DNA of 64,000 nucleotides from Gemmatimonadota bacterium (GTDB taxonomy: Bacteria > Gemmatimonadota > Gemmatimonadetes > Palauibacterales > KS3-K002). A program made the translations under genes and the position numbers. The notes beneath the pieces were generated by a model. It was not told the origin of the DNA and did no database searches. It saw nothing but the letters and a program-made list of their open reading frames with translations. Within the stretch, counting starts at the first letter, position 1. Each line of letters opens with the position of its first letter. This document shows, piece by piece, positions 1 to 64,000 of the stretch. The DNA is taken from NCBI GenBank assembly GCA_039586795.1, contig JBDHJS010000009.1, forward strand, positions 1 to 64,000, in the 5' to 3' direction.

Positions 1-512
1 TGACTGAACGACTCGAGAAAGCGGTGTGCGACCAGAACCGTCGCCACGGCGGCGCTTTGAACGTGTGAGTCGCGATAACAGGCATGAACGATCGCCGGCC
101 AGGGAACCGCTGTACTCAGGCAGTCCTCGCAGGTGTGGCCATCACGATAGAACAGAGCGTTTGGACATAGCCAACGGTAGTTGTGCAACGTTTGTACAAC
201 CGGGATGCCCAGATTCCGACAAGCGTACCACGCTGCGGGTGACACGAGTGGGAAAGTATTGTGGAAGTGTACCAGGGTTGGTCGAGTCGCACTTACGAGA
301 CCGTGCAGGTGATCGTACGTGTCTCCTGCCCAAACGGCGCGCTTGAGCAGCCGGAGTCTTTGAGCCGCTGAGTATTGTTCTATCTCGGAATTGTCTCGTA
401 CATAGAGCACGACGTTGTGGCCGTGATCTTGGAGAAGCTGTCTTTCGGCCCGGAGTACCGCGTCTTCACCGCCTGCACGCTGGTAGTAGTTGTGAACAAG
501 AAGGATCTGCAT
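1..512 (-). CDS. Glycosyltransferase family 4 protein (runs off the window edge; not in ORF track)
   Basis: Manual translation from ATG at 512: MQILLVHNYYQRAGGEDAVLRAE...VHFHNTFPLVSPAAW...VVQTLHNYRWLCP..., a typical GT4 N-terminal domain; starts just after the stop of the upstream gene (515). Confidence 0.85.
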   Translation of the reverse strand, partial: MQILLVHNYYQRAGGEDAVLRAERQLLQDHGHNVVLYVRDNSEIEQYSAAQRLRLLKRAVWAGDTYDHLHGLVSATRPTLVHFHNTFPLVSPAAWYACRNLGIPVVQTLHNYRWLCPNALFYRDGHTCEDCLSTAVPWPAIVHACYRDSHVQSAAVATVLVAHRFLESFS

Positions 513-514
513 GG

Positions 515-1954
515 CTAGCTAACTGTAGCTTTGTTGGACCCGTCCGCTCCTACGAGATTCTCGCGGCTGTTGAAGAACTCGGCTGTCATCATGATCATGA
601 ATGCAGGGCCCATCACAAAACTGTAGTGCAGCGTGTTGTCGGTAATCGATGTCAACAGAATGACTCCCGCGGCCAGAACCCCCGCGAGATTCCATTTGGC
701 GCGCCGATGGTTCCCAGACGTGGTAGCCGAGCTCCAAGACCGCCACATCCGCCTCACGAGCGCCGTCCATGCCCACAGCAGCATCGCGAGACCTATGATG
801 CCCAGGTCGTGAAAGACCTGGATGTACTCGTTGTGTGGATGATGCTCCTCCTCGTCTCCCCGGGGTCGCAGACGAACTAGGGCCAGGCGGGCGCTGCCGG
901 GCGCCTGCCCGATCACCGGGCTTAGTAGTGCGTTACCGAATACTATCGGCCACATCGATGCGCGGCCCATCGTATTGAAGTGCCCTACGCTCTCGATTAG
1001 CCCTTCCTCCACCCGGTGGAACGATCGCTCCCGGAATGCGGGCACGTTCCAGATCAGCAGGACAGTGATCACCACAATGCCGATACCCCTCAGGACGAGT
1101 CGCGTTGGCAGTTGTGGGTTGGCGCGTGAGACGACGACGAGGCCGAGTGCGACAACGCTCGCAGTTCTCGACAGCGTCAGGAGTATTGTTGCGAGGGCGA
1201 CTATAGTAATAGCGACTGCCGCAGTACGTTCGTTGCTCGACCCTGCGTGGCGGACTTTGGCGAGGGCCAGGGCGAGCACGATGAGCAGATATAGGGCTAC
1301 CGCGCGGGGTCCGACGAGCCCGCGTGGACCGGTCTCGGTAAATTCAACAAGGCCGATAACAATGAGCACGACATAGACTGCTATCGGAATAGCTACGCTA
1401 GAGAGCAAAGCGGTCTCGATCTTTGGTGCGGCAGCTCCTCTAGTGCTGTTCACGACAAATAGCGTGTATACGCCAAGCACGACTGGCAGAGCGTAAAAGA
1501 TGACGTCCTTCGCCCCCGGCGTACCTAGCGGCGTGAGCGCGAAACGAACCGCTGCCCAGGCAACCAGAATAGCGAGCGGGACCAGAACGCGAGGGATGCG
1601 AGCAGCCCTGATGTTGATGAGCAACAGGCCGGTCGCCAGCGAGAAGACGAATGCCCAGCGCAGGCCCGAGAGACTCACCCCTCCCACGCCGAATCTCAGG
1701 GAATCAAAGACCCGCAGCAGGCCGGAGAGAGCCGACGTGACGATCACGAAGTAGAGAAGGAATATCGGGTACGCCAGGCAAACTGCGGTCACCGAGGCGA
1801 AAACGATCAGGCCGGCGTAATACGGCTTCAGGCCCGCCGGCAGGAAGACCACTGATGCGGAAAGGCCGAGAGCGGCGAGTAGCAGCAGCGCTGATTGGCT
1901 GCGCCGAATCGGCTTATGGGTAGCTCTCGAGTCGTTGAATGCCTGGTGGTGCAT
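515..1954 (-). CDS. O-antigen ligase / Wzy polymerase family membrane protein
   Basis: Many TM segments; 'GRASMW' and 'HPHNEYIQVFHDLGIIG' Wzy_C motif; polysaccharide locus context. Confidence 0.8.
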   Translation of the reverse strand: MHHQAFNDSRATHKPIRRSQSALLLLAALGLSASVVFLPAGLKPYYAGLIVFASVTAVCLAYPIFLLYFVIVTSALSGLLRVFDSLRFGVGGVSLSGLRWAFVFSLATGLLLINIRAARIPRVLVPLAILVAWAAVRFALTPLGTPGAKDVIFYALPVVLGVYTLFVVNSTRGAAAPKIETALLSSVAIPIAVYVVLIVIGLVEFTETGPRGLVGPRAVALYLLIVLALALAKVRHAGSSNERTAAVAITIVALATILLTLSRTASVVALGLVVVSRANPQLPTRLVLRGIGIVVITVLLIWNVPAFRERSFHRVEEGLIESVGHFNTMGRASMWPIVFGNALLSPVIGQAPGSARLALVRLRPRGDEEEHHPHNEYIQVFHDLGIIGLAMLLWAWTALVRRMWRSWSSATTSGNHRRAKWNLAGVLAAGVILLTSITDNTLHYSFVMGPAFMIMMTAEFFNSRENLVGADGSNKATVS

Positions 1955-1957
1955 AGC

Positions 1958-2863
1958 CTAGGATGTACTCGGCTGGTCTGTTGACCGAAAATAGCCGTAC
2001 TTCAGAAGCAACGGCGAGGTCACACTGCTTACAAGCATCTTATGACTTGGTGGCAGCGTCCAGCTCCGGTGTGCAATCGAAATTGAACCCGACGAGAATT
2101 TGTCGGGGTTTCCGGCCACGATGTGCTGGACTCCGACAGTCGCGGCATTCTGTCCGACGAAATCGAGATCAACGTTCGCACCAGTTATGCGCTCGGCGAG
2201 CATACCTAGTGTCGAACGAGGGTCCAGCACCAAGTCTTCGTAGCGGACGCGGATCAGCTTACCGGTGCGCAATCTCAGAAGCTCCGTCCCAAGGTTGAGA
2301 GCAGTCCATACGCTTGCGGCCTTTAGCGGTGAGAAACTCTTGAGATAGTCTTTCGGCTTGGCGCGGCTGCTTGCGAAGCCGCGGGAATCTCGAACCAGGT
2401 GCACGACCTCGAGATCGAACTCCGGTATCTGGCTCAACACGTATCCTACGGCAGGGTTCTTCGACGAGTCCACGATGACCTGACTATCGCTGCGTTCGGC
2501 GGCCGCCGTCAAAAGGTCTCTGACCGATACTGCGAGACGCTCGATGAGTCTTCGTGTGCGCCGTCGCTTGAGTGGCGACAAGAGCACGGGTAGCGAGCGC
2601 AACCGAATGAGGTTGGAAGCTTCGCGGCGTGCGTCTACGTCGATGGAAGCGACGAGCGGTGCCCAGAACGGACATCGCTCTAGTGGCTCCCCACATCCAC
2701 ACGGGACGTCCCGTCGCACGCTGGTTTGGTTCGTAACATGGGCAACCGCCTCGCCGATGTTCAGGAAGCCCGGGATTTCGCCGAGCAATCGGGCGAGCAG
2801 AGTACTTCCACTGCGTCCGGCGCCCGCCAGATACACAATGCGGAGGCGCGCTGCCGACGTCAC
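1958..2863 (-). CDS. PAPS-dependent sulfotransferase
   Basis: 5'-PSB loop 'GAGRSGSTLL', 'CGCG..C.FW', 'DSSK', 'HLVRD', 'RYEDLV'. Confidence 0.85.
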   Translation of the reverse strand: MTSAARLRIVYLAGAGRSGSTLLARLLGEIPGFLNIGEAVAHVTNQTSVRRDVPCGCGEPLERCPFWAPLVASIDVDARREASNLIRLRSLPVLLSPLKRRRTRRLIERLAVSVRDLLTAAAERSDSQVIVDSSKNPAVGYVLSQIPEFDLEVVHLVRDSRGFASSRAKPKDYLKSFSPLKAASVWTALNLGTELLRLRTGKLIRVRYEDLVLDPRSTLGMLAERITGANVDLDFVGQNAATVGVQHIVAGNPDKFSSGSISIAHRSWTLPPSHKMLVSSVTSPLLLKYGYFRSTDQPSTS

Positions 2864-2941
2864 CGAATCACCCTTGGTCGCGGAATGGACTGGCTGGGGA
2901 TGGTAGCTGAACCGCGTTGGCGCATCCGCCTTCGATCCGTT

Positions 2942-4486
2942 CTACGATCGGAGCCGTGCTTGAATCGCTTCCAGGAGAGCTCTGTCTTCATCGTCGTACC
3001 CCACCGCCAACAACGTACCACCGAAAGCTAGGGTGGCCACAAGCACAGTCAACAGCAGTGCGACCCCAGCCGGTATGGTCAGTGCCGAGGTGACAGCTTT
3101 GAGCGCCAACAGAGCTGCTGTAACAACAACCACGGCTAACACCGCTTTCAACAACCGCCTATCATAGGGCCAGACCCCAAGAGCTCGCCTTACTTGTATC
3201 ACTCCGGCAATGAAAAGCGTTGCGAGAGCGGTTGCGGTCGCCGCTGCCGCACCGGTCACACCCCAGCGCGGGATGAACAGAACGTTCAATAGGATATTCA
3301 AAGCCAGGGCGGGCGCTGATAGCATCAGCCAGAGGTTCGGCCGACCGGTCATTACGAGCAGAGCGTTCACCGAGCCCGTTGCAACAGCAATCAGTTGGCC
3401 GGAAGCGAGTATGATGAGCGCCAGCCAGCCCGCTTCGTATTCGGAGGTAAACAGAACCGTTAGTAGCTCGACCGGCGCCATACAGATCACCAAGAAGGCC
3501 GGAAGGCTAAGGTACAGGCCCCACTTGGTGCTTACGCGGTACAACTCCTGAAGCCGATCGGTGTCCTGCGCCTTGTGAAAGCGCGCGATCATTGGAGCAC
3601 ACGCATTGCCGATCGCGGCCAGTACAATGGCGAAGATGATCGAGAACTGTGAGACTGCTTGGTAGATCCCGACGTCTGCGGACGGTCTGAAATGGCCCAG
3701 GATTAGCCGGTCGACCCAAACCATGTACGCGCCGAACATGCCGGCTAACGATGCCGGGAGCGAGAAGAGGAGCAACTCCTTGCCTGCAAAGCTAGGCTTG
3801 AGGCGCATACTGTAGAGTTCGGGAACAAGACGATGCAGGAACAACAGCGCCATGGACAGAGCTACGGCGAAGGAGATGACGGCGGCCGCCACGGCTCCGC
3901 CCAGTCGCATCCCCAGGACGAAAAAGACGGCGACGAGAAAGAGATTGGCCGCGGGCTGACCCAGATCTTGGGCGGCGACCGAGTACTGCATACGTTGGCT
4001 GGCTCGCGTTGCGGCGGCTACAACCCGCATGGCTGTGAACAGCAACAGGCCCAGCGCGAACCAACGAAGCACCATCTCGAGCCGCGGCTCGTCAAACACC
4101 TCGAGCGCCAGGTAGGGAGCGATGAAGTAGAGCACGGCGGCCATGAGGCCACTTCCCAAGGCCGCCGTCACGAGCGTCTGTATGAGCGCTCCCTTCAGAG
4201 CGGCCGGATCATCGTCCCAGTACAGCGATCCATAGCGGACCATCCCGCGGTCGGACCCGAACGTGGCGAAGAAGCCCAGCATGCGGAGGATGGTCCAACC
4301 GAGCGCGTATACGCCAAACAGAGCGGGCCCCAGGACCTTTCCGAGAATGATCATGCTGAGAAGCTGCAGACCTCGGCCCGCAATCCTGCCCGTCAGGGTT
4401 ATGCTGGCTCCCTTTGCCAGGTCAACTGCGTCCGACGTATCGGTCGAAGGGTCTATTGATGGACTCGCGCCAGAGTTGGTAGTCAC
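2942..4486 (-). CDS. wzx: Polysaccharide flippase (Wzx/MOP family)
   Basis: Many TM helices; 'LGPALFGVY', 'VDRLILG...ADVGIY', 'LFIPRWGVTGAAAAT'. Confidence 0.85.
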   Translation of the reverse strand: MTTNSGASPSIDPSTDTSDAVDLAKGASITLTGRIAGRGLQLLSMIILGKVLGPALFGVYALGWTILRMLGFFATFGSDRGMVRYGSLYWDDDPAALKGALIQTLVTAALGSGLMAAVLYFIAPYLALEVFDEPRLEMVLRWFALGLLLFTAMRVVAAATRASQRMQYSVAAQDLGQPAANLFLVAVFFVLGMRLGGAVAAAVISFAVALSMALLFLHRLVPELYSMRLKPSFAGKELLLFSLPASLAGMFGAYMVWVDRLILGHFRPSADVGIYQAVSQFSIIFAIVLAAIGNACAPMIARFHKAQDTDRLQELYRVSTKWGLYLSLPAFLVICMAPVELLTVLFTSEYEAGWLALIILASGQLIAVATGSVNALLVMTGRPNLWLMLSAPALALNILLNVLFIPRWGVTGAAAATATALATLFIAGVIQVRRALGVWPYDRRLLKAVLAVVVVTAALLALKAVTSALTIPAGVALLLTVLVATLAFGGTLLAVGYDDEDRALLEAIQARLRS

Positions 4487-4489
4487 GAC

Positions 4490-5794
4490 TCAGTACTCCT
4501 CGACGTACAGCGGACTGGGGCCGGTGGTGAGCGCTGAAGCGCTCACCACCGTGTCTTGACCTGTGACACGAGTAATGCGAAGCGAGTCGGTTGCAAAGGG
4601 TAGGGAAACAGTCTGCGGTATATCAGACCAGATAAGGTAAACATCACCGTCGACACTGCTGAAGCGGTAGGCTTCTACATCGGGTATGTCGGTCAGTCGC
4701 TCGAGGGATTCAGCATGCGCCAGCATTCGTGTCATCACGCCGTAGCTGGCAAGAGTCGGGCGCGGTTCGTCACCCTCAATCAACGCCATCCCGCTCCACA
4801 CCGTGGTGCGGCCGGGCCGTACGGCGATTTGATGCCAGAACATTCGTTCGACGCCGGCGGCAAGAGCGCTTGCATACCGCTTGGGTACCTGATCGGCGGG
4901 GGTATCGCTTGGGCGGCCGCCTGTGCGATCGACACGGGGATCGGGGCCACCGGTCTCCGTTACCCAGATCGGAAGGTCACCAGCAAAGGGTCGCGCCTCC
5001 TCGCGGAGGAAGGCTATACGGAGGCCAAGGTCCGCCACTGAGTGGTAGAGGTGTGCGTCCAGGATATCGTAATGGCCAGCGCCCTGCTGAAGTATCATCT
5101 GAAGCTTGACGAGGTTCTCACGGCTTGCCTTGGATTCCGAATCGCCAATTACCATCTCGAACAGGTTCGATCCGAAGCTCGTCAGCACGACTTGCGAAAG
5201 AGGGTCTTCAGACTTTATCGCCTTATAAGCGACCTTGAGAAGCGAAACGTATTCCTCAAGGGGCGCTCGCCAACTTTGGGGTGCCGTCACCTCGTTCTCG
5301 ATCTGCCAGTATCGAATTCTGCCAAGGTAACGGCGGACCAACTCCCCCACGAAAGAGCCGTATGCTTGTAGTTTCCTTTCGTCGTTGGCTCCGTACAAAT
5401 CGGTTTGCGTGTAGCCACGGATTGTGACCAGCAAGCTGATGCCATTCCGTTCCGCCGCGGCGACAACTAGGTCAGCGCGATTCCAGTCGAGCACGCCCTC
5501 TTCGCGCTCGACCCATTCCCAAGGAACGTTGATTCGCAACCAGCTGGCGCCCGAGGAACTCACCTGCGCCATGATTCGGTTGATGCGCGCAGCCGTGCGA
5601 GGGAACGGGCCGTCTCTGTGGACGCCGAATGGAGAGGGGTCAACGTTTGTGATGTCCGAGGTCAGAATGCGTGCAACCGACTGCTCTGGTGTGCGCTCGT
5701 CGCCATGTGGTTGAGATGATCTAACCCTTGCGCAATTGGCGGCTACGGTCGCGGTAAGGAGAGCGAGAACGACTCGGGTACAGCGCTTCAGCAT
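4490..5794 (-). CDS. Exported clan GH-A glycoside hydrolase-like protein (GH5/GH39/GH42-like)
   Basis: N-terminal signal; 'WLRINVPWEWVE', acid/base 'WQIENE', nucleophile 'IWVTETG'. Confidence 0.7.
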   Translation of the reverse strand: MLKRCTRVVLALLTATVAANCARVRSSQPHGDERTPEQSVARILTSDITNVDPSPFGVHRDGPFPRTAARINRIMAQVSSSGASWLRINVPWEWVEREEGVLDWNRADLVVAAAERNGISLLVTIRGYTQTDLYGANDERKLQAYGSFVGELVRRYLGRIRYWQIENEVTAPQSWRAPLEEYVSLLKVAYKAIKSEDPLSQVVLTSFGSNLFEMVIGDSESKASRENLVKLQMILQQGAGHYDILDAHLYHSVADLGLRIAFLREEARPFAGDLPIWVTETGGPDPRVDRTGGRPSDTPADQVPKRYASALAAGVERMFWHQIAVRPGRTTVWSGMALIEGDEPRPTLASYGVMTRMLAHAESLERLTDIPDVEAYRFSSVDGDVYLIWSDIPQTVSLPFATDSLRITRVTGQDTVVSASALTTGPSPLYVEEY

Positions 5795-5837
5795 GCGCTT
5801 GTATCGCTGAGCGATCCGGCAATGAGACGACGGTTCA

Positions 5838-7607
5838 TCACAGAGGCCATAGACGCGGGAGCAGGAAGACGATGCCGGCTATGACGATCAAAGTGAGAGG
5901 GACACCGAGGCGAGCATAGTCGGAAAACTTATAACCGCCGGGCCCGTATACCATGAGATTAGTTTGATAGGAGATGGGCGTCAGGAAGGACGCCGACGCC
6001 GCCACCGCGACGGCTATGGCAAAAGACCTGTCATTCAGGCCGAGCTCGCCGGCCGTCGACATGGCGATCGGGAACATGAGGACGGCAGCCGCATTGTTCG
6101 TGATGATCGCCTTCAGGCCGATAGTGGCGAGGACGATACCGAGCAGCGCTCCTGTTGGGCCGAGGGTTCCAAACGCCTGCACGACGAGTCCGGCGAGTGT
6201 GTTGGCCAGGCCGGATACCTGCATTGCCGCTCCGAGGCCGAAGGCCCCGGCGATGACGAGAATCACGTCGATGTCGATGGCGTCACGTGCCTCGCCGGGC
6301 GTCACGACGCGGAACAGTACGAGCGCCATGCCGCCGAGGAGCGACAGCTGCAAGATCGGCATCACGCCTAGGCCGGCTCCGACCACGATTGCCACCGCAA
6401 CAAATCCCACCAGTCCGGCCTTTCTCGTTGCTGCAGGCGGCGAGCCCCCTAACGCGGAGACGAGCAGGAAGTCACTGTGGTCGCGCCAACGTCTCCGGAA
6501 GTCCTGCCCGGCCAAGAGCATGAGTGTGTCACCAACCTTCAGCGGCACTTCGCCGAGCTTGGCCTTCACGCTCCCACCGGAGCGGTGCAAGGCGACCACG
6601 GCCGCCTGATAACGAGCGCGAAACTCGACTTGCTTCAGCGTCTTGCCGACAAGTGGCGACGCAGCGCCGACCACCGCCTCGAAGAACGTGTGTTGGCTGA
6701 TCTCCTGATGTTCCATGTGGCGCTGCTCAGCCGAGACCAACCCGCGCATGTTCTGCAAATCGACGATGAGCTCCGCTTTCCCTACAAAGGTCAAAAGGTC
6801 CTCGCCGCGGAGAACCGTCCTGGGTGTCACCGGCGCGATCGAGACGTCTTCTCGGTCGATCTCCACAAGGTAGACACCCTGAAGATGACGCAGGCCTCCG
6901 TCTTCGACCGATACACCGTCGAGTGGGCCGTCTCTTACCACGACCATGTTCACGACGAACTCGCGCACGCTCTCGCCGAGCTCGCGACGAGCTGGCAGTC
7001 TCTCGGGAAGCAGCACTGGCGCTAGCAGGATGATCAGCACTAGTCCCACAACGGCGATGGGTAAGCCGACCCATGAAATCTCGAACATGGCTAGCGGCGG
7101 CCGACCCGACGCTTGGAGTAATCCTGAGACAACAAGGTTTGTCGATGTGCCGATGAGCGTCACCATGCCGCCCAGGATAGCCGCAAAAGAGAGGGGCATC
7201 AGGAAGTACGAGGAGGAGAAGCCGCGCCGCTCAGCCCAGTTCGCCACCTGCGGCACAAGCATGGCAACGATAGGCGTGTTGTTTAGGAATGCCGACGCCG
7301 CTGCTGACGGTATCACCATCCGGGTGAGCGACCAGCGGATACCTTTGCCGGGACCGAGGGTTGCGCCGACGATCGGCGACACGGCTCCGGTCTTCTCGAC
7401 GGCTCGCGCCAACACGTAGAGGGCGGCAACGGTGATTGGGGCCGGGTTGCTGAAGCCAGAGAAGGCCTGCGCCGGAGTGAGGACTCCGGCGGCGAGCAAG
7501 ACAATCACGGCGCTCAGAATCGTCGCAGCGGGCGGCAAGACCTCTCGGACCAGCGCGACGATGGTCAGGATCACAACGGCCAGAGTGACCCACGATTCCC
7601 AGCCCAT
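5838..7607 (-). CDS. SLC13/DASS family permease with TrkA-C domains (probable sulfate transporter)
   Basis: 'FLNNTPIVA', 'TLIGTSTNL', 'TPISYQTNLMVYGPGGYKFSDY'; adjacent to sat/cysC; ATG 7607 chosen over TTG 7613. Confidence 0.85.
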   Translation of the reverse strand: MGWESWVTLAVVILTIVALVREVLPPAATILSAVIVLLAAGVLTPAQAFSGFSNPAPITVAALYVLARAVEKTGAVSPIVGATLGPGKGIRWSLTRMVIPSAAASAFLNNTPIVAMLVPQVANWAERRGFSSSYFLMPLSFAAILGGMVTLIGTSTNLVVSGLLQASGRPPLAMFEISWVGLPIAVVGLVLIILLAPVLLPERLPARRELGESVREFVVNMVVVRDGPLDGVSVEDGGLRHLQGVYLVEIDREDVSIAPVTPRTVLRGEDLLTFVGKAELIVDLQNMRGLVSAEQRHMEHQEISQHTFFEAVVGAASPLVGKTLKQVEFRARYQAAVVALHRSGGSVKAKLGEVPLKVGDTLMLLAGQDFRRRWRDHSDFLLVSALGGSPPAATRKAGLVGFVAVAIVVGAGLGVMPILQLSLLGGMALVLFRVVTPGEARDAIDIDVILVIAGAFGLGAAMQVSGLANTLAGLVVQAFGTLGPTGALLGIVLATIGLKAIITNNAAAVLMFPIAMSTAGELGLNDRSFAIAVAVAASASFLTPISYQTNLMVYGPGGYKFSDYARLGVPLTLIVIAGIVFLLPRLWPL

Positions 7608-7643
7608 GGCCAACTCCCTCAGGCGGGGGGTAGGCCCGAAGGA

Positions 7644-9377
7644 CTAGTCGCCATTTCGCTCGGCGCCGATGTACCCTTCGCGCTCAAGGTGCAGAATGAT
7701 CTCCTGTGCAGCTTCCTCAGGCGCCATCTGAGTCGTGTCGATCACGACTTCCGCGTCTTCTGGCGCTTCGTATGGATCAGAGATGCCGGTAAATTCCTTG
7801 ATAATGCCCGCCCGAGCCTTCGCGTACAGGCCCTTCCTATCGCGCTGCTCGCAGACTTCCAATGGGGTTGCCACGTGCGCCAGCACGAATCCGCCGACGG
7901 GTTCGATCATGGCGCGCACTTCCTGTCTCACCGACTCGTAAGGCGCGATCGGGGCGCAAAGCGCGATTCCGCCGTTCTTTGTTATCTCCGATCCCACGAA
8001 CCCGATGCGGCGAATGTTGATGTCTCTATGCTCCTTGGAGAACCCGAGCTCTGATGACAGATGCTTGCGAACGATGTCGCCGTCCAACAGAGTCACCGGT
8101 CTTCCGCCCATCTCGAGCAGCTTCACCAGGAGCACGTTAGCTATGGTGGATTTGCCCGAGCCGGAGAGCCCGGTGAAGAAGACGGAGAAACCCTGGCGGT
8201 GACGTGGCGGGTGGCTTCGGCGTAGCTCCTTCGCAACCTCTGCGAAGCTGAACCACTCCGGAATCTCGCTGCCATCAGCGAGCCGGCGGCGAAGCTCGGT
8301 TCCCGAGATCGATAACGGGCGCGCACCCTCTGGCACTTCTTCGTCCGGTACGTACTTATCCAGGTCCTCCACGTAGACCATCATCTTGAAGGGCACCATC
8401 GCCACGCCCAACTCATCTTCGTGCTTCTGGAGAAGCTCCTGCGCGTCGTATGGCCCGTAGAACGGTTTGCCCGACGAGTCGGAGCCGGGCCCGGCGTGGT
8501 CGCGGCCGACAATCAAGTGGGTGCACCCGTAGTTCTTTCGGATTATCGCGTGCCACACGGCCTCGCGAGGTCCCCCTAGACGCATGGCCAACGGGAGCAG
8601 ACTCAGCTTCGCCGTGTTGCGTGGATAGCGTGACTGAACCGCCTGGTAGCATCGGACCCGCGTGTAGTGGTCAACGTCGCCGGGCTTCGTTAGGCCGACG
8701 ACCGGGTGAATGAGCAGGTTCGCTTCAACGTCCTTCGCGGCGCGCAACGTGAGCTCTTGATGCGCGCGGTGCATCGGGTTTCGCGTCTGGAAGGCCACGA
8801 CACGACGCCAGCCCAGCCGAGTGAACTCCTTGCGGAGCTCGGCCGGTGTGTACCGCAACTCGCGAAAATCATAGTGAACAGGAAGCTGGAGGCCCTCGAT
8901 TCGACCGCCGACATAGTACGGATGGCTCTGGTCGAGAAGATAGGCCACGCCGGGGTGTTCGGGGTTTGTTGTCCCGAAGACCTGTTTCGCCTCCAGCTCT
9001 CGATCGGGTTGCCACACGTCTTCAATGTGGAGCGCGGCCAGCATCACGCCTTCGTGGTCGCGGAGCGCCAGACTCGAACCCGACTCGAGATCCTTCGCTA
9101 ACTCCTCTGGCACATCCAAGGTGATCGGCATCGGCCAGATCTCGCCCGTCGATAGTCGCATTTCCTTGCAGACGGGTTCGTAGTCCCCACGACTCATGAA
9201 TCCCGTCAGCGGCGAGAAGCCACCGTTTAGGATGAGCTCGAGGTCGCAGAGTTGCCGGGGTGTGAGATCCCACGAAGGCCAGTCACGTGACGTCTCATGC
9301 AGGCGAGCGGATTCCTCCATTCCGGCGATGAGATTGACAAGCGTTCCGCCATGAGGGGCAATAAGATGATCAGCCAA
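7644..9377 (-). CDS. sat/cysC: Bifunctional sulfate adenylyltransferase / adenylyl-sulfate kinase
   Basis: 'FQTRNPMHRAH', 'GRDHAG', P-loop 'GLSGSGKST', 'LLDGD'; start reassigned to TTG 9377 (LADHLIAPHGG) after an AGGAG RBS, removing the overlap with cysQ. Confidence 0.93.
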   Translation of the reverse strand: MADHLIAPHGGTLVNLIAGMEESARLHETSRDWPSWDLTPRQLCDLELILNGGFSPLTGFMSRGDYEPVCKEMRLSTGEIWPMPITLDVPEELAKDLESGSSLALRDHEGVMLAALHIEDVWQPDRELEAKQVFGTTNPEHPGVAYLLDQSHPYYVGGRIEGLQLPVHYDFRELRYTPAELRKEFTRLGWRRVVAFQTRNPMHRAHQELTLRAAKDVEANLLIHPVVGLTKPGDVDHYTRVRCYQAVQSRYPRNTAKLSLLPLAMRLGGPREAVWHAIIRKNYGCTHLIVGRDHAGPGSDSSGKPFYGPYDAQELLQKHEDELGVAMVPFKMMVYVEDLDKYVPDEEVPEGARPLSISGTELRRRLADGSEIPEWFSFAEVAKELRRSHPPRHRQGFSVFFTGLSGSGKSTIANVLLVKLLEMGGRPVTLLDGDIVRKHLSSELGFSKEHRDINIRRIGFVGSEITKNGGIALCAPIAPYESVRQEVRAMIEPVGGFVLAHVATPLEVCEQRDRKGLYAKARAGIIKEFTGISDPYEAPEDAEVVIDTTQMAPEEAAQEIILHLEREGYIGAERNGD

Positions 9378-9432
9378 CTTCTCGCTCCTGACTAGTAATC
9401 GTTGTTGTGAGTTGATTTCCTGCGCGACATGC

Positions 9433-10224
9433 TCAACGGCCAGGCACGTCATCGAACTCCGACATGCGATCCGAGGCGCCGGTGGCCTCGATCTGGGTAA
9501 GCGCTCTTGCGTAGGCCTCCGGCGCGCCAGCCATGATGCCTTTGACCTTAGGGAACGGCTGATTATATGCCAGTCGGCCTCCGAACAGATCCGTAGCCAG
9601 GCCACCCGCTTCGGCCACGATCAGCGCGCCGGCGCACACATCCCATTCGTGCTTCGGGCCGCGGGAAAACGTGACAGCGGCCCTTCCGGCTCCAATCAGC
9701 GCCAGCTTGTACTGAATGCTGCCCATGGCGGCCACTTCCCAGTCCGATTCAAATGGTTCGAACTCGCCGCGCTTCAGTTCAGACCTGGAAGCGAGGAGTT
9801 CTCGGCCCTCCCTAACGCTGACACCGTTGCCATTGAGAAAGGCACCACAGCCACGCTCCGCCCAAAATGTATCACCTGTTGCCGGGTTGTGAACGACTCC
9901 CAGGACCGGGCCGCCCGCATCGACCAACGCGATGGCGACACAGTACTCGGGTAACCCTTTCACGAACTCTTTTGTGCCATCCAACGGGTCGACGATCCAG
10001 AGATTGCTTTCACCCAATCTGTCTGAGTTGTCGGCAGTTTCCTCGGATAGCCAGCCCACAGGAGCCAACTCCAGCAACCGCGACTTGAGTAAACTGTCGG
10101 CCTCACGGTCAGCGAGCGTGACCGGGCCGGCATCGCCCTTGCTCTCCACGTCGAAATCGGAGTTCTGAATCTCCTGTATGACTTTGCCCGCGGCTTCGGC
10201 GGCGGCAACGACAGCGTCTATCAT
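9433..10224 (-). CDS. cysQ: 3'(2'),5'-bisphosphate nucleotidase (inositol monophosphatase family)
   Basis: 'LSEE', 'WIVDPLDGTKEF', 'EWDVCAG...EAGG'; next to sat/cysC. Confidence 0.88.
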   Translation of the reverse strand: MIDAVVAAAEAAGKVIQEIQNSDFDVESKGDAGPVTLADREADSLLKSRLLELAPVGWLSEETADNSDRLGESNLWIVDPLDGTKEFVKGLPEYCVAIALVDAGGPVLGVVHNPATGDTFWAERGCGAFLNGNGVSVREGRELLASRSELKRGEFEPFESDWEVAAMGSIQYKLALIGAGRAAVTFSRGPKHEWDVCAGALIVAEAGGLATDLFGGRLAYNQPFPKVKGIMAGAPEAYARALTQIEATGASDRMSEFDDVPGR

Positions 10225-10272
10225 ATTGCATCAAACCTGTGGCTTCTGTTCAACGATCTGGATATTGCCTCG

Positions 10273-10321
10273 AAATAGAAACCGGGGAGCGCTATCGCAC
10301 TAGTCCGGAAGCGCTCCCCGG
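10273..10321 (-). terminator. Probable intrinsic terminator between the epimerase gene and cysQ
   Basis: 12-bp perfect inverted repeat CCGGGGAGCGCT (10282-10293) / AGCGCTCCCCGG (10310-10321), followed on the - strand by TTTCTATTT. Confidence 0.6.
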
Positions 10322-10366
10322 GTCGGAGACCGCAGGGGGGTCTCCGCGCAAGTTCTGAGCCGCGGC

Positions 10367-11383
10367 CTAGCGCGACACCGATGCCGCCTCGCGCACCTCT
10401 TGTTCGATCCATGGGTAGGTCATGGCGATGCCCTCGCTGAGGGAGATGACCGGTCGCCAACCCAGCACCTGCTCGATCAGGGTGTTGTCGGAATTGCGGC
10501 CCCGCACGCCCTGGGGCTTGGTCGTATCGTAGGATTTGTGGACTTGCTTGCTAGCGGCTGCCGCCGCGTAGTCCACCAGCTGGTTAATTGTGACCATCTC
10601 GTCGGAACCAATGTTGATCGGCTCACGATGGTCGGATTGCGTAAGGCGGTAAACGCCTTCCAGGCAATCGTCGATGTAGCAGAACGAGCGAGTTTGCTCA
10701 CCGTCACCCCAAATCTCGATCGTCCCGCCGTCTTCGATCTCGGCTACCTTGCGGCAGATGGCCGCGGGCGCCTTCTCACGACCGCCGGTCCATGTCCCGT
10801 GCGGCCCATAGATATTGTGGAACCGAGCGACTCTCGTCTCCATGCCGTAGTCCTCCAGGTAGGACGTACAAAGTCGCTCGGTGAACAGCTTCTCCCAGCC
10901 GTATTCGTTGTCGGGGTCGGCTGGATAGGCGTCAGACTCCCGCAATCCGGGGATCTCCGCTTCTTCCTGCTTGTAGGTCGGGTAGATGCAAGCCGACGAG
11001 GAGTAGAAGTAGCGGCCGACGTCGTTCTGTCGCGCTGCCTCCAGCACGTGCGTGTTGATCAGAACGTTGTCGTGAAGGACTTCGGCCTTAACGGTCTCGA
11101 TGAAACCGATCCCGCCCATGTTCGCGGCCAGCTGATAAACCTCGTCCACACCCTCGGTCGCGGCCAGGCAGTTGTCCCAACGCCGCAAGTCCAAGAGAAG
11201 AAACTCGTCCGCGGCTACCTGCATGAACTCGTGTTCTTTGATGTCGACGCCACGCACCCAGTAGCCTTTGTTCTTCAGGAAGTGCACCAGGTGGCCGCCG
11301 ATGAACCCTCCTGCCCCTGTAACGAGAGCTTTCTTCATTGGTTTATCCTTGGTCTGTGAAGTTGTTGATTGCTCTGCGCTCAC
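10367..11383 (-). CDS. NAD-dependent epimerase, GDP-mannose 3,5-epimerase-like
   Basis: 'GAGGFIG', 'LAANMGG', 'SSSACIYP', 'YGWEK', 'GGREKAPAAICRK', 'GVRGRNSDN' match the GME subfamily; start may be at MKKALV. Confidence 0.85.
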   Translation of the reverse strand: MSAEQSTTSQTKDKPMKKALVTGAGGFIGGHLVHFLKNKGYWVRGVDIKEHEFMQVAADEFLLLDLRRWDNCLAATEGVDEVYQLAANMGGIGFIETVKAEVLHDNVLINTHVLEAARQNDVGRYFYSSSACIYPTYKQEEAEIPGLRESDAYPADPDNEYGWEKLFTERLCTSYLEDYGMETRVARFHNIYGPHGTWTGGREKAPAAICRKVAEIEDGGTIEIWGDGEQTRSFCYIDDCLEGVYRLTQSDHREPINIGSDEMVTINQLVDYAAAAASKQVHKSYDTTKPQGVRGRNSDNTLIEQVLGWRPVISLSEGIAMTYPWIEQEVREAASVSR

Positions 11384-12948
11384 ATCGCTCCGTCGGCGCG
11401 GAAGACCGCTGGCAGCGTTCGGAGCAGAATCCGTATGTCTCTTCCAATCGACCAGTTGCGAATGTAGTCCAGATCCTGAGCTACGACAGCGTCAAAGTCC
11501 TTGAGCTGGCTGCGACCGTTGACCTGCCACTGACCCGTGATGCCTGGCAGCACCGAGTAGCGCTGGAAATGATGCGGTTCGTAGAGTTCGAGATCTTCCA
11601 TGAAGAACGGGCGCGGCCCGACCAGACTCATCTGACCGCGAAGCACGTTCCATAGCTGCGGCAGCTCGTCCACGCTAAACCGGCGCATTATTCGTCCAAC
11701 GCGAGTCACGCGCGGATCGCCGTCGATCTTGAAGAGTCTCCAGTCACCTGACCCGTTCAGGTGGGCAACATCCTTCTTCTGAGCATCGGCGCCGTCGATC
11801 ATGGTTCGGAACTTCAACATCTTGAACGGTCGGCCGCCCAATCCCACTCGTGTCTGTCGGAAGAAGACCGGACCCCGCGAATCCAGTTTGATGACAGCGC
11901 CCAAAACCAGGAATACGGGGGCTAGCAGCACGAGCCCGATAGCGGCGCCGAGCCTGTCGATGGCTCTCTTCAGTGCCATTTCCGGCAGCCTGGGCACTGC
12001 CTTGAACAGTTCGATGATCGTTACGGGCCCACTGATCACAGCCCGCACATCCGCACTGAACACCTGCCGGAAAGGTGGTACCACAAATATCGGTAGGCCG
12101 CGCTCCTGGCAGCCGTCCAGTACGACGCGCACGAGCTTGGCCGGTGCATCGACCGATACCACCACGCCGGCCAGAGCCGGATTGCGGCTGACCTCATCCA
12201 GCGCCCTCAGCGCGCGCTGGCGGCCACCATTGGTCGGTCGATCGACGACGATAGTCTCGCAGACCCGGACGTGGCTGTCGGATTGTCGGGCGATCCGCTC
12301 CGCGTCTTTTGAAGCGCCATCTGGCGTTGTGATCAGAGCGACGCGCCTCAAACCAAACCCAGCTCGTCGTAGCTTCTTGTACAAGGAGCGAGCGATTCGC
12401 CGCCCCTGCAACAACGCGATAAGCGCCAGGCTCGTCGTCAGTGTCACGACCGCCCAGGAGAGATTGAGGTTCGAGTAGATGCTCAGGCCAAGGAAGAAGA
12501 GCGACGAGGCGAGAACGCTCGCGATTCCGATGCGGGCCAGTGCGTGGGTCGCACGGCCCCCGTAGGTCCCCACTGCGGCAAGCGCCAGTATTTGCAGTGT
12601 GAGGAACGCGGGAATCGTATCAGAAGGCAGCAGGTAAAAAGCTTCCCCGCCAAACGACTGGACCGGGAAGCTCAGGGCGGCGATCGCACTTGCTATCAAC
12701 GTAACCAACGCGACAGCGAGAGCGTCGACGGCCATCAGGCTCGTGACCCTTCCACAGCTCCTAAAGAACTCACGGACGCGCCGACGCCACGCGTGGTCCT
12801 TGTCCGTTCGGACATCATGGGGCGCTACGGGCGGTTCGGCCGGCTCAGTTACTCGGCTTTCGCCTCGCGTCTGGCGAGGCTCCGCAACCCTCGCTTCGGC
12901 CAATTCTATCGGATTCAAGGCGCTACTTTCCTGCGTGTGGCGGGGCAC
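11380..12948 (-). CDS. Priming polyprenyl-phosphate glycosylphosphotransferase (WcaJ/WbaP family)
   Basis: N-terminal TMs; C-terminal Bac_transf motifs 'KFRTM', 'DPRVTRVG', 'DELPQLWNVLRGQMSLVGPRP', 'PGITGQWQV'. Confidence 0.92.
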   Translation of the reverse strand: MPRHTQESSALNPIELAEARVAEPRQTRGESRVTEPAEPPVAPHDVRTDKDHAWRRRVREFFRSCGRVTSLMAVDALAVALVTLIASAIAALSFPVQSFGGEAFYLLPSDTIPAFLTLQILALAAVGTYGGRATHALARIGIASVLASSLFFLGLSIYSNLNLSWAVVTLTTSLALIALLQGRRIARSLYKKLRRAGFGLRRVALITTPDGASKDAERIARQSDSHVRVCETIVVDRPTNGGRQRALRALDEVSRNPALAGVVVSVDAPAKLVRVVLDGCQERGLPIFVVPPFRQVFSADVRAVISGPVTIIELFKAVPRLPEMALKRAIDRLGAAIGLVLLAPVFLVLGAVIKLDSRGPVFFRQTRVGLGGRPFKMLKFRTMIDGADAQKKDVAHLNGSGDWRLFKIDGDPRVTRVGRIMRRFSVDELPQLWNVLRGQMSLVGPRPFFMEDLELYEPHHFQRYSVLPGITGQWQVNGRSQLKDFDAVVAQDLDYIRNWSIGRDIRILLRTLPAVFRADGAM

Positions 12949-13218
12949 GCTAACGGTTCACGGTCATCGACCGACCATCGGGGCTGAAGTTGCCGTCCAA
13001 CGGTCAGGTCGGAGCTACTCTCGCTGCTGACGGTCTCTCTACTTCCAGGGTGCTCTCGAGAGCCAAGCCACCCTGCTTCCCATAAGGCGCTAACAGGGTT
13101 AGGGTGCTGTTGCGGGGGTCTCCCGTTGCTGTCGGAGCAGAAAGCTCGTTGGCCTGTAAGTGGAGCAACCCGATAAACCGCGGGGGAGCTTGCGCAGGAA
13201 ATTCGCGCAAGGGGCCCC

Positions 13219-13247
13219 ATCTTATACATAAGACGTGCCCCTGTCAA
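13219..13247 (-). promoter_or_regulatory. Sigma70-type promoter of the polysaccharide operon
   Basis: On the - strand TTGACA (13247-13242)-N17-TAAGAT (13224-13219). Confidence 0.65.
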
Positions 13248-13432
13248 GGGTTACGGCATGACGGACAGCCGGCAAGCTTTCCCTTCAAGCGCCGGCGTCC
13301 GTTCGCTCAGCCGTCATCTGGCCCACCAGAAACAGGCCAGATGGCCCACTCTCCTTTGTTAGACTGCCCAGACCCCAAAACGTTAAAGAGCGCTCTGGCC
13401 GAGGCTGATACGGGGCCTTATTATGCGCGGCG

Positions 13433-15025
13433 ATGAATCGCTCGATTCTTGTTTGCGCCGTCGCCACTCTCATCGCGGTGTCTACGCTAACCGCTCAGAC
13501 TGCCGCGCAAGACGACTCCGACCCAAAAGACCGGTTCTACACATCGAGGTACTTGGGGCTGGAGAGCTGGACTTACCGCTATATCGATCTACTCGTCGCT
13601 CGTGGCACGCTGAAGGGGCTTTCACCCCTTCTTCAGCCGTACCGGCGTATCGATGTGGCGAAAGCGATCTTGGAAGCCGAGGAGGAAGGCGGGCTCACGA
13701 GCCAGGAGAGGGATTGGCTGGAGCTACTGAAACGAGAGTTCGAGAGGGAGATCGACAAGCTTGGCCGAAACGATCGACAGGGCATAGCGTTCCGCGCGAG
13801 GTTCGGCGCCGGTTTCGATGTTATGACGCACACGCATCGGGATGTGCTGCGCCCTGAGGGTCCCACGAAATTCTTTTATACGTGGGTGCTGAACCTGTAC
13901 GGAGAGGCGCCCGCAGTGGCCGGGGCCCTGAAGTTTCGCTGGAACGGACACTACCTGAACGACCCACAGTTCCCAGATGGCAATGTCGTTCCGAAACGGG
14001 CCTGCGATCCGATCATCGATGAATGCGCCTATAGGATGGATGAGGCGTATATCGAGATGCAGCTCCCCTTCGTCCGCCTCTTCTTTGGCCGCTTATACAG
14101 GAACTGGGGTCTGCCGGGCGCCTTTGGCTTCCTGGTCTCGCCCTATGCCTACAGCTACGATCACATCGGATATCGGTTTGGCAACGAACGCATCGGCCTG
14201 AATGGCTTCTTCACGTCCTTCACCGATTTCCCCGGTGATACCGCGCGCTACATGTCGACTCACCGATTCGACTGGATGATCCGGGACAACCTGGTGATAT
14301 CCGTAGGAGAATCGGTTCTTTATGGAGGAGAGAATCGCCGAATCGATCTGGCGCTGACCAACCCGGTTAATGTCTGGGAGATAAGCGCCGGGCAGCCGGG
14401 CAAGGGTGGCGCGGTCAACGCGCTCGGGATGGCCGAGGTCTGGTGGCGACCCTTCTCGAACCTCGTCACGTATGGGGCGTTCATGGTCGACAACACGAAC
14501 GTCGGTGATGAGGGTGTGAGCCACGGGATCCTTCAATACGCCGGTGGGTTGGGCGCCCAGGTCCCGGCTCTAACGCCGAGCATCGGCTTGCGGTTCGATT
14601 TCTCGGTTGTGAACAGTCTGGCCTACCGTAGCCGGCTCGGCTTCTTCGAATATTACGCGGTCGGACAAGCCGGGTGGGGGATCGGACTTTCTCACGATCG
14701 CGTTGATGCGATCGTCCTGAACGTTCTGGCGGACTGGTTCGTGCTCCCACAGCTCCTCTTGAGGCCCCAGCTCGTCACCATGTGGAAGGGTGAGGCGGAT
14801 CTCACCGACCCGTGGCCCGACAACGCGTTCACCGACTACCCTAAATTGATGGTCGGCATCGTAGAAACGACCGTGCGGCCGGCTCTGGGAGGACTCTGGC
14901 GTTTTCCGTATGGCGACTTTCGCTGGGATCTCGGAGTCAACATCATCGACAACAGATACCACGTAGAGTCTGGTTGGGACGCGGAGGTGGTGGGTCGTGC
15001 GACGTTTGAGGTACGGGTCGGCTGA
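13433..15025 (+). CDS. Capsule assembly Wzi-family outer-membrane beta-barrel protein
   Basis: Signal peptide ending LTA-Q; aromatic-rich beta strands; 'GR..RNWG', 'HRFDW', 'ESVLY'; C-terminal 'ATFEVRVG'; divergent from the polysaccharide operon. Confidence 0.6.
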   Translation: MNRSILVCAVATLIAVSTLTAQTAAQDDSDPKDRFYTSRYLGLESWTYRYIDLLVARGTLKGLSPLLQPYRRIDVAKAILEAEEEGGLTSQERDWLELLKREFEREIDKLGRNDRQGIAFRARFGAGFDVMTHTHRDVLRPEGPTKFFYTWVLNLYGEAPAVAGALKFRWNGHYLNDPQFPDGNVVPKRACDPIIDECAYRMDEAYIEMQLPFVRLFFGRLYRNWGLPGAFGFLVSPYAYSYDHIGYRFGNERIGLNGFFTSFTDFPGDTARYMSTHRFDWMIRDNLVISVGESVLYGGENRRIDLALTNPVNVWEISAGQPGKGGAVNALGMAEVWWRPFSNLVTYGAFMVDNTNVGDEGVSHGILQYAGGLGAQVPALTPSIGLRFDFSVVNSLAYRSRLGFFEYYAVGQAGWGIGLSHDRVDAIVLNVLADWFVLPQLLLRPQLVTMWKGEADLTDPWPDNAFTDYPKLMVGIVETTVRPALGGLWRFPYGDFRWDLGVNIIDNRYHVESGWDAEVVGRATFEVRVG

Positions 15026-15419
15026 CGGCGCTCGGGCTGCGCTAACCTGGCGTCGATTGGTCGTCGTCTACGTGTTGTTGGTCTTCGCCGTCACGCTGGC
15101 GCCCATCCCACACGACGCCGCGGTCAGGCTCAGCCTGTCTGGCTTGGACAAGCTGGTGCACGCGGTCGTGATCGCTGGTCTGGCGTTGCTGCTCCAGTGG
15201 CGCCCCGGAGCTCCATCCAGAGTGATATCGACGATAGCCGCATTTCTGGTCGCCGGGTCTGTGGCGGGACTGATCGAACTGCTGCAAGAGCCTCTGCCGT
15301 ATCGCAGCGGTGATGTCAGAGACTTCTTTGCGGGTATTGCTGGAGCGCTGGCCGCCATCCTGCTGTCGGCCGCGGTGCAGATGGCTACGGCCCGCCGCCG
15401 CGCGACGGGCCGTAACTAG
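14997..15419 (+). CDS. VanZ-like membrane protein
   Basis: 'DKLVHA', 'IELLQ...YRSGDVRDF'; about 4 TMs; start uncertain. Confidence 0.75.
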   Translation: MRRLRYGSADGARAALTWRRLVVVYVLLVFAVTLAPIPHDAAVRLSLSGLDKLVHAVVIAGLALLLQWRPGAPSRVISTIAAFLVAGSVAGLIELLQEPLPYRSGDVRDFFAGIAGALAAILLSAAVQMATARRRATGRN

Positions 15420-15439
15420 ACTCTGGGGATGGAATCCCC

Positions 15440-15886
15440 TTAATACTCGGAAGATTGTCGGCCGCTTCCGCTTCCTGTCCCTGGGCGCTTTGCCCGCTTC
15501 TTCATTTCGCTCGGCTTAGCCGTCTCGGTGACCTGGGACAGTAGATCGTGGATCTCCTTCTCGATCTCCTGAATCCTCAGCTGGCCAACCGCCATGTTCA
15601 CACCGCCCGTCGAGACGCCCTGACAGACCATGTGGAACTCCCGGACCTTCTTCAGTAGGACGTTTATCCAGTGGCGAAAGAGGTGATCCTGACGACGATC
15701 GTCCAGTCCTGGGGGCGGGCCTTCCGCCTCCTGTTTACCTCCAGCCAGTGCGGCACGAGCTAGTAGCAGTCCGATCAGAAGTCCGAGTGCAACGCGTGCC
15801 AGTGTATCCTCAACGAACGTGAGTACCAGCCCAAGCAGAACCACCAACGCTACGACAATAAGCGGCCCTCGCATGCTCTCGTCCAT
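15440..15886 (-). CDS. Hypothetical membrane protein (2 TM plus helical cytoplasmic domain)
   Basis: ATG 15886 preceded by AAGGAGAGG; two hydrophobic helices, then 'DDRRQD' and an amphipathic helical region. Confidence 0.6.
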   Translation of the reverse strand: MDESMRGPLIVVALVVLLGLVLTFVEDTLARVALGLLIGLLLARAALAGGKQEAEGPPPGLDDRRQDHLFRHWINVLLKKVREFHMVCQGVSTGGVNMAVGQLRIQEIEKEIHDLLSQVTETAKPSEMKKRAKRPGTGSGSGRQSSEY

Positions 15887-16109
15887 AAAGGGCCTCTCCT
15901 TCTTTGAGGGCGGCCGAAGTGCGCGAGTTTGAGCGAAAGTGCAGGCGAAGCAAATATAGTTTCCGGGCAATCGGGCGGCCACCGTCGAGCGTGGCCGGTT
16001 GAGTAAGAGTGACGCCGCGCCCGAGGTGTCTCGGTCACTTTGACCGGGATCGGCCGATCGGTCCTTGCTGCATCATACAGTATGATAAGCAGTTAGAGAG
16101 TACGGCAGG

Positions 16110-16125
16110 TGGCACTGAATCTGCA
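16110..16125 (+). promoter_or_regulatory. Putative sigma54 (-24/-12) promoter
   Basis: TGGCACTGAATCTGCA: GG-N10-GC with TGGCAC; an IHF-like TGATAAGCAGTTA lies just upstream. Confidence 0.5.
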
Positions 16126-16195
16126 TGGCTACTGGTACGGTAGGCTCCTCCCCTGGGGGTCCGAAAGCCCGATGTGGCGGGGAAAAGGTCAGATC

Positions 16196-16603
16196 GTGAA
16201 TCTTGGGATCGAGCTTGAAAGAGATATTTCGCCCGCGAAGTATCTGTGGGACAGTCGCGTAGAGTTTCCTGGCTTTGCCGAAGGTGCGGCGGTGGAAGCG
16301 GCGATCGAGGCCGGCGTAGCGCTGGAGGCATGGCAAATGGCTCGAGCGAGGCGTTGCTGGAGAATCGTCATCGAATCCGCCGAACAAGCGGGCCGCATGG
16401 CGCGCCGGGAAGGTCTCTCGACCCGCAGGCTGGTTGCGGACATTGATCGCGTGCTTGACGCGGTGGAAGTGGTAGTGTTTGACGGCCGCCTGCCGCCGGA
16501 TATGGCGGCGCGCACAGCGCGAATGGCGGCGAAAATGAGTGCCCGCGCCGTGGAGCACATGCTGCGCTCCTACTGGGAGGAAGGGAGCCAGGACGCGGCG
16601 TAG
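16196..16603 (+). CDS. Hypothetical all-helical protein
   Basis: ORF 16109-16603; start moved to GTG 16196 because the putative sigma54 promoter overlaps the longer start; no recognisable family. Confidence 0.5.
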   Translation: MNLGIELERDISPAKYLWDSRVEFPGFAEGAAVEAAIEAGVALEAWQMARARRCWRIVIESAEQAGRMARREGLSTRRLVADIDRVLDAVEVVVFDGRLPPDMAARTARMAAKMSARAVEHMLRSYWEEGSQDAA

Positions 16604-16735
16604 GGGTAATAGTCGGCAGTGGGAGACCACTTGCCGACGAACCCAGCCCCGGTAGGTTTTCGTATAGAGATATAGAGCGTTGGCAGTGGCATAGGGTGAA
16701 GTGTGACCCTCGAGCCGTAAGGCCAGGAGGTTTCG

Positions 16736-17347
16736 ATGCATCCACATGCTCGTACTGCCGTCCACTGTTCCGCACTGGTGTTGTTTTCCTTCATAACGGC
16801 CTGCGGCGGAACGACCGTTCGGCGTCTCGACCCGGAGTCGACGACCGATCTCAGTGGATTTTGGAACGATACGGATTCCCGGTTGGTGGCGGACGAAATG
16901 ATCGCCGACTGTCTGACCCATCCGTGGATTCAGAATCACATGTTGCGCTACGACGGTAAGCCCGTCGTAATTGTCGGGACCGTCCGGAACCGAAGCACCG
17001 AGCATATACAGACCGGCACGTTCATCCGCGACATGGAGCGCGCCATGGTCAACTCTGGGCAAGTGACAGTAGTCGCGGACTATTTTGAGCGGGAAGAGCT
17101 CCGCGACGAGCGCGAGGCCCAGCAGGATTGGGCGCGCGAGGAGACCCGGAAGAAACTGCGGGCCGAAACCGGTGCTGACTACATGCTGAACGGCGATATC
17201 GATGTGATCATCGATCGGGAAGGTGGGACGGAGGTCAAGTTCTACCAGGTCGATCTCTTCCTTACCCACATCGAGACGAACGAACGCTCCTGGGTCGGCC
17301 AGAAGAAGATCAAGAAGGAAGTTTCGCGCAGCAGCCTGGGCATGTAG
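16736..17347 (+). CDS. lpoB: Penicillin-binding protein activator LpoB-like lipoprotein
   Basis: Lipobox 'ITA-C'; 'DLSGFWNDTD', 'NRSTEHI', 'GADYML.G.I'; AGGAGG RBS. Confidence 0.8.
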   Translation: MHPHARTAVHCSALVLFSFITACGGTTVRRLDPESTTDLSGFWNDTDSRLVADEMIADCLTHPWIQNHMLRYDGKPVVIVGTVRNRSTEHIQTGTFIRDMERAMVNSGQVTVVADYFEREELRDEREAQQDWAREETRKKLRAETGADYMLNGDIDVIIDREGGTEVKFYQVDLFLTHIETNERSWVGQKKIKKEVSRSSLGM

Positions 17348-17374
17348 GTCCGCCGGGTCAGCAGGATTAGAGTC

Positions 17375-18820
17375 GTGGGAATCTCCGCGAGTCCCGTCGG
17401 GCGGTTAGCGGCTCTGGCGGTTTGCGCGATCGCGCTGGCGGGCTGTTCCGGTCACGCCGATACGATGCATGGTGTCCGCGAGGCGCTCCAGGCCAACGAC
17501 CTGGACGGAGCCCGGGCCCGCCTGGCCGATGCTGGTCGTGGCACGGACGACCTTCTTTTCGCCCTCGAGGACGGGCTTCTTCTCCACTACGCCGGGGATC
17601 CCGAGCTCTCCAACTCGCGGTTCGAGTTTGCGGAGCGCCGCGTGGATGAGCTCTATACCAAGAGCATAACGCGAGCTGCGTTTTCCCTTCTGACGTCCGA
17701 CCTGATTCTCAAGTTCAATCCCTGGGGCATCGACAACTTCCTGGTCAACTATTATCGGGCTCTCAATTACCTGCAGCTTGGCGACCTGACGGGCGCCAAC
17801 GTCGAGTGGCGTAAGCTGAATGCCAAGCTCCGTTTCAGCCGCGAGCACGGCGACGCGCCGTATCTCGATCCTCCGTTTTTCAATCATCTGGCGGGTCTCG
17901 GGTTGGAGGCCGACGACCCCAACGAAGCCTACGTATCGATGCGGCTGGCTGAAGAGAGCTATCGGGCGTCGGGTCACCAGACTCCCCCCGATCTGGTGGA
18001 TGACCTATTGCGTCTCTCCGCGGCCCTCGGGTTCGGCGACCAGTACGAGATGTACCGATCCCGATACGGTCGCTCTTCTGAGGCACTCAATAGGCTGGTC
18101 TTCAGCCCGGGGTGGAGCCACTACTCCGAGGGTGAACCGGCCGCCGAGATCATCGTCTTGATCGAGGATGGGCTTGTCGCTCCAATCGAGGAGGTCCGAG
18201 CCTACATACCGGTCACCGACGGGCGGGCGGCACGTCTCTACGAGGCAGGTATGGACGAGCGTGTGAGGATGGCGTTTGTCATGGCTGAGGAGTATGACGC
18301 AGGACGGTATCGAGGCAGCTCGAGTCACAGCGGATCGGGTATCGCGTATGTGATGCCTCTCTCGTTCCCAGTGTTCGGGCCGGGGTTTCCCGCTTTCGAG
18401 TGGGCGGAGGTGTCCGTTGCTGATGGCCCGGTCACGAGCGCCCAAAGGGCCGTCCACATCACATCGCTGCAACAACGCGCCTTCGACGACCGGTTGCTGG
18501 GCATCTACGCGAAGACGATCGCCCGCGCGCTGGTCAAATGGGCGGCGGCCGCCAAGCTCGAGGAAGAAGCGGAGAAGGAAGGCGGAGATACCGTCGGCGA
18601 TATCGTGGGGATCCTGGCAAACGCGGTGAACGTAGCGACGGAGCGGGCGGATACTAGAGCCTGGCTCGGCTTACCGGACCGAATCTGGATGGCGCGTTTG
18701 CGAGTGCCGCCAGGCCAGCACGAGGTCGAGGCAAACGTCGGTGGTCTCGGTCAGGTTAGTCTCGGTAGCGTCAACGTCAGAGCGGGTGAGCGTGTCTTTC
18801 TGAGCTACAGGGTCTTCTAG
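17375..18820 (+). CDS. COG3014-family TPR-like lipoprotein
   Basis: Lipobox 'LAG-C'; 'SN..F..AE', 'NYYRALNYL', C-terminal 'ERADTRAW..LP'; usual partner of lpoB. Confidence 0.75.
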   Translation: MGISASPVGRLAALAVCAIALAGCSGHADTMHGVREALQANDLDGARARLADAGRGTDDLLFALEDGLLLHYAGDPELSNSRFEFAERRVDELYTKSITRAAFSLLTSDLILKFNPWGIDNFLVNYYRALNYLQLGDLTGANVEWRKLNAKLRFSREHGDAPYLDPPFFNHLAGLGLEADDPNEAYVSMRLAEESYRASGHQTPPDLVDDLLRLSAALGFGDQYEMYRSRYGRSSEALNRLVFSPGWSHYSEGEPAAEIIVLIEDGLVAPIEEVRAYIPVTDGRAARLYEAGMDERVRMAFVMAEEYDAGRYRGSSSHSGSGIAYVMPLSFPVFGPGFPAFEWAEVSVADGPVTSAQRAVHITSLQQRAFDDRLLGIYAKTIARALVKWAAAAKLEEEAEKEGGDTVGDIVGILANAVNVATERADTRAWLGLPDRIWMARLRVPPGQHEVEANVGGLGQVSLGSVNVRAGERVFLSYRVF

Positions 18821-18821
18821 C

Positions 18822-20207
18822 GTGTTGGCGATGATCGCTTCGCTTTCACGCTTTGCCCTGCGTGCTGCGCTCTGGGCGATCGATCGCTTCTACGAGGTAG
18901 GCCGCGTCGGTCGAGCCGTCCCGGAAGGTCCCGTCCTCGTCATAGCCAATCACCCCAACAGCCTGATGGACGGACTCGTCGTGTTCAAGGTCGCTGGCCG
19001 ACCGATTCGACCTCTGGGCAAGGCGCCGCTCTTCGAGCATCCACTGGTCGGTCCGGTACTCGAAGGGTTGGGCGCCTTGCCGGTCTATCGGCCCCAGGAT
19101 TTTCCTGGCGAAACATGGCGCAACGAGAGGACCTTCGAGGCCGCGGTCGGGGCGTTGGAGCGCGGAGAGGCCGTGCTGATCTTCCCGGAAGGTCTCAGCC
19201 ACTCCGCGGTGCAATTGGCTCGAATGAAGACCGGTGCGGCGCGAATTGCTTTTGCAGCTGAGGAGGCGGCGGATTGGAAGCTCGGCCTTCGAATCGTGCC
19301 CATCGGGCTGACCTACCATAGAAAGCACGCGTTTCGAGGCCGGGTGGCGGCCTCTGTAGGTCGTTCCCTTGAGGTCGCTAGTTGGAAGGACAGGCGCCAG
19401 CGCGACGAATGGAGCGCCGTCGAGTCCCTGACCGATGCGATGCGTGAGGCGCTTGAAAAAGTCACCCTGAATCTTCCGACCGAGGAAGACCGAGCGCTGA
19501 TTGAGACGGCGGAGGCGCTGTATGCAGCGGAGAAGGGCCTCACCAGACCGCGGTCGCGAGAAGGGCTCGCCCCACGCCTTCCCAGACTTCAGGCGTTCGC
19601 CGAGGCGCTAGCCTGGCTCTACGTGGCCTACCCGGATGAGTATGAAACGTTGACCGCATCCGTTCGTGACTATCGCAAGCGTCTGCGGCAGTTGGGAGTG
19701 AGAGAAGGGGAATTACCAAAGCGCCTCCCGATAGCCGGCGTGCTACGCTACACCCTGTCGCAAACGTTGCTGCTTTTCGTCGGGCTGCCGCTTGCGGCGC
19801 TCGGCACGGTGGCGTGGTTTCTTCCCTACAAATCACCCCACGTTCCGCTCAGTCTCTACAAACCCGACTACGAAGTGCTGGCCACGATGAAGCTGGCCAC
19901 GGCCCTGGTCGCGTTTCCGCTGGCTTACGCGGCATGGACATTTGTCGGTTGGTGGGTCGGCGGGCTGTACGGCGCGCTGATCATCGCAGCCGTGCTGCCG
20001 TTACTCGGTGCCGCAGCCCTGCATTGGCGAGATCGCTGGAAGCGTGTTCGCGAAGACGTCCGCATCTTCGTGAATGTGGTTCGGAAGAAGACTCAACGCG
20101 ATGAGCTGGTCCGCGAACGCAGGGCGTTGGTTGAGGAATTCGATGCTGTTGCTATTCGGTGGCAGTCAGAGCGGAGGATGCGGCGCGACAGGGAGTCGGT
20201 AGGTTGA
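18822..20207 (+). CDS. Lysophospholipid / glycerol-3-phosphate acyltransferase family protein
   Basis: 'ANHPNSLMD' (HX4D), 'IFPEGLSH', 'KTGAARIA'; C-terminal TMs. Confidence 0.85.
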   Translation: MLAMIASLSRFALRAALWAIDRFYEVGRVGRAVPEGPVLVIANHPNSLMDGLVVFKVAGRPIRPLGKAPLFEHPLVGPVLEGLGALPVYRPQDFPGETWRNERTFEAAVGALERGEAVLIFPEGLSHSAVQLARMKTGAARIAFAAEEAADWKLGLRIVPIGLTYHRKHAFRGRVAASVGRSLEVASWKDRRQRDEWSAVESLTDAMREALEKVTLNLPTEEDRALIETAEALYAAEKGLTRPRSREGLAPRLPRLQAFAEALAWLYVAYPDEYETLTASVRDYRKRLRQLGVREGELPKRLPIAGVLRYTLSQTLLLFVGLPLAALGTVAWFLPYKSPHVPLSLYKPDYEVLATMKLATALVAFPLAYAAWTFVGWWVGGLYGALIIAAVLPLLGAAALHWRDRWKRVREDVRIFVNVVRKKTQRDELVRERRALVEEFDAVAIRWQSERRMRRDRESVG

Positions 20208-20225
20208 GCCGAGGATCTCGAATAA

Positions 20226-20663
20226 TCAGCTTCCCAAACAGCGATCCCGTCCGCTTTCCTCCGGCGGCGAACAAATCACGGCTTCGATAATCTCCGCCAG
20301 CTGTTGCGTCGAAAAGGGCTTCTCCAGACAGGGCCGACCGCTTTGTTCGATGAGCTCGCGGGTGCTCTCACTTACGATATCGGCTGTCACGATTATCACC
20401 CGGGAACACAGCTCGGGGCGGTTCAGCTCCATCGCCTTCCAGATCCCGCGGCCGCTGACTCCAGGCAGCCGCACATCCAGCAATATGGCATCGAAGTACT
20501 GACCGCTCTCGAGCAGTTCCAGGGCGACATCGCCAGTTGGAGCAAGAATAGGCTCGTAGCCTTGCGCGTCGCAGAACCTCTCGTAGAAGCGGCGGATCGT
20601 CGGCTCGTCTTCGATGACGAGGATTCTCGGCGGGGTAACCGTGTCTCCGCTGTAAGCGCTCAC
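20226..20663 (-). CDS. Single-domain response regulator (receiver only)
   Basis: 'ILVIEDE', phospho-Asp 'ILLDVRLPG', 'IVTAD', 'LEKPF'; GGAGGT RBS before GTG. Confidence 0.88.
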   Translation of the reverse strand: MSAYSGDTVTPPRILVIEDEPTIRRFYERFCDAQGYEPILAPTGDVALELLESGQYFDAILLDVRLPGVSGRGIWKAMELNRPELCSRVIIVTADIVSESTRELIEQSGRPCLEKPFSTQQLAEIIEAVICSPPEESGRDRCLGS

Positions 20664-20840
20664 TTTGACTTACCTCCAGGCCCGAAAAACACCCGAAATG
20701 CCACTTCGTCCACGCTAGATTGGCCAAGAATCATAACATTCTGTCTCAAAAGCATAATGTGATTCCTCGGCCACACCTCCATCATTGAGAGAAGTGCCGC
20801 CACCGCGGCGATCCGGCAAATTACCCCCTGGAGGTGTTCA

Positions 20841-20963
20841 ATGAAGTTCGTCCGTCTATTGTTCGCGATCCTCGCAATCGCCGCGCTGGGCGCCGGCTGT
20901 TCAGATCTGCCCAGTGAGCCCGGTAACTGTCCCACGATGGGGGGGCCTCACTGCAACGAGTAG
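20841..20963 (+). CDS. 40-aa lipopeptide precursor MKFVRLLFAILAIAALGAGCSDLPSEPGNCPTMGGPHCNE (below the ORF-track cutoff)
   Basis: GGAGGT RBS 5 nt before ATG; basic n-region, hydrophobic h-region, lipobox (L)GAG-C; fills the gap between the receiver and TPR genes; TAG at 20961-20963. Confidence 0.8.
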   Translation: MKFVRLLFAILAIAALGAGCSDLPSEPGNCPTMGGPHCNE

Positions 20964-20983
20964 AATAATCGCGGGGCGGGCGG

Positions 20984-22243
20984 CTACGCGCAGATGCGCG
21001 CCCGCTCCGCAATGATGCTCTGACCCACATCCTCCAGTCGCTCGGATTCTTCTCCGCTGGCTGCCAGCGGCTGGTAGGCCTCTATGCTTGCCGGCAGGTC
21101 AGCAAGCCTCGACCTAATCTCTGCTGCTTCTGCTTCGAAGCCTTTTTGCTCCGCTATCTGTAGGCTCTGGTGCAAGAACTCGCGAGCTCTGGCCTGGTCG
21201 CCAAAGGCGGAACAGCCCAGCCCAATTGTTCGATACGCGCTCGCCTGCTCGAACGGCATGACGTTCAGGCTCTTGTCGCTGAGCATGTCGTGCCTGAGGG
21301 CGTCGAATCGCTCACGGTCATCAAGCGCAACCGCGACGTCAGCCAGTCCGGTAAGCGCTCGTACGCGTGAGGCGGAGTCGTCAGACTGTTCAAGGACGAT
21401 GTCGAATGCCGCGCTTGCCGCGTCGTACTGTCCCCAGCGATAGAGCGTGACACCACAGTCCTGCAGCGCTCGTAAGCGCTGTTCCTTTGACTCGTAGCGT
21501 CTGTACGCCTCCCAACCGCAGGACGCCGCTTCGCCGGGCCGGCCCGCCGAGTCCTCAACGACCATGAGCGCGTGGTAGCAGTATCCCTCGAGCTCACGGT
21601 CGGCCACGTCCTGTGCCTCCGTCAGCGCTTTCGTTATTTGGCTTCGTGCCTCGGTAACATGACCACGTCGTAGCGACACGAGGCCCAGATTCTCCAGGGC
21701 CAGGATCGCCTGGCTTCGACTGCCCGATATCCTCGCTTTTTCAAGCTGTTCTTGATGGACGCGTTCCGCGCTGTCGAGATCGCCGAGATAACGCTCGGTT
21801 ACGCCAAGCCAGAAGAGTGCGTTTAGCTGTTCGACTACGTCGGGCAAGTGAGCCGTGATCTCGACCGAGAGAGCGAACGCCGCCCGCGCCAGCCGAAACG
21901 CGCCGAGCTTCCGATGATGAAGGCCAAGCAGCTTGAGCGCCGTCCCCAGAGCCGCCGCCGATCCGGAACTCAGCGACTCGTGAAGCTCACGAAGGAGGCG
22001 GGCATGCGGTGTATCATCGCGCCCAAACACGCGGTAGTAACGTGATCGAACCTGCGCCATCGCCTTCTCTTCCGCCGGCTCTCCGCGAGCTGCCTGCCGT
22101 GCCGCCGCCAGCACGAGCAAATACTCGACTGCGGCCCGCTCTCGCTCACGATCGTCACCCGCCTCGGCGATCGCCTCGATCAGCGGCCGCAGTTCGCTTC
22201 GCTCCCCCAGCAAATAGCTCGTCAGATCGACGGTCTCAGGCAT
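20984..22243 (-). CDS. Cytoplasmic tetratricopeptide-repeat protein
   Basis: Successive TPR-like helix pairs ('ALFWLGVTERYLGDLDSAE', 'ALENLGLVSLRRGHVTEAR', 'AYRTIGLGCSAFGDQARAR'); no signal peptide; no evident HTH. Confidence 0.85.
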   Translation of the reverse strand: MPETVDLTSYLLGERSELRPLIEAIAEAGDDRERERAAVEYLLVLAAARQAARGEPAEEKAMAQVRSRYYRVFGRDDTPHARLLRELHESLSSGSAAALGTALKLLGLHHRKLGAFRLARAAFALSVEITAHLPDVVEQLNALFWLGVTERYLGDLDSAERVHQEQLEKARISGSRSQAILALENLGLVSLRRGHVTEARSQITKALTEAQDVADRELEGYCYHALMVVEDSAGRPGEAASCGWEAYRRYESKEQRLRALQDCGVTLYRWGQYDAASAAFDIVLEQSDDSASRVRALTGLADVAVALDDRERFDALRHDMLSDKSLNVMPFEQASAYRTIGLGCSAFGDQARAREFLHQSLQIAEQKGFEAEAAEIRSRLADLPASIEAYQPLAASGEESERLEDVGQSIIAERARICA

Positions 22244-22555
22244 CTCAAATGGTCAAGTGCGCTCCACCCAGAACCTTAGAAGGATCGGCTGGGCTTGGTT
22301 GTTCGCCCGCGTTAGTCTAGCTTTTCCTTATGGAAACATCGCGCCACAATTGGCTTCCGGCGCATGTCTCGTGCGGGCAACGCATTAACTGCCCGCCAGC
22401 TCCTTCGCGTAGTGGCAGAGGCCGGTCACTATTACCGGTGGCCTTTGTTTTCGACGGTATTTCTGCCCGACCCAACAAAGTGTGGCTCAACTCACCCAAA
22501 AGCGTAACCTATTACGGTGTAGCCGATTGCGCATCCCACTTGAGCCCGGTGCGAC

Positions 22556-22570
22556 TGGCAGAGTTCGTGC
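22556..22570 (+). promoter_or_regulatory. Possible sigma54 promoter
   Basis: TGGCAGAGTTCGTGC: GG-N10-GC, with an imperfect -12 element. Confidence 0.3.
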
Positions 22571-22858
22571 CCTCTCCAGAACCGGCTGCGATCGCCGTCC
22601 TTGTTCCGGCAGCCTTTGGCGAGAGAACGGCGAGGTGTTGTGTGACAGCAGCCGCAACAGACATAGGATAGACCACAAGATAAGGCGAACCCCCGGGAGG
22701 GGAAACGGGAAGGGGCACGACAGGTGACAAGCAGATACAACGTGGCCGGGATGAGGCGGCGCTGGGGGAGTGCTCAGGATGATCCGGGCTGGACGGCTCG
22801 TGTCGAGAGGCCCGTGGCCGATCCCGAGCACGGCGGACGCCGGTTGATTACGGAGTCG

Positions 22859-23242
22859 ATGAAGGGAAGTTTTCTGGCGAAGGAGTCGATCGTCGATTGC
22901 CCGGACCCTGGGTGCCGGGGGCTGTTTCTGACTGATAAGAGGGCCATAGAACGACACGGTTCGGGAGCGCGGGTGGTCCTGCACTGCACGCGCAGGCCAG
23001 AGGAACACGACATCACGTTGGCGCTGGATCCGTATTCCAGCGAGGAGCAGGAGACTCTGAAATCGGTGCTGTTGAGAGGTGAGGCGCCGGTCTGCTCACG
23101 GTGTGGCAGCGAGCTGGAGCTTGGCTCCACCGAGTCGCCCCAGCCTTGGGCAAAAGCGGCAGATGCTCAGCAGGCGTATCATTGTCCCTGGTGTGGAGTA
23201 CGATGGGTGCCGCCGGTCGGACTCAAATTGCGAGCGGGTTGA
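22859..23242 (+). CDS. Small double zinc-ribbon protein
   Basis: ATG 22859 after GGAG; CPDPGC...CTRRPEEH and CSRC...CPWC metal-binding motifs. Confidence 0.65.
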   Translation: MKGSFLAKESIVDCPDPGCRGLFLTDKRAIERHGSGARVVLHCTRRPEEHDITLALDPYSSEEQETLKSVLLRGEAPVCSRCGSELELGSTESPQPWAKAADAQQAYHCPWCGVRWVPPVGLKLRAG

Positions 23243-23285
23243 GGCTGTGGGGATTACCGAGCATGCAAAGAAGGAGCCCGTCAAG

Positions 23286-24032
23286 ATGAAAGCAGGGAAG
23301 GCAGCGTCACAGGATCTTCGCGGCATCGCGGCGAACACAGCGCGGGATCTGGCGCTCGGTCTGAGACTAGCATCGCTGCGGATGGAGAGCTTCGAGCCGG
23401 GGCAGGGCAAGGATGCGGCCCGTGAGTTGGCCGAACACCTATCTGTGTCTGCCCGGCGCGCGGTGGAGCTTTACTATCTCGAATCGTTGACACAGGCCGT
23501 GGCGATCAGTGAAGGTCCACTCAAGGTTCGGCGCAAGAACGAGTCGGGACTCTTCGAGATGGACGAGTCTCTGGAGATACAGAAGCTGAAGAGCGATGTC
23601 CCGGGCTGCTACAACAAAGTAGGATTCGCGATGTTGGTGGAGTGCGAGCTGGAGCGAGCGCGACGTCGCAAGTCGCCAGTTTCGCTGGCCCTGTTCAAGC
23701 TGGACCCTCCGAACGAGGACCTGGTCCGTGAAGTGGCGCGGCAAGGTCGTGAGTGCTGTCGCCTACTGGATGTGCTGGGCACGTTCGATGGACGCGGTGT
23801 TGGAATGTTGTTGTTGGATACCGGTCCGGAAGGTACGCAGGTAGCCGCGCAACGGGTCCTGAGTTCGTTCCTGTCGACGATGGAGGTATCCGGCGATTCG
23901 GATTTCGGAAGCGTGCTGGTCGGCGTAGCAAGCCATCCCGAAGACGGGAGCGAACCGCGCGAACTTCTCGAACAGGCCGACGAACGTGCGGGGGGTTATT
24001 CACTGCTTGATGAGGCGGTGAAGGTCGGCTGA
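23286..24032 (+). CDS. Degenerate GGDEF-domain protein
   Basis: 'ECELERARRRKSPVSLALFKLD', 'RLLDVLGTFDGRGVGMLL', 'VGVASHPEDG...ELLEQAD'; the GGDEF position reads DGRGV; ATG 23286 after AAGGAG. Confidence 0.75.
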   Translation: MKAGKAASQDLRGIAANTARDLALGLRLASLRMESFEPGQGKDAARELAEHLSVSARRAVELYYLESLTQAVAISEGPLKVRRKNESGLFEMDESLEIQKLKSDVPGCYNKVGFAMLVECELERARRRKSPVSLALFKLDPPNEDLVREVARQGRECCRLLDVLGTFDGRGVGMLLLDTGPEGTQVAAQRVLSSFLSTMEVSGDSDFGSVLVGVASHPEDGSEPRELLEQADERAGGYSLLDEAVKVG

Positions 24033-24052
24033 AGATCTTTCTGATAGAAACG

Positions 24053-24095
24053 AAAGAGACGGTGGTACCGATGCGCGGCGCCACCGTCTCTTTTT
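24053..24095. terminator. Bidirectional intrinsic terminator
   Basis: AAAGAGACGGTGG / CCACCGTCTCTTTTT inverted repeat between the convergent GGDEF gene and lptG. Confidence 0.8.
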
Positions 24096-24117
24096 GCTTG
24101 CGTTTAATTCCGGTCTA

Positions 24118-25188
24118 CTACGTTCGCGTTCGGACGAGCAGGACGAACCCTACAAACAGGAACGCCATGTTTGGCAGCCAGGCCGCGAGCACGGGCGGGA
24201 TGACACCGCCGGCGCCCATCCCCTCGGCAATACGGATGCTGAGCAGGTAGATCAACACCGTCGCAAGTGCGATCCCCACCCCCATCGCTGGGCCGCGTCG
24301 TCCCGAGCTCATCCCGAGCGCCGAACCGAAGAAGACAACGATCAAGCAAGCCAGGGGAAAGGCTATCTTCAGAGTACGTTCGACGACCAACTTCCGGGCG
24401 TCGCCTCCCGACCGCTCGATGGAGTCGATGAACCGTCCGAGCTCGCGGTAGTTCATTTCTTCCGGATCTTTTGGCTCCGCCAGCAAATCGTCCGGTGTCT
24501 CGATGAGATCGGCCTGCAAGAGAGTGTCAAAAGCGAACGTGGCAACGGTTCCCTGGACCGGGTAGTAGTGGATATAGCCGTCCAGCAGAACCCAGCGGCC
24601 GTCAAGCCACTCAGCCGTCGGTGCGTAGATGCTGTAGGTGGGGTACTCCGGCCCGGTGCCCTCGCGCTCGATCAAGATATTAGAGATCTGGCCGTTCTCC
24701 GCGTTCAACCGCCGGATCTTGTAGGCGCGGCCGCCGTCCGCCCCGTAGACGAACTGATTCCGGACTGTCCTGCGGGAACTGCTTCGCTCTTCTAACGCCT
24801 CGGCGCGCAGTCGATTTGTGATCGGGATCAGTTCGCCCAGCCCAAGGCCGACGACGCTCAACGCGGCGCCCATGATAATGAGCGGTGTGATCAATCTGTA
24901 GAAACTCACGCCGCTGGCTTTCGCTGCCGTGACCTCGAAGTTTCGACTCATCAGCGCGATGGTGAAGACCGCGCCAAACAGGCTGGCGACCGGAAAAGAG
25001 AGCGCCATCTGGAAAGGGAAGTCGTACAGATGGGCCAGCAGGACCTGGTCGACGCTGAGACCGCGGGCCAAGTAAGTATCCAGATCGTCTGTGAGCTTGA
25101 TGATGACGAACAGTAGGGGGGCTCCCAGAACACAGACCAACCAGACTTTGAGGTAGAGTTTGGTGACGTAAAGGTCGAGTATCCTCAT
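24118..25188 (-). CDS. lptG: LPS export ABC transporter permease LptG
   Basis: 'MRILDLYV', 'NFEVTAAKASGVSFYRL', 'PEEMNYREL', 'AAWLPN'. Confidence 0.88.
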   Translation of the reverse strand: MRILDLYVTKLYLKVWLVCVLGAPLLFVIIKLTDDLDTYLARGLSVDQVLLAHLYDFPFQMALSFPVASLFGAVFTIALMSRNFEVTAAKASGVSFYRLITPLIIMGAALSVVGLGLGELIPITNRLRAEALEERSSSRRTVRNQFVYGADGGRAYKIRRLNAENGQISNILIEREGTGPEYPTYSIYAPTAEWLDGRWVLLDGYIHYYPVQGTVATFAFDTLLQADLIETPDDLLAEPKDPEEMNYRELGRFIDSIERSGGDARKLVVERTLKIAFPLACLIVVFFGSALGMSSGRRGPAMGVGIALATVLIYLLSIRIAEGMGAGGVIPPVLAAWLPNMAFLFVGFVLLVRTRT

Positions 25189-26723
25189 GCGGCGCTCTTC
25201 TCTACGACTGATCGGCTCTCACTGCTGGTATTCCGCGGCCTGGCTCGCCGGCGCAGCCCGATCCCGAAACCCAATTTGCGGGCGCCAGACTTGCTCACGA
25301 GGTAGAGCGCGACGCCGCCGATAAGCGCGAAAATCACGTTCGGGGCCCACATCCCCCAGAATGGGGTGATGAAATCGCGGTCCGCCAGGTTTTCGCCGCC
25401 GATGAGGCCGACGTAGTAGACGCAGAAGATGCTCAGACTGACGCCGATCACCATCCCGATTCCGCCGCGGGGAAAACGCGCGCCAATCGGTGCCCCGATG
25501 AGCACAAACACGACCGCCGCCGCCGGGATGGCGATCTTCTTGTGAATCTCCACGGCGTACTTGTTCATTTCACGTCGATGGATCTCGGCCCGCGAGGCTA
25601 TCCGCTTTAGCTCGTTCTTCATCCGCGCGGCGAAAGCGACGGGACTACCCTTGGGCGGCCAGTCGGCGCGGTTCGACGGTCTGTAGCGCTGGCGAATCGA
25701 TTGCTCGGTCGCGCCCATGAAATCCTCTGAGTCCTCTCTGGGAGCGGGCCGACCGCTACGTCCGGGTCCTGGTCGGTCGCGACCCGGTCGGAGAGGCTTG
25801 ACGAGTATTTCACGTTCGGGTATGGACTCCGTTGCTTCGGGGCGATCGCGTATCGGCGTCAGATCCTGAATGGCGAGGCTCAGGCTGTCCTCGATCTGTA
25901 GCACCCGCAAGTGCCTCTCGTTGATCTCCTTCTGCATCATCTCGATGTTCATCTCGCGGTCGCTGCGCCAGTCGATCGCGCTTCCACGCTGCAATTCGTT
26001 CGTTACCCCAGACACCCGGAACACCTGCTTCTCGTAGAAGGTGTGTTGGTCCATCGCCGGGTCGTTGGCCTCGCGCTCGTGCATTTCACCGTCATAGAGC
26101 GTCAGGTAAAGATCCGTCTGGGTTTCGTTATAGGCCATCTGGCCGGAGTCGGCGTATATCACCCTGTCGGTTCCCCGGCGGCCGATGTCGAAGATCACGA
26201 TGTCCCTGAGCACGCTACGCGTCCGGTCGATAGCCGCCGCTTGAAGGACGAGTTTGCCCTTCACGACTTCGTTCATGACTCGCTCGCGCAACTCGAACGT
26301 CGGTTGCTTGCGGCCTATGTCGGACAGTAGCATGCGCAGCCTGTGGTTCGACTCCGGTAGCACGGTATCGTTGAACCAGATCATCACCGACGCTAGAAGC
26401 ATCGCCATCAATAAGACGGGATACATGAGACGGCCCAGGCTCACGCCGCCCGCTTTGAACGCGGTGAACTCGTTGTCAGAGGCTAGTCTGCTGAACGCAT
26501 AGAGGACGGCGACCAGAACCGCCATCGGCATCGTCATCGCCAATATGAATGGGATGGACAGACCAAAGACCTCGGCAATGAGATACCACGGAAGTCCCTT
26601 GCCCACGAGATCTTGGAATCTCTTGGCCAGCTGGTTCAGGAGCATCAATCCTGTGAGTACGCCTAGCGCCGCCACGAATGGACCGACATGCTCGCGAAGT
26701 ATATAGCGCCTAAGTATCTTCAT
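25185..26723 (-). CDS. lptF: LPS export ABC transporter permease LptF with a large insertion
   Basis: 'MKILRRYILREH', 'RLASDNEFTAFKAGGVS', 'EIHKKIAIP', 'MWAPN'; start at ATG 26723. Confidence 0.88.
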   Translation of the reverse strand: MKILRRYILREHVGPFVAALGVLTGLMLLNQLAKRFQDLVGKGLPWYLIAEVFGLSIPFILAMTMPMAVLVAVLYAFSRLASDNEFTAFKAGGVSLGRLMYPVLLMAMLLASVMIWFNDTVLPESNHRLRMLLSDIGRKQPTFELRERVMNEVVKGKLVLQAAAIDRTRSVLRDIVIFDIGRRGTDRVIYADSGQMAYNETQTDLYLTLYDGEMHEREANDPAMDQHTFYEKQVFRVSGVTNELQRGSAIDWRSDREMNIEMMQKEINERHLRVLQIEDSLSLAIQDLTPIRDRPEATESIPEREILVKPLRPGRDRPGPGRSGRPAPREDSEDFMGATEQSIRQRYRPSNRADWPPKGSPVAFAARMKNELKRIASRAEIHRREMNKYAVEIHKKIAIPAAAVVFVLIGAPIGARFPRGGIGMVIGVSLSIFCVYYVGLIGGENLADRDFITPFWGMWAPNVIFALIGGVALYLVSKSGARKLGFGIGLRRRARPRNTSSESRSVVEKSAA

Positions 26724-26782
26724 CTTGCCATAGAAAATAGGCATAAATGGGCTCAATAAAACTACCCCATATCGGCTAAAAG

Positions 26783-29700
26783 GTGCGCCTTAGGCTAGCC
26801 TTGTCCGGCGGAATCGCCGTCTATCTGGCTATGAGTTCGCTGCCCGGTGAAGCGGGCGGCGTGTTCGGTCCTGAGTTGCCAACTCAGGACACGGCCAGAG
26901 CGCGCGCACCTGCGGCCCAGGATACCACTCGGCGGCCGCAGGCTGGGCAGGATACGACCCGGTCGGCGGCAGCTCCGCAGGACACGACATCCCGGGATTC
27001 CGTCTCCCAGGACACAGCGGCTACCACAATCGCTCAGGACTCAGTCGTACCTCCGCCTGGCCTCAAGCTCGGCCTTGCGACGTTTCCACTACCCTACGAA
27101 GTCGACTTCATCTCCCGACTACCCGACCCGGCTCAGCGTAACGTCGTCTTCCGTTCTCGGGTCAGAAACGGGGGCGATGAGTGGACGGCCCGCGTCCGCG
27201 GGAGTTCTCTGTCGCGGCGCCAGGCGATGTGGAGCGGCAGTCGGCCCATCGCGGCGCACGCCGCGCCCGAGGTCGAGGCTGAAGATGTCGGTGTCTTCGA
27301 GGACTCCCTGTTCGCCGAATTTGAATCTCCTGAAGATCTGGGCATGGTGGAAGGGTCGGACCTGCTGCCAGACGTATTTGGCGAATACGCGGATCTTGGA
27401 ATCGCGATTTCGGGGCGCGTCGAGATGGGCGGAGGCTGGAGTCGGTTCCGGCCCTGCAACGCGACGATCGTGAACTGCTCACCCAGTTTGATACCGAACC
27501 TCAAGCCCGACATCCAATTCGGGGCTCGAATCGGCGGGACGATCACCGACAGAATCCACGTCAGCGTCGACTACGACAATCGCCGAGAGTTTGACGCGGC
27601 CAATAACATCAATGTGTTCTATCAGGGGTTGGAAGACGAGATTCTCCAGCGGATAGAAGTCGGCGATGTGAGCTTTGCGCTCCCTCAAAGTCGTTATCTG
27701 ACACAGGGGATCCCGTCCGGCAATTTCGGTATCCGGGCCACCGGCCAAATGGGGCCCGTCGACTTCCAGACCGTTTGGGCTCAGCAGAAGGGCGATCTGG
27801 GCGTCAGAGAGTTGCAGCTCGGCGGAGGAGGGCAGGGCTTCGAGCAGACCTCGGTCACCGTTCTCGACGACGCGGACTACGAGAAAGGGAGGTTCTACTT
27901 CCTCTTCAATCCGAATCGGCTCGACGGCGCTCCGCATATCGACGTACAGGAGCTAATCCCCTCCGACGCGCCGGTAGACGTGCGCCCGAACTCCACGGTG
28001 AAAGTCTACCGATACGAGCCGCTGGGCTTCGGTGTGAATGCCCAGGTCCCAGAGGGTTTCATTACGGCTGTGGCGGTCGCGACCGACACGATCCTCACCT
28101 CGAGCGGGACGGACACCGTCGTGACCGACACCTTGACCGGCCTCTTCCGGCCTCTGGTTGATGGTGAGGACTACCGGCTGCATCGCAGCGGCCTCTGGTT
28201 GATCCTCCGCAATATTCTCACTCCCGCCGAAGGTTTAGCGGTCACCTACGTAGCGGCGAACGGAGAGCCGATTGGCACGTTCAACGCGGAGCAGCAATCA
28301 GATGCTCACCAGGCTGACCCCGACAACGTGCCGCCGCCAACCCTCGAACTGATCAGAGGGATCAACCAACGTCCGGGCACGGCGACCTGGACGCGCGAAC
28401 TGCACAATGTCTACCGGGTCTCGGCCAGCCCGGGCGTGGTGGAAACCAGTGTTGAGTTGATCATTTCACAGGGCCGACCGGAGGTGGGTAACACGTTCCG
28501 AGTGGCGTCGGGACAACAGCTGGAGTTCTTGAAGATATTCGGACTCGACGATGATCCCACCGACAACCTCCTCGACTTGTCGCAGGTGTTCCAGCTATCT
28601 GGAGCCGGGACGGGTGAGATCTCGGGCCCGGTTGGAACCTACATCATTCCGCCGACGCTTGAGCCCTTCAAGTTCCCGGCGCCGCTGAAGAACGTCAGCG
28701 CCGCTCTCGATGGCCAGCCGTTTCCTCTCGAGCCGGGTGACCGGAACGCGACGATCTATGATGAACCGAACGACGTCATCCGCATCGGTACGAATCTCTA
28801 CCTGTTGACGATCTCGTTCAGACAGCGGTTCGAGGGATTTCTGTCGTCGATATCGCTGGCTCCCGGGATGCGCGAGGATAGTGAGCGGCTCGTCATCGAC
28901 GACGTGGAGCTCATCCGCGGTGAGGACTACATCGTCGACTATGAGGGGGGCTTCGTCGAACTGCGCGATCCGGAACGCTGGTTCCGCGACAACCCACAGG
29001 CCAACGTGCGCGCGACCTGGGAGCAGAAGCCGCTCTTCCAGCTTGCACCGACATCGGTGTTCGGCTTGGCCGTGCGATACCTCGTGGGACGGAATGGCGA
29101 ATTCAACTTCATCGGCCTCTCACAGTCCGAGCGCACGCTGCAGACGCGACCGGAGATCGGCCTCGAGCCCAGTTCGGTGCTTCTCACCGGATTCTCGGGC
29201 CGGCTCCAGTTCGAGCCGAGCTGGCTCTCCGATGTGGTAGACGCACTGCCAGGCATCGAGGCCGAAGCGCCTTCGTTCTTGTCACTCGACGGCGAAATCG
29301 CTCTTTCCAATCCCAACACGAATACACAAGGTGCCACATATGTTGAGGATTTCGAGGGCGGTACGGGCTTCAATCTGTTGCTCAATAGTCGGGCCTGGCG
29401 TCTCGGCGCGGTCCCGTCGACCACGGCCGGTGCCGAGAGCGTCTTGCCCCTGGTCATGAACGAAGAGAATGCGGCGGAGCTGGTTTGGCAGGACCAGTTT
29501 TCCACCGAAGACGGCAGCGTCGCCGGGCCGATTCCGGCAGGGGACATCGACGACGAGCTGCGGCTTCAGGGTGGGAGGGGCACGACGACCGAGCCCGTGA
29601 TGACGATGAGCCTGCGGATGCCGGAAAACCGTCAGTTGTCGCCCAATCCGAATCCACCGCCGGGTCCGGCGTGGGCGTCGATCACGAACCCCATATCCAT

Positions 29701-32700
29701 CAGCGGCCAGGACTTCACCACCATCGAGTTCCTGGAGTTCTACGTCGCGACCACACAGGAGGTCGCAGAATCCCTCACGCTGGTTCTCGATCTCGGCACG
29801 GTCAGCGAGGATGCTTTCGCCATCGACTCGCTGGGCAGCCCATCAGGAATCTCGGAATTGAACCGCGAGGTTGTCCCCCCAGCGGTTTGGAGCAACCTGG
29901 ACGATACCGGCCTATGGGGAACAGGATGCGAAGCGGTTCCAGGCCAGATCACCTATCCGCTGGGTGACGTCGCAGCCAACTGCACGCGCTCCAACGGGAT
30001 TGAGGATTCGGAAGACCTGAACCAAAACAGCATCCTAGATCTGGAAGAGCGCTTCTTCCGCTACACAGTGCCGCTGGCACCAGGCAGCCGGTACTACGTG
30101 CGTGACGCCAACGATTTCGGTGGCGCAACATTCAGGCTGTACCGTGTCCCGCTGCTGCAGGCCGACCATCAGGAGCGCGTCACGGAAGCCGAATTCCAGA
30201 ACGTTCGCCAGCTGAGGATAACTGTCACCGGGCAGCAAGACGCGCGGTTGCTCCTCACTCGCATGCGGTTCCTCGGATCGCGGTGGCTGAAGCGAAGTCA
30301 AACGGGACTGCAGCAGGGCCTGGTCGATACCACGACGGTGGCCAACCCCAACGCGCTGGTTCAGGTCGGCCCGATCAGCACTCTGGACCCGCGATATGTG
30401 TCGCCGCCCGGCGTAACCGAGGAGGCGGCTAGCCAGAGTGACGAGTTCAACCCGACGGCTCAGCAGGTCAACGAGCAGTCACTGGCCATCAGCTTCGAGG
30501 AGCTCGGCGCCGATGAACGCGCGGAAGTCTACCTGCAGTACGCGCAAGTTCCGCGCGACTTCCTCACCTATCGAAGCCTGCGTCTTTGGGCCATGGGGAT
30601 CGAGGGCCCCTGGGGGACCGGCGGTGAACCGCTGCGCTTCATGGTGAAGCTCGGCGAGGATGCGAGCAACGTGTATCTGTATAGGACAACGTTGCCCGCC
30701 GTGCCTCCGGAAGCGACGGGGCAGGAGCTTGCGCAGTTCTGGCTGCCGGAAATCCGCATCGATATGAACGTCTTCATCGCGCTGCGGACTGCCGCGGAAG
30801 AGATCTTGCTCTTGCAGGGTGGGCTACCGCAGGACAGCGTGTTGGAGCTGTGGGATGTAGACGTCCTCGAGGACGCGGATAGCAGTTACGCGGTTTTCAT
30901 CGGCCAGAGGTCACGCGCGGCCAATCTAGCAGCGGTGCGGCAGATATCGCTGTCGATCCACAACAGCGGGACACAGACAGTATCCGGGGGCCTGTGGGTC
31001 AACGACATCCGGCTCGATGCGCCCACCGATCAGACTGGAGTCATCGGGCGCTTCGACCTGGACCTCCGCGCGTCCGACGTCCTCGACCTGAGCTTTGGGT
31101 ACTCGACGGAGAACCCATACTTCCGGCAACTTGGCGAACACCCGAGCTTCGGTTCGAGCATGCAATACAACGTCGGCGGCGCGCTGCGGATGGGCAAGTT
31201 CGCGCCGGAATCCTGGCGACTCAACATGCCGCTTACGGTCGGGTACACGAATGCTTCCTCGCAGCCCGTGCTGTTGCCTTCGATGGACATCTCCGGCGAG
31301 CGCCTTCCGCGGCTGCGCACCGCAGCAACCGAGGGCCTGAGGGTGGACCTTCAACTGAATCGGCAACCCGGTGGTGACAGACCATTCATGGGTTGGTTCC
31401 TGGACAATTCGGCTCTGCGGGTCACCTACGAGGACAGGAGGTCGCGAACGGCGCGTTCAGAGACAGAGGCGGATGGCTACTCCTTCAACTACAACTTTAG
31501 GTCAGATGTCGCTGATCTCTCGTTCCCGTTCTTTCCCGGAAAAGACTGGCGGTTCCGATTGACGCCGCTGAGCGTTCAGTTCAACGCCAACTACATCGAT
31601 ACTAAATCCGTAACAAAGCGCTTTGCGGAGATCATCTCGCTTCCGGAAGACTCGTTGGTCCAGCCGATCAAAGCGCTTGACAACCGCTTACAGATGAACA
31701 CCGGCATGAACTTCGAGCTGGTCCCGTCGTTGACCGGCAACTTCGCGTTGGTGCAGGCAAGAGAGATCGCTCCAACGGGATTTCTGGTGAAAGGAAATCA
31801 AGCTCGTGAGCTGATCAATGCTGAACGCACGGAGTTCCTGGGGCTCGATCTGGGGTGGATGACGGGTCAGGACATCAACATGAACTGGACCTGGCGCCCA
31901 AACGTGACGACCTGGCTCACGCCTCAAGCCTCGATCGATTCACGATTCCGCTTCACTCGCGGCGCCTCCTACGTCGTCGAGCTGGCGGGCGATACCGTTT
32001 TGACAAGTGATTTCGATAACTCCCGAGCGCTGCGAGCGTCGGTCGGCTTCAATCTTCCTGTCATGCTCCGCACCATGTTCGGACTAGAAGCCGGCGGAGT
32101 GCTCGGTGGTTTCATGGATGTCATGGATCGGCTCGACTTGGTCTCGTTTGGCTGGACAGGGACGCTGGCTTCTCAGTACCAGCGTCAGGATGCCACGCCC
32201 AGCGTTAAGTACCGATTTGGCCTCGGCGACTTCCGTAGTTTCCTGCTTCAGGAAGGCGACACCGCGGCTCGTGTCGCGGATACTGAGGGCATGAACATCT
32301 CCTCGGGCTTCAGATTTCCTGGGGGGCTGGGCCTGGTTGTCGACTACGTGAACAACAACTCTCTTGTCTGGACGCCCGTGACCCGAACCTTGAACGATGG
32401 CGTGACCTGGCCGAACATCACGCTCAACTGGGCGCGCTTGCCTGTGCCCGCCAGCTTCGAGCCATGGGTGGCGGCCGCTAGCTTCAGGGTCGGGTACTCC
32501 GTGCGCAGCGCTAGCAGTCTCGTCCCGCGCGCCGACCAGCTCCGCGAGAGCGAGGTTGTGACGATACCGCTGAGCTTCAACTTGGCGTTGACGACCGAAT
32601 GGTCTCTGTCTTATACCCTCGACTGGAGCGAGGAGGAGCGCCTGGACCCTGTGGGCCGAACTCAGGGCGACCGGCGAAACCACACAGTGCAGATAACCGG

Positions 32701-33034
32701 ACGATTCAGCCCGCTGTCCCAGCAGGGAAGGTTCCGGCACCCGATCAGAATCTCGCTCCGCTTTTCGCAGGACAAGCAGGACCAGTGCCGCCAGCTTGGA
32801 AACCCGTTCGAGCCGTCGGATGGGACGGCTGCCCAAGCGCTGTGTGAGCCTTTCATCGATTTGCGGATACGGCGCGTTGACCTGACGGTAGGTACCGACA
32901 TGCCGCCGTTCGTTTTGGGCTTGCAGGGCTCGTGGCGTGACACGCAGAGCCAGATTGGCCAAAGCCCTGGCAACACCCAGCTGGAATTCTCATTCTTTGG
33001 GCAGTTCCTGCTGGAGACCGGAGAGATTCGTTGA
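26783..33034 (+). CDS. sprA: SprA-like giant outer-membrane beta-barrel protein (T9SS translocon homologue)
   Basis: 2083 aa; 'GLEDEILQRIEVGDVSF', 'YVEDFEG', 'LDLGTVSED', 'EDLNQNSILD', 'NEQSL', 'LWVNDIRL' resemble SprA conserved blocks; long amphipathic beta-strand C-terminal part. Confidence 0.75.
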   Translation: MRLRLALSGGIAVYLAMSSLPGEAGGVFGPELPTQDTARARAPAAQDTTRRPQAGQDTTRSAAAPQDTTSRDSVSQDTAATTIAQDSVVPPPGLKLGLATFPLPYEVDFISRLPDPAQRNVVFRSRVRNGGDEWTARVRGSSLSRRQAMWSGSRPIAAHAAPEVEAEDVGVFEDSLFAEFESPEDLGMVEGSDLLPDVFGEYADLGIAISGRVEMGGGWSRFRPCNATIVNCSPSLIPNLKPDIQFGARIGGTITDRIHVSVDYDNRREFDAANNINVFYQGLEDEILQRIEVGDVSFALPQSRYLTQGIPSGNFGIRATGQMGPVDFQTVWAQQKGDLGVRELQLGGGGQGFEQTSVTVLDDADYEKGRFYFLFNPNRLDGAPHIDVQELIPSDAPVDVRPNSTVKVYRYEPLGFGVNAQVPEGFITAVAVATDTILTSSGTDTVVTDTLTGLFRPLVDGEDYRLHRSGLWLILRNILTPAEGLAVTYVAANGEPIGTFNAEQQSDAHQADPDNVPPPTLELIRGINQRPGTATWTRELHNVYRVSASPGVVETSVELIISQGRPEVGNTFRVASGQQLEFLKIFGLDDDPTDNLLDLSQVFQLSGAGTGEISGPVGTYIIPPTLEPFKFPAPLKNVSAALDGQPFPLEPGDRNATIYDEPNDVIRIGTNLYLLTISFRQRFEGFLSSISLAPGMREDSERLVIDDVELIRGEDYIVDYEGGFVELRDPERWFRDNPQANVRATWEQKPLFQLAPTSVFGLAVRYLVGRNGEFNFIGLSQSERTLQTRPEIGLEPSSVLLTGFSGRLQFEPSWLSDVVDALPGIEAEAPSFLSLDGEIALSNPNTNTQGATYVEDFEGGTGFNLLLNSRAWRLGAVPSTTAGAESVLPLVMNEENAAELVWQDQFSTEDGSVAGPIPAGDIDDELRLQGGRGTTTEPVMTMSLRMPENRQLSPNPNPPPGPAWASITNPISISGQDFTTIEFLEFYVATTQEVAESLTLVLDLGTVSEDAFAIDSLGSPSGISELNREVVPPAVWSNLDDTGLWGTGCEAVPGQITYPLGDVAANCTRSNGIEDSEDLNQNSILDLEERFFRYTVPLAPGSRYYVRDANDFGGATFRLYRVPLLQADHQERVTEAEFQNVRQLRITVTGQQDARLLLTRMRFLGSRWLKRSQTGLQQGLVDTTTVANPNALVQVGPISTLDPRYVSPPGVTEEAASQSDEFNPTAQQVNEQSLAISFEELGADERAEVYLQYAQVPRDFLTYRSLRLWAMGIEGPWGTGGEPLRFMVKLGEDASNVYLYRTTLPAVPPEATGQELAQFWLPEIRIDMNVFIALRTAAEEILLLQGGLPQDSVLELWDVDVLEDADSSYAVFIGQRSRAANLAAVRQISLSIHNSGTQTVSGGLWVNDIRLDAPTDQTGVIGRFDLDLRASDVLDLSFGYSTENPYFRQLGEHPSFGSSMQYNVGGALRMGKFAPESWRLNMPLTVGYTNASSQPVLLPSMDISGERLPRLRTAATEGLRVDLQLNRQPGGDRPFMGWFLDNSALRVTYEDRRSRTARSETEADGYSFNYNFRSDVADLSFPFFPGKDWRFRLTPLSVQFNANYIDTKSVTKRFAEIISLPEDSLVQPIKALDNRLQMNTGMNFELVPSLTGNFALVQAREIAPTGFLVKGNQARELINAERTEFLGLDLGWMTGQDINMNWTWRPNVTTWLTPQASIDSRFRFTRGASYVVELAGDTVLTSDFDNSRALRASVGFNLPVMLRTMFGLEAGGVLGGFMDVMDRLDLVSFGWTGTLASQYQRQDATPSVKYRFGLGDFRSFLLQEGDTAARVADTEGMNISSGFRFPGGLGLVVDYVNNNSLVWTPVTRTLNDGVTWPNITLNWARLPVPASFEPWVAAASFRVGYSVRSASSLVPRADQLRESEVVTIPLSFNLALTTEWSLSYTLDWSEEERLDPVGRTQGDRRNHTVQITGRFSPLSQQGRFRHPIRISLRFSQDKQDQCRQLGNPFEPSDGTAAQALCEPFIDLRIRRVDLTVGTDMPPFVLGLQGSWRDTQSQIGQSPGNTQLEFSFFGQFLLETGEIR
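26885..27046 (+). repeat. Low-complexity Q-D-(T/S) peptide repeats in the SprA-like N-terminus
   Basis: QDTA, QDTT, QDTT, QDTT, RDSV, QDTA, QDSV within about 54 aa; DNA units CAGGAY-AC(N). Confidence 0.8.
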
Positions 33035-33993
33035 TGGCTTTGACTTGTTGCAGAATGATCGCGGCGCTCGGTGCGCTTGCCCTGCTGGGATGCGGTGGCG
33101 CGGAGGGCGAACCGCCTCGCAGTATGGAATCGTTGGCCTACGCTCCACGCTTCAACGGCTCATCGGCCTACGAACTCGTGAAGCGCCAGGTCGAATTCGG
33201 CCCGCGAGTCCCTGGCACAGACGGCCACCGAGCGATGGCGGACTGGGTGGAGGAGTATCTCTCCGAGCGGGCCGATACCCTGATCGTTCAGCGCTTCACT
33301 CATGTGTCGGTCGACGGTGACACGTTGCAGCTGTTCAACTTCCTGGCGCGCTTTCACGTCCCGGGCACACGGCCTATCCTGTTGCTCGCGCATTGGGACA
33401 CACGGCCGACCTCCGACCGTGCAGATGACGCAGCCGATCGCGAGAAGCCCGTCCCCGGCGCCAACGATGGAGCTTCGGGCACCGCCGTCCTCCTGGAGTT
33501 GGCGAGTATGATGAAGCAAGAGGCGCCGCCACGTTCGGTCGACATATTGCTAGTGGACGGCGAAGACTACGGTGACTTCGGTGTCGGGCTCGACGTGTTT
33601 TTGGGCTCGCGCTATTTCGCTGCCAACTTGCTGGAGGGCTACAACCCGGAGTTCGGCGTTCTGCTCGATATGGTGGGGGATAGGAGCCTCGATATCTATG
33701 TAGAGGGCCACTCAAATCGGTTAGCACCGGAGATCGTCGATCGGGTCTGGGGGATAGCACAACGGCTGGGCTTTGGCGACGTCTTCCACAGGCAGACGCG
33801 CCATCAGATGAACGACGATCATATCCCCTTGAACGACGCGGGCATCCCGACGATCGACGTTATCGACTTCGACTACCCCGACCAGAGTAACGCCTACTGG
33901 CACACGCCGGATGACACGCCCGATAAGGTCTCTGCCTCCAGTCTGGGCGTCGTGGGGGCCGTGATGACCCGGCTCATCTACGTTGGGAGTTAG
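33031..33993 (+). CDS. M28 family lipoprotein, glutaminyl-peptide cyclotransferase-like
   Basis: Lipobox 'LLG-C'; 'QVEFGPRVPG', 'AHWDTRP', 'GANDGASG', 'DGEDYG', 'LDMVG', 'DDH', 'YWHT..D'. Confidence 0.8.
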   Translation: MMALTCCRMIAALGALALLGCGGAEGEPPRSMESLAYAPRFNGSSAYELVKRQVEFGPRVPGTDGHRAMADWVEEYLSERADTLIVQRFTHVSVDGDTLQLFNFLARFHVPGTRPILLLAHWDTRPTSDRADDAADREKPVPGANDGASGTAVLLELASMMKQEAPPRSVDILLVDGEDYGDFGVGLDVFLGSRYFAANLLEGYNPEFGVLLDMVGDRSLDIYVEGHSNRLAPEIVDRVWGIAQRLGFGDVFHRQTRHQMNDDHIPLNDAGIPTIDVIDFDYPDQSNAYWHTPDDTPDKVSASSLGVVGAVMTRLIYVGS

Positions 33994-34057
33994 AGCGCGG
34001 ACGAATTCGTATTGCCGCTGTTGAGGATTTGTTGATCCAAAGCCCGATCTTCTAAGT

Positions 34058-34726
34058 GTGAACCTTACCGAGGGAGAAACGAGGGCCCTCATCGTCAGCG
34101 CCGCCCTCGTCCTGATCGCGGCGCTCGGCCGGATGCTCGTTCTCGCCCCTGAAGCTGATGTACAGTCCGACGGGCTGATGCTCGCCGGTATAGCTGACTC
34201 GACACTGGCGGCCGCGGAGTCTCTCTACGCAGAGGCCGAGCGTCGGCGTCGACCGCTGGCTGCGGGCGAACGCATCGATCCGAACCTCGCCGATGAAGTT
34301 GAGCTGGATCGCCTGCCAGGCGTGGGGCCCGCCCTCGCCCGGTCGATCACCGCTTACCGCCGTCAGCAAGGGCCGTTTCGCAGCCTGGAAGACTTGGAAC
34401 GGGTTCCCGGTCTGGGGAGTAGTAAGGTAGAGCGCCTGGCGCCCTTCACGATCTTTCCGGCCCCAATCGGCCGGGGTCCGGCGACAGGCGACGGGGGAGG
34501 CGAGCGTCAGAGCCCGGAACGCCAGGGTCCGAAGGTGGATATGAACCGGGCGACAGCCGAGGAATTGCAGGTACTACCAGGGATCGGCCCCGCTCGCGCC
34601 CAGGCCATCGTCCGTTGGCGTGATGAGAAAGGCCCATTTCGGAACTTTCAGGACCTTACGAAGGTACCGGGTATTGGGCCGGCTACTGCTTCGAGGTTGC
34701 GGTCCCGGGTCGTGATTCGACCTTGA
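34058..34726 (+). CDS. comEA: ComEA-family DNA-binding protein with tandem helix-hairpin-helix domains
   Basis: N-terminal TM; two copies of 'D.N.A...EL..LPG.GPA.A..I...R...GPFR...DL..VPG.G'. Confidence 0.88.
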   Translation: MNLTEGETRALIVSAALVLIAALGRMLVLAPEADVQSDGLMLAGIADSTLAAAESLYAEAERRRRPLAAGERIDPNLADEVELDRLPGVGPALARSITAYRRQQGPFRSLEDLERVPGLGSSKVERLAPFTIFPAPIGRGPATGDGGGERQSPERQGPKVDMNRATAEELQVLPGIGPARAQAIVRWRDEKGPFRNFQDLTKVPGIGPATASRLRSRVVIRP

Positions 34727-34751
34727 CAGTACCCGTAACTTCTAGCAGAAT
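34723..34751 (+). promoter_or_regulatory. Possible sigma70 promoter for pilB
   Basis: TTGACA-N17-CAGAAT. Confidence 0.45.
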
Positions 34752-34811
34752 TAGAACTTGCTGTCTCCCCCCGCCCAACGGGTTTGTTCTACACCCTAGG
34801 CTCCGGTCGCA

Positions 34812-36536
34812 ATGGCAACTACCCGTACTAAATCCAGTGACCTTATCGGCGACCTGCTCGTCCGCGAGGGTTTGATAAGCGAGGATCAGCTAAAGCGCGC
34901 GCTGCAGGAGCAACGCAGCAACGGGCACCGCCTCGGCTATACCCTCGTAGAGATGGGTGTCGTCTCCGAGACTGACCTGACGCGCGTGCTGGCGCGAAAG
35001 TACCGCGTCAAGGCCGTCGACCTATCCCGCATCGGGAATATCGACAAGCGAGTCGTCAACCTGGTCAAGCCGGAAATCGCGGTCCGGCATCTCGTGTTGC
35101 CACTTCGCCGCGTGGGGCGCACGCTCACCGTGGCGATGTCCAACCCGACTAACCTGGATGCTATTGACGAGCTTCGGTTTTCGACGGGGTACGACATCGA
35201 GCCCGTGGTTGCCGGAGAGTATTCGCTGCGCAAATCGGTCGAGAAGCACTACGAGACCGTTGAGGACGGTCTGGCCGATATTCTCAAAGAGATTGACGAC
35301 GAGGACATCGAGGTCGTCGACGGCAAGGATGCTGAAGACGAGATCTCGGTAACTGCCCTGCAGGCGCAGGTCGAAGAAGCACCGGTCGTCAAGCTGATCA
35401 ACGGGATTCTCACCAGCGCCGTCCAGAAGGGCGCCAGTGACATCCACATCGAGCCATACGAAAAGGAAATCCGCATACGGTTTCGCGTTGACGGCGCGCT
35501 GAGAGAGATCATGCGCCCGCCGCTCCGCATGAAGGCGGCGCTTACCAGTCGTGTGAAGATTCTTGCCGACCTCAACATCGCCGAGCGCCGAGTACCGCAG
35601 GACGGCCGTATCAAGATGCGGATGGGCAAGCGCGTTATCGACTATCGTGTCTCGACGCTGCCCGGACTATTCGGCGAGAAGATCGTTCTCCGTATTCTGG
35701 ACAAATCGAACCTGCAGCTCGATCTGGAAAAGTTCGGGATGGAGAAGCAGGCGGAGAAGGACTTCATGAACGCGATCCACAACCCGTACGGCATGGTGCT
35801 GGTCACCGGGCCCACGGGTTCTGGTAAAACGACGACGCTTTACTCCGCATTGACCAAGATCAATACGGAGGAAGTCAACATCATGACGGCGGAGGACCCG
35901 GTCGAGTACAACCTCCGCGGCATCAACCAAACACAGGTTAGGCCGGAAATCGGGCTGACCTTCGCCGCAGCGCTGCGCGCCTTCTTGCGACAGGACCCGA
36001 ACATCATCCTGGTCGGTGAGATTCGAGATATGGAGACGGCGGGCATCGCGATCAAGGCGGCGCTCACGGGACACCTTGTGCTGTCGACGCTCCACACAAA
36101 CGACGCTGCATCGACGATCACTCGTATGATCGACATCGGCCTCGAGCCGTTCAACGTGGCATCCGCGGTTAATCTGGTGACGGCTCAGCGACTGGTGCGC
36201 CGGATCTGCGGTAGCTGCAAGGCCGAAGTCACGTACGAAGAGGATATCCTGGAGACCGCCGAGATCCCGGAGGACGAACTCAAGGAGATGAAGTTCTTCA
36301 GGGGTGAGGGGTGCGACCAGTGCGATGGAACGGGCTACCGTGGCCGGCAGGGACTCTACGAGGTCATGGCGATAGACCCGAAGCTCCGTCGCATGATCAT
36401 GCATGGCGAGGGGGCTGACGCGATGAAGCAGCAGGCCGTTGAGGATGGCATGCTGACGTTGCGTCAGGATGGCCTGATCAAGATCAAAAAGGGTATCACT
36501 ACGCTGGAAGAGATACTGAAAGAGACGGCGGCATAA
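34812..36536 (+). CDS. pilB: Type IVa pilus assembly ATPase
   Basis: MshEN-like N-terminus; 'ASDIHIEP', Walker A 'GPTGSGKTT', 'LRQDP', 'LSTLHTN', tetracysteine motif. Confidence 0.95.
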   Translation: MATTRTKSSDLIGDLLVREGLISEDQLKRALQEQRSNGHRLGYTLVEMGVVSETDLTRVLARKYRVKAVDLSRIGNIDKRVVNLVKPEIAVRHLVLPLRRVGRTLTVAMSNPTNLDAIDELRFSTGYDIEPVVAGEYSLRKSVEKHYETVEDGLADILKEIDDEDIEVVDGKDAEDEISVTALQAQVEEAPVVKLINGILTSAVQKGASDIHIEPYEKEIRIRFRVDGALREIMRPPLRMKAALTSRVKILADLNIAERRVPQDGRIKMRMGKRVIDYRVSTLPGLFGEKIVLRILDKSNLQLDLEKFGMEKQAEKDFMNAIHNPYGMVLVTGPTGSGKTTTLYSALTKINTEEVNIMTAEDPVEYNLRGINQTQVRPEIGLTFAAALRAFLRQDPNIILVGEIRDMETAGIAIKAALTGHLVLSTLHTNDAASTITRMIDIGLEPFNVASAVNLVTAQRLVRRICGSCKAEVTYEEDILETAEIPEDELKEMKFFRGEGCDQCDGTGYRGRQGLYEVMAIDPKLRRMIMHGEGADAMKQQAVEDGMLTLRQDGLIKIKKGITTLEEILKETAA

Positions 36537-36735
36537 GAATTCCGCTGATAGCCCGGAGCCGGCATATCGTCGGTATTCGCCTCCGGGGTTCTCTCCCCTG
36601 CCGCGAGAGACATAGCCTCATTAGTTTTCAGGTCGCGCACCCGTAGTATCCAGGTGCGGTGCGGTAGGCTTTACTCCGAAGTACTCACACAAAAACGAGC
36701 CTCGCTGCGAGGCGCTGACCCACGGGCACAACTGA

Positions 36736-37815
36736 ATGGCAACGCTTAGCGTCAGAACACTACTAGAAGAGATGATCGAGAGAGGCGCGTCAGATCTGCA
36801 TCTTACTGCGGGTGATCGGCCGAAATTGAGAGTCGATGGCGACCTGAATGACGCCAACGTAGACCACGTTCTCATGCCGAAGGACACGCTTCAGCTTACG
36901 TACTCGATCCTGACCGAAAGCCAGAAGAAGCGCTTCGAGCAGGAGGATGAGCTGGATTTCTCCTTTGGGATCCAAAACCTGGCGCGCTTCCGCGGCAATG
37001 CCTATCGGCAGCGCGGATGCGTAGCGCTGGCCATTCGACTCATTCCCTTCAACATCCAGACGTTCGAAGAACTCGGTCTACCATCTATCCTGAAGAAGCT
37101 GGCCGAGCGTCCGCGTGGCTTGGTGCTGGTGACCGGGCCCACCGGCTCCGGTAAATCGACAACGCTGGCCGCGATGGTCGATCATATCAACAAGCTGCGT
37201 AAAGGCCACATCATTACGATCGAGGAACCGATCGAGTTCATCCACCGACATCAAAGCTGCATGATCAACCAGCGCGAAGTGGGAAGTGACACGCAGAGCT
37301 TTTCGAACGCGCTGAAGTACGTCTTGCGGCAGGACCCGGACGTGCTGCTCGTTGGTGAGATGAGAGATCTCGAGACCATCTCCATGACGCTGACCGCAGC
37401 GGAGACGGGACACCTGGCCCTGGCTACGCTGCATACGAACTCGGCAGCCGAGAGCATCAACCGAATCATCGACGTCTTTCCTTCTCACCAGCAATCACAG
37501 GTGCGCGCTCAGCTCTCGTTCGTACTCGAGGGTGTCGTGACGCAGACCCTGCTTCCAAAATCGCGGGGGAAGGGCCGAGCCTGTGCCTGCGAAGTCCTCG
37601 TGGCCACGCCGGCCATCAGGTCGGTGATCAGGGAAGCGAAGATCCAGCAGATCTACGGCCTCATGCAGGCCGGTAAGAAGCACGGAATGCAGACCCTGAA
37701 CGACGCGCTGTACCAGCTCTACCTCGCCAGCGAGGTTACGCTGGAGGAGGCGTTGAAGCGCTCATCCGACCCCAACGAGTTGCTACGGATGGCGGGCGAG
37801 CCGGTTCCGGCCTAG
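36736..37815 (+). CDS. pilT: Type IV pilus retraction ATPase
   Basis: 'ASDLHL', 'GPTGSGKSTT', 'QREVG', 'AAETGHL', 'AIRSVIRE' (AIRNLIRE-like), 'GMQT'. Confidence 0.95.
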   Translation: MATLSVRTLLEEMIERGASDLHLTAGDRPKLRVDGDLNDANVDHVLMPKDTLQLTYSILTESQKKRFEQEDELDFSFGIQNLARFRGNAYRQRGCVALAIRLIPFNIQTFEELGLPSILKKLAERPRGLVLVTGPTGSGKSTTLAAMVDHINKLRKGHIITIEEPIEFIHRHQSCMINQREVGSDTQSFSNALKYVLRQDPDVLLVGEMRDLETISMTLTAAETGHLALATLHTNSAAESINRIIDVFPSHQQSQVRAQLSFVLEGVVTQTLLPKSRGKGRACACEVLVATPAIRSVIREAKIQQIYGLMQAGKKHGMQTLNDALYQLYLASEVTLEEALKRSSDPNELLRMAGEPVPA

Positions 37816-37828
37816 GCGGGAAACAGAG

Positions 37829-39031
37829 ATGCCGATTTTCATTTATAGCGCCAAGACAGTAGGCGGTGAGATCCAAACAGGTAACGTCGATCTGCCCAAC
37901 CGCGAAGCCGTTATCGGCTACTTGCGGCGGCAGCGTCTGATACCTGTTACGGTCCGGGAGAAACCGAAGGATATCAGTTTCACCGTTGGCAAACGCATTC
38001 GGATGAAGGAGATCGTCCACTTCACCCGCCAGTTTGCCACAATGGTGAATTCGGGCTTGCCCCTGGTGCAGTGCCTCGAGATCCTCGCGCAACAGACTGA
38101 AAACAAGTTCTTGGCCGCCACCATCAAAGAAGTACAGGGCGACGTAGAGTCCGGTGCCACACTCGCTGATGCGCTGCGAAATCACCCCAAGGTGTTCAGC
38201 GACCTCTTCGTGAACATGGTGGCAGCTGGTGAGGCCGGCGGTATTCTCGACACGGTGTTGTTGAGACTGTCAGTGTTCCTCGAGAAGAATGAGGCGTTGG
38301 TTCGCAAGGTGAAAGGTGCGATGATCTATCCGGCGGTGATTCTCGCCGTTGCGGTCATCGCGGTAACCGTGCTGCTCGTCTTCGTAATCCCGACATTCGA
38401 GCAGATGTTTGCCAGCGTCGACCTGACGTTGCCGGCTCCGACGCGGCTCGTCATCTGGATGTCAGCCACGTTGCAGGGTTATTGGTGGCTAATGCTCGGA
38501 CTGTCCATCGCTTTTGTCTACGCCATACGCATGTACTACAAGACGTCGGGAGGCCGTCTGGCCCTCGACAAGTTCTTGCTGAGGGTACCCATCCTTGGCG
38601 ACCTGTTGCGGAAGACAGCAGTCGCGCGCTTCACGCGGACGCTCGGTACTCTGCTCGCGTCCGGCGTCTCCATTCTCGATGGTCTCGAGATTACCGCGCG
38701 CACGGCGGGCAATCGCGTGATCCACGATGCCGTGATGCGTAGCCGTTCGTCGATCGCCGGCGGTGAGACCATCGCCGAACCGCTCAGAGAGTCGGGGGTC
38801 TTCCCGCCCATGGTGACCCAGATGATCAATGTGGGCGAGCAGACCGGAACGATCGACGAGATGCTAGACAAGATCGCCGACTTCTATGACGACGAGGTAG
38901 ACACGGCGGTGGAAGCTCTGTTGGCTGCGATGGAGCCGATACTGATCGTCTTTCTCGGTGTCGTCGTTGGCGGCATGATTGTCTCGATGTATCTGCCGAT
39001 CTTCGACATGATCAACGTCGTGGGTCAGTAG
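37829..39031 (+). CDS. pilC: Type IV pilus platform protein (GspF family)
   Basis: 'FTRQFATMVNSGLPL', 'AGEAGGILD', 'GAMIYP', 'GEQTG', 'MYLPIF'. Confidence 0.95.
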   Translation: MPIFIYSAKTVGGEIQTGNVDLPNREAVIGYLRRQRLIPVTVREKPKDISFTVGKRIRMKEIVHFTRQFATMVNSGLPLVQCLEILAQQTENKFLAATIKEVQGDVESGATLADALRNHPKVFSDLFVNMVAAGEAGGILDTVLLRLSVFLEKNEALVRKVKGAMIYPAVILAVAVIAVTVLLVFVIPTFEQMFASVDLTLPAPTRLVIWMSATLQGYWWLMLGLSIAFVYAIRMYYKTSGGRLALDKFLLRVPILGDLLRKTAVARFTRTLGTLLASGVSILDGLEITARTAGNRVIHDAVMRSRSSIAGGETIAEPLRESGVFPPMVTQMINVGEQTGTIDEMLDKIADFYDDEVDTAVEALLAAMEPILIVFLGVVVGGMIVSMYLPIFDMINVVGQ

Positions 39032-39049
39032 TCCCGCGGGGAGTGGTGA

Positions 39050-39083
39050 GGGGTAAGGGCATGTGCGACCGACCCCTTACCCC
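39050..39083 (+). other. Stem-loop after pilC (no U-tract)
   Basis: GGGGTAAGGG / CCCTTACCCC 10-bp inverted repeat. Confidence 0.45.
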
Positions 39084-39109
39084 GTACCCCTTGCCACCTG
39101 CCAACTGCC

Positions 39110-40294
39110 ATGCCTGATCAGATAAACTCACAAGACATCCGCGCCCCCGAGTGCGAGCTCACGGTACTGATGCCATGTCTGAACGAGGCAGAGACGATCG
39201 GAACCTGCGTCGAGAAGGCGATGAGATCCTTGGAGCGCGCCGAGATCGACGGCGAGGTGCTGATCTCAGACAACGGTAGCACGGATGGATCGCAAGAGAT
39301 CGCTGAAAAGCTCGGAGCTCGAGTGATACATGCGTCGGAGCGTGGTTACGGCGCTGCCTTGAAGGCGGGTATCGCGGTAGCGAGAGGCCGATTCGTGATC
39401 ATGGGGGACGCTGACGACAGCTATGATTTCACCGCCCTCGACCCGTTCGTCGAGAAGCTGCGGGAGGGAAACGACCTGGTGATGGGCAACCGCTTCAGAG
39501 GCGGAATAGAGAAAGGCGCCATGCCGTTCCTCCATCGCTATTTCGGCAATCCCGTGTTGAGCTTCCTGGGGCGGCTCTTCTTCAAAGCCCCGGTCGGCGA
39601 CATCTACTGCGGGCTTAGAGGTTTCGATAGGGACGCGATACGCGGGCTCGCCTTGACCGCTTCGGGGATGGAATTCGCCAACGAAATGGTCGTGAAGTCT
39701 ACTCTCCAAGGCCTGCGTATCGCCGAAGTGCCAACGACGCTCTCACCTGATGGTCGTAGCAAGCGTCCGCATCTCCGGACCTGGAGGGACGGATGGCGCA
39801 CGCTCCGGTTCCTGCTGATGTTCAGTCCCCGTTGGTTGTTTCTCTACCCCGGCCTTCTCCTGATGGCAATTGGTCTGGCCTCCATGCTGTGGCTGCTCCC
39901 GGGCACGCGGACGATCGGGAACGTCGGCTTTGACGTAAACACGCTCGTGTACAGTGGTGCGGCGATCATTCTCGGGTTTCAAGCGATAGTGTTCTCGTTG
40001 TTCGCCAAGATCTTTGCGATGGGTGCCGGGTTGCTCCCGGAAGACCCGCGGATGGACAAGCTCCGCAGTCTCTTCACCCTCGAAGTGGGCATCATCGTCG
40101 GACTGCTCGTTCTGTTGGGCGGCTTCGCGGCGTTCGCCTACGCGATCGGATTCTGGGGCAGAGCTTCGTTTGGCGAGCTTGATGTTAGTCAGTCACTTCG
40201 GATCGTAGCACCGTCGGCGACGGCTCTGGTGCTCGGTCTCCAGATCATCTTCTCCAGCTTCTTCATCAGCGTACTGGACCTCAAACGCCGCTAG
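39110..40294 (+). CDS. GT2 glycosyltransferase, polyprenol-phosphate glycosyl synthase (DPM1/GtrB-like) with C-terminal TMs
   Basis: 'MPCLNEAE', 'DNGSTDGS', 'RGYGAAL', DXD 'GDADDSYD', 'GMEFA.EM', 'HLRTWRDGWR'. Confidence 0.88.
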   Translation: MPDQINSQDIRAPECELTVLMPCLNEAETIGTCVEKAMRSLERAEIDGEVLISDNGSTDGSQEIAEKLGARVIHASERGYGAALKAGIAVARGRFVIMGDADDSYDFTALDPFVEKLREGNDLVMGNRFRGGIEKGAMPFLHRYFGNPVLSFLGRLFFKAPVGDIYCGLRGFDRDAIRGLALTASGMEFANEMVVKSTLQGLRIAEVPTTLSPDGRSKRPHLRTWRDGWRTLRFLLMFSPRWLFLYPGLLLMAIGLASMLWLLPGTRTIGNVGFDVNTLVYSGAAIILGFQAIVFSLFAKIFAMGAGLLPEDPRMDKLRSLFTLEVGIIVGLLVLLGGFAAFAYAIGFWGRASFGELDVSQSLRIVAPSATALVLGLQIIFSSFFISVLDLKRR

Positions 40295-40303
40295 AGCTTC
40301 CGG

Positions 40304-42340
40304 TCATTCGGGAGGCTTCACCCTGAAGAGGACCAACGCTCGGTCGTCACGGACGAGCTCCAGGCAGTCGGCCGCGAATCTCTGAAACTCGCTCCAGCCC
40401 AGGCGCTCCGGATCGAGACCCCCTGCCACGACGTAGTACCTGAATGACCCGATCCCCAGCAGCACGTGAGTTATCTCCGGCGTGCCCAAACAACCGCCCT
40501 CGGGTAGGATCGCTGACAACAGCGGCCAGTTCACAGACAGGTTGTCCTGGATCACTCGCGGCTCGAAGTAGTACCCACGCGCATCCCACAACATCAGAAT
40601 CCGGCCATCCGAGCCAACTTCCTGCTTGGTCAGATTCACCATGTCGACGTAAGCGGGGCCGATCCTGCTCGCCATGTAATCGTCTGCTGAGCTCAGTCCG
40701 ACGAAGTGCTGCAGCGCCTGAGACCGGCTCAGGCGATACTGAACCGCAGTTCCCGATGGGATGAGGGCAAGCAGGGTAAAAGAGATCAGCAGAGCGCGTC
40801 CAACCGAAGGCGACAAGTATTTCTCGCTCAGCGCCACGGCTATGTACGCAACGACGATGGTCAGAGCCGGGACGGCTGGTAACAGATAGCGAAGATTAGG
40901 GCTTGGCAAAATCGCGAGCACGATGACCAGGTACGCTATCGCAGGAAAAAGAAGCCAGTTGATGACTCGATTACGTATGAAGAAAAGCCAGAGGGGCAAG
41001 GCGAGGAAGAACGGATTGAGATAGTAGTGAGCTCCTTCGACTTCGATAGAAAGTCGGCCGGGCGCGAAGAAGGCGTCGGGCAGGTTGAACGGTGCCCGCA
41101 ACTCCCATATGAACTCCATGATCCGCGGATCGACGGAAGCTGGCCAGCTGGCCACACCGAATAACGACGTGAGCCATCCGGGAACCAGCGACTCGGCAAA
41201 GAAGGGGTATATAGGCGCGCCTAATAGAATCCAGTTCTTCAGTAGCCACGGAGCTGTCACGGCGGCAAAGCACACTCCGAAGCCGATAGACAGGCGGGCG
41301 GTAGCGGAAACGGTTCCCGATTTCTTGTAAGCGGCCCAAACAGCCAGTGGGCCAAGAGCAAGAGCGTAGGGGATCGCAGATAGTTTTGTCCCTATCGCCA
41401 TTCCCAAGAACGCGGCGGATAGGAAGTACCGATGATTGTCCGCGGTTTCGTCAAGCAGGTCCGAAAGCAAAACGAAACTGGCCAGAAAGACGAACAGCGT
41501 GACAGACAGATCGACGCGAGGAGATATCGCGACCAAGAGCACAGTCGTCGTGCCCCAGAAGAGTCCGAGTACGAGGTGGCCCGTTCTGACGGATAGGTAC
41601 TGGGCGCAGAACGAGTACGATGCAAGCGATAGGAACCCGGCCAAAGCCACGTTCAGGATCGCCGGCCCTGCGTCGCTCCCGATCGCAAGGAGCGGGATGT
41701 AGAGCATGTGAATGAGGCCGATGTGTGACTCGTGCAGATTGTCATCAGGTAGGTGGATCCGACCCAGCTCGAGATACTGCGACGGGATTTGCAGGTGATA
41801 CATGAGCGCGTCCCAATCGACGGGTGGCGCAACCGCGAACAACAACATGGCTGCAACCGCGCCGATCCAGACGGCGATACCGAACCAGGCCAGGCTCTTG
41901 CCGTCGACGCCGGGTCGAATTGAGGCAATCGCCGTGCGGACCCATGCAGGGACCCTGATCAGGTTTTTCCAGCTGAGGCCGCCCAGAGCAACGAGCAAAA
42001 CTGCAATCGTCGTTCTCTGCAGCCCGCCCACCAAACCAACCACGAGCAGTAATGTGGCGATAGAGCCCAGTCCAAGCGCAGCCGCGAATACCAGCGAATC
42101 AATCGGACTCTCTGGAAGCGCTTTGAGGGCGTTCAGAATGGAGTGGCCAACAGCAACACACAGAGCCAGCAGAACGAGTACGGTGACAACGCTGAACGCA
42201 TGGTCAATAACCTGCAGCGGCCCGGTGTAGCTCCCGGCCTGAAGCGAGACGCGGATATGCGCAGCTGTCAGCACCGCAATGAGGAACACCGCCGCAATCA
42301 CAGGCCAGATCGATCGATCAACCAAGCGCTTCAGCTGCAT
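40304..42340 (-). CDS. GT-C fold integral membrane glycosyltransferase (ArnT/PMT-like)
   Basis: Many TMs; 'PPVDWDALMYHL' acidic loop; 'GTK', 'PWLLKNW...G.PIYPF', 'RYLLP'. Confidence 0.7.
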   Translation of the reverse strand: MQLKRLVDRSIWPVIAAVFLIAVLTAAHIRVSLQAGSYTGPLQVIDHAFSVVTVLVLLALCVAVGHSILNALKALPESPIDSLVFAAALGLGSIATLLLVVGLVGGLQRTTIAVLLVALGGLSWKNLIRVPAWVRTAIASIRPGVDGKSLAWFGIAVWIGAVAAMLLFAVAPPVDWDALMYHLQIPSQYLELGRIHLPDDNLHESHIGLIHMLYIPLLAIGSDAGPAILNVALAGFLSLASYSFCAQYLSVRTGHLVLGLFWGTTTVLLVAISPRVDLSVTLFVFLASFVLLSDLLDETADNHRYFLSAAFLGMAIGTKLSAIPYALALGPLAVWAAYKKSGTVSATARLSIGFGVCFAAVTAPWLLKNWILLGAPIYPFFAESLVPGWLTSLFGVASWPASVDPRIMEFIWELRAPFNLPDAFFAPGRLSIEVEGAHYYLNPFFLALPLWLFFIRNRVINWLLFPAIAYLVIVLAILPSPNLRYLLPAVPALTIVVAYIAVALSEKYLSPSVGRALLISFTLLALIPSGTAVQYRLSRSQALQHFVGLSSADDYMASRIGPAYVDMVNLTKQEVGSDGRILMLWDARGYYFEPRVIQDNLSVNWPLLSAILPEGGCLGTPEITHVLLGIGSFRYYVVAGGLDPERLGWSEFQRFAADCLELVRDDRALVLFRVKPPE

Positions 42341-42375
42341 CTCCTCGCCTCGTCATCTCCGCGCCTGCTCGAGTC

Positions 42376-42404
42376 TTGCATTTTGCAATACTCCGGGTTA
42401 TCGT
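42376..42404 (+). promoter_or_regulatory. Possible sigma70 promoter for pilSR
   Basis: TTGCAT-N17-TATCGT. Confidence 0.3.
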
Positions 42405-42507
42405 TGTGACGCGCTAAGTTAGCTGTTTCCGGTCCTCGCGGCCGGTCTTCAAGAGTGCCCCCCCCGCTCGACCACCCTGTCTTGCATCGGCAGTTGGGAT
42501 CAGCGAA

Positions 42508-44289
42508 GTGATGTCGGAATCAAGCCAATCAACGGTAGACAGACCGAAGGCGGCCACAGACGGCGCGTCAGGACCGCAGAAGGGAATTCTGCGTCCCGCG
42601 GGTGACATAGGCCAGAGGTCCGGGCCGCGCCGGGTCGAGTTCGGCGAGCGCGGCCTGGAGATCCTGCGGTGGATCTACATGGCGCGTTTGGGACTCGCCG
42701 GCGGTCTCTTCTCAGCGGCAGTTTTGGCCTGGACAGGGGCCTCGCCCGCACTGACCCTTACGGCCTCTCTCGCGTTGGTCATCACTCTGCTGCATACGGC
42801 GGCGTCATACTGGCTCACTCATATCCGCAAGCGTGCGGTGGGCGAGACGTTCGCGTATGGTCAGGCAATCGTCGACGTGCTCCTCGTCACGCTGATCATC
42901 GACCTTACCGGCGGCCGGTACAGCGTGGTAGCGCCTTTGTACATCCTGCTCATCAGTGCTTACACGCTGATGCTCCCGTTGCGGAGCAGCTTGCTGGTGA
43001 CGGGGCTTGCCTGTATCGCCTTCATAGCGGATGCGGTCTGGATACAGGGTGCACAGGTCGACACCGTTGTCGTCCTACAACTCGCGATCTTCGTTGGTGT
43101 CGCGGTAGTAGTCGGTGTGATCAGCACCAAACTGCGCGAGGCGGGTGCGGCGCTGACGTCGGTGGAAGATGAGCTGCGACAGTTGCGCCTAGAGACCGGC
43201 GACATTCTCGGGAACATACCGACCGCCATCCTGACTGTGGACGCGGAAGGTCGGCTCGTGTACGCGAATCCGGCGGCGGAACGACTGCTCGGGTTCGATG
43301 TCGTGAGCTATTTCGAGAAGCCCGTCATGGAACAGTTGGCGCAACGGTCGGCCGGGCTGCAGAAAGCTCTGGACCGCACCCGTCGATACCGGATACCGGT
43401 AGCCAGCGCTGAGATCAGCGTACATCGCCGTGGGGATGACATACCTGTTGGGATCAGCACTGCGGTGCTGGACCGCCGCGAGGGTACACCCTCGGTTACG
43501 GCGATCATGCGGGACATATCGGATCGTAAACGGATCGAAGGATTGCGGCAGCGAACCGAGCGCCTCGAAGCGGTTGCCGAGCTTTCGGCGTCTCTGGCAC
43601 ATGAGATCAAGAATCCGCTGGCGTCAATCAGCAGCTCGGTTCAGCAAATGGGGTTGAAGGAGAGGGCCGACGAGGATGATCAACTGCTCTCGCGGCTCAT
43701 ACTCAGAGAATCGGATCGCCTTTCCAGGCTTCTGGCAGATTTCATTGACTTCGCTCGCCTTCGCGTAGAGCGCTCCAAGCTTCTGGATCTCAGGGAGGTC
43801 GCCGCGCACGGAGTCCAGGTGGTACGTCGCCACCCCGCGTTTCGCGATGAGATCGAAGTAGAGATCGAGCTCGCCGACGAGCCCGTCTTGTTCGAAGGCG
43901 ACGAAGACCTGATGCACCGTGTGGTAACGAACCTGGTGCTCAACGCCGTCCAGGCTTCTGAGAGCAGTCCGACGCGAATCCTCGTCGAGGTGACGAATGA
44001 GAACTCGGGCTGTGTTCCGGGTGAGGTCGATGTCGAAGAGCCGGTCGTGCTGCGTGTGACTGACGACGGCCCCGGCATCCCGCAGGGCGACCTGGTCCGC
44101 ATCTTCGACCCCTTCTTCACAAAGCGACGTGGTGGAAGCGGTCTCGGCCTGGCGATCGTTCATCGTGCCGTGCGCGAGCACGGAGGCATGATCCTGGTCG
44201 CATCAGATTCGGAGATCGGTACACGTTTCACTGTTTGTCTTCCGAGGAGCGCAACAAACTCCGAAGGAACCGCAGCGGAGGAGCAGTAG
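42508..44289 (+). CDS. pilS: PilS-like sensor histidine kinase (6 TM, PAS, HisKA, HATPase)
   Basis: 'DLTGG..S...LY', PAS 'ANPAAERLLG', 'LAHEIKNPL', 'DDGPGI', 'FDPFFT', 'GSGLGL'. Confidence 0.85.
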   Translation: MMSESSQSTVDRPKAATDGASGPQKGILRPAGDIGQRSGPRRVEFGERGLEILRWIYMARLGLAGGLFSAAVLAWTGASPALTLTASLALVITLLHTAASYWLTHIRKRAVGETFAYGQAIVDVLLVTLIIDLTGGRYSVVAPLYILLISAYTLMLPLRSSLLVTGLACIAFIADAVWIQGAQVDTVVVLQLAIFVGVAVVVGVISTKLREAGAALTSVEDELRQLRLETGDILGNIPTAILTVDAEGRLVYANPAAERLLGFDVVSYFEKPVMEQLAQRSAGLQKALDRTRRYRIPVASAEISVHRRGDDIPVGISTAVLDRREGTPSVTAIMRDISDRKRIEGLRQRTERLEAVAELSASLAHEIKNPLASISSSVQQMGLKERADEDDQLLSRLILRESDRLSRLLADFIDFARLRVERSKLLDLREVAAHGVQVVRRHPAFRDEIEVEIELADEPVLFEGDEDLMHRVVTNLVLNAVQASESSPTRILVEVTNENSGCVPGEVDVEEPVVLRVTDDGPGIPQGDLVRIFDPFFTKRRGGSGLGLAIVHRAVREHGGMILVASDSEIGTRFTVCLPRSATNSEGTAAEEQ

Positions 44290-45656
44290 TGAGCAAGAAC
44301 ACCGCGAAGATTTTGATCGTCGACGACGAGGAAAGCCTGATCGAGTCGTTATCCGTTCTGCTGAAGCGGGAGGGCTTTGATGTCATTACGGCCCTGTCCG
44401 GCACCGAAGGGCTCGAAAAGCTGAGTCAGAACCCGGATGTCGTGTTGACCGACATCCGAATGCCCAGAGTCAGTGGCATAGACGTGCTCGAACAGACGCG
44501 CTCGAAACGACCTGACATCCCGGTCGTCTTGATGACCGCGCAGGCCTCGCTGCAGTCCGCAATACAGGCCGTAAACCAGGGCGCGTACCACTACGTGCAG
44601 AAACCGTTCACGAACGACGAACTGCTCGCGATTCTGCGCAACGCGGCCGACTTCGGCAGGGTGAGAGCCGAGAACCGAACCCTCAAGAGCGAGATCCGGC
44701 GGCGCGACCGCTACGCCCGGGCCAAGCCGATCGGAAAGTGTGCGAACTTCCTCGAAGCGCTAAAGGTCGCCCAGACGGTCGCTCCTACAGAATCGACGGT
44801 GCTGATCCAGGGTGAGAGCGGCACAGGCAAGGAAGTACTGGCTAGATACATCCACGAGCTATCTTCGCGCGCCGATAACTCGTTCCTTAGCATCAATTGT
44901 GGTGCGCTGCCGGAAAGTCTGCTGGAGTCAGAGCTGTTTGGGCACATCAGGGGGAGTTTCACCGGGGCGGTTCGCGACAAAGAGGGGCTCTTCGTGGCTG
45001 CGAACAGTGGAACGCTGTTCCTCGACGAAGTCGGTGAGATGGTTCCTGCCACGCAAGTAAGACTGTTACACGTTCTTCAGCAGCACGAGGTGATCCCCGT
45101 CGGTGCGACCGAGCCGGTTGCGACCGATGTTCGTATAGTCGCCGCCACCAACGCGGACCTCGAAGAGGAGATTCGTCAGGGCGCTTTCCGCAGCGATTTG
45201 TTCTACAGGCTAAACGTGATCGCCATTCACCTGCCGCCTTTGCGCGAACGGCGCGACGACGTGCTGCTTCTGGCGGAGAACTTCTTGAATCGTATCGCCG
45301 ATAACCGCGATACCGAACCGAAGAAGTTGGACGAAGCCGCGCTACAGGCGCTGGTCGAATACGACTGGCCAGGCAACGTTCGCGAGCTCGAGAACGCGCT
45401 CGAGAGAGCCGTGGCGATGACCGATAACGGGGTGATCGGGCGTGACGTGCTGCCCAAGCAGGTCATCGAACGACAGCCGTTGCCGCTGGTCAGCGAGCGG
45501 CTGCCGGCGAACCCGCCCCTCGAGGTAGTCGAGCGCGCCTACATCGAGTGGGTACTGCGCGCCGAGGGCGGCAATAAGACGCGAGCAGCAGAGGTTCTGG
45601 GCATCGACCCCTCGACTCTATATCGCAAGCTCGCCAGGTTCGAGTCGGAGAGCTAG
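44289..45656 (+). CDS. pilR: Sigma54-dependent response regulator (PilR/NtrC family)
   Basis: Receiver domain; 'GESGTGKE', 'GSFTGA', 'WPGNVREL', Fis-type HTH; GTG 44289 overlaps the pilS stop. Confidence 0.85.
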   Translation: MSKNTAKILIVDDEESLIESLSVLLKREGFDVITALSGTEGLEKLSQNPDVVLTDIRMPRVSGIDVLEQTRSKRPDIPVVLMTAQASLQSAIQAVNQGAYHYVQKPFTNDELLAILRNAADFGRVRAENRTLKSEIRRRDRYARAKPIGKCANFLEALKVAQTVAPTESTVLIQGESGTGKEVLARYIHELSSRADNSFLSINCGALPESLLESELFGHIRGSFTGAVRDKEGLFVAANSGTLFLDEVGEMVPATQVRLLHVLQQHEVIPVGATEPVATDVRIVAATNADLEEEIRQGAFRSDLFYRLNVIAIHLPPLRERRDDVLLLAENFLNRIADNRDTEPKKLDEAALQALVEYDWPGNVRELENALERAVAMTDNGVIGRDVLPKQVIERQPLPLVSERLPANPPLEVVERAYIEWVLRAEGGNKTRAAEVLGIDPSTLYRKLARFESES

Positions 45657-45661
45657 GCCGC

Positions 45662-47434
45662 TTGTCGAAAAGCGGTGGTGGGGAGGCGGTGAGCATGCCG
45701 TGGAGGGCGCATTGGCGGGAGCTTGCCACACTGGTGGCGGTAGCCTTCCTCATACGCATATCGTTTCTCGCGCTTCGCGGCGATTACCTGGATTGGGACG
45801 AGGCGCTTTACCTGCTGATCGCCCGCAGCGTCCTGGACGGTGATGGCCTTGCCGTCAACGGCCTCCCGCACATTGCTCTTAGTCCGCTCGTCCCGTTGGC
45901 CTCGGCCTTGGTCTCTGCTGTCACTCGCTTGGAGATCCTTACAGCTCAGCGTCTGGTGATCGCGGCGGCTGGGGCGCTGCTTGTTGTTCCGGTCTGGTAT
46001 CTGATCCGCATCAACTCCGGAGATCGGATAGCCGGGATCAGCGCGCTGCTGATCGTAGGCTGGACGGCGCTCATCGATGTCGGCCCCCGATTCGGGCCCA
46101 TGTGGAGGCACGTCTATGCGGGCAGCGAACCGCTCTACCTGTTCGCGCTGTTCTCTGCTTTTGCCTGCGGTGAATTTGGTCTGCGGCAAAGGGGTATACC
46201 GCGAACAGTTTCGCTCCTTGCCGCGGGAGTGTCACTCGGCCTCGCCTACCTTGCCCGGCCTGAAGCCGTAGTCGTTGGCGGCCTGTACGCGATCTTTAGA
46301 GGCATTTCCCTTCTGCGTGGAGGCGAGACAAGAGCGGTGTCGGTCGCCGCTGGGTTAACCGCTATTTCATTTCTCGTCGTCGCCGCGCCCTACTTGCTGC
46401 ATATGCGCCAGCTCGCCGACTCATGGACTCTGAGCGGCAAGCTGGGCCCGACCAGGGCGACGGGTGACCTGTATGAGGAAGTCGTGCGGGACGACGGAAA
46501 GATGCTACCGTATCTCGAGGCCTGGTGGGCTTTGGACGAGGCGCACGATCGGATGGTCAACCCCTACTGGGGGCTTGATGGAGATGAGCCGTTCGAGCTT
46601 CGACTCGACAAGTACGAGAAGGTTCTGGCTGCGAAGTGGACACCCGATTCCAGCACCGGCCAGCGTGCCGGCGGCAGGATGTTGGACTACTTCCAAGCGC
46701 TCTGGCTTCTGACGTTCCCGCTGTTCGGAGTCTTCGCGTTGCTCGGGTTGCTGTCTCGCGGCCGCTATGCAAGTGGGCTATTCCCGTTCTTCGTGCTTGC
46801 AGGCCTCACCGCCAGCCTGCTCACGTCCTGGCAGGTTTTCGTTCTCCCGCGCTTCTTCCTCTACCTAATTCCGGGGTTCGCGCTTTGGGCGGCGCACGGA
46901 GTGGTCTTCGCCAGCGGTTTGCGTTGGCTCCGACGGCTTCCGGACCCGGGGCGCGTCATCGCGTTCGCTCTCCTCGCAACTGGCATTGGAGTGGCTGCGG
47001 TCAGAACCGTGAGTCATGAGGCAGGAGTTGTGCGGGAGGTTGGCAGCAAGGATCGGACGGCGGCGGAGCGTCTGGCTGAAGCTATCAGTTCGGACCGTGC
47101 GGTGATGAGCTGGCATCCGCGACTGGCCTATTGGGGTGAGTGGGAATGGCGAGCACTGCCAGTCGCCACACTCGATGCCGTCGCGCACTACGCCGCGTAT
47201 CGCCAGGTCGATTTCATGCTCTTGGCGCGAGGCGCCTACTCGCCGCTGGCTCTCGAGTCGGACTACGTGATCATCAGTCTGGACCCGGTTCTGGCCGGCG
47301 CCTACCTGGAGAGCGTTGCCACTCCGACTCAGCACGTGCATCCACGGGCTACCCTATTGTCGGTCGCCGACGTCGCTGGATTTCCAGCTGGTCGCATCGC
47401 CCCGGCAGAGGATGCGGAGAGCGGAGGCGAATAG
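45662..47434 (+). CDS. GT-C fold membrane glycosyltransferase (GT39/PMT-like)
   Basis: 'YLDWDEALY', 'SEPLY', 'LAYLARPE', 'RFFLYLIP'; many TMs. Confidence 0.72.
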   Translation: MSKSGGGEAVSMPWRAHWRELATLVAVAFLIRISFLALRGDYLDWDEALYLLIARSVLDGDGLAVNGLPHIALSPLVPLASALVSAVTRLEILTAQRLVIAAAGALLVVPVWYLIRINSGDRIAGISALLIVGWTALIDVGPRFGPMWRHVYAGSEPLYLFALFSAFACGEFGLRQRGIPRTVSLLAAGVSLGLAYLARPEAVVVGGLYAIFRGISLLRGGETRAVSVAAGLTAISFLVVAAPYLLHMRQLADSWTLSGKLGPTRATGDLYEEVVRDDGKMLPYLEAWWALDEAHDRMVNPYWGLDGDEPFELRLDKYEKVLAAKWTPDSSTGQRAGGRMLDYFQALWLLTFPLFGVFALLGLLSRGRYASGLFPFFVLAGLTASLLTSWQVFVLPRFFLYLIPGFALWAAHGVVFASGLRWLRRLPDPGRVIAFALLATGIGVAAVRTVSHEAGVVREVGSKDRTAAERLAEAISSDRAVMSWHPRLAYWGEWEWRALPVATLDAVAHYAAYRQVDFMLLARGAYSPLALESDYVIISLDPVLAGAYLESVATPTQHVHPRATLLSVADVAGFPAGRIAPAEDAESGGE

Positions 47435-49485
47435 TGCGCGAGAGATGGGGCCTGGATGAACGAGTCACGAGCTTTGCCCTGAGCCTTATGGCTCTGGTCT
47501 TAGCGGCTCTGACCTTCTTGCCATGGTCCGTCTGGATCGGAACGATTCGCCCAGAGGAGCTGGCCGCCTATCAAGTCACCGTTCGCGGCTGGCTGATATT
47601 CATCGCGATCGCCGCACCCGCCGCAGTGCTGTTGTCCGTAGTTCGTGGTCGCGCAATCGATGCGCGGTTCAACGCAGCTATATCGGCGTTCGTTTCGATT
47701 CCGTCGAAGCCCTTTGTCTTTGTCGCCGCGATCGTGATGAGCGTTGCGGGCGCTCTACTGTCGCGTCTGTTGTTCGCGCACAACCCACACCTCGTCGATA
47801 CCATCGCCCAACTCTTTCAGGCGCGCATCTTCGCCGCCGGTTCGTTTACCGCGCCGGCGCCACCCCAGATGGAATTCTTCGCAGCCAGTCACCTCGTAGA
47901 ACACGCCGGGCGTTGGTTCTCGCAGTATCCGCCCGGCCACCCGGCGTTGCTCGCCGTCGGTATCATCGCCGGCATCCCTTGGGTAGTGAATCCTCTGTTC
48001 GCCGCCGGTACCGTGGTGCTGGTGTGCGAGACGGGGCGCCGGCTGCTGGGCGAAGGAAGCGGAAGGCTGGCGGCGATGCTCTACCTGGTGTCGCCTTTCG
48101 TGATCATGATGAGCGCAAGCTACATGAATCACGTGACGACGGGTTTCTTTCTGGCGTTGGGGTTCTATTCCGTCGTTCGCTCCATCGACGAGGGTGGATA
48201 CGCCTGGCCCGCAATTGCCGGCGGCTCGCTCGCGTTCGCGATGACGATTCGACCACTGGAATCTGTCGCTTGGGCGGTCGTCTTGGGCAGTTGGATCTTG
48301 GCGCGACGCGGTCTGAAGCCAGCGCTCGTGACAACGGTGGTGTGCGCGATTGGGCTGCTTCCGCTTCTTGCCTACAACGCGCTTACGGTAGGACACCCGC
48401 TTCGCTTCGGCTACACGTTGCTGTGGGGAAGCGAGCATGGTCTCGGATTCCACACCGACCCTTGGGGCAATGCGTTTACGCCGCTCCTTTCCTTCGCCAA
48501 CACGGCGCTCGATTTCCAGCGACTCAACGACTACCTGTTAGGCTGGCCTCTCCCGTCTCTGGTTTTCATCCTCGCCGCCATTGCCGGCGCTATTCGATAC
48601 CAGCGTGCGCGTTCGACTTCCGTACCGTTGCTGCTCCTGCTGTTCGCCGGCCCTGTAGCCTACTTCTTCTATTGGCATCGGGACGACTATCTCGGGCCAC
48701 GGTTTCTGTATTCCTCGGTAGTTCCCGCGGTGTTACTGACGGCGATGGGGATTGCGGCCCTCGATCGTTGGGCTGGCCGTTGGCGACCGGCATATCGGCT
48801 CTTGCTCATCGCCGGCGCTTTCTATGGCCTTGTTCTCACCGTACCCGAGCGGGCCGGGGTGATCTCGGGTCTCGAGGGCGAGATGAAACTGCACCCGGAA
48901 GCTCAGGTGGCCGAGCAGGGAATCGAGGATGGGGTCGTCTTCGTGAAGGTCAGTTGGGGTAGCCGACTGATCGGTCGTCTCTGGGGGTGGCGGGTGCCGG
49001 CATCCGAGGTCGAGCAATCCTTCCGCGTCGTCGACGGCTGTCGAATCCAGATGGCGCTGGATACGGCCGACTCGCTGGCCGCCTCGGGCGCCGATTCGGC
49101 CCGCGTCCTCACCGGGCTCAGATCACAGCTCGACGAGTGGCGCCAGGACTCCCTTACCGTGATCAGAGGCCTGTTGCCGGACCCAAGTGTGCGAGCCGAT
49201 ACGACACGTGACCTGGAACCTCGTTGCCGACTGGAAGCTGGTGCGGATCGTTCCGGCTTCACGCTCTACGAGACCCTGATCTGGAGGAACGATCCATCGT
49301 TGGAGCGCGGAACGATATTCGCCCGGTTCTTGGAGCCGGAACGCAACCGGGCGCTGCTCCAGCGTTATCCCGGGCGTGACGTCTACTTGTATGCCCCACT
49401 GACCGCAGAGCGCGGCGAGCTTCCTCGCTTGCTGCGACTCGAGCTGAATGAGCCACCACCGCCGGGAAGCGAGGCGGGCGAGTGA
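47434..49485 (+). CDS. GT-C fold membrane glycosyltransferase (GT39-like)
   Basis: GTG 47434 overlaps the upstream stop; 'PHLVDTIAQLFQA', 'FSQYPPGHP', 'SYMNH', 'IRP', 'GPRFLY'. Confidence 0.72.
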   Translation: MRERWGLDERVTSFALSLMALVLAALTFLPWSVWIGTIRPEELAAYQVTVRGWLIFIAIAAPAAVLLSVVRGRAIDARFNAAISAFVSIPSKPFVFVAAIVMSVAGALLSRLLFAHNPHLVDTIAQLFQARIFAAGSFTAPAPPQMEFFAASHLVEHAGRWFSQYPPGHPALLAVGIIAGIPWVVNPLFAAGTVVLVCETGRRLLGEGSGRLAAMLYLVSPFVIMMSASYMNHVTTGFFLALGFYSVVRSIDEGGYAWPAIAGGSLAFAMTIRPLESVAWAVVLGSWILARRGLKPALVTTVVCAIGLLPLLAYNALTVGHPLRFGYTLLWGSEHGLGFHTDPWGNAFTPLLSFANTALDFQRLNDYLLGWPLPSLVFILAAIAGAIRYQRARSTSVPLLLLLFAGPVAYFFYWHRDDYLGPRFLYSSVVPAVLLTAMGIAALDRWAGRWRPAYRLLLIAGAFYGLVLTVPERAGVISGLEGEMKLHPEAQVAEQGIEDGVVFVKVSWGSRLIGRLWGWRVPASEVEQSFRVVDGCRIQMALDTADSLAASGADSARVLTGLRSQLDEWRQDSLTVIRGLLPDPSVRADTTRDLEPRCRLEAGADRSGFTLYETLIWRNDPSLERGTIFARFLEPERNRALLQRYPGRDVYLYAPLTAERGELPRLLRLELNEPPPPGSEAGE

Positions 49486-51158
49486 TGCCGCAGAACTTCG
49501 CGGACCGGAAGCAGAGGCTGGCGCTCGCCATATTGGTTGGCGCCGTGGTCGCGGCGGTTGGGGTCTGGGCACAGAACGACGCGCTCGTCGGCGTCAACTA
49601 CGACGATGCGATCTACGCCTCCCTCGCCCGATCGCTGGTGCAGGGTGACGGCTATCGTCTGACGTACACGCCAACGGACGTGCCGGGCATCAAGTATCCG
49701 CCCGTGTACCCAATAAGCCTGATACCGTTCTGGGAACTTGCAGGTTCGCCCAATTCCGCCTTTCGGGCCATGAAAATCGCAAACGGGATCTACATGGGGA
49801 TCGCTGCGGCGCTCTTTGTGATTCTGCTGATCGAGCTCGGCCTCCTATCGGCACCGCTCGCTTCCCTCGTCGGGCTCCTCAGCTTTGTTTCGGGCTCGAT
49901 GATGCTGGTGACAGCAGGCGTACTTTCTGAGCCGCTCTATCTGATCCTGCTATTCGCAACACTCCTCTTGGCCGATCGCACCCAAAAGGAAGCCGCGGAC
50001 AGAAGGCTCGTCTTGGTGGCCCTGCTTGCAGCCGTCGTCGTACTCACCCGAATGATCGGAATCACACTTGCTGCTGCTGTGTTGACTGCGATTTGGCTGC
50101 GTTGCGGCAGGCGCGGTGTGCTTGTGGGCTCGGTAGCTCTCGCGGCAGTCGTCGGAGCCTGGCTGGCGTTCACGATTGCGGCGGCACAGCAGATCCCGGG
50201 GCCACTCGTGCCGCGCTACGGCTCATACGCGCAGCTGTACCTATCAGGTGTTGCGGGCTCTCCGTCCGTCGCTCTGGACGTCGCCGCCACAAACGTGGGC
50301 GCGATTCTGCAATCGCTCGGCATGAAGCTGGCGCCACGGGTCGGAGCTACCGCGCAGGCGGCGACCGGTGTGCTGTTTCTTGTCCTCGTGGTCTTAGGGG
50401 CGCGAAAGTCGTTCGACTCTGCGCCAGCGACGGTGCTCTACCCCGTCTTCTACCTTGTTTTGATCTCGACCTGGACCTTTCCGCCGTTTCGGTTCGTCTT
50501 CGCGCTCTACCCGCTACTCCTTGCCTTTGCGGTTGTGGGCACGCTGCAACTGGCGGATTGGTCGGTGAAGACTGCGGCCCGTAGTCGCAACAGCTGGGTA
50601 GCGTCGCGTTGTTTGTGGTGGCGCTACGCTGTTCTTGGGTTGGCGGTGCTGCTCGCCCTCGACCTAGGATACCGCGAGGTGCGGTCGGTGTCGCGTCGGG
50701 TTTGGGACGGCGCCGAGATCGCGAAATCTCAGGTCACCTGGGAGCTGATCGAGTGGGTTGCTGGACATACGAGTACCGACGATGTCATCGCCTACGAGTT
50801 CGACCCGATGCTGGCTCTTTATACAGGTCGGACGACAATCCCCAACAACTACGAGCCACTCCACGTCTGGTATCGCCGGGCCCCCGAACCCGTCGAACGG
50901 TTAGCCGAGCTTTATCGTGAGATGGGAGCAGATTACGTGGCGGTGAGAGGCGACGTGACCGTGGCGGTCGCGCCTATCGATGCGCTAATGGGTGAGTATC
51001 CCGAGGCGCTGGAGGTCGTCCACGTAACGCCGGGCGGCGTTGTCATCCTGAAAGTAGATGCGGAAGCTCTGGCGGCGAACGATGCGCAGGGTGGAGTGAA
51101 CGGTTCAGATCAAACGGAGTTTAACGCGAGGAGTGATGGTGAATCTGGAGTTCGATGA
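49482..51158 (+). CDS. GT-C fold membrane glycosyltransferase
   Basis: 'GVNYDDAIYASLA', 'KYPPVYP', 'LSEPLY', 'LTRMIG', 'RFVFALYP'. Confidence 0.72.
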   Translation: MMPQNFADRKQRLALAILVGAVVAAVGVWAQNDALVGVNYDDAIYASLARSLVQGDGYRLTYTPTDVPGIKYPPVYPISLIPFWELAGSPNSAFRAMKIANGIYMGIAAALFVILLIELGLLSAPLASLVGLLSFVSGSMMLVTAGVLSEPLYLILLFATLLLADRTQKEAADRRLVLVALLAAVVVLTRMIGITLAAAVLTAIWLRCGRRGVLVGSVALAAVVGAWLAFTIAAAQQIPGPLVPRYGSYAQLYLSGVAGSPSVALDVAATNVGAILQSLGMKLAPRVGATAQAATGVLFLVLVVLGARKSFDSAPATVLYPVFYLVLISTWTFPPFRFVFALYPLLLAFAVVGTLQLADWSVKTAARSRNSWVASRCLWWRYAVLGLAVLLALDLGYREVRSVSRRVWDGAEIAKSQVTWELIEWVAGHTSTDDVIAYEFDPMLALYTGRTTIPNNYEPLHVWYRRAPEPVERLAELYREMGADYVAVRGDVTVAVAPIDALMGEYPEALEVVHVTPGGVVILKVDAEALAANDAQGGVNGSDQTEFNARSDGESGVR

Positions 51159-52974
51159 GAGCCGCGCCAGGAAGCTAGGGATAGCTGCTGTAGCACTGGC
51201 AGCGATTCTCGTCTACCTGAACTCGCTTGCTAACGGGTTCGCGTACGACGATGTATGGGTAATCCGGGACCGAGATGTCGTCCACGACATCGGAAGCCTC
51301 TGGCAGATCATCTCGATCGAGTACTGGCCCGAGATCTTTCAGTCCGGTCTCTACCGGCCGCTTACCCTGCTGAGCTTTGCCATCGACTGGGCGTTGTGGG
51401 GTGGCAGTCCGTTCGGCTTCCACCTGCTCAATGTGCTCCTCCATGCCGTGGCCAGCAGTCTAGTCTTCGTCCTGCTCATGCGCTTTTTCCCGTGGTGGGG
51501 AGCGTTGGTCGGAGGCCTGGTCTTTGCTGTTCACCCCGTCCACACAGAGGCAGTGGCGAACATCGTCGGTCGTGGCGAGTTGCTAGCCGCCGTTTGGATG
51601 CTTTGGGCGACGCTGATCTACATTCGTGCCGCACGCGGTACGGGCATCACGGCGGTTACCGTAGCAGCCATCGCGGCCCTCTATGCCCTTGCAGGATTCT
51701 CGAAAGAGGGCGGTGTGGTGCTGCCCGGGCTGCTACTGGCCACTGACCTACCGTTACTGGCGCGCCGCCAGTTGGGTTCATTTCGCGAATACGTTCGCTC
51801 GAGATTTCCGCTGCTCGCCGCACTCACGGTGGTTCTCGCACTTCTGTTGGTTGCCCGTTGGGCGGTATTGGGCGCTGCGGTTGAGAATGTGCCGGATCCG
51901 GTCTTCGCCATCGATCACAGCTTCCCAACCCGCTTCTTTACCATGGCTCGTGTGTGGCCACGGTACCTTGAGCTGCTCATCGCGCCGCTTCAACTCTCGG
52001 CCGACTACGGCCCGGCGATCATCCTTCCCGTCAAGTCGATCACTGTCCTGGGCCTCGCCGGTATCCTCGCGGTCGTAACGCTCGGAGCGATCGCTGTCGC
52101 GTTCTTTCGCCGTGCGCCCGAGTTTGCCATGGCGCTCGCCTGGTTTGCGGTCGCGATTGCGCCCGTCACCAATCTGTTATTCGTAGCGGAAATCATTCTG
52201 GCCGAGCGGACTCTCTACACGCCGTCAGTCGCACTTTCATTCATCGTCGCTTTACTGGTTGTCAAAGCGCGTCCTGCCATGCGACGCTCAGTTCTAGCCC
52301 TGGCCCTGCTGTGGGTCGTCGGTTTCTCCATCGTGACCGTGCGCCGCAACCCGGTCTGGCACAGCACCGACACCGTCTTCGAGGAGCTCAGGCGCACGCA
52401 CCCGGAGTCGGTACGCTTGCTGTTCGGAGTGGCCAGCCAGCTCATGCGAAACGGCCAGTGGGAGGAAGCGCGCTATTGGTTCAGACGCGCGATGGAGATA
52501 TGGCCGCACCACGGCCCGTACCTCGTCGAGTTCGCTTTCTACCTCTATCAGCGTCGCGAATACCAGGAAGCAGACGAGTTGGTCTCTCGGGCCGTCGCAG
52601 ACGAGCCGCGACAAAGAGACTGGAACCGATTCCTGATCGCCATCCGCATGAGCGCCGAGGACTGGGATAGAGCCCTGCAGGCAATTCGGGCGGCGCTCCA
52701 GAACCTCGGTCCGGATGGTTTCCTTTACCTCATGCAGGGGGAGGCGCTCGCCCAGCTTGGCCGCTACTCCGAGGCACTGGAAGCGCACGAGGCGGCGGTC
52801 CGGATTTACGGTGAAGATTCGACGTGGGAAACGAGGTTGATGCTGGCCCTGCTCAGGGCCGCTGCCGGCGACACCGCGACCGCGCTTTCCGATTTGCGCT
52901 GGGCTAGGGAGGCGCCGGATGCCCGGATAGAGGTCGCCGATTCTCTCGAGGCGGCGTGGACGGGCGTAAGATGA
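51133..52974 (+). CDS. TMTC-like (DUF1736 plus TPR) protein O-mannosyltransferase homologue
   Basis: 'FAYDD', 'YRPL', 'FHLLNVLLH', 'FAVHPVHTEAVANIVGRGELL', 'SKE', 'LSADY', 'AERTLYTPS', 'RN..W', then TPRs. Confidence 0.8.
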   Translation: MMVNLEFDESRARKLGIAAVALAAILVYLNSLANGFAYDDVWVIRDRDVVHDIGSLWQIISIEYWPEIFQSGLYRPLTLLSFAIDWALWGGSPFGFHLLNVLLHAVASSLVFVLLMRFFPWWGALVGGLVFAVHPVHTEAVANIVGRGELLAAVWMLWATLIYIRAARGTGITAVTVAAIAALYALAGFSKEGGVVLPGLLLATDLPLLARRQLGSFREYVRSRFPLLAALTVVLALLLVARWAVLGAAVENVPDPVFAIDHSFPTRFFTMARVWPRYLELLIAPLQLSADYGPAIILPVKSITVLGLAGILAVVTLGAIAVAFFRRAPEFAMALAWFAVAIAPVTNLLFVAEIILAERTLYTPSVALSFIVALLVVKARPAMRRSVLALALLWVVGFSIVTVRRNPVWHSTDTVFEELRRTHPESVRLLFGVASQLMRNGQWEEARYWFRRAMEIWPHHGPYLVEFAFYLYQRREYQEADELVSRAVADEPRQRDWNRFLIAIRMSAEDWDRALQAIRAALQNLGPDGFLYLMQGEALAQLGRYSEALEAHEAAVRIYGEDSTWETRLMLALLRAAAGDTATALSDLRWAREAPDARIEVADSLEAAWTGVR

Positions 52975-53154
52975 TTTACTGCAAGCACTTACACGAAGCG
53001 TACAATCCTATCGGCCTATCGCATACCTCGATTGCGTCCTGCCAGTAGCCTTGCAGAATGCGGCTCTAAGCAAGGGCTTTTGGAGCCGTCCAGGTGGCTT
53101 TTCAGGGGGGGTAATCTGTTGTGTCTCAAGCAGTTGGCTCAGTCGGACCGAAAA

Positions 53155-53170
53155 TGGCCCCAAGTTTGCC
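53155..53170 (+). promoter_or_regulatory. Sigma54 promoter of pilA, with an IHF-like site at 53124-53136
   Basis: TGGCCCCAAGTTTGCC (GG-N10-GC with TTGC) about 60 nt before the pilA ATG; TCTCAAGCAGTTG resembles WATCAANNNNTTR. Confidence 0.72.
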
Positions 53171-53229
53171 ACCTAGTTGACGGTGACAAAGAAGTGTCTA
53201 CCCGCGGGAGAAACACAAGGAGGAACGAG

Positions 53230-53619
53230 ATGTTGCGGAGTTCAAAGGGTTTCACACTGATCGAGCTTCTGATCGTGGTCGTGATTATCGGCATTCTTGC
53301 CGCGATCGCGATCCCGAAGTTCGCCAACACGAAGGAGAAGGCCTACGTATCGGCCATGAAGTCGGACCTTCGTAACTTGGCTGCGGCTGAGGAGGCGTAC
53401 TTCGCCGACTACCTGACGTACACGACCAGCACGGCGAACCTGGACTTCAACCAGACGAACCAGGTTACGATCACGATCGGTACGGGCACGGCGAGCGGCT
53501 GGGCCGCGACCGCCGGGCACTCCGGTGTGAGCAACACGGCGACGGACGTGTGCGAGCTCTACTACGGTGGTGCTTCAGGCTCGACGGCTACCTCCGAAGG
53601 TGTGGTGGCCTGCGGCTGA
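53230..53619 (+). CDS. pilA: Major type IVa pilin
   Basis: GGAGG RBS; MLRSSKG|FTLIELLIVVVIIGILAAIAIPKF; C-terminal Cys pair; own promoter and terminator. Confidence 0.93.
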   Translation: MLRSSKGFTLIELLIVVVIIGILAAIAIPKFANTKEKAYVSAMKSDLRNLAAAEEAYFADYLTYTTSTANLDFNQTNQVTITIGTGTASGWAATAGHSGVSNTATDVCELYYGGASGSTATSEGVVACG

Positions 53620-53647
53620 CGAGTGCAGCCCAGTGTAAGCACAAGGG

Positions 53648-53681
53648 TAGCGCGGAGGGGTACCTCCGCGCTATTCTTTTA
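53648..53681 (+). terminator. Intrinsic terminator after pilA
   Basis: TAGCGCGGAGG-ggta-CCTCCGCGCTA followed by TTCTTTT. Confidence 0.85.
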
Positions 53682-53732
53682 TAGCTACCCCCGCTGCGTC
53701 GGGCTCCGCCCGGCTCAGGATTCCCCACAAAT

Positions 53733-55013
53733 GTGAACCCCCCGCCGGAAGCAACGGTGAAATCAGTAGGTTCTCTGCAACGTGAGCTGACTGTCGCACT
53801 AGCGACCTTGCTCGTCGCCGCCTTGGGGCTGGCGGCCGTGGCGGTACTGCTATGGCTACCGGTAGGCGGATCGGTGAGCAGTGTCGTCGTGTTCCTTGGC
53901 GCTTTGGTGGCCGTGGACGTGGTTCTGTTTGTGGTATTTGGCAACTACGTGCTGCGTCAGATCATCCTCAAGCCGGTGCGGGCCCTCTTGCATGGCTCGG
54001 AGGCCATCGCCCGAGAAGACTACTCTAAGCGTATCCGCCTGGACGGCGCTCCGGAGCTGACGCGTCTGGCGGCGGCGATCAACGAGATCGCGCAGAAGCT
54101 GACTCAGAACCAGAAACGACTAAGCGACAACATTCAATCGCTCAACGAAGTCAACCGGGCACTGACCGAGGCGCGGGATGAGCTGGTTAGGGCGGAGAAG
54201 CTGGCCTCCGCAGGCCAGTTGGCAGCAGGCATCGCGCACGAGATCGGGAACCCGCTTGGTGCCATACTAGGGTACTTGGAAGTCGCTGAGCGACGGCCAA
54301 AGCTAAGCCAGGATCTGCTGGATGATATGCGCCGTGAGGCCAGACGTATTGACAGAATAGTCAAAGGCCTCTTGGATTACGCTCGGCCAAGGCAGCCGGC
54401 GCCGCGTCCCATCGAAGTGAACGAAGTGGTCAAGGGCGCCCTGGAGCTTGTGGAGTCTCAGGGCCACTTCAAGGAGATCGAGCTGCAACTTGATCTCAAC
54501 CCGGTGGAGGCCACGGTGCACGCCGACCCGCACCAGCTCGAGCAGATAATGGTGAACCTTCTGCTCAATGCGGCACAGGCTGCCGATGGTGCCGCCGGTC
54601 GTGTGATCAAGGTTTCGACGGACACGATCCCCTACTCGGGAATGGCACCTCCGTCGCGCCGTCGCGATGATCCGGCCGGGATCGACTATTCGCATCTGCG
54701 GCGCCTGCAGGCGCGGCGCGAGGGGCTGACACCGCCGCCGTTCTCCAGCGGCATGGAAGTGGTCCGAATTTCGGTGGCCGACAACGGCCCCGGGATCCCG
54801 CCGGAGATCATGGATAGGGTGTTCGACCCGTTCTTCAGCACCAAGGAGACGGGGCAGGGAACGGGCCTGGGGCTTGCCGTTTCGGCAAGGCTCATCGAAG
54901 GGATGGGGGGTACGATTGCCGTCGATAGCCCCGCCGACATGGGCGTGAGATTCTCGGTTCTGCTGCCGGCGGCCCGCATGGAGCTCGTCGAGGCGAGCGT
55001 CGAAGTTGACTAG
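53733..55013 (+). CDS. HAMP-domain sensor histidine kinase (PilS2-like)
   Basis: 2 TM, HAMP, 'AHEIGNPL', 'NLLLNA', 'DNGPGI', 'GTGLGL'. Confidence 0.88.
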   Translation: MNPPPEATVKSVGSLQRELTVALATLLVAALGLAAVAVLLWLPVGGSVSSVVVFLGALVAVDVVLFVVFGNYVLRQIILKPVRALLHGSEAIAREDYSKRIRLDGAPELTRLAAAINEIAQKLTQNQKRLSDNIQSLNEVNRALTEARDELVRAEKLASAGQLAAGIAHEIGNPLGAILGYLEVAERRPKLSQDLLDDMRREARRIDRIVKGLLDYARPRQPAPRPIEVNEVVKGALELVESQGHFKEIELQLDLNPVEATVHADPHQLEQIMVNLLLNAAQAADGAAGRVIKVSTDTIPYSGMAPPSRRRDDPAGIDYSHLRRLQARREGLTPPPFSSGMEVVRISVADNGPGIPPEIMDRVFDPFFSTKETGQGTGLGLAVSARLIEGMGGTIAVDSPADMGVRFSVLLPAARMELVEASVEVD

Positions 55014-55084
55014 ATCGTCGATCCTGAGACACTAGAGGGTCGAGAATAGGAATCGACATACTGGCGAATCAAGGAATGAACTAA

Positions 55085-56449
55085 GTGAAGGTACTTGTAG
55101 TAGACGACGAAGCCGGAGTGCGCCGCACTCTGTCAATGATCCTCGAAGACGAGGGCTATCAAGTCATCTCCGCCTCCGACGGCAGGGAAGGGCTGGAGCG
55201 CGCCCTCAAAGAGGAGCCCGATCTCATCCTGTGCGACATCCGCATGCCGCGCATGGACGGCCTCGAGTTCCTAGAGGAATACCGAAAGAACAACGGCGAT
55301 GCCCTAGTCATCACGATCACCGCCTACGGCAGCAACGAGCTGGCTGTGGAAGCGATGCAAAAAGGCGCCTACGACTATCTGCCCAAGCCGTTCACCACGG
55401 CGGAGGTCGTGCTGACGCTCCGCAAAGCTGAAGAACGCGAGAAGCTCCGCCGCGAAGTGAAGCGGCTGCGCAAAGCGGTCAAGGCGGATCACAGGTACCC
55501 GGAGATCGTGGCGAAGAGCGCCGGCATGCGGGAAGCGCTGGAGCTGGCCACCAAGGTCGCCCAACATCCATCCACCGTCTTGATCACGGGTGAGAGCGGA
55601 ACCGGAAAAGAACTGATCGCCCGCCTAATCCACGATGCAAGCCCGCGCGCCGAACGACCTTTCGTGCCCATCAACTGTGGCGCGATTCCCGAGAACCTCC
55701 TCGAGTCAGAGCTGTTCGGGCACGTCAAGGGCGCGTTCACCGGTGCCCACGTCGATCGAGGCGGCCTGTTTGAGGAAGCGGACGGCGGAACGCTGTTCCT
55801 GGACGAAATCGGCGAGCTGCCTTCGCAGCTTCAGGTGAAGTTGCTCCGGGCCCTGCAGGAAGGCGAGATCAGGCGCGTCGGCGACAGCACTTCGCGCAAG
55901 GTCGATGTGCGTTTGGTGTGCGCCACCGCCCGTGACCTGGAACAGGAAGTCAGGGACAACACCTTCCGCTCGGACCTCTACTATCGAGTCAATGTCGTAC
56001 GGATTCACCTGCCGCCGTTGCGACAGCGGACCGAGGACATTCCGCCGCTCACCCGTCACTTCATCGAGCGGTTCGCCAAACAACTCGGCATCAACGTGAA
56101 CGGCTTCGAGCCTTCGGCGATGAAGGCCTTGCTGGCTCACCCATGGTACGGCAATGTTCGGCAGCTGGAGAACGTGGTCGAGCGCGCCATGGTGTTGGCG
56201 GAAGGATCGACGATAAGCGCCGTTGATCTTCCGGACTTTATCCGTCATCCGGAAACCTCGGTCGAGGGCCCGGCGGACGCGTTGCCGGCTGATGAGCTCT
56301 CGATCAAGAAGCAGGCGGCCGATCTCGAGCGCCGGCTGATCAGCCGTGCCCTTCAGGTAACGGATGGGAACCGTACCAAAGCGGCGGAGCTTCTCGATCT
56401 CAGCTACCGAGCTCTGCTGTACAAGATCCGCGACTATGGCCTCGACTGA
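55085..56449 (+). CDS. Sigma54-dependent response regulator (PilR2/AtoC-like)
   Basis: Receiver domain; 'GESGTGKE', 'GAFTGA', 'GNVRQLEN'; HTH 'SYRALLYKI'. Confidence 0.9.
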   Translation: MKVLVVDDEAGVRRTLSMILEDEGYQVISASDGREGLERALKEEPDLILCDIRMPRMDGLEFLEEYRKNNGDALVITITAYGSNELAVEAMQKGAYDYLPKPFTTAEVVLTLRKAEEREKLRREVKRLRKAVKADHRYPEIVAKSAGMREALELATKVAQHPSTVLITGESGTGKELIARLIHDASPRAERPFVPINCGAIPENLLESELFGHVKGAFTGAHVDRGGLFEEADGGTLFLDEIGELPSQLQVKLLRALQEGEIRRVGDSTSRKVDVRLVCATARDLEQEVRDNTFRSDLYYRVNVVRIHLPPLRQRTEDIPPLTRHFIERFAKQLGINVNGFEPSAMKALLAHPWYGNVRQLENVVERAMVLAEGSTISAVDLPDFIRHPETSVEGPADALPADELSIKKQAADLERRLISRALQVTDGNRTKAAELLDLSYRALLYKIRDYGLD

Positions 56450-56539
56450 ACGCGGCCCTTAGCCGCCATCGCCATGATGCGCTGAGGTTCGTTTCCGCTC
56501 CGTTGACCATCTGTTGATACTCACCTCTCATCGTGCCAG

Positions 56540-57007
56540 GTGATGAGAGGTTTTTCTTTTGTTGAGCTCGTATCCATCGTCGCCATCCTGGCGCTGCTGG
56601 CCCTGATCGCGCTGCCCGCCCTCGCTCGCTCACGTGCTCGGGCTAACGTGACCGCCGCAAAGAACGCTTTTGCGGCCACCCTCGCCCTCGCCCGCCAGTC
56701 CGCAGTCCAGTATGGCCGGCTGGCTCGCCTTCACCTCGATCCGGAGATCAACGCGTTCTGGGTGACGGTCGACACCGGGACATTTCTGAACGCCCCCCGT
56801 ATCGACACCGTCGGTCCGCTGATCGGCGTGACTGACCGTTTCGGCGGTGTCGAGATCGACGCTACCGACGTCACGATATGCTTCGATCCGCGCGGCCTGG
56901 CTACGCCCAGGGCGGACTGCGACCTGCCGAATACAACCATCGTGTTCAGGCGCGGTAACGCGGTGGACACGGTCACCCTGTCGAGACTTGGGAGGTTGCG
57001 AAGGTGA
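56540..57007 (+). CDS. fimT: FimT/FimU (GspH-like) minor pilin
   Basis: 'MRG|FSFVEL', 'LARQSAV', 'FDPRG'. Confidence 0.75.
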   Translation: MMRGFSFVELVSIVAILALLALIALPALARSRARANVTAAKNAFAATLALARQSAVQYGRLARLHLDPEINAFWVTVDTGTFLNAPRIDTVGPLIGVTDRFGGVEIDATDVTICFDPRGLATPRADCDLPNTTIVFRRGNAVDTVTLSRLGRLRR

Positions 57008-57348
57008 CGGGTGGCGGGTGCCGATCGGGGTTCACGATCGTCGAGCTGCTGGTCGCCTTGATGGTGCTTGTGGTCGGCGTGTTGGGGCTGTCGGCGGCGG
57101 CTTCAGTCGTCGCATCGAACCTCCGGATCGCGCGTCTCGAGACCCAAGCTCGCTTCCTCGCCCAGTCGGAGCTTGAACGCGTTCTGGCCGGCGGCTCGGG
57201 AGGCGTCAAGACGGTTGATCGCGCTGGCCAATTTCAGGTCGCGGTTGACGTCGGTGGCGCTGATCCGCGCCACGTGAGGCTCACCGTCAGCGGCATCGTT
57301 GGCTCCGACACGGTGTCGGACACGCTCATCACTCTACTGCCGTGGTGA
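57004..57348 (+). CDS. pilV: PilV-like minor pilin
   Basis: 'SG|FTIVELLVALMVLVVGVLGL'; short; position in operon. Confidence 0.72.
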   Translation: MTGGGCRSGFTIVELLVALMVLVVGVLGLSAAASVVASNLRIARLETQARFLAQSELERVLAGGSGGVKTVDRAGQFQVAVDVGGADPRHVRLTVSGIVGSDTVSDTLITLLPW

Positions 57349-58178
57349 TGAGAAGCCGGACATCTCGCGCGCGCGTCGGGTTCTCCCTTGTCGAGATGAC
57401 AACGGCTCTCCTGGTAGCCGGGTTGGTCGTCGCCTCGATTTCCGCGGTCTTCGTCAACCAGTGGCGCTTTCATTCGGCGCAAGCTGAGATCGCCCTAACG
57501 TACCGTGCCGCCAGCGTGGCCCTCGAGGTGTTGGTCACGGAGCTTCGGCAGGCTAGCCCGCGCCTTGGCGACATCTACGCCATCGCCAGCGATAGCGTGG
57601 CTTTGCGATCCACGACGGGACACGGCGTGATCTGTGATGTGGCCGGTGACCGCGTTGGCTTGCGACGGGTGGCAGGGACGTTTGGCGATGGAAGGGCGGA
57701 CAGCGTGCTCATCTTCATCGAAGGCCGGATAGAGTCGGCGATCGATGACAGATGGCAGGTTGTGCCGATTCGGAGCGTCCGAGGCACGGGCCCAGGGCTA
57801 TGCGCGGACCGTCTCGAGCCCGATCTCTATTTGACGGTGGGCGGCGATCTGGCAGGCGTCGAGAAAGGAGCTCCAGTTCGCGGTTTCCGACCCTATACCT
57901 ATCGATTGTACCTCGCTGCCGATGGCAACTGGTGGTTGGGACAGCGATTGCGCGGTGGACGCATCCAGCCGGTCACGGGCCCCTTCCTTAGCCCCGACGA
58001 GGGCGGCCTGAGCCTCGAGTATCTGGATCGCGAAAGGGTTAGGACATGGGACCCTGCGGACTTTGTGCAGGTTGTGATCTCGGTCAGAGCGCGAAGCTTG
58101 CGGCCTATCCCTCGAAAGGGGATGCCCGGATTCTTCGTCGATTCCTTGGCAACCACCGTCTTCTTGAGGAATTCATGA
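57342..58178 (+). CDS. pilW: PilW-like minor pilin
   Basis: 'VG|FSLVEM', 'ELRQA', C-terminal 'VFLRN'. Confidence 0.75.
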   Translation: MVMRSRTSRARVGFSLVEMTTALLVAGLVVASISAVFVNQWRFHSAQAEIALTYRAASVALEVLVTELRQASPRLGDIYAIASDSVALRSTTGHGVICDVAGDRVGLRRVAGTFGDGRADSVLIFIEGRIESAIDDRWQVVPIRSVRGTGPGLCADRLEPDLYLTVGGDLAGVEKGAPVRGFRPYTYRLYLAADGNWWLGQRLRGGRIQPVTGPFLSPDEGGLSLEYLDRERVRTWDPADFVQVVISVRARSLRPIPRKGMPGFFVDSLATTVFLRNS

Positions 58179-59320
58179 GGCGTTCGCTGACGGACGAACG
58201 GGGAGTGGCCGTCATCGCTGCTGTGGTTACGCTCGTGCTTCTCGGCGCCGTGGTCTCGGGAAGTCTGGTTCTCGCCGTTCGACAGGCCCGCGGCAGCTCC
58301 GGTGGTCTTCAGGCCGCGGCCGCGTTCTACGCCGCCGAAGCGGGTCTCGCGGCATCACTTCGTGGTTGGGATTGGGAGGCCGCCCGTGCGGCGCAGCCGG
58401 GCGTGCCGGTTCTCTTGGCGTCCGGCGAGCTTGCCACGGGAGAGACCTTCCAAGCGTACATCGCTCGGAATGGAAGCGGAGAGGCCGACAGAGCGCACTA
58501 TCTGGTAACCTCCACCGGTCGTGCCAACGGCCCGCACGGAGGGCGTCGAACCGTCGCTTTGCTCCTACGGGAGCCGCTTGACGCCCGCTGGTGCTGTGGC
58601 GCAGCTCTGACGGCTGGTTCCCGGGTGAGTGTGGAAGGCGGGGTCATCCGAGGCGCCTCCGAAGATCCTCTGGGTTGGAGACCCACCTCTGAGGCCTGTG
58701 CCGATTCGTCGGTGTTGGGGCCGGGAGTCTTGGCCGGGAGCGGGAGCGTGGGTGTGTCGAGCGATGGCGTCGTCGAGGGCGCGCCGGCCGTACAGGAACT
58801 CGACAAAGGGCTGGATAACCTCATCGAAGAGATCGAGGTGATCTTCGAGGACCTGGCCGTGAGGAGTGATATCGAGCTACCGCCCGGAGCCCAGCTCCCC
58901 AGCCTCGGACCGCTCGTTGACGGCGCCGGCGGCTGCGATACGGAACGAACAGGGAATTGGGGCGAACCGCTGGATCCGGATCACCCTTGTTCTGAGTACC
59001 TGCCTGTGATTCACTCCGCCGGGGACCTGACGATCGAAACAATCGGGCGCGGGCAGGGTATCCTATTGGTTGAGGGGGACTTGGCCGTTACTGGCGACTT
59101 CGAGTTCCACGGCCTGGTGATCGTTTTGGGCGATCTGCAGATCGAGAATGGTCGGATCTCTGGCACCGTCCTGGCCCCAGGGCGCAGATCTACCGTCAGG
59201 GTAGGCTTCGGCGGCCAGTTGGGCCTCTCTAAGTGCGGTGTCCGGAGGGCCCTCCGAGCGGCGAAACTCGTTTCACCGCACCCCCTTGCGCAATTCTCGT
59301 GGTTAGAGATATTGGAGTAG
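58175..59320 (+). CDS. pilX: PilX-like minor pilin with an extended C-terminal domain
   Basis: 'ERG|VAVIAAVV' (no Glu5), 'AFYAAEAG', 'STG', 'GQGILLVEGDL'; ATG 58175 overlaps the pilW stop. Confidence 0.72.
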   Translation: MRRSLTDERGVAVIAAVVTLVLLGAVVSGSLVLAVRQARGSSGGLQAAAAFYAAEAGLAASLRGWDWEAARAAQPGVPVLLASGELATGETFQAYIARNGSGEADRAHYLVTSTGRANGPHGGRRTVALLLREPLDARWCCGAALTAGSRVSVEGGVIRGASEDPLGWRPTSEACADSSVLGPGVLAGSGSVGVSSDGVVEGAPAVQELDKGLDNLIEEIEVIFEDLAVRSDIELPPGAQLPSLGPLVDGAGGCDTERTGNWGEPLDPDHPCSEYLPVIHSAGDLTIETIGRGQGILLVEGDLAVTGDFEFHGLVIVLGDLQIENGRISGTVLAPGRRSTVRVGFGGQLGLSKCGVRRALRAAKLVSPHPLAQFSWLEILE

Positions 59321-59360
59321 GGCTGGCCCTGCAGCCCATTACAGAACCCCCCCGTCGTTG

Positions 59361-59389
59361 TTGACAAAATGACCGCGGGGGGCTATCAT
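59361..59389 (+). promoter_or_regulatory. Sigma70 promoter of pilMNOPQ
   Basis: TTGACA-N17-TATCAT. Confidence 0.72.
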
Positions 59390-59494
59390 ACAGAGCCCTA
59401 CCCCTAGGTCCCACTACAGCTTAGCAACTTCGGCTTCACCTTCATGTGAAGTGGAGCGAGCTTTCACCTTAGGAACCTAGACCTTTCGACAATT

Positions 59495-60541
59495 ATGGCC
59501 ATGCTAGGATTGGGTCGCCGCAAGCGAACCATAGGACTCGACATCGGTAGCGGCTACGTCAAGCTAGTCGTTATGGACCATGGCAAGGGCCGGCCGCGCA
59601 TCGTCAAAGCCGCTGCCACGCCCCTGGTCGCCGATGCCATCGTTGAGGGTGAGGTCATGGATCCCACCCTGGTCGCCAGCACGATACGCTCGCTCTTCGA
59701 GGCGGCAGGAGTGAAGGAGAAGAGGGTCGTTACAGCTGTGGGCGGCCGCGATGTGATCATCAAGCGGATCCAGATGGACCGGATGAAGGAATCGGACGCC
59801 CGGGAAGTCATCCGCTGGGAGGCCGAGCAGCACGTGCCGTTCGACATGGAGAGCGTCGAACTCGATTTCCAGATCCTCGACCCGTTGGACGAAGGTCTGC
59901 AGATGACGGTCTTGCTCGTGGCTGCCAAGCGTGAGCTCGTGGAGAACAAGGTGGCCCTGCTGCTCGACGCCGGTCTCGAACCGGAGATCATCGACGTCGA
60001 CGCGTTTGCTCTCCATAACGCCTTCGAGTTGAACTACCCAGAGGCCATGGCCGGAGTCGTCGGCTTCGTCAACATCGGCCACGAAACCACCAATGTGAAT
60101 CTGCTGGAGGACGGGGTGCCGGTACTGACCCGGGATCTGGCCTTCGGCACGCGGCGGTTGCGTGAGAGCCTCCAGAGAGAGCGTGGCTTGACCGCAGAGG
60201 CCGCTGAAGACGTGCTGGAGGGTCGCACCAGCGATCCCGAACTGGAAGAATTCATCGGGCAGCGCGCCGAGGAAGTGGCATTGGGAGTCGAGCGAGCCGC
60301 GGCTTTCTTGCAGGCCAGCTCATCCCAGGCCGGACTGTCTCGGATCTACGTCTGTGGTGGCGGCGCCCGCGTCGTCCGCATGGCAGAGGCGCTCGCCGAC
60401 CGGCTGCAAGTCCCGGCCGAACTGGCCAACCCGGTCCAGAGAGTCGATGTGGATCCGGGCGCGTTCGACCTCGTTTCGATCGCAGATATGGGTCCGATGC
60501 TCGTACTCCCGGTCGGTCTTGCACTCCGGCGAGCCGCGTGA
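59495..60541 (+). CDS. pilM: Type IV pilus assembly protein PilM
   Basis: 'GLDIGS', 'EAEQHVPF', 'LLVAAK', 'CGGGA', 'GLALR'. Confidence 0.95.
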   Translation: MAMLGLGRRKRTIGLDIGSGYVKLVVMDHGKGRPRIVKAAATPLVADAIVEGEVMDPTLVASTIRSLFEAAGVKEKRVVTAVGGRDVIIKRIQMDRMKESDAREVIRWEAEQHVPFDMESVELDFQILDPLDEGLQMTVLLVAAKRELVENKVALLLDAGLEPEIIDVDAFALHNAFELNYPEAMAGVVGFVNIGHETTNVNLLEDGVPVLTRDLAFGTRRLRESLQRERGLTAEAAEDVLEGRTSDPELEEFIGQRAEEVALGVERAAAFLQASSSQAGLSRIYVCGGGARVVRMAEALADRLQVPAELANPVQRVDVDPGAFDLVSIADMGPMLVLPVGLALRRAA

Positions 60542-60584
60542 CGCGCACAACCAGCTTTGAACTTTATCCGGATGGATACCTGAG

Positions 60585-61253
60585 ATGCTGGCGCTGATTG
60601 AGATGAACCTGCTCCCCGGCGGAAAGCGGGGAGTCGCACGGCCGAAGGGCGGACGGAAGCTATCGCTTCCGAAGTTCGATGGGCTGCAGGATATGGTCAA
60701 AGGCGATCCACTGGTCATTCTGGTGATTGCCGGCCTCATCCTGGCCGTCGCACATCTCGGCTTCACGTTCTTCACCCAGGGTGTGACAGCGGACCAACTC
60801 GCCCAAGATCTCGAGGTCCAGCTGCAGGACTCGGTGCGATACGCCGAGGCAATCCAGGCCGCCGACAGTCTGAGGGCGCGACAGGATACGCTGCAGCAGA
60901 GGACACAGGTCATTCAGGAGATCGACGCCGATCGTTATGTCTGGCCGCACATCATGGACGAGATCTCGACTTCGCTGCCCGACCACACCTGGTTGACGTC
61001 GATACAGCAGACCGGCGGAACGGGAATGGGCATCGAGTTCCGCATTGATGGTATGACCGGCCAGACGCCGGCCCTCACGCGCTTCATGCGCGACCTAGAG
61101 GGCTCGCCGTTCATTCGTGAGGTCCGCCTCCAGTCGCAGGAACAGATTCAGCAGGGGCAGACTCTCATTCACAGCTTCGTGTTGTTGGCTCGGTATCAGG
61201 CGCCTGATTCGACGGCGATTACCACCGAGCCAATCATCGTTGCAGGGGGTTAG
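60585..61253 (+). CDS. pilN: Type IV pilus assembly protein PilN
   Basis: 'IEMNLLP', TM, coiled coil, 'WLTSI', 'FMRDLEGSPF'. Confidence 0.9.
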   Translation: MLALIEMNLLPGGKRGVARPKGGRKLSLPKFDGLQDMVKGDPLVILVIAGLILAVAHLGFTFFTQGVTADQLAQDLEVQLQDSVRYAEAIQAADSLRARQDTLQQRTQVIQEIDADRYVWPHIMDEISTSLPDHTWLTSIQQTGGTGMGIEFRIDGMTGQTPALTRFMRDLEGSPFIREVRLQSQEQIQQGQTLIHSFVLLARYQAPDSTAITTEPIIVAGG

Positions 61254-61258
61254 CAGCC

Positions 61259-61870
61259 GTGGCCCTGTTACCAGCTGATCCAAAACAGCGCAAGCAGGCG
61301 CTGGTCTTGATGCTATTGGTCGTCGCGGCCATGTGGTGGGCCGGGAGGATCTACTTCATCGTTCCGCGCACCGATGACATCAACCGCGACCAGGAACGAC
61401 TCGAGGCACTCGAAGGGAGAAACCGGCGGGCTCGCATCGAGGCAAATCAGAGAGACGCTCTCGAAGACCGCATGGCCGTAATGGAGCGCCAACTGCGTGT
61501 CTTCGAGGAGTTCATTCCGGACTCCGAAGAGGTGCCTGAGCTTCTCGACGCGATCTCACACGAGGCGGCTTTGGTCGGCGTGGAGATGGTCCGCCTTCGC
61601 CCGCAGGCCGCGGAGGCCGGCGAGTACTACACGAAACAAACGTGGGAGCTCGCTGTTCTCGGAGAGTACCACGACATTGGCAGGTTCCTGGCCCGCGTGG
61701 CCTCCCTGCCCAGGATCATCAAGCCGGCGAACGTACAGATCTCCCTCGCCCCTCTCAGTCGTGCGACACGAAACATGGAGGCTCCGCTCGAAGTCTCGCT
61801 GGTGATTGAGACCTTCGTGATCGGATCAACTCCGACCACACCAGTAAGCCAAGGAGCGTCTCGTGGTTAG
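61259..61870 (+). CDS. pilO: Type IV pilus assembly protein PilO
   Basis: TM, coiled coil, 'IPDSEEVPELL', 'GEYHDIGRFLARVASLPRII'. Confidence 0.9.
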   Translation: MALLPADPKQRKQALVLMLLVVAAMWWAGRIYFIVPRTDDINRDQERLEALEGRNRRARIEANQRDALEDRMAVMERQLRVFEEFIPDSEEVPELLDAISHEAALVGVEMVRLRPQAAEAGEYYTKQTWELAVLGEYHDIGRFLARVASLPRIIKPANVQISLAPLSRATRNMEAPLEVSLVIETFVIGSTPTTPVSQGASRG

Positions 61871-62306
61871 CGCCGCTCTAATACTGGCATCGGCAATCGC
61901 CGGCCTGGTGCCCACCCCGCACGCCGCGTCGTTGGCGGTCCAGGACACGACGCAAGCGCAGCCAGCCGAAGCGCCGCAGCAGCAAGTTTACCGGCGCGAG
62001 ACGTTCGTCTACCCGACGGACAATAGACGCAACCCGTTCATCGACTTGGCTGGCGAGGACGCATCGGGACCGCAGTTCGAGAACCTCGATCTCACTGGAA
62101 TCATTTTCGGGGGTTCCGCAGGGAGCGTGGCGTCGCTGGTGGATCGCGCCACTGAAAAACGATACCGCGTGCGCCGCGGAGACATCGTCGGCAACGCGCG
62201 GGTAGTTGAGATTCGGCCGGACGAAGTCGTCTTCCAGGTCACTCAGTTCGGAGTGACACGCAGCGAGACGCTTCGTATCAGGAGACCAGAGGAGGAGCAG
62301 GGATGA
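61863..62306 (+). CDS. pilP: PilP-like protein
   Basis: 'RRNPF', 'LTGII', 'VRRGDIVG...VVEI'; lies between pilO and pilQ. Confidence 0.75.
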   Translation: MVSAALILASAIAGLVPTPHAASLAVQDTTQAQPAEAPQQQVYRRETFVYPTDNRRNPFIDLAGEDASGPQFENLDLTGIIFGGSAGSVASLVDRATEKRYRVRRGDIVGNARVVEIRPDEVVFQVTQFGVTRSETLRIRRPEEEQG

Positions 62307-64000
62307 TGCTCCACGCATTGATCTTGATGTTGGCAGCGGCTGGCGGTAGCGAGCCGGCCGCGGTGACCGAACTCCGGGTGGAACCTGTAGCTGGCTACAC
62401 TGAAGTCGTCGTACGAACCAGTGGTGAGGTCAGCTACTCGGATTTCCTACTCACGGAGCCTCCGCGCCTGATCGTCGATCTCAAAGGCGCTCGGCACGCC
62501 CTCGGAAGATCCGACTTCGAGGACATCCAGCGCGGCGGCGTCATCCGGCTCCGCACCAGCCAGTTCCGTGATGATGTCGTGCGTATCGTGGTAGAGTTGA
62601 CCGAGCCGACCAGCTACACGCTGACCCGACAGGGCGGGGAGATCCGAGTTTCCTTCCCGAACCCGGAGGGCGCGGTCTTCGATTCGTGGGCCAGCCGCTT
62701 GGAACGCGATCCGGTGCCGCCGGCACCGACCGTAGCCGAGGCTCAGCCGACTCGCGCCGCTCAACAGCAGCAAGAGACTGCGCCCAACGCGACGTTCCGG
62801 CAGGAGGCCACGCCGATCAGCCAAATGCCGCGGATCACGGTGACGTTCGAGAACACCGACATCCGTGACGTGCTGAATAACTTCGCCGACTTCACCGGCA
62901 AGTCGTTCGTGCCCGGCGTCGGCGTCGAGGGCGCCATCACGGCCAACATCAGGAACCAGCCGTGGGACCTGGCTCTGAAAGCGATCCTCGACGCACAGGG
63001 ACTGAGCGCCGTCGAGACGGCGACCGGCATCATCCGCGTCGACAAGCTTGAGAACCTCCAGGAGCGCCAACAGCTGATCCAGCTGCAGACGCAGATCTTC
63101 AAGATCAACTATGCGCCTGTGGCTGAGCTTGCGGCGGCGATCGAGCCTGCAATCTCGGAGCGCGGCCGGGTGATCGCTAACGAGGCGACCAACTCCATCA
63201 TCGTTACCGACCTTCCCGAAAACGTCCAGATCACGCAGCAGCTCATCACCGACCTTGACGTGCGTACGCCCCAGGTCGTGATCTCGGCGAAGATCATCTT
63301 CGTCGACCGTAGTGACATCCAGGAGCTGGGAATCTCGTGGGACCTGAAGGACACCGGCGGAAACCAGCTAAACGAGCTCATCCCGGGCCCAACACTCGAC
63401 CCGCGTCGCTGGGAGTTGGTCGACTCCAACTTCGACGGCGTACCTGACCAGGTCGTCAAGCCGCTGACCACCCAGAACCAGGTCTCGTTCAGCGGCGCCT
63501 CTATCGGAGCACTGGCCAACGCCAGAGACCGACTCGTGTTGCCGGCGCTGCAGCTCCTGACATCGGCTGCTATCGGTGATTTCCGGTTGTTCAACTTCAT
63601 CGAAGCTCTCGAACGTCAGGACCTGTCAGACATCGTCGCCGCTCCCACCATCCAGACGATGGATAACCAGCCGGCCAACATCCTGGTTGGTGAGAAGACG
63701 CCCATCCGAGTCGTCGACTATGGCGCTGGCGGTGCGACCGGCATCGGTGGCGTCCCCGGCCAGGAACAGGCTCAGGCCCAGTTCCCACAGTCGACGGTCC
63801 AGTTGGAGGAGACCGGCATCAAGCTCAACGTGACGCCGCACATCACCCATGACCGAAGAGTCGTGATGGACCTGCATGCGGAGCGTTCCGGCGTACAGCT
63901 CGCTCCCGGCGATATCGGATTCGTCTTCCAGACGCAGGAGGGAACGACCCGTCTCATCCTCGAGGACGGCGAAACTGGAGTGATCGGCGGACTGACTGTC
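62303..64000 (+). CDS. pilQ: Type IV pilus secretin with AMIN domain (runs off the window edge; not in ORF track)
   Basis: Manual translation MMLHALILMLAAAGG...'PPRLIVDL'...'VVRIVVEL' (AMIN), 'NQPWDLAL', 'TNSIIVTD', 'TPQVVISAKI', 'ETGIKLNVTPHIT', 'VIGGL'. Confidence 0.92.
   Translation, partial: MMLHALILMLAAAGGSEPAAVTELRVEPVAGYTEVVVRTSGEVSYSDFLLTEPPRLIVDLKGARHALGRSDFEDIQRGGVIRLRTSQFRDDVVRIVVELTEPTSYTLTRQGGEIRVSFPNPEGAVFDSWASRLERDPVPPAPTVAEAQPTRAAQQQQETAPNATFRQEATPISQMPRITVTFENTDIRDVLNNFADFTGKSFVPGVGVEGAITANIRNQPWDLALKAILDAQGLSAVETATGIIRVDKLENLQERQQLIQLQTQIFKINYAPVAELAAAIEPAISERGRVIANEATNSIIVTDLPENVQITQQLITDLDVRTPQVVISAKIIFVDRSDIQELGISWDLKDTGGNQLNELIPGPTLDPRRWELVDSNFDGVPDQVVKPLTTQNQVSFSGASIGALANARDRLVLPALQLLTSAAIGDFRLFNFIEALERQDLSDIVAAPTIQTMDNQPANILVGEKTPIRVVDYGAGGATGIGGVPGQEQAQAQFPQSTVQLEETGIKLNVTPHITHDRRVVMDLHAERSGVQLAPGDIGFVFQTQEGTTRLILEDGETGVIGGLTV

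What the first reader, a model, noticed from the sequence alone, without database searches (positions are those of the whole stretch)
20226..22243. Candidate peptide-signalling triad: cytoplasmic TPR protein, 40-aa exported lipopeptide and single-domain receiver (Rap-Phr-Spo0F-like architecture in a diderm)
Seen in sequence: a 419-aa TPR protein with no signal peptide and no obvious HTH ends 20 nt from a tiny convergent secreted-peptide gene, which is itself divergent from a stand-alone receiver. Established: in Bacillus, Rap TPR proteins bind peptides processed from ~40-aa Phr precursors and act on the single-domain receiver Spo0F; RRNPP systems are known mostly from Firmicutes and their phages. 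Inference: this may be an undescribed TPR-receptor/peptide communication module in an FCB-group organism. It differs from Rap-Phr in using a lipoprotein-type precursor and tail-to-tail orientation.
Basis: partly seen in the sequence, partly recalled or inferred. Interest (0 to 1): 0.9.

Follow-up and report, generated by a model that had tools for sequence, protein, structure and literature searches.

The report
Lipopeptide-receptor circuit with relocated regulators
Three neighbouring genes in a Gemmatimonadota bacterium (a repeat-helix protein, a tiny exported lipopeptide and a receiver protein) are the remnant of a class-wide cassette; its DNA-binding regulators sit elsewhere in this genome but are lost together with it in relatives, which points to one peptide-controlled circuit of a kind described so far in Gram-positive bacteria, though binding is not yet shown.

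Summary
The three genes are real and at the stated coordinates. The 40-codon ORF is a true gene (synonymous changes outnumber replacements). The host is a Gemmatimonadota bacterium of the Kutchimonas group. Distant TPR relatives (about 20% identity) carry a convergent small lipoprotein gene at 70 of 83 loci, against 27 of 2,222 control ORFs. Here the AraC gene is missing from the locus but the repeat is kept (20721-20757), and two AraC paralogues lie elsewhere. Sister genera show empty sites at all three loci; carriers are not one clade (AU p = 0.01). Most likely it works like Rap-Phr: the TPR binds the peptide tail and controls the AraC regulator (more likely than the receiver), which drives the peptide gene. 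Binding, processing, expression and cell-to-cell action are not shown; RRNPP ancestry is unproven. Six literature searches found no description. This scan noted the cassette before on other genomes; the split arrangement with joint loss was not among the notes returned.

The parts
20226..20663 (-). Stand-alone receiver domain (REC), 145 aa, with canonical E18-D19-E20, D63, T93, K115-P116
   Evidence: Pfam PF00072; alignment with cassette receivers of other families; orthologues in the same 7 of 31 family genomes as the TPR
20681..20698 (.). CCGAA-N6-CCGAA direct repeat just upstream of the receiver's ribosome-binding site; role unknown
   Evidence: Seen in the window and the 8 related loci printed; coordinates
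20721..20757 (+). Putative operator: two half-sites with a 21-bp period (TGGCCAAGAATCATAA / TGTCTCAAAAGCATAA), 120 nt before the peptide start
   Evidence: Class-wide matrix TGYCGCAAAA: 38 of 69 upstream regions above 15 bits at period 21, at most 5 at periods 17-26, shuffles at most 11.9; best hit of the whole genome, 23.3 bits
20830..20834 (+). Shine-Dalgarno GGAGG of the peptide gene
   Evidence: Sequence; present in the six orthologous loci
20841..20963 (+). 40-aa lipoprotein-type precursor: signal 1-19, Cys20, Pro-rich linker, invariant C30-P-x-x-G-G-P-H-C38 tail
   Evidence: Alignment of 7 orthologues; purifying selection; class-wide counterparts
20971..21010 (.). G+C-rich hairpin straddling the TPR stop codon, a possible shared terminator
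   Evidence: -32.5 kcal/mol, z -2.6; z below -2.6 in 5 of 7 orthologous loci, absent in one; no T-run, so not found by the terminator scan
20984..22243 (-). Soluble 419-aa all-helical protein: N-terminal helices (16-93), about seven TPR helix pairs (96-382), capping helix (397-418); no HTH
   Evidence: Pfam; model with pLDDT 93.6, pTM 0.89; fold searches

Best explanation
The three genes are the cis remnant of a four-part, peptide-controlled regulatory circuit of Gemmatimonadota that works like Rap-Phr. Shown by sequence comparison: TPR, lipopeptide, receiver and a pseudo-receiver/AraC regulator are inherited as one system, and a 21-bp-period repeat is conserved before the peptide gene. Inferred: (1) an AraC paralogue (genome contig C55 14285-15094 or C23 122438-123259) binds the repeat and switches on the peptide gene; (2) the precursor is exported and lipid-anchored, C30-C38 form a disulfide loop, and a protease releases the tail; (3) the tail returns through a peptide ABC importer and binds the TPR groove; (4) this changes the TPR's hold on the AraC regulator (anti-activator mode, as RapF on ComA), with the phosphorylatable receiver as an accessory input or second target. 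The loop would report accumulation of the cell's own or neighbours' peptide.
For: Peptide linkage: 70 of 83 TPR-family loci have a convergent 30-100 aa lipoprotein ORF within 300 nt (67 within 100 nt), three more by inspection; same filter on the host genome: 27 of 2,222 long ORFs. Tails follow TPR clades; 6 of 70 precursors carry 2-5 tandem copies of a 7-9 residue C-terminal unit, as RRNPPA propeptides can (PMC11343458, Introduction read); extra cysteines number two in 49 of 71 rows and none in the rest. AraC gene divergent from the peptide at 64 of 83 loci, receiver at 36 of 83; its N-terminal 100 residues match receiver structures (PhoP, E 9e-5) but lack the acidic pair and Lys. In the host family AraC paralogues at 38% identity or more occur in 6 of 7 triad genomes and in none of the 24 others; the triad site is empty in 15 of 15 non-carriers fetched and the two AraC sites are empty in 4 of 4 and 3 of 3 non-carriers checked; carriers rejected as one clade, p-AU 0.0097, so joint loss (or gain) happened more than once. 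Rap chains are the best prokaryotic fold matches (Z 21.7, 20.6, 20.5). The genome has 5 family-5 solute-binding proteins.
Against: LGN/Pins TPR domains outrank Rap by fold (Z 24.3, 23.8) and by sequence profile (1e-24 against 9e-7), so the fold is a general TPR superhelix. Within this family the tail is invariant rather than hypervariable, and across the class tail similarity tracks TPR identity no differently from the signal peptide: no sign of accelerated pherotype divergence; kin share labels. Ten of 83 loci show no peptide (three of them have the AraC gene 49-58 nt behind the TPR). G006 keeps triad and operator but neither AraC paralogue was found (its assembly also lacks both neighbouring genes). 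An AraC paralogue occurs in all 45 genomes of one family with or without the TPR. The operator pair has no second strong copy in the host genome, so no output regulon is identified. A lipid anchor and an outer membrane stand between precursor and cytoplasmic receptor; no dedicated protease or importer gene was seen among the flanking genes scanned. The peptide filter, the HMMs and the DNA matrix were built from these same loci.
Confidence: 0.55

Rival explanations
1. Cell-internal envelope monitor: the lipopeptide is a reporter substrate. The TPR binds precursor or fragments that pile up when export, lipid modification, disulfide formation or periplasmic proteolysis changes, and adjusts the AraC regulator. 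Same parts and same binding, but no signal passes between cells.
For: Lipoprotein-type rather than freely secreted precursor in a two-membrane cell; paired cysteines; tail invariant within the family; single-copy chromosomal position among envelope genes (LpoB, acyltransferase, LptFG); no match in phages.
Against: Tandemly repeated tail units and clade-specific tails, and several cassettes with different tails in one genome, are not needed for a generic reporter.
Confidence: 0.22
2. One reading: the TPR is a Rap-type phosphatase for the adjacent stand-alone receiver, inhibited by the peptide.
For: The receiver keeps all phosphorylation residues and is the only regulator left in cis here; Q64 and E58 are invariant in 18 close orthologues and lie on the third N-terminal helix, the general position of RapH Gln47 (PMC3035606, passages).
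Against: Receiver present at only 36 of 83 loci, and 33 of these also have the AraC gene; the Gln seen in two families is absent in receiver-bearing loci of another family; no cognate kinase is linked.
Confidence: 0.12
3. The lipopeptide is an output, not a ligand: a small membrane effector under AraC control, while the TPR senses something else and regulates the AraC protein.
For: The operator points at the peptide gene; TPR and AraC stay adjacent where the peptide is lost (three loci).
Against: TPR-peptide pairs persist without an adjacent AraC gene (several loci of family f8); the fixed tail-to-tail spacing and repeated short tails fit a ligand better.
Confidence: 0.08
4. RiPP-like pair: the TPR is a precursor-binding or maturation protein for a modified peptide.
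For: Weak full-length match to the RiPP-associated TPR protein HaaT (E 8e-11, 40.8 bits); multi-core precursors also occur in RiPPs (recalled).
Against: Far below the 1,125-bit cut-off; none of 59 downstream neighbours scanned was a modifying enzyme; an exported lipoprotein precursor leaves the cytoplasm.
Confidence: 0.03

Closest known systems
Rap-Phr systems of Bacillus (RRNPP/RRNPPA branch without a DNA-binding domain), with Spo0F and ComA as targets
   Same: Soluble HTH-less protein of about 400 aa with N-terminal helices and a TPR superhelix; adjacent small exported propeptide, sometimes with repeated C-terminal units; receiver-type partner proteins.
   Different: Two-membrane host; lipoprotein-type precursor, often with a Cys pair; tail-to-tail genes; dedicated pseudo-receiver/AraC regulator and operator; Rap's invariant Trp and catalytic Gln are not family-wide features; no specific sequence affinity to Rap beyond generic TPR.
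NprR-NprX and AimR-AimP
   Same: TPR receptor with adjacent C-terminal-motif propeptide; fold matches Z 18.6 and 14.9.
   Different: Those receptors bind DNA themselves; this one has no HTH.
Enterococcal sex pheromones made from lipoprotein signal peptides (PrgX ligands; recalled, no call)
   Same: A lipoprotein precursor feeds a cytoplasmic TPR-like receptor.
   Different: There the ligand comes from the signal peptide of a large lipoprotein; here the repeats mark the C-terminal tail of a 40-80 aa precursor.
LGN/Pins (GPSM2) TPR domain
   Same: Best fold and profile match (Z 24.3; E 8e-25); a superhelix solved with bound peptides.
   Different: Eukaryotic scaffold; match covers the TPR part only (model 94-387) and implies no shared function.

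Membership tests
RRNPP signature (PMC10075063) | Small propeptide, 10-100 aa | tested here: met
   40 aa, SD, purifying selection; criterion read
RRNPP signature (PMC10075063) | Sec-exported propeptide (Sec/SPI for strict level; Sec/SPII accepted at relaxed level) | tested here: inconclusive
   Basic N-terminus, hydrophobic stretch, Gly-Cys by inspection and script; no SignalP-type predictor available; fits the relaxed level only
RRNPP signature (PMC10075063) | Receptor of about 250-500 aa with TPRs | tested here: met
   419 aa, PF13424, TPR superhelix model
RRNPP signature (PMC10075063) | Receptor and propeptide genes are direct neighbours | tested here: met
   20 nt apart; 70 of 83 loci class-wide
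RRNPP/RRNPPA family | Processed 5-10 residue peptide is re-imported and binds the receptor | not testable with these tools
   Needs experiment or complex modelling; importer candidates exist
RRNPP/RRNPPA family | Common descent with Rap/NprR/PlcR/AimR TPR domains | tested here: inconclusive
   Rap is the best prokaryotic fold match but ranks below LGN/Pins; profile E 9e-7 to one Rap against 1e-24 to LGN
Rap phosphatases | N-terminal three-helix bundle before the TPR domain | tested here: inconclusive
   Model has helices 16-27, 31-53, 59-73, 79-93 before the TPRs; alignment to pLS20 Rap spans model 38-371 on chain 12-364 at rmsd 7.8; domain not folded alone
Rap phosphatases | Trp17 invariant and catalytic Gln/Glu47 (PMC3035606) | tested here: not met
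   No Trp in the first 143 residues of the window protein; Q64 invariant only among close orthologues, no family-wide Gln column
Rap phosphatases | Binds or dephosphorylates a response regulator | not testable with these tools
   Only genomic linkage
Canonical single-domain response regulator (Spo0F/CheY type) | Acidic pocket, phospho-Asp, Thr/Ser switch, Lys-Pro | tested here: met
   E18-D19-E20, D63, T93, K115-P116
AraC family (trans partners) | C-terminal double HTH (HTH_18) | tested here: met
   20 of 20 aligned members match PF12833, both host paralogues included

The most novel reading that the evidence does not exclude
A peptide-pheromone system of two-membrane bacteria that arose independently of RRNPP: a lipid-anchored, often disulfide-looped micro-precursor displayed in the envelope is clipped, crosses back to a cytoplasmic TPR receptor and releases a kinase-independent pseudo-receiver/AraC activator that amplifies its own signal. 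In the Kutchimonas lineage the circuit survived being split over three loci, which gives a natural minimal test of who binds whom.
Probability: 0.3. Interest if true: 0.92.

Novelty: new variant of a known kind. Interest (0 to 1): 0.8.

Why it matters
Cytoplasmic peptide-receptor signalling is described for Bacillota and their mobile elements (PMC10075063, PMC11343458; passages read). A counterpart in 70 of 251 sampled genomes of a Gram-negative class would extend it across the membrane divide and raise a testable question: how a lipid-anchored peptide reaches a cytoplasmic receptor. This locus adds evidence that gene order alone cannot give: the operator is kept without an adjacent regulator, and three unlinked loci are lost together more than once. 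It names specific proteins, a 21-residue ligand candidate and a 37-bp site for direct tests.

Tried and rejected
Chance or mere synteny: rejected. The flanking genes are syntenic too, but the triad site is empty in 15 of 15 non-carriers and the pairing recurs across five other families. Non-coding RNA: no Rfam match at E up to 1 in 20000-23200. Sigma-70 promoter or T-tailed terminator for the peptide gene: none found. Foreign island: G+C of the triad 0.52-0.67, like its flanks; no tblastn match in 50,697 phage records; the viral-contig scan could not be run with the broad alignment. Peptide paralogues in the host genome: only signal-peptide-level matches of long frames. Expression: four runs held 5-8% of the words, as short contigs only; they cover the receiver and promoter region in part, not the peptide ORF beyond its first 9 nt, and say nothing on transcription. 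Regulon search: no second strong operator pair; the next hit (contig C105) lies before an unrelated small HTH operon. A script meant to list all small lipoproteins of the host printed nothing, not even the window's, so it was discarded. Accelerated tail divergence: not seen. The careful TPR tree did not finish; the quick tree was used. ESM Atlas returned only unnamed Gemmatimonadota TPR clusters and two Ignavibacteriota clusters; no structure search. Literature: zero papers; listings showed no description of this cassette (titles and abstract starts only).

Full report
Observation. The three ORFs are as described: a 145-aa receiver (20226-20663, minus), a 40-aa ORF with GGAGG (20841-20963, plus) and a 419-aa TPR protein (20984-22243, minus), peptide and TPR stops 20 nt apart. 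Named records with 56-67% identical TPRs are Gemmatimonadota, including Candidatus Kutchimonas denitrificans; LptFG and LpoB genes nearby fit a two-membrane cell. The small ORF is a gene: it is present in all six other genomes with a TPR orthologue, 65-78% identical with invariant G-C-S-D and C-P-x-x-G-G-P-H-C, and its changes are mostly synonymous (160 against 98 codon pairs; third positions 220 against 72 and 51; 5 of the 7 orthologues, those without an insertion).

Close relatives. Of 31 genomes of the host family, 7 have the TPR orthologue and the same 7 have the receiver orthologue (one more has a 44% match elsewhere). Neighbouring genes are syntenic too, so I looked at non-carriers: in 15 of 15 fetched, the acyltransferase gene and the zinc-ribbon gene face each other with no TPR, peptide or receiver, 247-414 nt apart in 14 and about 1,560 nt in one. 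The triad is gained or lost as a block.

Distant relatives. A profile search gave full-length relatives at about 20% identity. That profile matched 70 of 251 class genomes, none of 60, 31 and 4 in three families; only 7 candidates per genome were scored, so counts are lower bounds. I examined 86 of the 91 listed places and dropped 3 truncated ones and 2 duplicate frames, leaving 83 (the window and two close orthologues included). A first filter that did not ask for a cysteine already returned convergent lipobox-bearing ORFs at most loci. A second filter found them at 70 of 83 (67 within 100 nt); three more were seen by inspection; the same filter hit 27 of 2,222 long ORFs of the host genome, the window among them. 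The filter was tuned after seeing the first hits. One further family member (G013) has its own full cassette with peptide. One of the 83 loci comes from an unpublished genome (G170) and one genome in the tally is unpublished (G082); no conclusion depends on them.

The precursors. Mature parts are 18-69 residues: Cys, a Pro-containing linker (56 of 70), then a Gly/Ser/Asn-rich tail. Extra cysteines come as a pair (49 of 71 rows) or not at all (reading), which suggests a disulfide. Six of 70 carry tandem copies of a 7-9 residue unit, for example HTIGSGN three times and DYVNPLG five times. The Introduction of PMC11343458 describes 1-4 repeated pheromones in RRNPPA propeptides. Tail types follow TPR clades on a quick tree of 82 rows, but tail and signal-peptide similarity fall off alike with TPR distance, so this is shared descent, not proof of co-evolution.

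The missing fourth gene. The gene divergent from the peptide is usually a 265-aa protein with an AraC-type HTH and an N-terminal receiver-like domain that keeps the central Asp but lacks the acidic pair and Lys. It is at 64 of 83 loci; a stand-alone receiver related to the window's follows at 36 of 83, of which 33 also have the AraC gene and 3 are the host family (HMMs built from these loci; flanks of 1.5-2 kb make the receiver count a lower bound). The canonical order is TPR forward, peptide reverse, AraC and receiver forward. Between peptide and AraC lies a direct repeat, TGYCGCAAAA with a 21-bp period, mostly 100-130 nt before the peptide start: 38 of 69 regions exceed 15 bits, at most 5 do at other periods, shuffles reach 11.9 at most (matrix seeded by eye and trained on these regions). 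That AraC-family proteins bind 21-bp-period repeats is recalled, not tested.

What is special here. The window keeps the repeat (20721-20757; best hit of its genome; conserved in all 7 carriers) but has no AraC gene at the locus. Two paralogues lie on other contigs. Matches of 38% identity or more occur in 6 of 7 carriers and none of 24 non-carriers; two weak matches (27-34%) belong to G013's own cassette and to a different paralogue. Both paralogues sit at fixed sites, and those sites are empty in non-carriers (4 of 4 and 3 of 3 checked). The exception, G006, lacks both neighbouring genes as well. On a tree of six neighbouring proteins from 22 genomes, carriers are not one clade (p-AU 0.0097; constrained tree from a fast search), so the joint loss or gain happened more than once. 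Class-wide, 69 of the 70 TPR-positive genomes have an AraC relative, though one paralogue is present regardless of the TPR in one family.

Structure. The model (pLDDT 93.6, pTM 0.89) is all-helical: four N-terminal helices, about seven TPR pairs, a capping helix, no HTH. LGN/Pins rank first (Z 24.3, 23.8); Rap proteins are the best prokaryotic matches (phi105 Rap Z 21.7, rmsd 5.6, 291 aligned; pLS20 Rap 20.6; RapH 20.5), then MalT domain III 19.9 and NprR 18.6 (Foldseek agrees on LGN first). RapH's catalytic Gln47 and invariant Trp17 (PMC3035606, passages) have no family-wide counterpart, although Q64 is invariant among close orthologues. The receiver has all canonical residues.

Mechanism. 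Shown: four parts and one DNA site form a single inherited system (about 0.9). Inferred: the AraC protein drives the peptide gene from the repeat; the exported, lipid-anchored precursor is clipped; the tail is imported (5 family-5 binding proteins in the genome) and binds the TPR (about 0.65); the TPR controls the AraC regulator, with the receiver as an accessory. Whether the peptide travels between cells or reports on the cell's own envelope is open (about even once binding is granted). Ten loci lack a peptide, no output regulon was found, and neither binding nor expression could be tested.

Known systems and novelty. It meets the genomic RRNPP signature at the relaxed level (PMC10075063, passages) and works most like Rap-Phr, but fails the Rap residue test and shows no specific ancestry, so I do not file it as a member. 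PMC9765709 was seen in two passages only. Searches returned no paper; listings 38, 67 and 91 showed none on this cassette. The library omits most subscription journals, and no supplementary tables were read; candidate lists in the RRNPP_detector supplements could bear on the claim. Earlier notes of this scan, looked up after my own comparison, describe the same cassette on at least eight other windows; no note came back for this lineage or for unlinked regulators. Verdict: real, new variant of a known kind, interest 0.8.

Noticed in passing
window 23079-24032 (+): GGDEF-like protein without the GGDEF motif (Pfam 27.6 bits), yet 65-87% identical in 27 of 31 family genomes; probably non-catalytic.
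   Followed up: partly
window 22724-23242 (+): 172-aa protein with several Cys pairs, weak zinc-ribbon matches, syntenic in carriers and non-carriers.
   Followed up: partly
window 20681-20698: CCGAA-N6-CCGAA repeat before the receiver's ribosome-binding site, conserved in the host family; unexplained.
   Followed up: partly
L009 and L026 (G012): The TPR gene lies in two halves 356 kb apart, with a run of N beside one half; likely a scaffolding artefact.
   Followed up: no
L163, L211, L213, L216; proteins P0031, P0035, P0038: About 600-aa TPR variants with an extra N-terminal region of 170-200 residues; a possible added sensor domain.
   Followed up: no
L158, L194, L214 (family f3): AraC gene upstream of the TPR instead of beyond the peptide; acidic peptide tails ending in NNN.
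   Followed up: no
L176, L219, L220: AraC gene 49-58 nt behind the TPR stop, with no room for a peptide gene.
   Followed up: partly
L230 (G000 contig C55 15207-18166): One AraC paralogue is divergent from a glutamine-amidotransferase-like gene and a secreted dipeptidyl-peptidase-like gene (names from my reading of the sequence, not scanned); the pair also exists in non-carriers.
   Followed up: partly
G000 contig C58, near 7850-8000: 47-aa lipoprotein-like ORF with SD, convergent on a serine-hydrolase-like gene.
   Followed up: no
G000 contig C105, near 90350-90410: Three A+T-rich direct repeats with 21-bp period before a membrane-protein/small-HTH operon.
   Followed up: partly
L239 (G024) and family f5: A separate pseudo-receiver/AraC paralogue, present in all 45 sampled genomes of one family irrespective of the cassette.
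   Followed up: no
window 26783-33034 (+): 2,083-aa SprA-like outer-membrane protein next to lptFG.
   Followed up: no
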